Source: Gammaproteobacteria bacterium (GTDB taxonomy: Bacteria; Pseudomonadota; Gammaproteobacteria; JBIOEC01). Taken from it: a DNA stretch of 32,000 bases. Numbering within the stretch: position 1 is the stretch's first letter; every line of letters begins with the position of its first letter. Shown piece after piece: positions 1-32,000 of this stretch. The translations under genes were made by a program, and so were the position numbers. The DNA is taken from contig OZ257143.1 in the NCBI GenBank assembly GCA_965279305.1, forward strand, positions 1,110,001 to 1,142,000, in the 5' to 3' direction. The notes under the pieces were generated by a model. It was not told where the DNA came from. It searched no databases and saw only the letters and a program-made list of their open reading frames with translations.

Positions 1-329
1 ATAGAGATAATACCTTGGGTCCTTTGGATTCTTTAGGTAACCCTATTGGGGGTAATATTTTGACCACGGGAACCGTAGAAGTCATTTTCCCTACACCTTT
101 CTTCTCTGATAATGACTCTCTTAGAACCTCTGCGTTTTTAGATGCAGGTAATGTGTTTACCACAGAGCCAGATTTGATCGATAATGGGGGATTAAGGGTT
201 TCTGCTGGTTTAGGCATACAATGGATATCGCCCTTGGGTCCCTTGGTATTTGGCCTAGGCTTCCCGCTAAACGAAGAAGAAGGCGATGATATACAGATAT
301 TCCAGTTTACTATTGGCGCCGTTTATTAA
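1..329 (+). CDS. bamA: BamA (outer membrane protein assembly factor), C-terminal fragment; 5' end lies upstream of the window
   Basis: The frame is open from the window edge to TAA 327-329; the track ORF 15-329 begins at an internal TTG. The sequence is Gly/aromatic-rich and beta-barrel-like, ending ...IQIFQFTIGAVY, like the BamA terminal strand (E. coli ...FQFNIGKTW as recalled). It is followed by skp-lpxD-fabZ-lpxA-lpxB, the conserved bamA neighbourhood. Confidence 0.85.
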   Translation, partial: RDNTLGPLDSLGNPIGGNILTTGTVEVIFPTPFFSDNDSLRTSAFLDAGNVFTTEPDLIDNGGLRVSAGLGIQWISPLGPLVFGLGFPLNEEEGDDIQIFQFTIGAVY

Positions 330-423
330 AGATGCTAAAGATAAAGGGCCAGTCATTGCGTATTCATACTGGAATTGATACCATATATCGAATGACGACA
401 CTACTATTTCAAGGATAATGACT

Positions 424-954
424 ATGAAAAAGCAATTTACCCACTTGACCGCTGCTATTACTTTAAGCGTATTAGGCACTCTCGGTATCACTGGCGCCGG
501 ATATGCCGCTGAGCCAGAAACTCTTCCTATTGCGATCGTGGATGGAAACGTAGTTTTTCAAAAATTTCAGCCTGCTATTGAAGCAGAATTGAAAAAAGAA
601 TTTAAAGATCAGCAACAAAAATTAATGAAATTGCAGGCTGATTTACAAAAAATGAGTGAACAATTAGACAAAGATGCTGAAATTATGTCTGAAGCTGAAG
701 TAGATAAACTTCAACAAAATTTTGCTGAAAAACAAATGGAATTCCAACAATTAAGCGTGGAATACAGTGAAGCGTACAATGAGCGCGGTAACGAAGAGTT
801 CCAAGCATTAATTGAAAAAGTTCAATCTGCTGCTAAAGAAATGGCTAACGAAAAAGGTTATGCACTTGTTATTCAACGTGGTGCTGTCTTATATGCAGAC
901 GATAAATACGATATCACTGCAGAATTAATTAAAGATGTTGAAGGAATGAAATAG
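424..954 (+). CDS. skp: Periplasmic chaperone Skp/OmpH
   Basis: Signal peptide MKKQFTHLTAAITLSVLGTLGITGAGYA, followed by a Lys/Glu/Gln-rich coiled-coil typical of Skp. It sits between bamA and lpxD. ATG 424 is preferred over ATG 418 because AAGGA (411-415) is 8 nt from 424 and only 2 nt from 418. Confidence 0.85.
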   Translation: MKKQFTHLTAAITLSVLGTLGITGAGYAAEPETLPIAIVDGNVVFQKFQPAIEAELKKEFKDQQQKLMKLQADLQKMSEQLDKDAEIMSEAEVDKLQQNFAEKQMEFQQLSVEYSEAYNERGNEEFQALIEKVQSAAKEMANEKGYALVIQRGAVLYADDKYDITAELIKDVEGMK

Positions 955-963
955 TCATTAAGT

Positions 964-2019
964 ATGGGAAAAACATATACACTCAACGAGCTTGCCCAAC
1001 TAACGGGTGCTCGCGTACATGGAGATCCTGACTGCAAAATAACAGGGGTAGCCTCTTTGCAAGAAGCACAGCAAGGGGCTATCACTTTTCTTGCGAACCC
1101 TATCTATCGCAAATATCTTGCAAATACCCACGCCTCAGCGGTTATTTTATCTGAAGATGATGTTCCTTTTTGCTCTACTAATGCGTTAGTCATTAATGAC
1201 CCTTATTCTGCTTACGCCCAAATTACTCAAAGTTTTGCTCCCGCTCCTAATACTACAGTCGGTATACATCCTACGGCTGTGATAGGAAAGGGTACTAAAA
1301 TTGATCCTTCTGCTCGCATAGAAGCCTTGGCCGTGATTGGCGATGGCGCCATTATTGGCGCTCATACCGTTATTGGGGTGGGGTGTGTAGTAGGAGAAAA
1401 GGTGCGTATAGGTGCCCATTCTTTATTGCACTCAAAAGTAACCCTATATCCTGATGTTGTACTTGGTGATCGAGTTGTTCTGCATAGTGGGGTAGTGGTA
1501 GGAAGTGATGGTTTTGGCTTTGCTTTTAGCAAAGAAAAGCTCACTTATATCAAAATTTACCATGCGGGTGGGGTTCAGATCCATAATGATGTGGAAGTGG
1601 GCGCTAATACGACGATAGACAGAGGGGCCTTGAAAGGAACCGATACTATTATTGAGCAGCAAGCCAAAATTGATAATCAGGTGCAAATTGCGCATAATGT
1701 GGTAATAGGTGCTTATACCGTGATAGCGGGTTGTGTAGGTATCGCCGGTAGCGCTAAAATTGGTAAGTTTTGCCAAATTGGCGGGGCTACGGGTATTGCC
1801 GGCCATATTGAAATCGCCGATAATGTAAAAGTGACTGGTATGGCCATGGTGACGCATTCCTTGATGCAGCCAGGTGAGGTATATTCCTCTGGTACTGGGG
1901 TTATGGAAAATGACCAATGGCGTAAAAATGCGGTACGTTTCCGCCATTTAGATGAGTTAACCAGGCGTGTGCAGGCGCTTGAAAAGCAAGTGCAAAAACA
2001 ATTGGAAGGTAAGAAATGA
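964..2019 (+). CDS. lpxD: UDP-3-O-(3-hydroxyacyl)glucosamine N-acyltransferase LpxD
   Basis: 351 aa. The N-terminus ([46 protein letters not shown]) parallels E. coli LpxD. A long left-handed beta-helix hexapeptide-repeat region follows (IGxxxxIG repeats). Synteny is skp-lpxD-fabZ. Confidence 0.95.
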
Positions 2020-2477
2020 CAGATACAGATTTTGGGATCCATGATATTTTAAAACGTTTGCCTCATCGCTATCCTTTTTTATTAGTAGATAGAATTATTT
2101 CTTATGAACCCGGTGAGTCTTTGGTTGCTTTAAAAAACGTAACATTTAATGAACCCTTTTTTACAGGACATTTTCCTGAACGTCCTGTGATGCCTGGCGT
2201 ATTAATTATTGAAAGTTTAGCGCAAGCCTGTGGCATATTAAATTTTAAAACCCATAATGTGGATTTTAATACGAATCATAATGTGCTTTTTTACTTGGCT
2301 GGAATTGAAAACTGCCGTTTCAAACGCGTAGTAGAGCCGGGCGATCAATTACATTTACATGTTAAAAAAACCAGACACAAGCAAGACTTGTGGAAGTTTG
2401 ATACGCATGCAGAAGTGGGTGGTGAATTAGCGTGCACTGCCGAAATAATTTGTGTAACAAGGGATATGAGCAAGTGA
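2016..2477 (+). CDS. fabZ: 3-hydroxyacyl-ACP dehydratase FabZ
   Basis: 153 aa with the hot-dog fold signature [13 protein letters not shown]...[23 protein letters not shown]. The start overlaps the lpxD stop as ATGA. Confidence 0.95.
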
Positions 2478-3244
2478 TCCACGAAACCGCAATCATTCAT
2501 TCAAGTGCAAAAATTGCAGACGGCGTACATATAGGTCCTTATAGTGTTATTGGTCCTGATGTAGAAATAGGTGAAGGCACACGTGTTGCTTCTCATGTGG
2601 TTGTTAATGGTCCCAGTAAAATTGGAAAAAACAATCAATTTTTTCAATTCTCATCTATAGGTGAAGCACCTCAAGATAAAAAATTTACCGGTGAAACCAC
2701 TTGGTTAGAAATGGGCGATAACAATATTGTTCGTGAATCGTGCACCATCAATAGAGGAACGGGTTTAGGTGGTGGTGTTACACGCGTAGGTAACGGAAAT
2801 TTATTTATGGCATATGTGCATATTGCACATGATTGTATTGTCGGTAATAACATTATTTTTGCAAACAATGCTACTTTAGCCGGTCATATTGAAGTAGAAG
2901 ATTTTGTGGTATTCAGTGGTTTTAGTGCTGTTCATCAATTTTGTCGTATTGGGAAACATAGTTTTTTAGCCAAATGCGCTAAAGTAGGAAAAGACGTAGT
3001 TCCTTTTACTTTAGTAGCAGGTGAAAATGCAACGCCTTACGGATTAAACGTAGAAGGTTTACGCAGACATGGATTCAATACAGAAACCATTGCCAAATTG
3101 CGCCAAGCATACCGCACAATTTATCGCAAAACACTCACATTGCCAGAAGTGATTGCAGAGCTTACTGTATTAGCACAAGATTGTCCTCAAGTAGGTGAAA
3201 TGTTGCGTTTTGTGCAACATTCTCAGCGAGGTATTGTGCGTTGA
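2474..3244 (+). CDS. lpxA: UDP-N-acetylglucosamine O-acyltransferase LpxA
   Basis: Hexapeptide-repeat acyltransferase with an LpxA-type C-terminal helical domain ([12 protein letters not shown]...[10 protein letters not shown]). A GTG at 2474 ([17 protein letters not shown]...) gives about 256 aa, matching the LpxA N-terminus and overlapping the fabZ stop. The track start at 2432 would lie inside fabZ. Confidence 0.92.
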
Positions 3245-4392
3245 GCACGTCAAAGCCAATGACATTCGGTATTATTGCTGGAGAAGCCTCTGGTGATACA
3301 CTGGGTGCTGATCTTATTCAATCCTTAAAACATCACTATCCCAACGCACAATTTATCGGTATTGCTGGTCCCAAAATGCTTACTCAAGGCTGCCAAACAT
3401 TGGCGCCCATGGAAACATTGTCTGTGATGGGTGTGAGTGAAATTATCAAACATTTACCCGCATTATTAACATTAAGACATAAAGTGATCCGTTATTTTTT
3501 AGATAACCCGCCCGATGTTTTTATTGGAATTGATGCGCCAGAGTTTAATTTAACGATAGAAGAGCGCTTAAAAAAAGCAGGGATTAAAACCGTACATTAT
3601 GTGAGTCCTTCTGTCTGGGCATGGAGAAAAGGACGAGTTAAAAAAATAAAACGTGCGGTAGATTTATTACTTACCTTATTTCCTTTTGAAAATCATTTTT
3701 ATGAAGCTCATCAAGTGCCTGTAAAATGTGTGGGTCATTCGTTAGCCGATCATATATCATTAGATAATACTAAAGAAAATGCGCGACAAACACTAGGTTT
3801 AGCTGATGGTCAGTATATTGCTTTATTATCTGGTAGTAGAAGACAAGAACTCGCTTTGCTGACTCCACTATTTTTACAAGCGGCAGAAATTTGTCACCAA
3901 GAATTTCCAGATACGCAATTTTTAATGTCTGCTGCTAACGACGATCGTTATCAACAATTAACCAGCTTCATAGAACAGTATCCTAAACTCAAAGCCATCA
4001 CTCATATTGTTAAAGGCCAAACACAAACTGTAATTGCAGCTTCTGATGTGGTGCTTGCAGCTTCAGGTACGGTAACGCTGGAAACTTTATTAGTGAAACG
4101 ACCATTAGTAGTGGCCTATAAAATGGCGCCGTTTACTTGGTGGTTGGCACAGCGTTTAATTGATACGCCGTATTGTTCATTGCCTAATTTATTAGCAAAT
4201 AAAACGCTAGTGCCGGAATTTTTACAAGAAAATGCGACACCTACGGCTTTAGCTCAAGCCGTGTTAGAATGGTTGATACACCCTGAAAGGGTAGCTGAAT
4301 TAGAACAAGAATATAAAGCCATACATTTAGAATTAAAACGAGATGCCAGCGAAGAAGCAGCTAAAGCCATCGCTGGATTAATAAAAAATTAA
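3241..4392 (+). CDS. lpxB: Lipid-A-disaccharide synthase LpxB
   Basis: 383 aa. The N-terminus FGIIAGEASGDTLGADLIQSLK matches the LpxB signature (E. coli ...[21 protein letters not shown]). The TTG start at 3241 overlaps the lpxA stop; ATG 3259 is an alternative start. Confidence 0.93.
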   Translation: MSTSKPMTFGIIAGEASGDTLGADLIQSLKHHYPNAQFIGIAGPKMLTQGCQTLAPMETLSVMGVSEIIKHLPALLTLRHKVIRYFLDNPPDVFIGIDAPEFNLTIEERLKKAGIKTVHYVSPSVWAWRKGRVKKIKRAVDLLLTLFPFENHFYEAHQVPVKCVGHSLADHISLDNTKENARQTLGLADGQYIALLSGSRRQELALLTPLFLQAAEICHQEFPDTQFLMSAANDDRYQQLTSFIEQYPKLKAITHIVKGQTQTVIAASDVVLAASGTVTLETLLVKRPLVVAYKMAPFTWWLAQRLIDTPYCSLPNLLANKTLVPEFLQENATPTALAQAVLEWLIHPERVAELEQEYKAIHLELKRDASEEAAKAIAGLIKN

Positions 4393-4450
4393 ATCACCTC
4401 TCCCTTGAGGGAGAGGTCGTCGGCCTTCTTGGGACGACGGGTGAGGGCGG
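4393..4450. repeat. GC-rich REP-like palindromic element, possibly the lpxB terminator
   Basis: Perfect hairpin cctctccc-ttga-gggagagg (4397-4416), followed by gtcgtc...gacgac (4416-4421 / 4433-4438) and gtgagggcgg. The composition is strongly GC-rich relative to the flanks. It lies immediately after the lpxB stop. Confidence 0.5.
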
Positions 4451-4474
4451 ATACTAAAGGAATAGGATTAGAAC

Positions 4475-5053
4475 ATGGACAGTAACACTCTTGTCGCAGG
4501 AACTGACGAAGCTGGTAGAGGGGCATTAGCAGGACCGGTTTATGCTGCCGCTGTTATTTTACATCCCGATCATCCTATTCAAGGCTTAAACGATTCTAAG
4601 TTACTCTCAGCCACTCAACGCGAAAAACTGTGCAAAGAAATTGAAGAAAAAGCATTGGCTTGGGCTGTGGCTTATGCGGATGTGGAAGAAATCGATAAAA
4701 TTAATATTTTACAAGCTAGCCTATTAGCCATGCAGCGTGCGGTAATGAAATTATCGGTAATACCCAGTTTAGTATTGGTTGATGGAAGAGAAAAACCTGT
4801 TTTATCTTATCCCGTACGCGCTATTATTGGTGGAGATCGTTTAGAGCCTGCGATCAGTGCGGCTTCTATATTAGCAAAAGTTTATCGTGATAGAGAAATG
4901 TGCTTATTAGATCTCAAATATCCACAATACGGATTTGCGATCCACAAAGGATATGGCACCGAAAAACATATGAAATCATTGCGTGAACAAGGTGTATCGT
5001 TAGTACATAGACGTTCTTATGCGCCTGTTCGTGCACTATTAGAAAGTGTGTAA
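4475..5053 (+). CDS. rnhB: Ribonuclease HII
   Basis: 192 aa. The motif [19 protein letters not shown] (DEAGRG catalytic motif) and the downstream ...DSKLLS...GGDR... are typical of RNase HII. Synteny is lpxB-rnhB-dnaE. Confidence 0.93.
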
Positions 5054-5059
5054 TTTTTT

Positions 5060-8000
5060 ATGCAGCATCCAACATTTATTCATTTAGACATTCATACCGA
5101 ATATTCTATTAGCGATGGGATCTGTCGCATTCCTGATTTATTAGAAACATCGTTGAATCAACATATGCCAGCAGTGGCGATCACCGATAAAACCAATCTT
5201 TTTGGAGCAGTTAAATTTTATCAAGAAGCATTAGAGACAGGCGTTAAACCCATTATTGGTGCTGAGATTTGGGTGAAAAGTTCTGATCCTTCAGATCCCT
5301 TTCTAACACGACTCACTTTACTTTGCAGACATGCTGAAGGTTATCGTCAACTCACGCAATTACTTTCAAGAGCTTATACCCAAAATAGTCATTTCCAGAG
5401 TAGCAGTTTGCAACAAGCGGTTATTTCGTATGATTGGTTATTACCTGATAATACAGATGGTTTGATAGCTATATCTGGTGGCTATTATGGTGATATTGGA
5501 CAAGCCATATTAAATGAACAATCTGACAAAGCTAAAAAATTAGCGCAAGGTTGGGCGGCTTTATTTGATAATCGTTTTTACTTGATGATAAGTCGGGTTG
5601 GTCGTGAGCGCGAAGAATTTTATATTAAGCAAGTGGTCGATTTAGCAAACCAATTGTTATTGCCTATTGTTGCAACTAATGAAGTGCGCTTTATTAAAGC
5701 TGATGATTTTTCGGCGCATGAAGCCCGAGTTGCCATTAATAATGGTTTTACTTTAGAAGATCCAAAACGTCCTCGATATTACACCCCTCAACAATATTGT
5801 CGTAGTGCTAAAGAAATGCAATTGCTTTTTGGTGATTTACCAGAAGCATTACAGAATACAGTGGAAATTTCAAAACGTTGTAATGCTGCACTCACGTTGG
5901 GTCAATATTATTTGCCCTTATTTCCCTTACCGGAAGGAACCACAGAAGAAAAATATTTAGAAGAACAATCTAAAAAAGGATTACAGCGTCGATTAAAAAT
6001 GTTAGGAAAACTTTCAGTAGAAGTATCCTTGCATAGAAATGATGCTGAAGTGATGGTGTATCACGATCGCTTAAAACTTGAATTAGATGTGATCAATAAA
6101 ATGGGGTTTGCAGGATACTTTCTTATCGTTGCTGACTTTATTCAATGGGCAAAAGATCAAAATATTCCGGTAGGTCCAGGACGGGGTTCGGGTGCTGGTT
6201 CTTTAGTGGCCTATTCTTTAGGCATTACTGATTTAGATCCTTTGGAATACGATTTACTATTTGAGCGTTTTCTTAATCCTGAACGTGTTTCATTACCTGA
6301 CTTTGACGTCGATTTCTGCATGCAACGTCGCGATGAAGTGATTGACTATGTGGCTGAGCGTTATGGACGAGATAAAGTGGCTCAGATTATTACGTTTGGT
6401 ACGATGGCTGCAAAAGCGGTTGTGCGCGATGTGGGACGAGTATTGGGATATCCTTATGGATTTGTAGATAAACTCGCTAAATTAATTCCTTTTGAATTGG
6501 GCATGACTTTAAGTAAAGCTTTAGTAGATGCCGAATTATTAAAAATTCGTTATGAACAAGAAGATGAAGTAAAAGAGTTAATTGATCTCGCATTAAAATT
6601 AGAAGGTATTGCTCGTAATGCCGGACGACATGCGGGCGGTGTAGTGATATCTCCTACGCCGTTAACTGATTATGTGCCGCTCTATTGTGAAACCGGTGCT
6701 GATATTAATTTACAGCAAATGGTTACACAGTTTGATAAAGATGACGTTGAAAGTATTGGCTTAGTTAAATTCGACTTTTTAGGATTAAGAACACTAACCA
6801 TTATTCAATGGGCTTGTGAAACGATTAACACATTACCGGATGTGAAAGAGCCCGTTGATATCACTCGAATTCCTTTAAATGATAAAGCCACTTTTCAATT
6901 ATTACAAAAATGTCATACCACGGCTGTATTCCAATTAGAGTCACGTGGAATGAAAGAATTGATCAAGCGATTACAGCCTGATTGTTTTGAAGATATTGTG
7001 GCTTTAGTGGCTTTATTTCGTCCTGGTCCTTTGCAATCAGGAATGGTAGACGATTTTATCAATCGTAAGCATGGACGTGCACGTGTGGTGTATTTACATC
7101 CTGCACTAGAACCTATTTTGCGTCCTACTTATGGGGTTATTCTTTACCAAGAGCAGGTAATGCAAATTGCACAGGTATTAGCTGGCTACACTTTAGGTAG
7201 TGCTGATTTATTACGTAGAGCCATGGGTAAAAAGAAAGCCGAAGAAATGGCATTGCAACGTGAAATTTTTGTGACAGGTGCTGTTAACTTAGGCGTAGTT
7301 GAATCTTTAGCGTCGAATATTTTCGATTTGATGGAAAAATTTGCGGGATATGGTTTTAATAAATCACATTCGGCGGCTTATGCCTTATTAGCTTATCAAA
7401 CAGGGTGGTTAAAAGCACATTATCCCGCCGCTTTTATGGCTGCCGTATTATCTTCTGATATGGATAATACTGATAAAGTGGTGAACTTTATTGATGATTG
7501 TTTATCTAGTGGCGTTAAAGTATTACCGCCTAATATTAATACTAGTTATTACCGATTTACGGTGAGTGAACCTGAAAATGGCCAAACGATTTTATTTGGG
7601 TTAGGCGCTATTAAAGGTGCGGGTGAAGCGGCTATTGAAAATATGATTGCTGCACGTGAAGAGGGTGGACCGTTTACGAGTTTATTTGATTTATGTAGCC
7701 GGGTAGATTCTCGTAAAATAAATCGTCGTGTATTAGAAGCCTTTATTAAGGCGGGTGCCATGGATATGTGGGGTGAACAACGATCTTCTTTATTAGCTTC
7801 TGTTGATAAGGCACTTAAGCTTGCTGAGCAACAGGCTCAGAATCAAAGTTTAGGACAAAATGATTTATTTGGTGAAGGTGAAGAAAAAAACTCTCCTCAT
7901 ACCTATGTGCAAGCACCTGCTTGGAATTTAATGCAATGTTTGGAAGGTGAGAAAGCGACTTTAGGTTTTTATTTAAGTGGTCATCCTTTAGATCCAGTAA

Positions 8001-8575
8001 TGAATGAATTACGACAATTAATTCCGACTTCTCTACGCGAATTAAGAGCGCAGCCTGGGCGAAATCAATGGTTGGCTGGAATGATTTCTATGATCCGCAC
8101 CGTAAAAACTCGCCAAGGCAAGCAAATGCAAATTGTAACCATAGAAGATAAAACCGGAAAAATTGATTTGGTTTTGTTTTCAGATCAAGTCGATTTATAC
8201 CGTGATCTGATTGTCAAAGATGCATTGATATTTGCAGAAGGCGAAGTAACACCTGATGAATACAGTGGCGGATTGCGAGTAAGAGTAAAACGCATTCAAA
8301 ACTTAGCGCAAGCCAGAGTATTATGCGCCACTAAAATTATTATTAATTTGCATGCTCAGCAAGTCAAAGATCAATTTTCTCAACAATTAGCGGGATGGTT
8401 ACAAGCCTATATACCGGGTAGCTGTCCTGTGGAAATTTATTATCAAAGCAACGATGTAGCGGGTGCTCTTCGATTACCTCCAGCTTGGTCAGTCACAGCG
8501 AGTAAAGATTTAATTGCTACGCTAGAAACTCAATTAGGCCCCGATCAAGTGAAAGTCGAATACAAATCTTTATAA
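5060..8575 (+). CDS. dnaE: DNA polymerase III alpha subunit DnaE
   Basis: 1171 aa. It has an N-terminal PHP domain (FIHLDIHTEYSISDG), polymerase core motifs (GPGRGSGAGSLVAYSLGITDLDP, PDFDVDFC, FNKSHSAAYA) and a C-terminal OB-fold region. Confidence 0.97.
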   Translation: MQHPTFIHLDIHTEYSISDGICRIPDLLETSLNQHMPAVAITDKTNLFGAVKFYQEALETGVKPIIGAEIWVKSSDPSDPFLTRLTLLCRHAEGYRQLTQLLSRAYTQNSHFQSSSLQQAVISYDWLLPDNTDGLIAISGGYYGDIGQAILNEQSDKAKKLAQGWAALFDNRFYLMISRVGREREEFYIKQVVDLANQLLLPIVATNEVRFIKADDFSAHEARVAINNGFTLEDPKRPRYYTPQQYCRSAKEMQLLFGDLPEALQNTVEISKRCNAALTLGQYYLPLFPLPEGTTEEKYLEEQSKKGLQRRLKMLGKLSVEVSLHRNDAEVMVYHDRLKLELDVINKMGFAGYFLIVADFIQWAKDQNIPVGPGRGSGAGSLVAYSLGITDLDPLEYDLLFERFLNPERVSLPDFDVDFCMQRRDEVIDYVAERYGRDKVAQIITFGTMAAKAVVRDVGRVLGYPYGFVDKLAKLIPFELGMTLSKALVDAELLKIRYEQEDEVKELIDLALKLEGIARNAGRHAGGVVISPTPLTDYVPLYCETGADINLQQMVTQFDKDDVESIGLVKFDFLGLRTLTIIQWACETINTLPDVKEPVDITRIPLNDKATFQLLQKCHTTAVFQLESRGMKELIKRLQPDCFEDIVALVALFRPGPLQSGMVDDFINRKHGRARVVYLHPALEPILRPTYGVILYQEQVMQIAQVLAGYTLGSADLLRRAMGKKKAEEMALQREIFVTGAVNLGVVESLASNIFDLMEKFAGYGFNKSHSAAYALLAYQTGWLKAHYPAAFMAAVLSSDMDNTDKVVNFIDDCLSSGVKVLPPNINTSYYRFTVSEPENGQTILFGLGAIKGAGEAAIENMIAAREEGGPFTSLFDLCSRVDSRKINRRVLEAFIKAGAMDMWGEQRSSLLASVDKALKLAEQQAQNQSLGQNDLFGEGEEKNSPHTYVQAPAWNLMQCLEGEKATLGFYLSGHPLDPVMNELRQLIPTSLRELRAQPGRNQWLAGMISMIRTVKTRQGKQMQIVTIEDKTGKIDLVLFSDQVDLYRDLIVKDALIFAEGEVTPDEYSGGLRVRVKRIQNLAQARVLCATKIIINLHAQQVKDQFSQQLAGWLQAYIPGSCPVEIYYQSNDVAGALRLPPAWSVTASKDLIATLETQLGPDQVKVEYKSL

Positions 8576-8586
8576 TAGAATGGTCT

Positions 8587-9735
8587 CTAAAAGCTTAAAG
8601 GGAATTCTGCTAGATTGTAAACTGATATTTTGTCACTCAATGGAAAGTTAGTGCTCTTCGGAACAATAACATAAAGATGATCTAGCTTGAGATCATGTAT
8701 TGCGATGTTCATTGACTTAGTTATTTTAGGATTACCTGTATATTTAAATTCAAAGCCCAAACGTTTTCCGTTTTTTATAATGAATAAATCAAGTTCTGCT
8801 TGATTGGAAGTAGCCCAAAAATAACAATCTTCGGGATCGCATTGTAAACGTTGAATAATTTCTTCCATCGCAAAGCCTTCCCAGGAAGCCCCCATTTTTG
8901 GATGTTTTTGTAGTTCTTCAAAGCTTGATAAGCCTAATAATGCATGTAGTAAACCTGAATCCTTAAAATAAGTTTTGCTCGATTTAACTTGTCGTTTTCC
9001 AATATTTTCAAACCAGGGTTTCAGTCTACGCATCATAAAGGTACCTTCTAAAATATCCATATATTTTTGAATGGTTTTATGAGTAAGCCCCATACTAGAA
9101 GCAATATCTGAAGCATTAAAAATTTGCCCATGATAATGAGAAATCATTTGCCAAAAACGTCGCAAAGTAGCTGGTTCAATATTAAATCCTAGAGTAGCTA
9201 AATCTCTCTCTAAAAATGTTTTAATGTATTCTTGGCGCCAACGGTAGCTTGCGCTGTCAGCAGATGCTAAAAATGATCGAGGAAAGCCTCCTCTCCACCA
9301 ACGCTCATTTAAATGATCTTGTCCTATTTCAAAGAGGGCAAAAGGAGGGAGTTCAATGTAGGCAATACGGCCTGCTAATGTTTCGCTGGATTGTTGTATC
9401 AGGTCTCTAGAAGCACTTCCCAATATTAGGTATTTCTGTGTGCTATTGTCGACTAGGTATCTTAATACCGGGAATAGATTAGGGCGTCGCTGTATCTCAT
9501 CAATAACAATATATCCTTCTAAGCTATGTAGGGTTAACTGTGCTTCAGCAAGTCGAGCTTCATCTATTTCACTTTCTAGGTCAAAATAGTGGATAGGGCT
9601 ATCAAGTGATTCACTATACTGCTTAGCGAGTGTAGATTTGCCACATTGTCGCGCGCCGAGAATGGCTACAATCGGGCATATCTTAAATAATTCATGTATT
9701 TCGTCTAAATAGTGTTGTCGAGTTATGATTGGCAT
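8587..9735 (-). CDS. AAA+ ATPase of the AAA_14/DUF4143 type (function unknown)
   Basis: 382 aa. It has a Walker A motif (ILGARQCGKSTL) and a Walker B-like motif (YIVIDEIQ). The overall layout matches the widespread 'ATP-binding protein' family with a C-terminal DUF4143-like region. It lies tail-to-tail with dnaE with only 11 bp between the stops. Confidence 0.75.
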   Translation of the reverse strand: MPIITRQHYLDEIHELFKICPIVAILGARQCGKSTLAKQYSESLDSPIHYFDLESEIDEARLAEAQLTLHSLEGYIVIDEIQRRPNLFPVLRYLVDNSTQKYLILGSASRDLIQQSSETLAGRIAYIELPPFALFEIGQDHLNERWWRGGFPRSFLASADSASYRWRQEYIKTFLERDLATLGFNIEPATLRRFWQMISHYHGQIFNASDIASSMGLTHKTIQKYMDILEGTFMMRRLKPWFENIGKRQVKSSKTYFKDSGLLHALLGLSSFEELQKHPKMGASWEGFAMEEIIQRLQCDPEDCYFWATSNQAELDLFIIKNGKRLGFEFKYTGNPKITKSMNIAIHDLKLDHLYVIVPKSTNFPLSDKISVYNLAEFPLSF

Positions 9736-9780
9736 GGGAAAAAAGAAGCATTTCTAAGTTGATTTAAATAATAGCATATC

Positions 9781-9821
9781 TTCCATGTAATTTGGGAGTG
9801 TCATTACCAATTTACATGGAA
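9781..9821. repeat. Imperfect 15-bp inverted repeat between the mipA stop and the ATPase start (possible terminator or operator)
   Basis: ttccatgtaatttgg (9781-9795) and ccaatttacatggaa (9807-9821) are complementary at 14 of 15 positions, with an 11-nt spacer. There is no clear U-tract on the - strand, so the function is uncertain. Confidence 0.3.
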
Positions 9822-9866
9822 AAATCACATATTACTGTTTTTATATATAGTATTTTTGGCTGGGGA

Positions 9867-10622
9867 TTAAAAGGTGTAGCCTAGCGATATTATTAAAGTG
9901 AGCTGGGTAGGGGTGCCTACGTCTTTTACAATAGGGGAATGAGCCGCAGGATTAACTAAGCGGGTTAAGCGGCCAAAAGTGCTGATACGCCAGCATTCAT
10001 TAAAGGAGTAGGCAATAAATCCACCTACACCGACTTCTTTAGCTCCTGCGCCTGGGAAATAAGACGGTAAGCCTGAACGTGCTGACTGTTTGTAGTCAAT
10101 TCCAAAGTAGGTTTCCATATAATTTTCGTCTGCCCAGGCCATGCGAGGACCTATCGCATAATGAATTTTTTCACCAATTTTGCCATACGTTTCTACAGAA
10201 AAATTGGCAATGGCTCCTCGGTGTCCGTTAAGGCCTTGTTTAATATCGGCTCCTAATCTAATAGTGGGGAAGTAGTAATTAATAAATGCTCCCATTTCGA
10301 AGGTGCCTGGAATATCCCCTAAACCTTTTAAAGCAGGGTTTGAGTCTTCATTTTGCCATAGACGATATGTCATCATAGGGCCTGCTTGTATTTGCTTGGT
10401 ATGGATCACTTCGGCACCAAGACCTCGGTATGGACTGAGAAAATAGCGGTCTTTATATTTCACTTCAAATAGCGGAACGGGTATTACGCGATATTCATCT
10501 GCACCTTCGTATTCTGGTGTAATAATAGGAGCAATACCGAAAGTAGTTTTCCAGTCGCCGCTAGCCATGGCTAAAGAACTTAATAAACAAAAAGAAGTGA
10601 TAAAACAGATTTTTTTAAACAT
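9867..10622 (-). CDS. mipA: MipA/OmpV-family outer membrane beta-barrel protein
   Basis: 251 aa. It has a signal peptide (MFKKICFITSFCLLSSLAMA), an alternating Gly/aromatic beta-strand pattern and a terminal ...LGYTF. It resembles the MltA-interacting protein family (PEYEGADEYRVIPVP, FGIDYKQSARSGLP). Confidence 0.7.
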   Translation of the reverse strand: MFKKICFITSFCLLSSLAMASGDWKTTFGIAPIITPEYEGADEYRVIPVPLFEVKYKDRYFLSPYRGLGAEVIHTKQIQAGPMMTYRLWQNEDSNPALKGLGDIPGTFEMGAFINYYFPTIRLGADIKQGLNGHRGAIANFSVETYGKIGEKIHYAIGPRMAWADENYMETYFGIDYKQSARSGLPSYFPGAGAKEVGVGGFIAYSFNECWRISTFGRLTRLVNPAAHSPIVKDVGTPTQLTLIISLGYTF

Positions 10623-10637
10623 AACCTTGACTACTAT

Positions 10638-11738
10638 TTACTCTGGTAAAGCTAAGTCTGCCATTAAAGCACCTAAAAAGCGAGTCGCTTCTCCACCGGT
10701 AACGGCACGGTGATCAAAAGTAAGTGAAAGCGGAAGTATTCTTTGTACTTTTGCTTCGTTTTCAACCGGTAATACTATTTTACGAATTTTTCCAATGGCC
10801 AGAATCGCAGCTTGTGGTGGAGTGACAATGGGTGTGGCGTATTTCCCGGCAAATACACCAAAGTTTGAAAGCGTAAAAGTGGCACCTTGCATTTCTACTG
10901 GTGTTATTGAGCGATTTTGAACGGCTTGTTTTAGATAGGCTATTCGTTCCCGGATCTTTTTGCCTTCTGATAATTGCGTATCAACCTCGTGCAATACGGG
11001 AACAAATAATCCATCTTCAGAATCCATGGCCAAACCTAAATTAACATGCGAATGTAATTGAAGCTCACCATTTTTAAACCACGAATTTAACATAGGTTCT
11101 ACCTGGCAAGCCTTTACGAGGGCTCTTATGGTTCTCATCGTAATATCGACAGGATGGTGCCAATGGCTAATCACTGCATCATCAAATACGGTAACAGGCA
11201 CGACTTGTGCATGAGAGAGTGACATGGCTTGTGCCATTGAGCGACGTGTTCCGTGCAATAATTTATCACTGGGGGTATTGGATGCAGAGGCGTTAATAAT
11301 ATCTTCTCGCGTAATGCTCCCTTGCGATCCTGTTCCTTTGGTAGTATTTAAATCGACTTGTAATTGTTTGGCTAATGCGCGTATAGCAGGTGTGGCTTTG
11401 GTATTATTGCCGCTTAAAATTTTTGGTATATGCGCGGTTTCTATTACTACGGTTTCGCCTATATCTAATTTACCGGCCACTGTTGAAGACGTTTCAGTAT
11501 TATTTTCTTTTTCAAATTCGATGAGCGGTTTTCCTACGGCAATGGTTTCACCGGGTTTGCCATATAATTTTTTAATAACACCACTAAAAGGTGAAGGGAT
11601 TTCTACCACGGCTTTAGCGGTTTCAACTGAAACTAAATGTTGATCAGCATGAACATGGTCGCCTTTTTTTACTAACCATTCTACAACTTCTGCTTCGGCT
11701 AAGCCTTCACCTAAATCAGGTAGTTTAAATATTGTCAT
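10638..11738 (-). CDS. bkdB: Dihydrolipoamide acyltransferase (E2) of a 2-oxoacid dehydrogenase complex, probably branched-chain
   Basis: 366 aa with one lipoyl domain (VSVETAKAVVEIPSP), a peripheral subunit-binding domain (ATPAIRALAKQLQVDLNTTKGTGSQGSITREDI) and the catalytic motif DHRAVTGGEA. It is operonic with E1alpha/E1beta and lies near leucine catabolism genes. Confidence 0.8.
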   Translation of the reverse strand: MTIFKLPDLGEGLAEAEVVEWLVKKGDHVHADQHLVSVETAKAVVEIPSPFSGVIKKLYGKPGETIAVGKPLIEFEKENNTETSSTVAGKLDIGETVVIETAHIPKILSGNNTKATPAIRALAKQLQVDLNTTKGTGSQGSITREDIINASASNTPSDKLLHGTRRSMAQAMSLSHAQVVPVTVFDDAVISHWHHPVDITMRTIRALVKACQVEPMLNSWFKNGELQLHSHVNLGLAMDSEDGLFVPVLHEVDTQLSEGKKIRERIAYLKQAVQNRSITPVEMQGATFTLSNFGVFAGKYATPIVTPPQAAILAIGKIRKIVLPVENEAKVQRILPLSLTFDHRAVTGGEATRFLGALMADLALPE

Positions 11739-11748
11739 ACGTTTCTCA

Positions 11749-12747
11749 TCAATACATTAATGTAATATTTACGGCATCCACAATGCGCTTAACGCTAGGC
11801 CAATAATGTTCCTCCAAACGATGTAGGGGAATAATAGTATCATATCCGGTTACTCGTTGGATCGGCGCTAGCAATGAAGTAAATGCATATTCAGCAATTT
11901 GTGCAGCAATTTCAGCGCCTACACCACAGGTGCGTGCGGCTTCATGCACAATGACCAAACGTCCTGTTTTTTCTACGGATGCTAAAATAGTTTCAATATC
12001 TAATGGACTAATTGTTGCTACATCAATTACATCGCAAGAAATATTTTGTTTTGCTAATTCCTCTGCAGCGGCCAATGTTTCTATGGTCATCGCGCCCCAC
12101 GTAACTAAAGTAACATCATTACCTTCTTGTAAAATAAAACAGGCATCTAAGGGTAATGCTTCTCCGTTATCGGGTACCACTTGTTTTATTTTACGATAGA
12201 GTCGAGCGGGTTCTAAAAAGATAACAGGATCAGGATTTCGAATAGCCGCTAATAATAAACCATAAGCTCTAGCAGGTGATGCAGGGATCACTACGCGTAT
12301 ACCAGGAATATGTGCGAATATAGCTTCGGTACTTTCACTATGATGTTCGGGAGAATGAATGCCTACGCCATACGGTGTACGAAACACTACGGGGCAATGC
12401 AAGCGTCCGCGTGATCGGTTACGAATACGTGTTACATGATTAATAATTTGATCGAGTGCAGGATAACTAAATCCCATAAATTGAAATTCAGCAACCGGTT
12501 TTAAACCTTGGCTGGCCATGCCTACAGCGAGGCCTGCTAACATGGATTCTGCTAGTGGCGTATCAATCACTCGTTCTGATCCAAATTCATTTTGTAAACC
12601 TTGTGTAGCACGAAACACGCCGCCGTTTACGCCAACATCTTCACCATACACAATTACATTAGGATCACGTCGCATTTCAAATGCGAGTGCTTGATTGATG
12701 GCCTCGACAATTGTTATATTTTTTGGGGTAATGTTCTTTTCACTCAT
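11749..12747 (-). CDS. bkdA2: 2-oxoacid dehydrogenase E1 component, beta subunit
   Basis: 332 aa with a transketolase-like pyrimidine-binding and C-terminal domain (GEDVGVNGGVFRATQGL..., DTPLAESMLAG). It overlaps the E1alpha stop by 8 nt. Confidence 0.85.
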   Translation of the reverse strand: MSEKNITPKNITIVEAINQALAFEMRRDPNVIVYGEDVGVNGGVFRATQGLQNEFGSERVIDTPLAESMLAGLAVGMASQGLKPVAEFQFMGFSYPALDQIINHVTRIRNRSRGRLHCPVVFRTPYGVGIHSPEHHSESTEAIFAHIPGIRVVIPASPARAYGLLLAAIRNPDPVIFLEPARLYRKIKQVVPDNGEALPLDACFILQEGNDVTLVTWGAMTIETLAAAEELAKQNISCDVIDVATISPLDIETILASVEKTGRLVIVHEAARTCGVGAEIAAQIAEYAFTSLLAPIQRVTGYDTIIPLHRLEEHYWPSVKRIVDAVNITLMY

Positions 12748-13828
12748 GGGATTTCTCGTCTGCGTATGCTAATGCGGTTTGATATTGTTCTTGCATTGCA
12801 TGAGGTAATGTTTCATATAAATAATCAAACATGCTGCTCACGTGTTGTGGTTTAATCGTTAAATAGCGATCAACAGCAGCATTTACTTCTTTTTGATATT
12901 CATTGCGATATTGTTGATCGTTTTCTTCAGTCCAGAGTTTTTGTGTCACTAAATAATTTTTTAAACGAATTAAAGGATCAGATAAGCGATGTTGCTCAAC
13001 TTCTTCTGCATCGCGATAACGTTTTGCATCGTCAGCGGTGGTGTGATCACCTAATCTATAAGTGATTGCTTCAATAATAGTAGGGCCATTGCCCAATCGT
13101 GCTTTTTCTAATGCGTAACGCACAGCATATTCTACGGCGATAACATCATTACCATCAACTTGGAAACCTTCAATACCGGCGGCAATCGCTTTTTGTGCTA
13201 GCGTTTGTGCGGCGGTTTGTTTTTTTAAAGGAACAGAAATGGCCCATTGATTATTATTGATCACGACGACTAATGGTAATTTCCAAACGCCGGCTACATT
13301 AATCGCCTCGTAAAAATCACCTTCTGAGGTACCACCATCACCAATGCTTGCAACTGCGCATAAGGGTTGTTTATGAAATTTTATTCCAAAAGCAGCGCCA
13401 GCGGCATGCAATACTTGGCTGCCGATAGGAATGCAAAAAGGAAAATCGTGAGAATTTTTAAAATCATTACCGCGTTCATCACCACCCCAATAGAGCAGAA
13501 TTTCTTCCGGCGTAACGCCACGTAATAATTGAGCGCCATATTCGCGGTAGTAGGGGAAAAAAGTATCGTGCGGATCCATTGCACTTCCAGTGCCTACGCC
13601 TATTGCCTCCTCTCCCTCAACAGAAGGGAAGGTGCCTAAACGGCCAGTGCGTTGTAGGGCGATGGCTTTTGCATTAAATAAGCGAGTGTAGAGTATGGTT
13701 TGGTATAGGTGAACAAGGTGTTCTGGGGTTGCAAAGGCTGGCAACTCTTGTGTGAGTGCCCCTTTTTCATCCAGAAATTGATAGTATTTTATGGCGAATG
13801 TGGCAGTAGTAGTCAAACTTACAGTCAT
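12740..13828 (-). CDS. bkdA1: 2-oxoacid dehydrogenase E1 component, alpha subunit (TPP-binding)
   Basis: 362 aa with the TPP-binding motif GDGGTSEGDFYEAINVAGVWKLPLVVVINNNQWAIS. It is the first gene of the E1a-E1b-E2 operon. The branched-chain assignment, as opposed to the pyruvate/acetoin type, is inferred from the neighbouring liu genes. Confidence 0.8.
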   Translation of the reverse strand: MTVSLTTTATFAIKYYQFLDEKGALTQELPAFATPEHLVHLYQTILYTRLFNAKAIALQRTGRLGTFPSVEGEEAIGVGTGSAMDPHDTFFPYYREYGAQLLRGVTPEEILLYWGGDERGNDFKNSHDFPFCIPIGSQVLHAAGAAFGIKFHKQPLCAVASIGDGGTSEGDFYEAINVAGVWKLPLVVVINNNQWAISVPLKKQTAAQTLAQKAIAAGIEGFQVDGNDVIAVEYAVRYALEKARLGNGPTIIEAITYRLGDHTTADDAKRYRDAEEVEQHRLSDPLIRLKNYLVTQKLWTEENDQQYRNEYQKEVNAAVDRYLTIKPQHVSSMFDYLYETLPHAMQEQYQTALAYADEKSHE

Positions 13829-13906
13829 GGATCCCTTACCTCATTTTGAGGCCTTATGATATCTTAATTTCCAAAATCTGTCTTGAGATCTGAGCGAAGC
13901 CACCTC

Positions 13907-13998
13907 CAGGGTTCTCTTTAGCCAAGACGCCGTGAATACGTCCCTGTAGGCTCGGACGCCGCATCCCTGCGGCGTACGCTTGTCTAAAGAGAACCCTG
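13907..13998. repeat. Palindromic element 1: perfect 15-bp terminal inverted repeats enclosing a GC-rich 62-bp core
   Basis: cagggttctctttag (13907-13921) and ctaaagagaaccctg (13984-13998) are perfect reverse complements. An inner hairpin acgccgca-tccc-tgcggcgt lies at 13956-13975. Confidence 0.8.
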
Positions 13999-14047
13999 AA
14001 AGTGACTTCTTCATATCGAGCATTAGATTTTGAATTTTTTGAGGGCG

Positions 14048-14158
14048 GGAACCTCTTTCAGTATTGTGTTTTCCAAGCATCCGAGGCAGGATGCCGAGGC
14101 TGAGCCTACAGGGACGTATTTACGGCGTCTTGGAAAACACAATACTGGGGGAGGTTCC
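14048..14158. repeat. Palindromic element 2: 19-bp perfect inverted repeats plus 8-bp outer arms; the core is related to element 1 in the opposite orientation
   Basis: cagtattgtgttttccaag (14059-14077) pairs with cttggaaaacacaatactg (14129-14147). The outer arms are ggaacctc (14048-14055) and gaggttcc (14151-14158). The reverse complement of 14102-14133 matches 13922-13953 at 31 of 32 positions. Confidence 0.8.
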
Positions 14159-14315
14159 AAGAAAGCAAGAAGACACTGTCTTGGCTAACGTGCTACCAAC
14201 AATGAAGCTTTCGCGAATAGATGGAGGAGGGCTCATGAAACTTGGAAGAAGAAACTTGAGGAATTCAAGTGTATTTCATCTATAATGAGTGGATGGAAAA
14301 AGGAGAGGCAAGGGA

Positions 14316-14969
14316 ATGGCAAATTTTAAAAAAGAATATCGCATCAACAACGACACACTCACCATACTATTCGCCTGCTTAGCCGTACTAGGGCTCGCCT
14401 GGATAGACACCTCCCAATGGCATGCCTTTACCGCACCTATTAATCGTTGGATACTCCTTACCCTGTATGCCTCTCCTGGCAGCTCAGGGTTAGAGCTGGT
14501 TTACTACGAAGCTTTACAAGGCGTAACCGCGCTTGGAGGTATTCTCTTTGTATTGATGACAGGCTTTATTTTATTAGATTTAATTCAGCAGAAAAAGTTT
14601 ATACCTTTTTGTTACTGCGTATTGGCGGTCATTTTAATAGGGGGGCTTACTCAGATATTAAAGCACTGGATAGATTCACCTAGACCTCTGGCATTGCTTG
14701 AGGCCGACTCTTTTCCCAGTGGGCATGTGACTAGAGCGGCCATCTGGTGTGGTTTGATACTATTTTTAAACCATCTTAAGGTTTATCGCTTATCTCAGTA
14801 CTGGTGCAGGGTATTATGGTTGATTCCTGTATTGGTTGCTTTTACCCGCCTGGCCTTAGGCCGCCATTGGATTGATGATGTGATTGCTTCTTACGCTTTG
14901 AGCGTGCTGATCTTTTACCTTTTGGGGTATATGTATTTGATGCATGAGACTAAGCGAGCTAAAAGATAG
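14316..14969 (+). CDS. PAP2-family membrane phosphatase (lipid phosphate / undecaprenyl-PP / lipid A phosphatase type)
   Basis: All three PAP2 motifs are present: KHWIDSPRP (K-x6-RP), PSGH, and TRLALGRHWIDD (SR-x5-H-x3-D). There are multiple TM helices. ATG 14316 is preferred because AGGAG at 14301-14305 precedes it; the track ORF begins at GTG 14289. Confidence 0.8.
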   Translation: MANFKKEYRINNDTLTILFACLAVLGLAWIDTSQWHAFTAPINRWILLTLYASPGSSGLELVYYEALQGVTALGGILFVLMTGFILLDLIQQKKFIPFCYCVLAVILIGGLTQILKHWIDSPRPLALLEADSFPSGHVTRAAIWCGLILFLNHLKVYRLSQYWCRVLWLIPVLVAFTRLALGRHWIDDVIASYALSVLIFYLLGYMYLMHETKRAKR

Positions 14970-14997
14970 GCTCCAAAGTCGGTTTTTGGGCTATTCA

Positions 14998-15006
14998 TGG
15001 TATAAT
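14998..15006 (+). promoter_or_regulatory. Candidate extended -10 promoter (TGGTATAAT) for the etfBA-liuABC string
   Basis: TGgTATAAT at 14998-15006 lies in the 67-bp PAP2-etfB spacer, 31 bp upstream of the etfB ATG. No good -35 is present, which fits an extended -10 promoter. This is a sequence-only prediction. Confidence 0.4.
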
Positions 15007-15036
15007 TTCCCACAAATTGTAACTAGTTTGGGTGCC

Positions 15037-15786
15037 ATGAAAATTTTAGTGGGTGTTAAAAGAGTGGTCGATCATGCGGCGAAAATCCGGGTAAAAGCGG
15101 ATGGAAGCGGCATTGATATGTCTGAGCTTAAAATGTCTATTAACCCTTATGATGCGGTAGCGCTAGAAGAAGCTGTGCGTCTTTTTGAAGCAGGGTTAGC
15201 AGAAGAAGTCATTGCCATTACGATTGGACCATCCTCTAGCCGAGAAGTATTACGGCATGCATTAGCACAGGGCGCCCATCGCGCTTTTCATATTCTCATC
15301 GATCAAGAACTTTCTCCTTTAAACATTGGGCGCGTATTTAAAAAAATAGTAGAGCAAGAATATGCTCAGCTAGTGATCTTAGGAAAACAAGCGATTGATG
15401 CTGATAATCAACAAGTAGGGCAAATACTCGCGGGTCTTTTGCAATGGTCTCAAGCCACTTGCGCCTCTCAGATCCACGTCGAGAAACAAGGCTGGCAAAT
15501 TAAAAGAGACATAGACAGTGGATCAGAAGTGATCAATATAAAGTTACCTGCAGTGATTACCACAGAGTTGCGATTAAATCACCCACGTGATCTTAATGTA
15601 ATGAATATTTTAAAAGCAAAACAAAAAACTATTACGACAATAGAGTTAAAAGAATTAAAAATTGATCTGGGTAATACGCTAAAGATAATGGGTTTTGTTT
15701 CTGCTCCAGAGCGCAAAGCAGGTATGTTGGTTCCTGATGTATCTACATTGATTAATAAATTACGTCATGAGGCTAAAGTGATATGA
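15037..15786 (+). CDS. etfB: Electron transfer flavoprotein beta subunit
   Basis: It starts MKILVGVKRVVDHAAKIRVK..., the canonical EtfB N-terminus. The ATG at 15037 is an internal Met of track ORF 14944-15786, whose 31-aa extension overlaps the PAP2 gene. 249 aa. Confidence 0.92.
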   Translation: MKILVGVKRVVDHAAKIRVKADGSGIDMSELKMSINPYDAVALEEAVRLFEAGLAEEVIAITIGPSSSREVLRHALAQGAHRAFHILIDQELSPLNIGRVFKKIVEQEYAQLVILGKQAIDADNQQVGQILAGLLQWSQATCASQIHVEKQGWQIKRDIDSGSEVINIKLPAVITTELRLNHPRDLNVMNILKAKQKTITTIELKELKIDLGNTLKIMGFVSAPERKAGMLVPDVSTLINKLRHEAKVI

Positions 15787-16784
15787 GCATTTTAGTAGTG
15801 GCTGAACATCAATCTTCAGGATTGCATTTGGGTACTTATGCTGCAGTGAGTGCTGCACGTCAACTTAGCAATGATATTCATATTTTAATTGCAGGCTATC
15901 AATGCGAAAAATCAGTGGCGCAAGCCTCAAAAATTAAAGATATTAAAAAAGTATATTATGCAGATGATATGGTTTATGAACATATGTTTGCTGAAACATT
16001 ATCACCATTAATAAAAGAACTGGCTTCTACGTATACGCATATCATTTCACCTTCTAGTTCATTAGGTCGTAATGTGTTGCCTCGATTAGCCGGAGAGTTG
16101 AATGTTGAATGTTTGACAGATGTGGTTCAGATTGTTTCTAACGATACTTTTGTCAGACCCGTTTTTTCAGGAAATGCTTTGGTTACGGTTCAAATGTTTG
16201 ATCCTGTTAAATTGTTAACAGTGAGAATGTCTGCTTTTGATTCTGCTGTTTTAACTCAAGAATCAGCACCTGTTTTTCGTGTCGAAAAAATTAACAATGA
16301 TATTCGAAAATTTTCAGAGATCGTTAATTGGGTAAGTGAAGAATCATTTTATTCGAATCGACCTGATCTGGTTAAAGCTCGCGTGGTTATTTCAGCAGGA
16401 AGAGCCGTTCAATCCAGCGATAGCTTTAGTGTGTTAGAAAATATTGCCATCAAATTAAATGCGGCCATTGGAGCTTCTAAACCTGCAGTAGATGCTGGTT
16501 TGATTTCACATAATCGATTAGTCGGACAAACCGGAAAAATGGTAGCTCCTGAATTATATATTGCGGTAGGAATTTCTGGTGCATCACAACATATCGCTGG
16601 AATGAAAGAGAGTAAAGTGATTGTGGCGATTAACAAAGATAAAAACGCACCCATTTTTGAAATTGCTGATTATGGATTAGTAGGTGATCTGTTTGATATT
16701 TTGCCTGAGCTAGATAAAGCATTAGAAAAATTATATTTAGAAAAGTTGTCTCTAATAGAAATGGAAAAATCTTATGAATATTAA
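15783..16784 (+). CDS. etfA: Electron transfer flavoprotein alpha subunit
   Basis: 333 aa. The start MSILVVAEH overlaps the etfB stop as ATGA. It has the C-terminal FAD-binding signature [49 protein letters not shown]. Confidence 0.93.
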
Positions 16785-17955
16785 TTCATTTTTTAATTTA
16801 GGTGAAGAGTGTGATTTGCTAAGAAAAGCAGTAGCCGATTTTTCAGCTAAAGAAATTGCACCCAAAGCATTTGATATTGATAAGCACAATGCATTTCCAG
16901 AAGAACTTTGGAAAAAATTAGGAAGTTTAGGTGTGTTGGGAATTACTGTAGCACCTGAATATGATGGAATGGGTTTGGGCTATTTAGAACATGTGATAGC
17001 CATGGAAGAAATTAGCCGTGCTTCAGCCTCTGTAGGCTTGAGTTATGGCGCACATTCTAATTTATGTGTGAATCAAATTAATTTAAATGGAACGCATGCA
17101 CAAAAACGTCATTATCTTCCTAAATTAATTAGTGGAGAATGGGTAGGTGCTTTAGCGATGAGCGAAGCAGATGCCGGATCAGATGTGGTGAATATGCGCT
17201 TACAAGCAGAAAAAAAAGGTGATGATTATATTTTGAATGGCACCAAAATGTGGTGTACCAATGGTCCTGAAGCCGATGTAGTAGTGGTTTATGCAAAAAC
17301 CGATCCTCATGCCAAATCACATGGGATCACGGCTTTTATTGTTGAAAAAAATATGAAGGGATTTACTAAATCTCCTAAGTTAGACAAATTGGGAATGCGT
17401 GGATCGAATACTTGTGAACTTGTTTTTGATCATTGTGTGGTTCCTGCTCACCATGTTTTGGGACATGTGAATAAAGGGGTTGAAGTATTAATGAGTGGTT
17501 TAGATGTTGAGCGTGTGGTGCTTGCAGCGGGCTCTGTAGGAATTATGCAAGCGTGTATTGATCTGGTATTACCTTATGTTCATCAACGAGAACAATTTGG
17601 AAAACCTATAGGAGAGTTTCAATTAATACAGGCCAAGCTTGCAGATATGTATACACAACTGATGGCTTCACGTTCTTATCTTTATACGGTTGCTAAAGCA
17701 TGTGATACTAATGATGCTAGTCAGTTATTAGGTAAAGCTTTACGAAAGGAAGCGGCAAGCGTTATTTTATTTTGTTCTGAAAATGCCACTAAAATGGCAT
17801 TAGAAACCATTCAATGTTTAGGTGGAAATGGATATGTAAATGATTTTTCAGCTGGGCGTTTATTGCGTGATGCAAAATTATATGAGATTGGAGCAGGAAC
17901 TTCTGAAATTCGCAGGATGCTAATTGGGCGAGAACTTTATAAAGAAACAGAGTAG
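16774..17955 (+). CDS. liuA: Isovaleryl-CoA dehydrogenase
   Basis: 393 aa acyl-CoA dehydrogenase ([22 protein letters not shown], ...[19 protein letters not shown]). The IVD-type assignment is supported by the adjacent methylcrotonyl-CoA carboxylase beta and methylglutaconyl-CoA hydratase genes. Confidence 0.88.
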
Positions 17956-17962
17956 TAATATT

Positions 17963-19540
17963 ATGGTAACCTTGAATACAAAATTACATCCAGAAAGCGA
18001 AGAATTTAAAAATAATGAAGCAATGATGAAAGCTTTAGTAAATGATCTAAAGAATAAATCTGATCTTGTTTTATCGGGTGGTTCTCAAAAAACGAAAGAA
18101 AAACATATAGCCCGAGGTAAGTGGTTAGTTCGTGATCGCATCAACTATTTATTAGATCCAAAATCTTCTTTTTTAGAAGTGGGTTTATTTGCAGCTCATG
18201 ACGTTTATCCCGAGTCCATTCCTGCAGCAGGTATAGTTACGGGTATTGGCTATATAGCTAATCGTTTATGTATGATTATTGCTAATGATGCTACCGTAAA
18301 AGGCGGAACGTATTATCCTTTAACCGTCAAAAAACATTTACGAGCCCAAGAAATTGCTGCTCAAAATAATTTACCTTGTGTTTATTTAGTGGATTCCGGT
18401 GGAGCGAATTTACCTTATCAAGCAGAATTATTTGCAGACAAGGAACATTTTGGTCGTATTTTTTATAATGAATCTCGAATGTCTGCAGCCGGCATTACAC
18501 AAATTGCAGTAGTGATGGGACCTTGTACAGCAGGTGGTGCTTATGTTCCTGCCATGGCCGATTATTCTATTATGGTAAAAGAACAAGCCGCTATTTTTTT
18601 AGCGGGCCCACCATTAGTAAAAGCAGCTACCGGTGAAGAAGTAACTGCAGAAGCATTAGGCGGTGCAGATGTGCATTGTCGTGTTTCAGGTGTGGCTGAT
18701 TATTATGCCAATAACGATGAACATGCTTTAGACATAACTAAAGAATTAATTAGCCAATTACCCGTAAAAGAAAAAATAACTATAGCTGAGATCAAAGAAC
18801 CGCTTTTTGCTGCAGAAGATTTATATGGTTTAATTCCAACGGAATCTAGACATCATTTTAATGTGAGAGAAGTGATAGCGCGAATAGTGGATGGTTCTGA
18901 GTTTACTGAATTTAAAGCATTATACGGAACTACTTTAGTGTGCGGCACGGGTAAACTCTTCGGACATACGGTTGGAATTATTGCTAATAATGGCATACTC
19001 TTTGCTGAGGCGGCATTAAAGGGTACGCACTTTATTCAATTATGTTGTAAACAAAATATGCCGATTATTTTTTTACAAAATATTACTGGTTTTATGGTTG
19101 GAAAAAAATACGAAGCAGAAGGGATCACTAAACATGGTGCTAAGTTGGTCACTGCTGTAGCTTGTGCTAATGTACCTAAATTCACCGTTATTATTGGTGG
19201 AAGTTTTGGCGCTGGTAATTATGCGATGTGCGGTCGCGCTTACAATCCTCGTTTTTTATGGGCATGGCCTAATGCTAAAGTGTCTATAATGGGAGGAGAG
19301 CAAGCGGCTCATGTGTTAGCAGAAGTAAAAAATGGCAAAACCGAAGAAGAGATAGCATTATTTAAGCAAGAAATACGTGAACGTTATCAGCAAGAAGGCC
19401 AAGCGTATTATGCTAGTGCACGTTTATGGGATGATGGTATTATTGATCCTGCGCAAACAAGGACTATATTAGGATTAAGTTTAGAGAGCACATTGAATTC
19501 AATCACGGAGGATACGATTTATGGCACTTTTCGAATGTAA
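17963..19540 (+). CDS. liuB: 3-methylcrotonyl-CoA carboxylase, carboxyltransferase (beta) subunit
   Basis: About 525 aa carboxyltransferase domain protein ([53 protein letters not shown]). ATG 17963 is chosen because it follows the liuA stop; the track start at 17924 overlaps liuA. Confidence 0.9.
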
Positions 19541-20309
19541 CACATTGGAAGTTGAATTGACCCGCTCAGGAGTTGCTGAAATTACTTTGCAACGTCCCAA
19601 AGCGCGCAATGCCATGAATATAGAAATGATTGATGAGCTGACCAGCGTATTAGAAGCTTTACAAAATAATCCTCAAGTCCGCGTACTTTGCTTGCAAGGT
19701 TCTAATAGTAGCTTTTGCTCAGGTGCCGATTTAGCCTGGATGAAAAAAGCGATTGATTACGATAGCAAAGAAAACTATTTAGATGCCTCTAAATTATCTA
19801 CCTTATTAAATGCCTTAGATGAATTTCCTAAACCTACATTAGCCGTGGTGGAAGGCGCTGCGTATGCGGGTGGTATTGGTTTAGTGGCTTGTTGTGATAT
19901 GGCTATTGGAACTACCGATGCACAATTTTGTTTTTCTGAAGCGCGATTAGGTTTGGTGCCTGCGATTATTTCACCTTATGTGATTAACGCGATTGGTTTA
20001 CGTGCTTTTAGATATTGGGCTTTATTAGCCAGTCCTTTTTCTGCTACCCATGCTTTCAATATGGGTTTATTACAAGAAGTGGCAGGGAATGCCGTTCAGC
20101 TTGCCGTTATTAAAGAGCAAATTATTCAACATTTATTAAGTAATGGTCCTGAAGCCTTAGTCATTATTAAAAACTTAATCAGAAGTTTAAATGTATCTGG
20201 TGTTACCCCTCAATTGCGTCAAGAACTGGCCGAGTTAATTGCCGGCGTACGTGTTGGGGCAGAAGCGCAAGAGCGCATGAGCGAGTTTCTTGAAAAAATG
20301 AACGCTTAA
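19521..20309 (+). CDS. liuC: Methylglutaconyl-CoA hydratase (enoyl-CoA hydratase/crotonase family)
   Basis: 262 aa crotonase fold ([38 protein letters not shown]). Its position after liuA-liuB supports the call. Confidence 0.85.
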
Positions 20310-20474
20310 ATTTATCTTCTTTTCTATGATCATTTTTTGCACAATCAAAAGGTGGTCGTAGGTCAAACCCTCGTAGTTAACCCGCTAAATACTGCCAAAA
20401 TGGCCAGCCTGCGCTATACTACCAAAGTTAGAGTTGTTAATAGGTATTTTAACTAATGATCGGAGCGCAATATC

Positions 20475-21620
20475 GTGGATGCTATGTCAACACCAATACA
20501 ACCCGTAGCGAATCTCGCCCAGAGTGCCGTTGCGTATTATTGGGAACAAGACGATTTACATTTTCTTCCTGAACAACGGAAGGCAGTGGAGAAGTATGCA
20601 CAAGATAAGAGTGTTCAAGTAGCCGCGGAATATACCGATAAGCTAGATAAAAAGCGTAAAGGGTTTCCTGAGCTAGAAGCGGCGATAAAGTATTGCCAAC
20701 AACATAATTTACGTTTGTTAATAGCGAGACTGCATAATTTAACAACGTCAGAAGATTTTACAGATTTATTGCTGAAAAATAAGGTTAATTTTCTTTGCTT
20801 AGATAGACCGACGATTAACCCTTATACATTACAAGCTGTAGTAGAAGACATTAATCAGCGTCGCAAAGAACATAGCGATCGCATTAAGCATGGGTTAGAG
20901 TCCAGCACGGCTCATTTAGGTAACCCAAATGCGTTAAAAGAAATTATTAGGGTTAATAAGCCCAAAACTGAAAACGCTGTGATGTTCGCGCTTTTATTAT
21001 TACCGATTATTGCCAACTATCGCAGACAAGGTTTCTCTCAGCGTAAGATGGTAGATACATTGAATGCAGAAGGCTTCCCAGCTCCCGAAGGCGGAAAATG
21101 GGTATTAAGCCAGCTGCAGAAGGTATTGGATAGAATAGACCTAAACGTGATTGCCTTGAATAGTATTAGTACTATCCAAGACTGTAAGGCTAAGGGGCTT
21201 GATGAGGAACATACTATCAAGACTTTGAATGCATTAAGCGTTAGAGCCCCTCAAAGAGGGGGTTGGACACGTGAAGGATTGGCAGACGTTCGTGAACGTT
21301 TGGAGCTAATCGAAGAAATTGGCGTATTTAACGATTTTGTGCTAAACATATATCCCCATATGGTAAATTGGGTGAAACAAGGGCTTACCGATGCTGATAT
21401 CGCTAAGTCATTGAATGAACAGAATATTTCGGTTCCTGAGCGTATTTTATGGGAAATTGCCCAAGAGAAGCCTGAAGGAGCAGAGTTAGAGTCGGCTGAC
21501 ACGGGTTGGCAGGCAGAGAGAGTAAAGGTGGCCCGCAGTTTATCTGCTCGCCGAGCACAAGATATTAGACACTTTGTGAATCCACACACATACGAAGTGG
21601 CGCAAGGTATGATAAAATAG
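20475..21620 (+). CDS. Serine-recombinase (resolvase)-like protein lacking the catalytic residues, with a triplicated C-terminal DNA-binding-type motif; function unknown
   Basis: 381 aa. Residues ~18-135 follow the resolvase catalytic-domain pattern, but the YxRxS site reads AYYWEQ and the DRLxR site reads HNLTT. Three ungapped 27-aa repeats occur at aa 183-209, 238-264 and 300-326 (G-x9-LN-x6-P-x4-W). The start is GTG 20475 or ATG 20484. It is the first gene of the co-directional icmW-dotA string. Confidence 0.6.
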   Translation: MDAMSTPIQPVANLAQSAVAYYWEQDDLHFLPEQRKAVEKYAQDKSVQVAAEYTDKLDKKRKGFPELEAAIKYCQQHNLRLLIARLHNLTTSEDFTDLLLKNKVNFLCLDRPTINPYTLQAVVEDINQRRKEHSDRIKHGLESSTAHLGNPNALKEIIRVNKPKTENAVMFALLLLPIIANYRRQGFSQRKMVDTLNAEGFPAPEGGKWVLSQLQKVLDRIDLNVIALNSISTIQDCKAKGLDEEHTIKTLNALSVRAPQRGGWTREGLADVRERLELIEEIGVFNDFVLNIYPHMVNWVKQGLTDADIAKSLNEQNISVPERILWEIAQEKPEGAELESADTGWQAERVKVARSLSARRAQDIRHFVNPHTYEVAQGMIK

Positions 21621-21638
21621 AGATAAGAGGATAGTGTT

Positions 21639-21935
21639 ATGGCAATGTTAGACGATAGAAATTTAGGCAATATGCTATATGCTGCTCAAACAGCAGTAAA
21701 GACAGCTGTTGCTCCAAGCAAATTAGGCTTGCAAGCTGATGGCCTAGAAGCATTAATGCTTAACGTTACCCAATTGGGTAAAATGTTAAGTGATACATTT
21801 GCCCAAAGTATAGGCTTGGTTCCCATTGCCAAGGCTACAGCCCCCGTTCCTGCAGTCGCTCCAGCTACCCCTGCTATGGCTAAACAGCCTTCGGCAGCTC
21901 CTGGCCCAGCGTCTGCGGCACCAAGCCCAGGTTAA
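21639..21935 (+). CDS. Small hypothetical protein with an Ala/Pro-rich C-terminal tail
   Basis: 98 aa. A good RBS (AAGAGGA) lies about 7 nt upstream of the ATG. The stop is 9 nt before the icmW start. The N-terminal ~60 aa look helical. The C-terminal ~35 aa are low complexity (ATAPVPAVAPATPAMAKQPSAAPGPASAAPSPG). I recall no homologue. Confidence 0.5.
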   Translation: MAMLDDRNLGNMLYAAQTAVKTAVAPSKLGLQADGLEALMLNVTQLGKMLSDTFAQSIGLVPIAKATAPVPAVAPATPAMAKQPSAAPGPASAAPSPG

Positions 21936-21944
21936 GGCTAGCTT

Positions 21945-22388
21945 ATGCTGGACCTTAACCCGGATGCAGTTCGAAGTTATTGGCAAGAAAAGCATGACTA
22001 CGCGCTGTACCGCATTATCGAAGCCATGGAAGGTGTAGAAGGGTGGGTTACCGATGGTAACCCTGAAGTTGAAGCCGCTCTTAGCCATCTTATTAAAGCG
22101 CTAGATAAAGTTCAAAATTACGAACTGCATAATGAAGAAGCCCTTATCCAAATATTAAACACTCTAAAGGCTGCTAGAGCTTTTCGTTTACTTCAATTTT
22201 TTGATTCTTTAAAACCAGGCTCTGCTTCTAAGCTGCTGATTTTTGCTGAAGTGGCGAGTAACGAACCTGATGATATGCCTGGATTTTTTCTTAAACGTAA
22301 TTTAGTGTTTGAACGTTTACAATTAATGGGGCGTATTTTTGCTCCTGATCGAGTTGAATTAGTTCTTAAGGCTATTGATCGCGAATAA
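21945..22388 (+). CDS. icmW: Dot/Icm type IVB secretion adaptor/chaperone IcmW
   Basis: 147 aa. The sequence PGSASKLLIFAEVASNEPDDMPGFFLKRNLVFERLQLMGRIF closely parallels L. pneumophila IcmW (~151 aa) as recalled (PGSAS...GFFLKRNIVFERL). It is in a Dot/Icm context. Confidence 0.88.
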   Translation: MLDLNPDAVRSYWQEKHDYALYRIIEAMEGVEGWVTDGNPEVEAALSHLIKALDKVQNYELHNEEALIQILNTLKAARAFRLLQFFDSLKPGSASKLLIFAEVASNEPDDMPGFFLKRNLVFERLQLMGRIFAPDRVELVLKAIDRE

Positions 22389-22456
22389 GGTCATAGGTCA
22401 TCCTCTCTACCATTCCGCTTTTTTTACACCAGTTGGTTTTAGGTCAACAAGCTATT

Positions 22457-22485
22457 TTGTTATAGTAGCACTATACTTATATAAG
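22457..22485 (+). promoter_or_regulatory. Candidate sigma70 promoter (TTGTTA-N17-TATAAG) ahead of the 263-aa ORF/icmX/icmV/dotA
   Basis: TTGTTA at 22457-22462 and TATAAG at 22480-22485 have 17-nt spacing, inside the only sizeable gap (136 bp) in the + strand Dot/Icm string. This is a sequence-only prediction in an AT-rich region. Confidence 0.25.
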
Positions 22486-22524
22486 TATTATTTATCATAT
22501 TATAGATAGAGGTAATGTAATTTT

Positions 22525-23316
22525 ATGAAAGCTAATCGAACCGCTATTTCAGCTGCACTTTTAACCTTAGGAATGATGAGTGCCGCTACCTCTGGAGTTG
22601 CCATAGCTGCTGCTCCTTCAGTTTCTGCTGATATTCCTCCTGCTAGCCAAGAACAACAAGCAGAAGGGTATGATGGCAAACGTGATAAGAATGTTTATTA
22701 CGGAACTCAATCTAATACTACCAATACGCATTCCGGTGGCGCTGATGCTACTGTGATGATGCAGCAAGATAATACTATTAATCCAAGCACCGGTAATGAA
22801 GTGGTTTCTTCTACCGATGTGATAGTGGAAGAAAAAGGCCCTATTCAAACCACTTATCCAAGCTTTAGTGATGAAGAAATAGATAAATTATTTAATGTTA
22901 TTCAACCTGTAGAAGAAGCACCTGGTGTGCCTCCTTCTGAAGAAACAGCGCCTGTTGATCCGACTTCAGATGTTTATCGTCATGTTCCTGTGAATCCCGT
23001 CTATACTTACGGGAAGGATGAAGAAGGACAGGGCGTATGTGCGGGTACAGAAGAATTCTGTGCTAAGTCAGAAGAATTATGGAAAAACTTTGAAGACAAA
23101 GTCGCTAACGATGAGCCTATTACTCATACTGAAGGCGAAAACAAAGGTCAATTAATTCTGCCCGAATCTTACAAAGAAAGCGTAACGAATATGCCTAATG
23201 TAAAAGAAGACTGTCCTCCTGGATACGAATCTTATCCTGCAGGTAATCCCGATGTTGGTGTATCAGACCCACATTGCGGTAAACTAGAAGGAAACGTTTA
23301 TACTGTTAAACGTTAA
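22525..23316 (+). CDS. Secreted acidic protein of unknown function, encoded between icmW and icmX
   Basis: 263 aa. It has a signal peptide (MKANRTAISAALLTLGMMSAATSGVAIAAAPSVSA), an acidic Pro/Glu/Thr-rich mature region and four Cys in the C-terminal third (GVCAGTEEFCAK ... EDCPPGY ... DPHCGK). An RBS-like AGAGGT lies 12 nt upstream. Confidence 0.6.
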   Translation: MKANRTAISAALLTLGMMSAATSGVAIAAAPSVSADIPPASQEQQAEGYDGKRDKNVYYGTQSNTTNTHSGGADATVMMQQDNTINPSTGNEVVSSTDVIVEEKGPIQTTYPSFSDEEIDKLFNVIQPVEEAPGVPPSEETAPVDPTSDVYRHVPVNPVYTYGKDEEGQGVCAGTEEFCAKSEELWKNFEDKVANDEPITHTEGENKGQLILPESYKESVTNMPNVKEDCPPGYESYPAGNPDVGVSDPHCGKLEGNVYTVKR

Positions 23317-23336
23317 CATCAAGGGAGTGAGTGTTT

Positions 23337-24380
23337 ATGAGAAAGCCATGGAAACAGACAGTACAGGCGATCCTTTTAGCAACTAGTTCTTTAGTCATGA
23401 GCCAAGCCTTTGCGGCTAGTGATGAGCTGGTGAGTAATCTTTTCCAAGATCTCAAAAACTACATGGGTTTAATGCAAGGCGACGAACGCGAATATCAAAA
23501 TCGTTTGCGCGCTGTGCCACCTCCTTATTATGCCGTGAGTGCTACTAGTGGTAACGCCATTGTGGCGGCTGAAAATACGCAAGGCATGACAGAATTACAA
23601 AACTTTTTAATGTCACGTTTGATTGATTGGAATATGTTGCAAACCAGTCAAGAAGTGTCTAACTCCCGTTTAGTAGAACAACATTTATTAGGTTTTTGCT
23701 CTCAAGAAGAATCTGCTGCCAATTTTTGCGATGTGGGATTAACCATATCGGAAGGTGGTGCGGCTGATTTATTAGTCGATACTTTATTAAATAATGAAAC
23801 GCTGAGTGAAAATCAACAATTGTCAGTATGGGCATTTATTGATAATTTAACCAATCCTAGTCCTATTCCATTACCCGATAATACATTTACCTCTGAAGGA
23901 TTTACTAATGCGGCTAAAGCAACATTAGATGGATCTCCTATGGCTGAGATCCATGATTCTGTCAAAATTCGTCCGTTATCCGCGGAAGGGGTTCGTACCT
24001 TAGCGGCTCGTTATAAGCAAATGGCTTTTCTTTCTACCGCACAAAATGCGTTAAATCAAATTGCGGCTGACAGACATGTAATAAAGGGATTAGGCCAAGA
24101 GATGGGTATGGATGCGCCCGATGCCAGTATTTTTGCTGCTATGAAATTTGAATCGAACCGTCGTTATGGCGATGAAAATTGGCATAACGAAATGTATCAA
24201 GCGCCTGAAGCGGCATTGTTACGTGAAATAGCGAATATGCAAGCATTTCAATTAGCGTTAGACTTTAAGCGTTATGAGCAAGATTTAGTATTAACCACAT
24301 TATTAGCGGCGCAAGTATCTAGTAATGCGCAAGGTTTAGCAGCTGGAGAAATGGCAGCAACGGTTAATGTTCCACAATAG
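23337..24380 (+). CDS. icmX: Probable IcmX (periplasmic Dot/Icm component)
   Basis: About 347 aa with a signal peptide (MRKPWKQTVQAILLATSSLVMSQAFA). It lies in the icmW/icmV/dotA group, where icmX is the only expected secreted component. ATG 23337 is preferred because GGGAG at 23323-23327 is 9 nt upstream; the track start is GTG 23331. The identity rests on context and size, since I cannot recall the IcmX sequence. Confidence 0.55.
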   Translation: MRKPWKQTVQAILLATSSLVMSQAFAASDELVSNLFQDLKNYMGLMQGDEREYQNRLRAVPPPYYAVSATSGNAIVAAENTQGMTELQNFLMSRLIDWNMLQTSQEVSNSRLVEQHLLGFCSQEESAANFCDVGLTISEGGAADLLVDTLLNNETLSENQQLSVWAFIDNLTNPSPIPLPDNTFTSEGFTNAAKATLDGSPMAEIHDSVKIRPLSAEGVRTLAARYKQMAFLSTAQNALNQIAADRHVIKGLGQEMGMDAPDASIFAAMKFESNRRYGDENWHNEMYQAPEAALLREIANMQAFQLALDFKRYEQDLVLTTLLAAQVSSNAQGLAAGEMAATVNVPQ

Positions 24381-24394
24381 TTAAGGAATAAAAT

Positions 24395-24862
24395 ATGTTT
24401 GATCGTACAAAACGGCTAAGTGGTCGAATAAAAAGTGGTGTGGCTCGTGGAATGGGCTTTTCTTTTTTATACGATACTGGCACCATGATGAAACGTGTGG
24501 TCATGGGTTTTTTAGATTTTCCAAAAGCTGAAAAATCAGAAAGCTTTGCGCAAGCGGTTAAACGAATGAAATTAACTGAACAAGAGGTTGAACATCGCCG
24601 TAAGAATTTTTTAACACAATTTTTTATGTTTCTAATAGCCGCTTTTCTTTTATTTTCATATGCCGCATATGTTCTATTTCAAGGAAACTGGGCTACCGGT
24701 ATTGTCGGTATTTTGATGTCAGCTTTATTAGGTGCTCATGCACTACGTGCGCATTTTTGGGCCTTTCAAATCAAGCATCGTAAATTAGGCTGCACGTTAG
24801 AAGAATGGTGGAACGATAAAACCGTGCAAGAAGAAAAAGGGAAAGCCCCAAAAAAATCATAA
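24395..24862 (+). CDS. icmV: Dot/Icm inner-membrane protein IcmV
   Basis: 155 aa with two TM helices. The sequence ...RAHFWAFQIKHRKLGCTLEEWW matches the recalled L. pneumophila IcmV C-terminal signature (HFWYFQIK.RKLGC..EW). It is adjacent to dotA. Confidence 0.85.
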   Translation: MFDRTKRLSGRIKSGVARGMGFSFLYDTGTMMKRVVMGFLDFPKAEKSESFAQAVKRMKLTEQEVEHRRKNFLTQFFMFLIAAFLLFSYAAYVLFQGNWATGIVGILMSALLGAHALRAHFWAFQIKHRKLGCTLEEWWNDKTVQEEKGKAPKKS

Positions 24863-24870
24863 AAGATATA

Positions 24871-27189
24871 ATGTTAAAAGGTAATCATATGTTTCGTAGC
24901 CTACTCCTTGTTTTTGCATTAATGTTTTCAACCACTTTCGCTATTACCTATAGTGCTCCTAGTGCTGCGGCTACAGATGTAGGTGATATTTTTACACCGA
25001 CTGAAGGTGATTATTCTATTTATATTCTTTCTAAAATTTTTGGTGATATTGAACAAAGCGTATTGCCCGGTGAAGCGGCTGCGAGTGGTCCTCAATTACT
25101 GGGTAATGTTTTTCGTGTATTTAACGTTGTTGCATTGTCTCTAGGTGTGTTGATGGTAATTTATACCATTGTACTTGCCGTATTAAACACCGCTCATGCC
25201 GGTAAAATGATGGGTGAAAAAATGTCATCCATGTGGGTGCCGGTACGAATTGCTTTTGCTATCGCTATGTTAATTCCTAAAGCGAATGGTTATTGTTTAG
25301 CGCAAGTCGCCGTGATGTGGTTAGTCGTACAAGGTATTGGTGCAGCCGATAGTTTATGGAATACCGCACTCGATTATTTTGAAGCGGGTGGTGGATTGGG
25401 CGGGCAACAAATTCCCGGTACAGGCGAAGAGAGCATACAAGCCAGTTTAGATGCGGTGTATTTAAGTCTTTTGGAAGATACTTTACGTGCGGCCACCTGT
25501 GTTGCTGCTCACAATGCGACTCAATCAACTATTCAAGAGCCTTACACCATATACACTCAAGTGAGTGCCGATCAGCATTATTTAAATTTTGGACGTCAAT
25601 CACCTGCAGGTACTGTCTCTAGTGGAGGCGCACAAGAAGGTTATGAATGTGGACGTATTACTTTTGATTATTTTACGTCTAGCTATTTTGGTGGAGATGG
25701 CCAAGAAGCTAAAGATATGGCTAATATTGCGAACGCTACGCAAATGAGCATTGTCTATCAATTTGCTGGAAAATTATCAGTGATTGGTGTTGGAATTGCT
25801 GACGAAAATGTTGATCTCGCTTATTTACAGAGCGAATTTAATATTATGAAAAATGCTTCTATGAGTTATGTCACCGATATGACGAGTAATCAACAAGCAT
25901 TTATGATGCCTGAAGGTCCAAATGATTTAATTAGTGTAATGCGTGGACAAGGCTGGATTACAGCAGGCAATTACTATCAATTATTAACTCAATTTCAAGG
26001 CAGTTATAACTTTACACCAGAAAATAGTGTACCAGAAGTATCACCTCGTGAAACTCAAGCTTCTTTTGCCGCTTATCAAAGCCAGATAGAAGATGCAGAA
26101 TATATTTATGGTAATGATCCTAATGGTTTTATGAAATGGGAAAGTCGAAATTATTCTACTGAAGTGTCGCCTTCTCAACAAGCGCGTGAGGATATTCAAA
26201 AAGCATTTGAATCTGAAGCAGAAATTTTTGAGGCCATTGGTTTTACCAACGCCGTTATTAAATATGCCGGTAATTTTATGGATATAGTGTCGGGAGAATC
26301 TCAATCGGCTGATCCTATTTTGAATATTGCGCATTACGGACAATATTTAATGAAGGTGAGTATTGGTGTGATGTTAGGAATGGCTTATCTTATTCCTGGT
26401 ATTGGTTTGATTTTAGGTGCTATACCTTTTGTGGCTTTAGGTGCTAGCTATATGTCTGCTTTGATATTTGCTGTGATGCCATTAGTGATGTCTATGATGG
26501 GCTTGATGTATCTTCAAGGGGCTATGTTAGGTGTGTACTTACCATTTGTGCCGTTTATTATTTTTGCGATCGGTGCATTGGGCTGGATTATGGCGGTGAT
26601 TGAATCGATGGTAGCAGCACCATTAGTGGCCTTGGGTATGACGTTACCCGAAGGTCATGAAATTTATGGGCGAGCAGAGCCTGCGTATATGATGTTAATT
26701 AATTTATTTTTACGACCCTCACTGATGATATTAGGATTTGTGTCGGCATTATTGGTGACATGGTTGGCGGTAGATTTAATTAATTTAAGTTTTTACACGG
26801 CACTTCGTTATGGTGGAATAGCGCCTGATCCTATTGCGGGTCCTTTTGTGATTATTCTTTTATATATGGGCGTATTAGTAGCGTTAGTTACTAAAGTATT
26901 TAATTTAATTAATGTGGTGCCAGACAAAGTATTACGCTGGATTGGTGATAACACTCAAGCCGTGGGTGGTGCAGAAGACGTGCTCAGCCCTGCAAAACAA
27001 GGTACACAAGAAGGCGCGCAAGCTACAGGTCAAATGGGCAAACAAGGTGGAACGATGGGTCAGAAATCCAGTGGACCTGTCTTGGAAGCTCAGCATAGAA
27101 ATAGCAGCACATCTTCAGAAGAACCCGAGAAAAAAGAAGAGCAAGCGCAAAGTATTCGTTCGAATACGCGTCCCAACGAACGCGAGTAA
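24871..27189 (+). CDS. dotA: Dot/Icm polytopic inner-membrane protein DotA
   Basis: 772 aa. The N-terminal region (LGNVFRVFNVVALSLGVLMVIYTIVLAVLNTAHAGKMMGEKMSSMWVPVRIAFAIAMLIPKANGYCLAQVAVMWLVVQGIGAADSLW) closely parallels L. pneumophila DotA as recalled. It has a large periplasmic domain and then multiple C-terminal TM helices. ATG 24889 (MFRSLLLVF..., AAAGG 7 nt upstream) is an alternative start. Confidence 0.92.
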   Translation: MLKGNHMFRSLLLVFALMFSTTFAITYSAPSAAATDVGDIFTPTEGDYSIYILSKIFGDIEQSVLPGEAAASGPQLLGNVFRVFNVVALSLGVLMVIYTIVLAVLNTAHAGKMMGEKMSSMWVPVRIAFAIAMLIPKANGYCLAQVAVMWLVVQGIGAADSLWNTALDYFEAGGGLGGQQIPGTGEESIQASLDAVYLSLLEDTLRAATCVAAHNATQSTIQEPYTIYTQVSADQHYLNFGRQSPAGTVSSGGAQEGYECGRITFDYFTSSYFGGDGQEAKDMANIANATQMSIVYQFAGKLSVIGVGIADENVDLAYLQSEFNIMKNASMSYVTDMTSNQQAFMMPEGPNDLISVMRGQGWITAGNYYQLLTQFQGSYNFTPENSVPEVSPRETQASFAAYQSQIEDAEYIYGNDPNGFMKWESRNYSTEVSPSQQAREDIQKAFESEAEIFEAIGFTNAVIKYAGNFMDIVSGESQSADPILNIAHYGQYLMKVSIGVMLGMAYLIPGIGLILGAIPFVALGASYMSALIFAVMPLVMSMMGLMYLQGAMLGVYLPFVPFIIFAIGALGWIMAVIESMVAAPLVALGMTLPEGHEIYGRAEPAYMMLINLFLRPSLMILGFVSALLVTWLAVDLINLSFYTALRYGGIAPDPIAGPFVIILLYMGVLVALVTKVFNLINVVPDKVLRWIGDNTQAVGGAEDVLSPAKQGTQEGAQATGQMGKQGGTMGQKSSGPVLEAQHRNSSTSSEEPEKKEEQAQSIRSNTRPNERE

Positions 27190-27219
27190 TATTAATATAG
27201 AATTTATTGTGGCATCTCT

Positions 27220-27380
27220 GTCATCCCGCGTTTTTTCCCTTGCAGAATTTTGAAAAGAAAGATGTGCTTTCAGGGAAAAAATGACGGGATCCGGTCGAGA
27301 GATTTCTCGACCAGACCCCAGCATTTTTCTCCTGAGAAAAGTTTTTTCTTTTACGGATCGTTGAGGAGAAAAACGTGGGG
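27220..27380. terminator. Cluster of three inverted repeats in the dotA/dotL convergent spacer (possible bidirectional terminators or REP-like elements)
   Basis: (1) ttttttccct (27231-27240) pairs with agggaaaaaa (27272-27281), with outer atcccg/cgggat arms. (2) A perfect hairpin ggtcgaga-gatt-tctcgacc lies at 27293-27312. (3) tttttctcc (27324-27332) pairs with ggagaaaaa (27365-27373), with outer cccca/tgggg arms (27316-27320 / 27376-27380). No hairpin has a canonical adjacent U-tract. Confidence 0.35.
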
Positions 27381-27397
27381 TGACAACTAAAACACTA

Positions 27398-29770
27398 TTA
27401 TTGGTTGGGGTTTTCTAACGCTGCTGTGACACTATTAATAGCCTCAACTACTTCTGCTACATTAGGTTTAATCATGCTAGGTGGGTAATTGGTAGCAGTT
27501 CTAATGTCATTGATCAATTTATTAATAGCCTGATGAGAATCTCCTCTGGATTTTCCTAACAAGCGTTCAATCTTTTCTAAATTTCGTTGCACTTCTTCTT
27601 TATCTAATAAAGGAGTGCTAAAGAAATTAGAGTTAAGCAAACTGAATGGATCAAACTCTTCTAAATCATCAGGTAGCGCATAAGAAGGTTGGGTGAAAAT
27701 ATCCATACCACCGCTGATCCCGGTTTGATTAGACGTTCCTTCAAGCTCTTCACCTTCGACTTCAACAGGAAGCGTATGCTCTTGTTTAAAGAATTGCCCA
27801 AATACTGATAAAGTGCGCTCTAAAGGAGGAAGTTTTTTACCTGTTTTAAGCGCTTTGCCAATAAAAGTCAGATCCGAGGGCATTTGCGCGGCTTCTTTTT
27901 GTAATAACTCAGGGTGTTCTAATGCGTTCGAAAACTGAGCATAACGATCATAAAGTGTAATCAGTTCTTTTTCATTCGGTTTAGATACTTTAAGGAACTG
28001 GTTCAGTTTCATGTATTTAACAGGAGGAGGGTTACTGAAGAACATACGTGCGCGAACAATTTGAGATTTGAAGAAAATATGCGCTTCACCTTCACGTTGA
28101 TCTTTTAAATCTAAAATATCAATACGAGCACGCTTCTCTAATTGTGCGCTACGGTTGTCTAAATAAGTATTGGTCACGCTGCTGGTATTGCTTTGGAAGC
28201 CGCTGGTATGCGTTACATACGCTTCTGCAGCGGTTTTTTGGAAGAACTCCCAGGTTTCCGTCGGATCTTCCAGTTTCATACAGATTTTAATATTGGTGTT
28301 AGCACCGATGGATGCGGCTTCTTCTTTAGATACTTTTTGGAAAGCGGGTAAATCTTGTCCGGCGAAAATAGCAGAGAAGCCTAAAGAACGTGCCTGTGCA
28401 GGAACAATGGCGAAGCCGTTTACTGCGTAGTAACCATACTCATCCAGAATACACATAAAAGGAGTAGGGGAGTTGGTGGGTTTGCGTTCTACTAAGGCTT
28501 TATATTCACCTTCTACTTCTTCACCTAAACCGGATGCCATCATCGCTTTTAAGGAAGCTACAATAATTTTTCCTAAGTTGGAAAGTTCTTCGGGTGCTTT
28601 TTCTAAAGCAGGAAGTAATACCACCAAAATGCGTCTATTTAAAACCACATCTCGGAAATCTACTTCGGCCAATTCGGTACGTAAAATATGACCATAAGTA
28701 TCGGCTAATGAGGTAAATGCTCGAGTGAGCTGCATACTCACGAAACCAAACTGCTCTAAGGTTTCAGAGCTTTGTTTGCCTTTTTTGTTTCTATCAAAAC
28801 CTGGTAAGGTATTTAAGAAGTTTTCTAAAGGTTGCATCACCACATCAGGCACGTCATCTAAAGGAATAAGTTTTTCATCAGGGCCTATGCCTACTGGGAA
28901 TTTACGATCGATAACAATGGTTTCTAAATGAGGTAAAAAGAAATAATGACGAACCGTATGCACGTCTAACAAAATATGACCTTCGTCGCGCATAAAAACT
29001 AATAGTTTCATTAATGCTTCAACAAACGAAATAGCACGGCCTTTCCACATATCGCCATCAGGGCTTTGTGAAGCTTGATCCATTAAGCTCACTACTAATT
29101 GCGATAACATACTGGAAGAGCCAGTAGCAAAAGGGTTTAATGTATTAGAGATACGGGTTTTTTGTGGGCCTACGATATCTCTAGCGCCAGTCATAAAGTT
29201 AATCAGTAATAAATCGTCTTCTCGTCCCATTTTTCGGGTGAGAGAGAATATTTTGGCGAATAAGGAGTTATCACCTTTACCATCTACGTAGATGAGTCCG
29301 CTTCCTTGTACCAATGCATTATAAGAGAGTGATACTAATGTTTCGGTTTTACCACTACCGGTAGAGCCGAACATTAATACGTGAGTTCTCATATCATCGT
29401 TGGTAAACCATAATTCTTCTAAGCTAGAGAGTTCATTTCCAAAATAAACAATACCGCCTGCTTTACGAGGTTTGTTAGAGCCGGGGCTGGGATCGTTATA
29501 ATCTAAACGGCCAGAACTTTTGGGCATACGAAAGGGAAGTTTGGTGCCTTGGGTAACGCAAATGGTAAAGATAAATAAACTAAACACTAAAGCAAAATCA
29601 CCTAAACCGGGTAACACAATAATAAAAACGCCTACACATATTAATGTTAGTGCGCAAGCGGTAGGATTTTTAAATGCGTCAGCAAACCGTTGGATAAGCG
29701 TGCGCGTATCCCGAATAATTTCTTGGCCTTGTTGTTCATGCCGGCGTTCTAATCCGCGTAGTTTTGCCAT
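27398..29770 (-). CDS. dotL: Type IVB coupling protein DotL (IcmO)
   Basis: 790 aa. It has N-terminal TM helices, Walker A (FGSTGSGKTE) and Walker B (FMCILDEYGYY). The N-terminus ...EIIRDTRT... and the overall length match L. pneumophila DotL/IcmO (~783 aa). It follows dotM. Confidence 0.92.
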   Translation of the reverse strand: MAKLRGLERRHEQQGQEIIRDTRTLIQRFADAFKNPTACALTLICVGVFIIVLPGLGDFALVFSLFIFTICVTQGTKLPFRMPKSSGRLDYNDPSPGSNKPRKAGGIVYFGNELSSLEELWFTNDDMRTHVLMFGSTGSGKTETLVSLSYNALVQGSGLIYVDGKGDNSLFAKIFSLTRKMGREDDLLLINFMTGARDIVGPQKTRISNTLNPFATGSSSMLSQLVVSLMDQASQSPDGDMWKGRAISFVEALMKLLVFMRDEGHILLDVHTVRHYFFLPHLETIVIDRKFPVGIGPDEKLIPLDDVPDVVMQPLENFLNTLPGFDRNKKGKQSSETLEQFGFVSMQLTRAFTSLADTYGHILRTELAEVDFRDVVLNRRILVVLLPALEKAPEELSNLGKIIVASLKAMMASGLGEEVEGEYKALVERKPTNSPTPFMCILDEYGYYAVNGFAIVPAQARSLGFSAIFAGQDLPAFQKVSKEEAASIGANTNIKICMKLEDPTETWEFFQKTAAEAYVTHTSGFQSNTSSVTNTYLDNRSAQLEKRARIDILDLKDQREGEAHIFFKSQIVRARMFFSNPPPVKYMKLNQFLKVSKPNEKELITLYDRYAQFSNALEHPELLQKEAAQMPSDLTFIGKALKTGKKLPPLERTLSVFGQFFKQEHTLPVEVEGEELEGTSNQTGISGGMDIFTQPSYALPDDLEEFDPFSLLNSNFFSTPLLDKEEVQRNLEKIERLLGKSRGDSHQAINKLINDIRTATNYPPSMIKPNVAEVVEAINSVTAALENPNQ

Positions 29771-29780
29771 AGATATCCAT

Positions 29781-30938
29781 TTATGCTTTGGTTTCAGGTT
29801 CGTCTATCGGTTGATAAATAACGATGGCGAGTGCTTTTTCTAAACCTACAACAGCCTCATGTACCATAGGCACAGAAAAACGGCGTTTTAATTCTCTTTC
29901 TACTACCCAATGTGCGAATACGCCACCCACTTCAGAAAATGCAGTTTGACGTCCCACATTATTTAAGGTGTACCATAATTTTCTATCAAGTGGTTTTAAC
30001 CATAAAAAATCCGAGCTGCTTAATACACCATCGGTACGAGCGAATTCTAGTATAGAGGCCATCATGGTGCGAACATAAGCATGTTGTTTGGTAATGGCAA
30101 CGACTCTTTTATCATCACGATATTTAGCTAGTACTTTTTTAACTTCAGAAGCTACGGCGCCAAAATCAGGTTTACCATTAATACTGCTAGCGGAAACTGC
30201 ATTTAAAATACCAGCAGAAGTGCTGCGATCATGATTGGCTCTAGCAATAAAGGCGGCAAATAATGTTTTGGTATAAGGATTAAGTTTATCTATTCCTTCC
30301 CAAGGAGCGCCTAGTTGCTCTGCAAATACACGCTCAGCTTTATCGCGAATCACTTCGGCGCGAATTTTCATTCCTCTTTGAATGAGTTTTTCACCTACGC
30401 CTTGTTCTCTGACTTCGCGCAGCAATTGGTATTTTCTGGCAAATTCCATAGGGTTCATGGACATAGCCCATGGCCCTTGATCAATCGGTGTGTTAATTAA
30501 GTCTTGTTTACTGGTAGGTAAAATTTGTGGCCATAAATCTTTTTGGCTGTCGTATAACGTTTTAAGATTGTAAATATGACGATAATGAGTGGCAAAAGGT
30601 CCAAAATAAATCACAGCGGCAAGGGCTACGCAAATAACGGCAAAAGGAATGGAAACAAATTTTCCAGTGGTGCTCATTAGTAATTTAATGGTAGGAAAAT
30701 CGACTTGCTCAGGATGAGCAATGTAAAATTCAACGATAGGGATCAATGCTTGTGGTTCACTACTATATAGAGTAGCGAATTGAAGTTCCCATAATTTGAC
30801 GGTACATATGCCCATTACAAGATAATCTTTAAACACAAACCAAATAATAAGTGCAATAGCAATAACGGCGACAGATCCCCATAAAAAATCTAGGGAGCCT
30901 GTCTGATCCTGCGCGGGTGGTGCGTTTTGTCCGGCCAT
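29781..30938 (-). CDS. dotM: Dot/Icm coupling-complex inner-membrane protein DotM (IcmP)
   Basis: 385 aa. It has a Gln/Pro-rich N-terminus and then TM helices (LWGSVAVIAIALIIWFVF...). The size and the position immediately upstream of dotL match icmP-icmO. The sequence resembles recalled DotM (IKLWE... motif). Confidence 0.8.
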   Translation of the reverse strand: MAGQNAPPAQDQTGSLDFLWGSVAVIAIALIIWFVFKDYLVMGICTVKLWELQFATLYSSEPQALIPIVEFYIAHPEQVDFPTIKLLMSTTGKFVSIPFAVICVALAAVIYFGPFATHYRHIYNLKTLYDSQKDLWPQILPTSKQDLINTPIDQGPWAMSMNPMEFARKYQLLREVREQGVGEKLIQRGMKIRAEVIRDKAERVFAEQLGAPWEGIDKLNPYTKTLFAAFIARANHDRSTSAGILNAVSASSINGKPDFGAVASEVKKVLAKYRDDKRVVAITKQHAYVRTMMASILEFARTDGVLSSSDFLWLKPLDRKLWYTLNNVGRQTAFSEVGGVFAHWVVERELKRRFSVPMVHEAVVGLEKALAIVIYQPIDEPETKA

Positions 30939-30946
30939 AGTATGCT

Positions 30947-31285
30947 CTAATCGTACATTAAGTCATCAAGGGCTATCGTATGTTTATCCGCTGCTGCTTC
31001 TATTAACTCATAAATAATTTCGGTTGCACATAATAATCGAAAAGAATCGGGTACTGTATCATCAAATTGGCAAATCACACCGAGTCTTGCATCGCTATCG
31101 GGTGGAAACTGAACACCTAAACCATAACTCAGGCAGAAAGCAGATAATTGATCTGCACGTCTCATAATAGCAGGTAATAGCCCGCGTTCAGCAAAAACAT
31201 CTTCTAGGGGGAGCACCTTGCCATTAAGTGTGAAATTAATTTTTAATTCTTCGGCAATGAAGGCGAGCTTAGAGCTTAGTTTCAT
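30947..31285 (-). CDS. icmS: Dot/Icm adaptor/chaperone IcmS
   Basis: 112 aa. The sequence LEDVFAERGLLPAIMRRADQLSAFCLSYGLG...FRLLCATEIIYELI...LDDLMYD parallels recalled L. pneumophila IcmS (114 aa, FDEVFSETGLLPAI..., ending ...LMYD). Confidence 0.88.
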   Translation of the reverse strand: MKLSSKLAFIAEELKINFTLNGKVLPLEDVFAERGLLPAIMRRADQLSAFCLSYGLGVQFPPDSDARLGVICQFDDTVPDSFRLLCATEIIYELIEAAADKHTIALDDLMYD

Positions 31286-31316
31286 AGCAAAATGTTATTC
31301 TATTTATGAAAGTAGT

Positions 31317-31345
31317 ACTGTAACGGATATTACTTCTCTAATCAA
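31317..31345 (-). promoter_or_regulatory. Candidate promoter for icmS-dotM-dotL (TTGATT-N17-TACAGT on the - strand)
   Basis: On the - strand, TTGATT (complement of 31340-31345) and TACAGT (complement of 31317-31322) have 17-nt spacing, about 30 nt upstream of the icmS ATG. This is a sequence-only prediction. Confidence 0.25.
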
Positions 31346-31358
31346 GATAAATTCCCTG

Positions 31359-31399
31359 TAGACTATACTTCTATCTTAGGTTATATTAATCCTCTAAGA
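31359..31399 (+). promoter_or_regulatory. Candidate dotD promoter (TAGACT-N17-TATATT) with the -10 bracketed by a 6-bp inverted repeat
   Basis: TAGACT lies at 31359-31364 and TATATT at 31382-31387. The inverted repeat tcttag (31374-31379) / ctaaga (31394-31399) flanks the -10 and could be an operator. This is a sequence-only prediction. Confidence 0.25.
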
Positions 31400-31423
31400 A
31401 ACAGACCTACGGATGGGCAAAAA

Positions 31424-31903
31424 ATGCGCACTCTCTTAATTTCTTTACTCTGTCCCTTACTCTGTATTAGCCTTATCGGATGTAGGCATAATTTTAATGA
31501 GCCGGAAGATCCACCAGAACTCCCTGATCTTAACAAAGCTGATTTATCTGAAGCAGCAATTGCTGCTACCGATTCTCTAGAGCAATTAGCTGCTATGGAT
31601 GCAGAACGTCAAGTAGTTAGAGTAGAACCGCAAACTCAAGAACAATTAGATTACCACATGCCTCAATTAGCCAGTGTAGATTGGACGGGGCCTGCAGAAC
31701 CTTTAGTTCGTCGTTTGGCGCAAGCAGTAAATTACCATGTGAGAGTCATTGGTAAAGCGCCACCGCATGTTATTATTGTGAGTATCAGTAAACGTGATGT
31801 ACCGGTGGGTGAATTGTTGCGTGATGTAGCGTTGCAAATTCATCGTGATGCTGATTTAGTTGTATTTCCTCAATCTAAACTTATTGAAATACACTATCAC
31901 TAA
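31424..31903 (+). CDS. dotD: Dot/Icm outer-membrane lipoprotein DotD
   Basis: 159 aa. It has a lipoprotein signal with the lipobox LIGC (Cys20). The C-terminal domain (VDWTGPAEPLVRRLAQAVNYHVRVIGKAPPHVIIVSISKRDVPVGELLRDVALQI) fits the DotD secretin-N0-like domain. The size is close to L. pneumophila DotD (163 aa), and a probable dotC follows. Confidence 0.82.
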   Translation: MRTLLISLLCPLLCISLIGCRHNFNEPEDPPELPDLNKADLSEAAIAATDSLEQLAAMDAERQVVRVEPQTQEQLDYHMPQLASVDWTGPAEPLVRRLAQAVNYHVRVIGKAPPHVIIVSISKRDVPVGELLRDVALQIHRDADLVVFPQSKLIEIHYH

Positions 31904-31923
31904 GTACTTATAAAGCGAACGAT

Positions 31924-32000
31924 ATGCCGCTAACAAAGATAAAAAAAGTTCAAGCCCATTTATCGCCTAATATATCAGTGGCTGGCGTGTTATTAGTTAG
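31924..32000 (+). CDS. dotC: 5' end of an ORF running off the window, probably dotC
   Basis: The ATG at 31924 opens a frame (MPLTKIKKVQAHLSPNISVAGVLLV...) with no stop up to the window end. The hydrophobic stretch is consistent with a signal peptide. The identity is inferred only from the usual dotD-dotC-dotB order. Confidence 0.35.
   Translation, partial: MPLTKIKKVQAHLSPNISVAGVLLV

What the first reader, a model, noticed from the sequence alone, without database searches (positions are those of the whole stretch)
20475..21620. Catalytically dead serine-recombinase-like protein with a triplicated DNA-binding motif heading the icmW-dotA gene string
By eye, aa ~18-135 follow the resolvase/invertase catalytic-domain pattern (compare gamma-delta resolvase GYARVSTSQQ ... 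KLDRLGRD).

The equivalent segments here read AYYWEQDDLH (aa 20-29) and RLHNLTTS (aa 85-92). The Ser nucleophile and the conserved Arg/Asp residues are therefore all substituted.

The C-terminal half carries three ungapped copies of one 27-aa unit, encoded at nt 21021-21452:
- RRQGFSQRKMVDTLNAEGFPAPEGGKW (aa 183-209)
- KAKGLDEEHTIKTLNALSVRAPQRGGW (aa 238-264)
- VKQGLTDADIAKSLNEQNISVPERILW (aa 300-326)

This 'G..S..IA..LN..G...P.G..W' unit normally occurs once, after the catalytic domain of small serine recombinases.

The gene sits 18 bp upstream of the next ORF and is co-directional with icmW...dotA. This suggests a domesticated recombinase reused as a regulator or accessory factor of the type IVB system, not a mobility enzyme. 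I know of no described Dot/Icm component of this kind.
Basis: partly seen in the sequence, partly recalled or inferred. Interest (0 to 1): 0.75.

Follow-up and report, generated by a model that had tools for sequence, protein, structure and literature searches.

The report
Inactivated recombinase beside Dot/Icm secretion genes
This gene encodes a DNA-cutting enzyme (a serine recombinase) that lost its cutting residues long ago but is still carefully conserved next to the type IVB secretion genes of an uncultured Legionella-like bacterial group, where it most likely now works as a DNA-binding switch for those genes.

Summary
ORF 20475-21620 encodes a 381-aa protein with a confidently predicted resolvase-type N-terminal domain. 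Its family profile hits genuine ~220-aa serine recombinases at E~1e-20.

The catalytic set is gone: R8->W23, S10 absent, R45->F64, D67->H87, R68->N88, R71->T91. All 44 homologues examined lack the Arg/Ser pair.

The C-terminal half is a true triplication. The unit is ~53 aa, not 27, and sub-profiles match each other at 97.5-98.2% probability. Only unit 1 is basic and nearly invariant.

The gene is not decaying: dN/dS is 0.046 against a 98%-identical relative.

All 70 related loci come from Berkiella/Legionellales-type metagenomic genomes. icmW, icmX, icmV or dotA lie within 10 kb in 37 of the 44 loci with enough flank, although gene order differs between two clades.

New evidence: the 12-mer GGTCRTAGGTCA occurs exactly twice in the window, upstream of this gene and just after icmW. 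Across the 70 genome-scan loci plus the window, all 25 intergenic TAGGTCA copies lie upstream of this gene or in gaps next to icmW/icmV.

Most likely it is an autoregulated DNA-binding regulator of Dot/Icm region I. DNA binding itself is inferred, not shown. I found no description of the family.

The parts
20475..21620 (+). Gene for the inactivated serine-recombinase-like protein ('RecL' in my notes), 381 aa; possible alternative start ATG at 20484
   Evidence: dN/dS 0.046 against L072
20520..20912 (+). Resolvase-fold N-terminal domain plus long helix E (aa 16-146). Catalytic R8, S10, R45, D67, R68 and R71 equivalents are lost (W23, deletion, F64, H87, N88, T91)
20919..20984 (+). Near-invariant GNPNA...VN.PK linker helix (aa 149-170). 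It sits at the position of the minor-groove arm of active recombinases (LGNP is also present in the active relatives)
20985..21143 (+). Repeat unit 1 (aa 171-223): basic and almost invariant (APEGG.WVLSQLQKVL.R). Matches PF07508 and PF20552
21150..21308 (+). Repeat unit 2 (aa 226-278): acidic and variable apart from W264 and R275
21336..21467 (+). Repeat unit 3 (aa 288-331): acidic
21510..21617 (+). Basic C-terminal tail (aa 346-381, pI 10.9) specific to the window's clade. The majority clade has a different extension, fused or encoded as a separate ORF
20354..20365 (+). Candidate operator GGTCGTAGGTCA, about 110 nt upstream of the start. The ~125 nt from here to the start codon are almost identical in L072, while the DNA further upstream has diverged
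20392..20420 (+). Sigma-70-like promoter match (CTGCCA-17-TATACT), followed by a degenerate TAGGTAT at 20441-20447
   Evidence: consensus match only
22389..22400 (+). Second exact copy, GGTCATAGGTCA, a perfect tandem AGGTCAT x2. It starts right after the icmW stop codon and lies upstream of the 263-aa gene
22435..22446 (+). Third copy, GGTTTTAGGTCA (2 mismatches), 14 nt upstream of a TATAGT hexamer. The block is conserved in L071 and L072
31404..31409 (-). Weak extra site, TAGGTC(T), in the icmS|dotD divergent gap
   Evidence: a 6-mer on its own is not significant
21639..21935 (+). Small 98-aa ORF between this gene and icmW. Has a ribosome-binding site, an Ala/Pro-rich tail and no family hit. 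It evolves fast
21945..22388 (+). icmW
   Evidence: Pfam 3e-46, NCBIfam 4.5e-39
22525..24380 (+). 263-aa gene and 349-aa gene in the icmX position. Neither has a family hit; the 349-aa protein is syntenic with cluster 5 in 43 loci
24395..27189 (+). icmV and dotA
   Evidence: NCBIfam 8.6e-29 for icmV; TIGR04346 2.9e-104 for dotA

Best explanation
The protein is an ancient, catalytically inactivated descendant of a ~220-aa small serine recombinase, the class that carries one C-terminal 'G.s..IA..LN..G..P.GG.W' helix-turn-helix unit. That unit has been triplicated here.

I propose it works as a sequence-specific DNA-binding protein that no longer cuts DNA:
- It dimerises through the retained resolvase fold and helix E.
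- It contacts DNA through the basic helix-E arm (GNPNA linker) and the invariant unit 1.
- It sits on TAGGTC(A/T)-core sites in its own promoter and in promoters next to icmW/icmV.

This would make it an autoregulated local transcription regulator of Dot/Icm region I (icmW-icmX, icmV-dotA) in a Berkiella/Legionellales-like lineage.

Shown:
- homology and fold;
- loss of the catalytic residues family-wide;
- the repeat architecture;
- purifying selection;
- conserved linkage to region I;
- non-random placement of the motif.

Inferred:
- dimerisation;
- that this protein, rather than another factor, binds the motif;
- the direction of regulation.
For: **Homology and inactivation**
- The N-terminal profile hits 5,018 proteins at E<=1e-3 and 2,054 at E<=1e-10. 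After the family's own representatives come active recombinases (VAYYRVST..., LIIAKLDRLxRN) at about 1e-20. These score PF00239 at 1e-26 to 1e-31.
- Residue mapping is; fold evidence is.
- In the full family alignment (44 sequences) no Ser or Arg is conserved at the catalytic positions; the residue-level mapping rests on the 8 members aligned with active enzymes.

**Function retained**
- dN/dS is 0.046, against 0.053 for both ech and icmV.
- The APEGG.WVLSQLQKVL.R segment is invariant in sequences that are otherwise ~35% identical.
- The helix-E/linker region and unit 1 are basic.

**Link to the T4BSS**
- 37 of 44 loci with enough flank carry region I genes within 10 kb.
- The left-hand neighbours differ between clades (liu/acetoacetyl-CoA synthetase genes versus map/glnD), while the icm genes are the constant right-hand neighbour.

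**Motif**
- The exact 12-mer occurs twice in 32 kb, at the two promoter-type gaps flanking the RecL-orf98-icmW block. By my calculation about 0.008 exact matches are expected by chance.
- TAGGTCA has 25 intergenic copies in the 70 genome-scan loci plus the window. All 25 lie in gaps upstream of this gene or adjacent to icmW/icmV, which make up 16% of intergenic DNA. None lie elsewhere.
- Permuted 7-mers give a mean of 1.9 (sd 2.3) in those gaps. The only high scorers are shifted versions of the same element.
- An element CTATACTAGGTCT overlaps a -10-like hexamer upstream of the gene in about 21 loci.
- The motif-bearing block is conserved between the window, L072 and the 70%-identical L071.

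**Precedent** (established knowledge): Tn3/gamma-delta resolvase is itself a repressor of tnpA/tnpR through its res sites, so losing catalysis while keeping site-specific binding is a short evolutionary step.
Against: - No direct evidence of DNA binding exists. The motif could belong to another regulator or to an unusual promoter class.
- The motif next to icmW/icmV is present in only 11 of 41 such gaps, mostly one sub-clade plus the window. The sites are phylogenetically non-independent, so the shuffle statistics overstate significance.
- In the majority clade the gene is closest to map and to a Zn-ribbon gene, not to icm genes. Seven loci with long downstream flanks show no T4BSS gene within 10 kb.
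- Units 2 and 3 are acidic.
- The C-terminal domain as a whole has no structural match, so its DNA-binding mode cannot be modelled by analogy.
- The whole protein has a pI of 6.6.
Confidence: 0.5

Rival explanations
1. It is a DNA-binding regulator or nucleoid-type protein whose role is unrelated to secretion. On this reading, its nearness to icmW/icmV is synteny inherited within one lineage.
For: In about 46 loci it directly follows map (or glnD), next to the universally conserved rpsB-tsf-pyrH-frr-uppS-cdsA block. It is separated from icmX by 2-9 kb of variable genes. Seven long-flank loci lack T4BSS genes nearby.
Against: The window's clade has lost map and the Zn-ribbon gene as neighbours and has acquired liu genes instead, yet the gene still abuts icmW. 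The TAGGTCA element is shared specifically with icm-adjacent gaps and with no other intergenic DNA.
Confidence: 0.2
2. It is a protein-protein accessory factor of the Dot/Icm coupling complex, for example an adaptor working with IcmW/IcmS. The helical repeats would then be binding surfaces rather than DNA readers.
For: It is adjacent to and co-directional with icmW, with no terminator-like site between them. Units 2 and 3 are acidic. The C-terminal domain is a compact novel all-alpha fold (pTM 0.85, no PDB match). The cultured Berkiella genomes are reported to lack LvgA (PMC9803151), which leaves room for a substitute adaptor.
Against: The best-conserved segment is the unit that matches recombinase helix-turn-helix families, plus the arm region that contacts DNA in active enzymes. 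In most genomes the gene is not in an operon with icm genes. This reading does not explain the shared DNA motif.
Confidence: 0.12
3. It is still an active recombinase or invertase that uses an unconventional nucleophile. It might, for instance, flip the icmX-icmW segment, whose orientation differs between the two clades.
For: The icmX-icmW block is inverted relative to this gene between the two clades. The two exact 12-mers flank the RecL-orf98-icmW block.
Against: R8, S10, R45, D67, R68 and R71 are all lost, and there is no Ser or Thr in the b1-aA loop. No alternative conserved nucleophile appears in the N-terminal domain. The 12-mers are direct repeats, not inverted. The orientation is fixed within each clade.
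Confidence: 0.03
4. It is a decaying remnant of a mobile element with no current function.
For: It belongs to a recombinase superfamily that is typical of mobile elements.
Against: dN/dS is 0.046. The ORF is intact in all 70 genome-scan loci plus L071 and L072, at 35-98% identity with invariant motifs. It is single-copy and chromosomal, beside housekeeping genes.
Confidence: 0.01

Closest known systems
Small serine recombinases of ~220 aa with a PF00239 catalytic domain and one C-terminal PF20552 (HTH_62) / PF07508-N-terminal unit (e.g. P0153, P0154, P0157, P0250)
   Same: These are the closest sequence relatives: E~1e-20 to the N-terminal profile and alignable end to end through unit 1, including the LGNP arm.
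   Different: They keep Y-R-V-S-T and L-D-R-L-x-R and are presumably active. They have one unit (a few relatives have more) and show no link to a T4BSS. The window family has lost the catalytic set and carries three units plus a tail.
Tn3 / gamma-delta resolvase (TnpR; PDB 1GDT)
   Same: Same catalytic-domain fold and helix E. TnpR also acts as a transcriptional repressor at res (established knowledge), which is the activity I propose has been retained here.
   Different: TnpR has an HTH_7-type C-terminal domain and is catalytically active. Sequence similarity to the window family is weak: hhalign against the single sequence gives E 0.4.
Large serine recombinases / phage integrases (PF00239 + PF07508 + zinc ribbon; TP901-1 integrase, 3bvp)
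   Same: The catalytic domain of 3bvp is a top structural match. The repeat unit matches positions ~10-50 of the PF07508 'Recombinase' domain.
   Different: The window protein has no complete recombinase domain, no zinc ribbon or coiled coil, and no catalytic serine.
Known Dot/Icm regulators of Legionella and Coxiella (PmrA, CpxR, the LetA-RsmYZ-CsrA cascade)
   Same: The proposed role is the same: control of dot/icm promoters through short repeated sites close to the -35/-10 region (established knowledge for PmrA).
   Different: They are unrelated protein families (response regulators and an RNA-binding protein). Their motifs differ (PmrA uses a TTAA-type tandem repeat). None is recombinase-derived.
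StbA N-terminal DNA-binding domain of plasmid R388 (PDB 7pc1)
   Same: There is a weak profile match to the unit 2/3 region (E 0.21, 54 residues), sharing the 'G....dI...LN..G' pattern.
   Different: The match is not significant, so this is a lead only.

Membership tests
Serine recombinase superfamily (resolvase/invertase, PF00239) | Catalytic-domain fold (b-a-b sandwich followed by long helix E) and detectable sequence homology | tested here: met
   The AlphaFold topology fits. Top PDB hits are 3guv and 3bvp. The family profile hits PF00239 proteins at about 1e-20. The window protein alone scores just under the Pfam cut-off.
Serine recombinase superfamily (resolvase/invertase, PF00239) | Nucleophilic serine (S10 of gamma-delta resolvase) in the b1-aA loop | tested here: not met
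   The V-S-T segment is deleted and there is no Ser or Thr between Y22 and Q34. Other family members have D, A, Q, N, P or T at that column and never the accompanying Arg.
Serine recombinase superfamily (resolvase/invertase, PF00239) | Active-site Arg/Asp set (R8, R45, D67, R68, R71) | tested here: not met
   The equivalents are W23, F64, H87, N88 and T91. Only D36 (D55), Y6 (Y21) and R125 (R136) are kept.
Serine recombinase superfamily (resolvase/invertase, PF00239) | Paired recombination sites on which the enzyme acts | tested here: inconclusive
   Two exact direct 12-mers flank RecL-orf98-icmW, but nothing shows that they recombine.
Large serine recombinases | Complete recombinase domain (PF07508, ~100 aa) followed by a zinc-ribbon/coiled-coil domain | tested here: not met
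   Only profile positions ~10-50 of PF07508 are matched, and there is no zinc-ribbon hit.
Dot/Icm type IVB secretion system (as a component or dedicated regulator) | Conserved genomic association with dot/icm genes | tested here: met
   37 of 44 loci with long downstream flanks have icmW, icmX, icmV or dotA within 10 kb. The gene is adjacent and co-directional in the window's clade.
Dot/Icm type IVB secretion system (as a component or dedicated regulator) | Presence in the reference systems of Legionella pneumophila and Coxiella burnetii | tested here: not met
   No cultured Legionella or Coxiella genome is among the 70 loci or the named protein hits. The genome scan needs the invariant peptide patterns, so very divergent homologues could have been missed.
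Dot/Icm type IVB secretion system (as a component or dedicated regulator) | Physical or regulatory interaction with the machinery | not testable with these tools
   This needs binding, expression or interaction experiments.
Autoregulated local transcription factor | DNA-binding domain plus a shared operator in its own promoter and in neighbouring target promoters | tested here: inconclusive
   A helix-turn-helix-type unit is present, and the TAGGTC(A/T) element is shared by this gene's promoter and icm promoters. Which protein binds the element is unknown.

The most novel reading that the evidence does not exclude
The protein may keep the site-pairing (synapsis) ability of a resolvase without cutting. 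Dimers bound at the two direct GGTCRTAGGTCA sites, 2,035 bp apart on either side of RecL-orf98-icmW, would pair like res sites and loop the DNA. A dead recombination synapse would then have become a topological on/off switch for Dot/Icm region I. This would be a lineage-specific core regulator of a type IVB secretion system, of a kind not known in Legionella or Coxiella.
Probability: 0.1. Interest if true: 0.85.

Novelty: new variant of a known kind. Interest (0 to 1): 0.62.

Why it matters
Dot/Icm systems are the defining virulence machines of Legionellales. Their regulation is known only from Legionella and Coxiella (PmrA, CpxR, CsrA).

This finding points to an undescribed protein family with these properties:
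- it is conserved and lineage-restricted;
- it derives from a mobile-element enzyme that lost catalysis but kept its fold;
- its DNA-reading unit was triplicated;
- it stayed beside region I through at least one large rearrangement.

The finding also supplies a concrete candidate operator, TAGGTC(A/T). That makes the regulator idea directly testable with a purified protein and two short DNA fragments, even though the organisms are uncultured.

More generally, it would be a clean bacterial example of a serine recombinase domesticated into a regulator.

Tried and rejected
**Searches that found nothing useful**
- Sequence searches of the PDB gave no recombinase hit, whether with the single protein, the full-length family profile or the N-terminal profile. 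The link needed the 1.84-billion-protein profile search instead.
- hhalign of the N-terminal profile against gamma-delta resolvase alone was not significant (E 0.4), although it paired LHNLTT with LDRLGR.
- Foldseek of the C-terminal 232 aa found no significant match against the PDB or viral structures. Its resemblance to the recombinase domain therefore rests on sequence profiles only.
- Literature searches found nothing on this family, on HTH_62, or on a recombinase-like gene near icmW.

**Ideas tested and set aside**
- The 98-aa ORF as a conserved partner: small ORFs of 65-98 aa sit at the same place in 8 of 9 window-clade loci, but they share no clear similarity. dN/dS is 0.46, so this stays unresolved.
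- The TAGGTCA copy 380 nt upstream in L071, and its counterpart in L001, lie inside the homologous acetoacetyl-CoA synthetase coding sequence. I did not count them as operator evidence.
- The 6-mer TAGGTC alone is not enriched in the window (10 found, 9.0 expected).

**Readings rejected**
- The pseudogene reading and the active-recombinase reading are both rejected; see the rival explanations.
Full report
**1. What is in the window**

The ORF at 20475-21620 (+) is real and encodes 381 aa. A GGAG lies 9 nt before the GTG start. A 98%-identical relative was called from the in-frame ATG three codons later.

Gene order around it:
- Upstream: leucine-catabolism genes (isovaleryl-CoA dehydrogenase, methylcrotonyl-CoA carboxylase beta subunit, enoyl-CoA hydratase).
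- Downstream, all co-directional: a 98-aa ORF (18-nt gap), icmW, a 263-aa gene, a 349-aa gene in the icmX position, icmV and dotA.
- Then, on the other strand: dotL, dotM and icmS, followed by dotD.

The gene therefore sits at the left edge of a compact Dot/Icm locus. No terminator-like site lies between it and icmW.

**2. The N-terminal domain is a resolvase fold with the chemistry removed**

On its own the protein scores just below Pfam's cut-off for PF00239 (20.7-23.0 vs 23.3 bits). Family-level evidence settles the homology:
- 20 of 44 homologues hit PF00239, the best at 1e-7.
- A profile of the first 150 residues, searched against 1.84 billion representative proteins, found 5,018 hits at E<=1e-3 and 2,054 at E<=1e-10. 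After about 40 representatives of the family itself, the list continues with ~220-aa proteins at E~1e-20.
- Those proteins read VAYYRVST...SGLGLEAQ...LIIAKLDRLxRN and score PF00239 at 1e-26 to 1e-31.
- An AlphaFold model built on 44 sequences has mean pLDDT 90.9 and the b1-aA-b2-aB-b3-aC/D-b4-helix E order.
- Its two best PDB matches are a resolvase-family catalytic domain (3guv) and the TP901-1 integrase catalytic domain (3bvp: target-normalised TM-score 0.65, rmsd 3.6 Å, 21% identity).

I aligned the window protein with 7 family members, 12 active relatives and gamma-delta resolvase, whose recalled sequence I verified as identical to 1GDT. The mapping is:

| gamma-delta resolvase | window protein |
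|---|---|
| Y6 | Y21 (kept) |
| R8 | W23 |
| V-S10-T | falls in a 5-residue deletion; no Ser/Thr between Y22 and Q34 |
| D36 | D55 (kept) |
| R45 | F64 |
| D67 | H87 |
| R68 | N88 |
| R71 | T91 |
| R125 | R136 (kept) |

No family member keeps the Arg-x-Ser pair. The only invariant or near-invariant serines (S188, S212) are in the C-terminal unit. The label 'catalytically dead' is therefore justified.

**3. The C-terminal half is a genuine triplication**

These scores were reached in 0, 4e-4 and 4.5e-4 of 20,000 shuffles, and they are the top off-diagonal matches in the protein.
- Sub-profiles cut from the family alignment match one another at 98.2%, 97.7% and 97.5% probability (E 6e-14 to 6e-12). 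The repeat extends to ~53 aa: residues 171-223, 226-278 and 288-331.
- Unit 1 matches PF07508 positions ~10-50 and PF20552. All 44 members hit PF07508 and 41 hit PF20552.
A few active relatives carry several units (P0142).

The three units are not equivalent:
- Unit 1 and the preceding GNPNA...VN.PK helix are almost invariant (APEGG.WVLSQLQKVL.R) and basic (pI 8.2; helix-E/linker region 9.3).
- Units 2 and 3 are variable and acidic (pI 5.6 and 4.2).

The C-terminal 232 aa fold into one compact all-alpha domain (pLDDT 93, pTM 0.85). It has no significant match in the PDB or among viral models.

**4. The gene is maintained by selection**

Against the 98%-identical relative (L072), dN/dS is 0.046 at dS 0.196. 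That is the same range as ech (0.053), icmV (0.053) and the 263-aa gene (0.069). The 98-aa ORF gives 0.46.

**5. Distribution and neighbourhood**

The protein search returned 273 hits. The best 120 are all 295-499-aa members of the family, and nearly all are unnamed metagenomic proteins.

A scan of one genome per species (GTDB) gave 70 loci. All are MAGs labelled Berkiella, Berkiellales, Legionellales, Legionellaceae, Coxiellaceae, 'Francisellaceae' or unclassified Gammaproteobacteria. None is a cultured Legionella or Coxiella.

tblastn with the window's proteins, plus clustering of all ORFs in the loci, shows two arrangements:
- **Window's clade** (window, L002-L008, L071, L072): liu genes or acetoacetyl-CoA synthetase > this gene > (small ORF) > icmW > x > icmX > (membrane protein) > icmV > dotA.
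- **Majority clade:** dxr-cdsA-uppS-frr-pyrH-tsf-rpsB | map > (glnD) > this gene > a ~280-aa Zn-ribbon protein > 2-9 kb of variable genes < membrane protein < icmX < icmW | icmV > dotA.

Of the 44 loci with at least 9 kb downstream, 37 contain icmW, icmX, icmV or dotA within 10 kb. The left-hand neighbours differ between the clades; the icm genes are the constant neighbour.

This argues for a functional tie. Part of it could still be inherited synteny, and the loci are not phylogenetically independent.

**6. A shared DNA element**

In the window:
- A repeat search flagged GGTCGTAGGTCA at 20354, about 110 nt upstream of the start, and GGTCATAGGTCA at 22389, which begins right after the icmW stop codon.
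- These are the only two exact matches to GGTCRTAGGTCA in 32 kb. By my calculation about 0.008 are expected.
- A third copy with two mismatches lies 46 nt further on, 14 nt upstream of a TATAGT hexamer.

Across the 70 genome-scan loci plus the window (1.09 Mb):
- TAGGTCA occurs 25 times in intergenic DNA. All 25 copies are either upstream of this gene or in gaps adjacent to icmW/icmV. Those gaps make up 16% of intergenic bases.
- 629 permuted 7-mers average 1.9 (sd 2.3) in those gaps. The only high scorers (ACTAGGT, TACTAGG, ATAGGTC) are shifted readings of the same element.
- About 21 majority-clade loci carry CTATACTAGGTCT 40-90 nt upstream of the gene, overlapping a -10-like TATACT.
- TAGGTC lies within 200 nt upstream in 32 of the 61 loci with an upstream gap of at least 40 nt.
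- In icmW|icmV gaps the element reads TGTTTGCTGATAGGTCA, but it is present in only 11 of 41 such gaps.

Conservation of the motif regions:
- Between the window and L072, the ~125 nt from the motif to the start codon are nearly identical, while the DNA further upstream has diverged with indels.
- The icmW-proximal block is conserved out to the 70%-identical L071.

A transcription-factor gene whose own promoter shares an operator with the adjacent operons is the classic signature of a local, autoregulated regulator. It does not prove which protein binds.

**7. Mechanism proposed**

1. The retained resolvase fold and helix E provide a dimer (inferred from the family).
2. The basic arm and unit 1 read TAGGTC(A/T) sites (inferred).
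3. Binding at its own promoter, overlapping or flanking the -10, gives autoregulation. Binding at -35-proximal sites next to icmW/icmV controls region I (inferred).

Tn3/gamma-delta resolvase already doubles as a repressor (established knowledge), so loss of catalysis with retention of binding is a plausible path.

I put about 0.5 on this model. The rivals are a regulator unrelated to secretion (0.2), a protein-protein accessory factor or adaptor (0.12; the cultured Berkiella genomes are reported to lack LvgA, PMC9803151), a still-active recombinase (0.03) and a relic (0.01).

**8. Comparison with the known, and novelty**

[quoted passage not shown] It should be filed as an inactivated derivative, not as a recombinase.

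It is not a large serine recombinase: the recombinase domain is incomplete and there is no zinc ribbon. It resembles no described Dot/Icm regulator or component. Full-text searches found no description of the family, of HTH_62, or of a recombinase-like gene next to icmW.

I rate it a new variant of a known kind. It is specific, conserved and testable, but its function is not yet shown.

Noticed in passing
window 21639-21935 (+); L071 11163-11441; L002-L007 between this gene and icmW: A small ORF (65-98 aa) occupies the gap between the recombinase-like gene and icmW in 8 of 9 window-clade loci. The sequences are barely alignable and dN/dS is 0.46 against the 98% relative. This could be a fast-evolving small protein, reminiscent of the variable IcmR-like genes of Legionella, or non-coding spacer.
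   Followed up: partly
L010 4473-5282, L011 11466-12302 and 48 other loci (ORF cluster 1); absent from the window: In the majority clade a ~280-aa protein always follows the recombinase-like gene. It has a CxxC...CxxC zinc ribbon resembling the IS1595 transposase N-terminus (Pfam E 2e-4, below cut-off). This looks like a second possibly domesticated mobile-element DNA-binding protein forming a conserved pair.
   Followed up: partly
L011 10888-11259 and about 20 other loci (two adjacent ORFs in cluster 0); P0045, P0053, P0083, P0121: The majority clade has a ~120-aa C-terminal extension (…IPAYLKIVK.HI.QL…). In some genomes it is fused to the protein (455-499 aa). In others it is encoded as a separate ORF immediately downstream.
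   Followed up: no
Compare window 21945-24380 with L011 15111-17222, L031 and others: The icmW-icmX block is inverted relative to icmV-dotA between the two clades. It is co-directional in the window's clade and divergent, as in Legionella, in the majority clade. The breakpoint sits next to the recombinase-like gene.
   Followed up: partly
window 31404-31409 (-): A TAGGTCT copy lies in the short divergent gap between icmS (30947-31285, -) and dotD (31424, +), about 15 nt from the dotD start. It may be a further site of the same element, but a 6-mer alone is not significant.
   Followed up: partly
P0142, P0143, P0146, P0126 (hits): These active relatives contain two complete catalytic domains in one chain, each followed by one or two of the helix-turn-helix units. 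The module is evidently prone to duplication.
   Followed up: no
P0210 (300 aa): This is a separate relative that also lacks the catalytic Ser/Arg (IGYYLFNAQ..., LVIAKIGRLVDN) and has one C-terminal unit. Inactivation may have happened more than once in this recombinase class.
   Followed up: no
window 22525-23316 and 23331-24380 (+): The 263-aa protein and the 349-aa protein in the icmX position have no significant Pfam or NCBIfam hit. The 349-aa one is nevertheless conserved in 43 loci at that position. DotA here is short (772 aa) and scores below the NCBIfam equivalog cut-off (395 vs 500 bits).
   Followed up: partly
L013, L019, L026, L029, L031, L037 and others, ORF cluster 14 (~840 aa) between the Zn-ribbon gene and icmX: The variable stretch between the recombinase-like gene and icmX carries large, proline- and charge-rich, low-complexity proteins plus cargo such as a split P450. 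It looks like an effector or accessory-gene hotspot.
   Followed up: no

Follow-up and report, generated by a model that had tools for sequence, protein, structure and literature searches.

The question raised by this locus is whether its unfamiliar gene order records a remodelling of Dot/Icm, a type IVB secretion system (T4BSS), in one lineage or the ordinary arrangement of a larger group. The window, a stretch of 32,000 nucleotides of contig OZ257143.1 (assembly GCA_965279305.1) from an uncultured gammaproteobacterium, carries the genes from position 20475 onwards, and a preliminary description had read from their order a remodelled locus in a Legionellales lineage that is undescribed or poorly described. 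Our comparison shows instead that this order is the usual one in a deep branch to which Berkiella, a symbiont of amoebae, belongs, and that it is not novel. With high confidence, we consider that the region makes up the left third of one Dot/Icm locus, contiguous and chromosomal, and that its bearer is an uncultured bacterium of the Berkiella type, Legionellales-like and deep-branching, in which a plasmid-like order has likely been retained.

Matches to Pfam, NCBIfam and PDB confirmed icmW, icmV, dotA, dotL, dotM, icmS and dotD at the places previously assigned to them. On the forward strand, icmW (21945 to 22388), encoding a coupling-complex adaptor, matches Pfam PF23130 (157 bits, E = 3e-46) and the NCBIfam equivalog IcmW_IVB (133.9 bits against a cut-off of 100); icmV (24395 to 24862), the equivalent of traX, scores 100.5 bits with IcmV_IVB against a cut-off of 100 (E = 9e-29); and dotA (24871 to 27189) encodes a TraY-family protein of 772 amino acids that matches TIGR04346 DotA_TraY at 350 bits and the DotA of PDB entry 9ngy (E = 7e-72), with 395 bits in NCBIfam T4SS_DotA lying under the cut-off of 500. 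On the reverse strand, the product of dotL (icmO; 27398 to 29770), the type IV coupling ATPase, aligns over residues 4 to 767 with IcmO(DotL) of PDB entry 6sz9 (E = 2e-293), and its homologues carry IcmO/DotL names in their source databases. It has the long C-terminal extension and is accompanied by DotM (icmP; 29781 to 30938), which scores 417.7 bits with DotM_IcmP_IVB against a cut-off of 230 and matches Pfam DotM_C (E = 2e-59). The product of icmS (30947 to 31285) reaches 57 bits with Pfam T4bSS_IcmS against a cut-off of 27 (E = 3e-15), so that both effector adaptors, IcmS and IcmW, are present above their family cut-offs. Back on the forward strand, dotD (31424 to 31903) encodes a TraH-type lipoprotein (Pfam DotD, 95 bits, E = 4e-27; NCBIfam T4SS_lipo_DotD, 122 bits, under the cut-off of 140). 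The probable dotC of the preliminary description is cut by the window edge after its first 25 codons (31924 to 32000, forward strand), and these are near-identical to the start of a 284-residue PF16932 (T4SS_TraI) gene that follows a 100% identical DotD on a same-species contig, L095.

The 349-residue product of the gene directly preceding icmV-dotA (23331 to 24380, forward strand) gave no direct match to family models. PF28212 ("TraW-like") is carried by 6 of its 11 homologues, and its profile aligns with the PF28212-bearing TraW-like protein of metagenome contig L087 at an hhalign probability of 99.4 and with IncI TraW at just 29%. The position of the gene mirrors that of traW before traX-traY; together with PF28212 in the homologues, this argues indirectly for a putative periplasmic IcmX/TraW-like protein, in agreement with the probable icmX proposed earlier. 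The preceding ORF (22525 to 23316, forward strand) encodes a predicted secreted protein of 263 amino acids with an N-terminal signal-like sequence, which matched no family model and is 38% identical to a 308-residue protein at the same position in metagenome contig L081. An ORF for 98 amino acids (21639 to 21935, forward strand) with an Ala/Pro-rich tail, also unmatched among family models, is a weak candidate for a real gene; L081 has a 92-residue ORF of little sequence similarity in its place. The earlier count of three ORFs interleaved with Dot/Icm genes has to be lowered, as only the one for the secreted protein lies between such genes, the other two standing upstream of icmW.

Strands and coordinates agree with the co-directional W-X-V-A order reported before. 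The forward-strand series runs from a recombinase-like ORF through the small ORF, icmW, the secreted ORF, the icmX/TraW-like gene and icmV to dotA; dotL-dotM-icmS, on the reverse strand, converges on dotA with 208 bp from stop to stop, and dotD-dotC diverges from icmS across 138 bp, both as previously described. The best terminator-like site of the region, a hairpin with a 16-bp stem and T runs on both strands (27285 to 27320), lies between dotA and dotL and is likely a bidirectional terminator, and consensus matches to promoter hexamers on both strands of the icmS/dotD gap (31286 to 31423) suggest a divergent promoter region. Gaps of 8 bp (icmS-dotM, where neither icmR nor icmQ intervenes) and 10 bp (dotM-dotL) bear out the grouping of icmS with dotM-dotL described earlier; the operon itself is a prediction from this spacing. 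By the same reasoning, the recombinase-like gene, the small ORF and icmW would form a first transcription unit and the secreted ORF, icmX, icmV and dotA a second, which would meet the icmS-dotM-dotL unit head-on across the hairpin terminator, and a fourth unit, divergent from the third, would start with dotD and dotC. L095 extends the locus as dotD-dotC-dotB-x-x-icmT-dotI-dotH-dotG-dotF-dotE-dotP-dotN-dotO, and the Dot/Icm system is therefore one contiguous locus, with dotD in the window and the core genes dotC, dotH, dotG and dotF and the ATPase genes dotB and dotO on the same-species contig. By homology to Legionella pneumophila, DotL, DotM, IcmS and IcmW would make up a coupling complex for recruiting effector proteins, the central channel or gate would be provided by DotA and IcmX, and DotC and DotD would start the outer-membrane core.

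L. pneumophila has the same protein families, including the parts of the coupling complex and of the DotA-IcmX assembly, and its DotL is 60% identical to that of the window, but its DotA (1048 residues versus 772) and IcmX (about 466 versus 349) are longer and its genes are split into two regions. Region II (L023) reads icmT-S-R-Q-P-O-N-M-L-K-E-G-C-D-J-B, and dotDCB and dotA/icmVWX lie outside it, as judged from consecutive GenBank protein numbers; icmR, icmQ, dotK and dotJ stand between or after these genes in Legionella. Five Coxiellaceae metagenome-assembled genomes (MAGs; L009, L013, L016, L027 and L058) served as stand-ins for Coxiella burnetii. Their loci resemble that of the window in being single, in having dotD divergent from the icmS-bearing unit and in the co-directional icmV-dotA pair. 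In these loci, however, icmV-dotA is followed by dotB-C-D on the opposite strand and then by icmT-icmS-(icmQ)-dotM-dotL-dotK-dotI-dotH and so on, on the strand of icmV-dotA, so that dotA lies upstream of dotB rather than converging on dotL and icmT stands ahead of icmS; icmW is divergent from icmV, whereas the two are co-directional in the window. The claim that the order is unlike those of L. pneumophila and, by proxy (L009, L016, L027 and L058), C. burnetii was thus correct. Piscirickettsia has yet another, fourth arrangement.

The view that the order is undescribed or remodelled found no support in a wider comparison. At least nine GTDB MAG species and three metagenome contigs have the order of the window, among the GTDB genomes L002, L006, L007, L019 and L045, with L001, L004, L005 and L008 sharing the compact side on which dotD diverges from icmS-dotM-dotL. 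One of the contigs, L082, is from the same species; the DotL proteins of the other two, L081 and L087, are 80% and about 60% identical to that of the window. Among the GTDB matches listed, beyond which a closer genome may exist, the closest DotL is 62% identical, nearer relatives being metagenome contigs only, and no close named relative was found, which supports the preliminary description on this point. For Candidatus Berkiella cookevillensis CC99 and Ca. B. aquae HT99, the PEG numbers in supplementary table S3, which does not give strands, read icmW-icmV-dotA-(2-4 genes)-dotL-dotM-icmS-dotD-dotC-dotB-(icmT)-dotI-dotH-dotG-dotF (PMC9803151). The window and L095 show the same succession of blocks, namely icmW..icmV-dotA, dotL-dotM-icmS and dotD-C-B-(icmT)-dotI-H-G-F, and the arrangement is thus essentially a known one. 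The match is at the level of blocks and not gene for gene, as icmW is numbered beside icmV in Berkiella, with no gene annotated where the window has the secreted ORF and the icmX/TraW-like gene, and dotA and dotL, which abut in the window, are 2-4 genes apart there; HT99 also has two dotA copies (PMC9803151). Both have a single Dot/Icm locus and a similar GC content (38-39% in Berkiella, about 40% in the window), and Berkiella is without icmQ and icmR (PMC9803151). The genes icmQ and dotK/icmN, characteristic of the Legionella and Coxiella T4BSS, were reportedly gained after Berkiella diverged (PMC8896642). When L. pneumophila IcmQ and DotK were compared by tblastn with the loci only, neither was found in the window locus, in any other window-type locus or in L095. 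On the shared layout and these shared absences, the bacterium is a putative member of the Berkiella lineage.

A further comparison, with conjugative plasmids, addresses how the order arose. In the IncI1 plasmid pC21-3 (R64-type, MPF-I), traE to traY and then trbA-B-C are all co-directional. IncI traW-traX-traY corresponds to icmX-icmV-dotA, adjacent and co-directional in both systems; trbA and trbC, next in cyclic order, correspond to dotM and dotL; and traH-I-J-K-M-N-O-P-Q-R-T-U corresponds to dotD-C-B-icmT-dotI-H-G-F-E-P-N-O of the window and L095. The cyclic order of the blocks is the same in both, the trb block alone being inverted in the window. The IncI relaxase and oriT (nikAB), DNA-transfer accessory, exclusion and pilus genes are absent from the window locus, with no relaxase family among the Pfam matches of the scanned window ORFs, and icmS and icmW have been added; the window system would export protein rather than DNA, the cargo of IncI. 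Since the blocks of the window follow the IncI cycle, their layout is probably nearer to the ancestral state than the Legionella and Coxiellaceae orders, a conclusion in which we place moderate confidence.

Alternatively, a single rearrangement at the root of the Berkiella-like clade may have produced the order, whose likeness to IncI would then be coincidental; this extends the earlier idea of remodelling from one organism to a clade. T4BSS gene order is labile: the Piscirickettsia arrangement differs again, the part downstream of dotL varies from one window-type locus to another, and an IncI-like order may therefore have been reached by convergence. In a neighbour-joining tree of DotL rooted on plasmid TrbC, moreover, the Legionella and Coxiellaceae-type loci are monophyletic in just 62% of replicates, a weak basal resolution in a tree built on a single protein with a long outgroup branch. 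The window clade is supported at 97% in the same tree, however, and window-type loci are basal and paraphyletic. Coincidence would also have to account for three blocks that succeed one another as in the IncI cycle, one of them a long run from dotD to dotO, and the absence of icmQ and dotK fits their published gain after the Berkiella split (PMC8896642). We consequently regard a single derivation as doubtful, and retention of a plasmid-like layout, with its direction drawn from the IncI match, as more likely than lineage-specific remodelling.

With the window, the deep, Berkiella-like branch of bacteria with a Dot/Icm system gains an uncultured lineage; this branch keeps the plasmid-like order in many independent assemblies. 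Should that order be ancestral, it is the layouts of Legionella and Coxiella that have been rearranged, and the additions of icmS, icmW, icmQ and dotK could be put in order of time. This provides background for the evolution of a host-injection machine; what is known of the workings of the machine is unchanged.

The chromosomal setting bears on a different proposal, in which the locus would be a mobile island or integrative conjugative element of recent arrival, inserted and excised by a recombinase at its edge. A serine-recombinase-like gene indeed stands right where the locus meets core metabolism, and the adjoining flank gene varies between relatives: the window has liuC there, L081 acs. 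The preliminary description had noted that the locus abuts liuC without tRNA, integrase or flanking repeat. We likewise found no tRNA, no meaningful repeats and no repeats flanking the locus, but the statement on integrases requires amendment in view of this gene, even though its product, like the others of the 47 aligned members of its family, is without the nucleophile Ser and the catalytic Asp/Arg. GC content shows no shift (0.39-0.46 in the locus, 0.36-0.46 in the flanks). With neither tRNA, repeat nor GC shift, the locus is not a recent island. The flank liuB-liuC is also present on L082 and liuB-liuC-HMGL-acs on L087, which makes two of the three metagenome contigs with the order of the window and reaches down to about 60% DotL identity; relative to L087, HMGL and acs have been deleted in the window. 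The liu flank is thus conserved across the clade, which makes this an old chromosomal position. The scanned window ORFs include no relaxase, and IcmS and IcmW are adaptors for effector recruitment, not parts for DNA transfer. A genomic island or integrative conjugative element, for which an attachment site, an active integrase, direct repeats and deviant composition are all missing and whose supposed flank is kept in distant relatives, was rejected as highly improbable. A chimera of assembly or binning, to which a source that is probably a metagenome assembly and the break of the SRR28248352 assembly in the icmS-dotD gap might point, can be dismissed almost entirely, as each of the two junctions, dotA/dotL and icmS/dotD, is crossed on independent contigs that come from different samples and projects (L081, L087, L006, L007, L019 and L045).

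The recombinase-like gene (20475 to 21620, forward strand; 381 residues), first in the putative unit ending with icmW, matches Pfam Recombinase (28.4 bits against a cut-off of 21.1) and, weakly, Resolvase and HTH_62. An AF2 model (pLDDT 91), whose top Foldseek matches are to the catalytic domain of TP901-1 integrase and to a resolvase (3bvp and 3guv; probability 1.00, E of about 1.5e-3), and a family profile that matches relatives of about 220 residues at E of about 1e-25 together support a resolvase-fold catalytic domain. The N-terminal fold is thus shared with small serine recombinases of the resolvase/invertase family, and the C-terminal helix-turn-helix motif SQRxM..LN..G..AP.GG.W.L.QLQ.VL with the nearest relatives of about 220 residues; a helical C-terminal extension of about 160 residues is added. 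In the 47-sequence family alignment, no R/S is conserved at positions 23 and 25 and no D, R, R at 84-88, and alignment with motif-retaining relatives confirms the loss of the catalytic YxRVST and DRLxR. Judged by these residues, the protein is catalytically dead. Unlike small serine recombinase genes, this gene is found outside mobile elements, next to icmW or map, at a chromosomal site that is conserved. Its homologues in L081 (70% identical) and in L006 and L087 (45%) all adjoin icmW; in the window, L081 and L006, the recombinase-like gene and its downstream neighbours through icmW are spaced by 9-37 bp, and in L087 the distance to icmW is 400 bp. The gene lies 5-7 kb from icmW in L083, L085 and L090, and L091 has no icmW within 10 kb of it.

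This conserved dead recombinase, together with TAGGTCA repeats nearby, is the only possibly new lead of the analysis, and it is testable. As a tentative proposal, the protein could have been domesticated into a DNA-binding factor and belong to the conserved parts of the Dot/Icm locus in this deep clade, where it would regulate the icmW and icmX-icmV-dotA units through the TAGGTCA repeats in their promoter gaps; if so, the T4BSS of the clade would have a type of regulator undescribed in Legionella or Coxiella. The gap between liuC and the recombinase-like gene holds the motif GGTCGTAGGTCA (20354 to 20365, forward strand), an exact match to GGTCRTAGGTCA, for which the window has two exact matches versus about 0.008 expected by chance in our own calculation; with two mismatches allowed, a shuffle test gave three against 1.8 expected, which is not significant. 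Two TAGGTCA motifs (22389-22400 and 22435-22446, forward strand), of presumed regulatory function, lie in the 136-bp gap after icmW, upstream of a TATAGT box resembling a -10 element, and the orthologous gap of L081 likewise contains two TAGGTCA copies followed by TATAGT.

The ORF listing and family scans bore out the genes named in the preliminary description. On the forward strand, a 381-aa recombinase-like protein (20475-21620), with weak serine-recombinase matches, is followed by a 98-aa ORF (21639-21935), icmW (21945-22388), a 263-aa protein with a signal-like N terminus (22525-23316), a 349-aa icmX/TraW-like protein assigned through homologs and profile comparison (23331-24380), icmV (24395-24862), and dotA (24871-27189). 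The reverse strand carries dotL (27398-29770; match to DotL of PDB entry 6sz9, E = 2e-293), dotM (29781-30938), and icmS (30947-31285), and dotD (31424-31903) is again on the forward strand, as are 25 codons from 31924, near-identical to the 5' end of dotC (PF16932) in a same-species contig. The 98-, 263-, and 349-aa ORFs had no NCBIfam or Pfam match at E values up to 10, and an Rfam scan of the window found no RNA family. Within co-directional runs, genes are separated by 8 to 18 bp, except for 136 bp downstream of icmW. The gap between the convergent dotA and dotL contains a strong hairpin with a 16-bp stem and A/T runs on both sides (27285-27320), likely a bidirectional terminator. DotA has 772 aa, compared with 1,048 aa in L. 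pneumophila (PDB 9ngy), and matches it in three separate stretches, so that part of the protein has probably been shortened.

A tblastn mapping of Dot/Icm genes, covering 80 loci from GTDB genomes and several contigs from metagenomes, revealed three layouts. The Legionella type, confirmed on the L. pneumophila locus (L023), runs icmT-S-R-Q-dotM-L-K-J-I-H-G-F-E-P-N. In the Coxiellaceae type, icmV-dotA is followed by dotB-C-D in the opposite orientation and then, on the icmV-dotA strand again, by icmT-icmS-(icmQ)-dotM-dotL-dotK-dotI...; icmW lies on the strand opposite to icmV-dotA. The window type, read on the complementary strand, consists of dotG-H-I-icmT-dotB-C-D leftward, icmS-dotM-dotL rightward, and dotA-icmV-icmX-icmW plus the recombinase-like gene leftward; in the tblastn mapping, icmQ and dotK were absent from loci of this type. 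Its order recurs in at least five GTDB genomes (L002, L006, L007, L019, and L045), and its dotD/icmS side also in L001, L004, L005, and L008. It is likewise present in a same-species contig that includes the liuB-liuC flank (L082), in a relative with an 80% identical DotL (L081), and in the more distant L087, flanked by liuB-liuC-HMGL-acs.

A further same-species contig, L095, has a DotD 100% identical to that of the window and reads dotD-dotC-dotB-x-x-icmT-dotI-dotH-dotG-dotF-dotE-dotP-dotN-dotO. Given this continuation past dotD, the secretion system is a single contiguous locus. Upstream of dotD, positions 135-220 of L095 differ from window positions 31286-31370, pointing to strain variation or a break in the assembly; the SRR28248352 assembly is broken within the icmS-dotD gap. 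The window has a single dotA; in some relatives, dotA-like genes form a tandem pair (12363-17317 in L006; PEG1757 and PEG1758 in "Ca. Berkiella aquae" HT99). Between icmX and icmV, relatives also have a gene encoding about 470 aa (L081, 11165-12571; L087, 8398-9816; L006, 17778-19238), which the window is without.

The same arrangement can be read from published gene numbers for Berkiella. In "Ca. Berkiella cookevillensis" CC99, these are IcmW 308, IcmV 309, DotA 310/312, DotL 317, DotM 318, IcmS 319, DotD 320, DotC 322, DotB 323, DotI 324, DotH 325, DotG 326, and DotF 327; the HT99 numbers follow the same pattern, IcmT lying between DotB and DotI (Table S3 of PMC9803151). The order in a known genome is thus essentially that of the window, as block order by gene number, the table giving no strands. 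Unlike the window, Berkiella has no gene annotated between icmW and icmV and has two to four genes between dotA and dotL; a search of the supplement for the genes adjoining icmW turned up nothing. Berkiella lacks icmQ and icmR, and window-type loci likewise lack icmQ, an absence that in Berkiella fits the reported gain of icmQ and dotK after its divergence (PMC8896642). With this order in Berkiella, the GTDB genomes, L081, L082, and L087, the gene order cannot be called undescribed.

What stands of the preliminary description is the uncultured lineage, rather than a new or remodeled arrangement. In a search of 5.8 billion proteins, the closest DotL, 99% identical, came from a Logan assembly, followed by a few metagenome proteins at 77 to 80% identity, with all others at 64% or below. 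A GTDB scan with one genome per species gave a best DotL identity of 62% among the matches listed, L. pneumophila reaching 60%. Since DotL relatives of at least 77% identity are metagenomic only and the best GTDB identity among the matches listed is 62%, the organism is uncultured and deep-branching.

Was the window order derived by remodeling, or was it retained? In the reference IncI plasmid pC21-3, the genes traE-F-H-I-J-(K)-(L)-M-N-O-P-Q-R-S-T-U-V-W-X-Y, excA, and trbA-B-C lie on one strand throughout; a convergent orientation of trbABC on traY was considered and rejected, these genes being co-directional in the annotated plasmid. IncI plasmid and window share three blocks in the same cyclic order, namely, traW-X-Y, trbA..C, and traH-I-J-K-M-N-O-P-Q-R-T-U. 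They differ in an inversion limited to the trb block, in the loss of the DNA-processing genes, and in the addition of icmS and icmW. In a neighbor-joining tree of DotL rooted on plasmid TrbC, a single-protein tree that is weak at its base, the window clade had 97% bootstrap support, Legionella-type and Coxiellaceae-type loci were monophyletic in 62% of replicates, and window-type loci were basal and paraphyletic. The shared cyclic order and this basal placement favor a retained plasmid-like layout over the remodeled locus proposed earlier. Against retention, other T4BSS orders exist: the 251-kb Piscirickettsia salmonis plasmid NZ_CP039041.1 (48897-78702) has Dot/Icm-like genes in yet another, fourth arrangement (dotH, dotG, dotD, dotC, dotB, icmT, dotL, dotM, dotN, icmW, dotO, dotA, and dotI), its DotL being 62% identical to that of the window.

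PF28212, named "TraW-like," was found in 6 of 11 homologs of the 349-aa protein, and a profile comparison with a PF28212 protein gave a match probability of 99.4, making the icmX/TraW-like label a reasonable one. No model matches the 349-aa protein directly, its direct match to IncI TraW is weak, sequence and profile searches with it did not recover the L. pneumophila IcmX of PDB entry 9ngy, and its AF2 model (pLDDT 53) is too poor for use. In the deep clade, a TraW-like (PF28212) gene occupies the traW position 5' of icmV-dotA (window, 23331-24380; L087, 7477-8394). While icmX has been treated as Legionella-specific (PMC8896642), this position suggests that it may be ancestral, with a sequence too diverged to be grouped by orthology clustering.

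Acquisition of the locus as an island could be rejected: the recombinase-like gene at its edge does not encode an active integrase, the liu/acs flank persists at about 60% DotL identity (L087), and GC content is uniform across the boundary. The window contains no tRNA, and no significant direct or inverted repeats were found flanking the locus. Upstream lie liu-type leucine-catabolism genes, a branched-chain keto-acid dehydrogenase, dnaE, and lipid A genes; an AAA_14/DUF4143 ATPase gene (8587-9735) sits on the opposite strand directly after dnaE and adjoins a MipA gene. In relatives, liuC is separated from the locus by genes for HMG-CoA lyase and an acetoacetyl-CoA-synthetase-like protein (L087, 2621-5418; L081, 16850-17948). 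Because the window shows no more than a 165-bp gap there (20310-20474), both were probably deleted in its lineage.

This gap contains one of two exact copies of GGTCRTAGGTCA in the window (20354-20365); the other lies just after icmW (22389-22400), with a looser third copy 46 bp beyond it (22435-22446). Chance alone would give about 0.008 exact matches by our calculation. In L081, the orthologous gap (14677-14873) has two TAGGTCA copies followed by the same TATAGT box, and the icmW/icmV gap of the distant, Coxiellaceae-type L083 (16517-16654) also has two. Repeated in promoter gaps of the locus, TAGGTCA/GGTCRTAGGTCA may be a regulator binding site. An exact GGTCGTAGGTCA match upstream of the recombinase-like gene in L081 falls within acs coding sequence (LVVGQ) and was not counted as a conserved operator. 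The Legionella PmrA box, a TTAATATT tandem, had no convincing match in a scan of the intergenic gaps.

The one small new lead is a dead recombinase linked to icmW. The recombinase-like protein has 273 homologs at E values up to 0.001, but only 65 clusters (50% identity) among 1.84 billion representatives reach 1e-30, the next matches, at about 1e-25, being ordinary serine recombinases (about 220 aa). No account of the family turned up in literature searches. In a confident AF2 model (pLDDT 91), the N-terminal domain has matches to TP901-1 integrase and a resolvase, in both cases to the catalytic domain. Aligned with relatives keeping both motifs, the family has lost YYRVST and IAKLDRLARN; across 47 sequences, neither the Arg and Ser nor the Asp and Arg of these columns are conserved. 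The motif for DNA binding, SQRxMVxxLNxEGFxAPEGGxWVLSQLQKVLxR, shows little variation across the family. Judged from alignment and model, the protein retains its fold and this motif, but none of the catalytic residues. The protein is conserved next to icmW over a clade in which DotL identity is about 60%. The gene lies 9 to 37 bp from its downstream neighbors, up to icmW, in the window, L081, and L006, and adjoins icmW at 400 bp in L087; in the Coxiellaceae-type L083, L085, and L090, it adjoins map, 5 to 7 kb from icmW, and L091 has no icmW within 10 kb of it. Between the window and L081, the recombinase-like protein is 70% identical, compared with 50% for DotA and 46% for IcmV.
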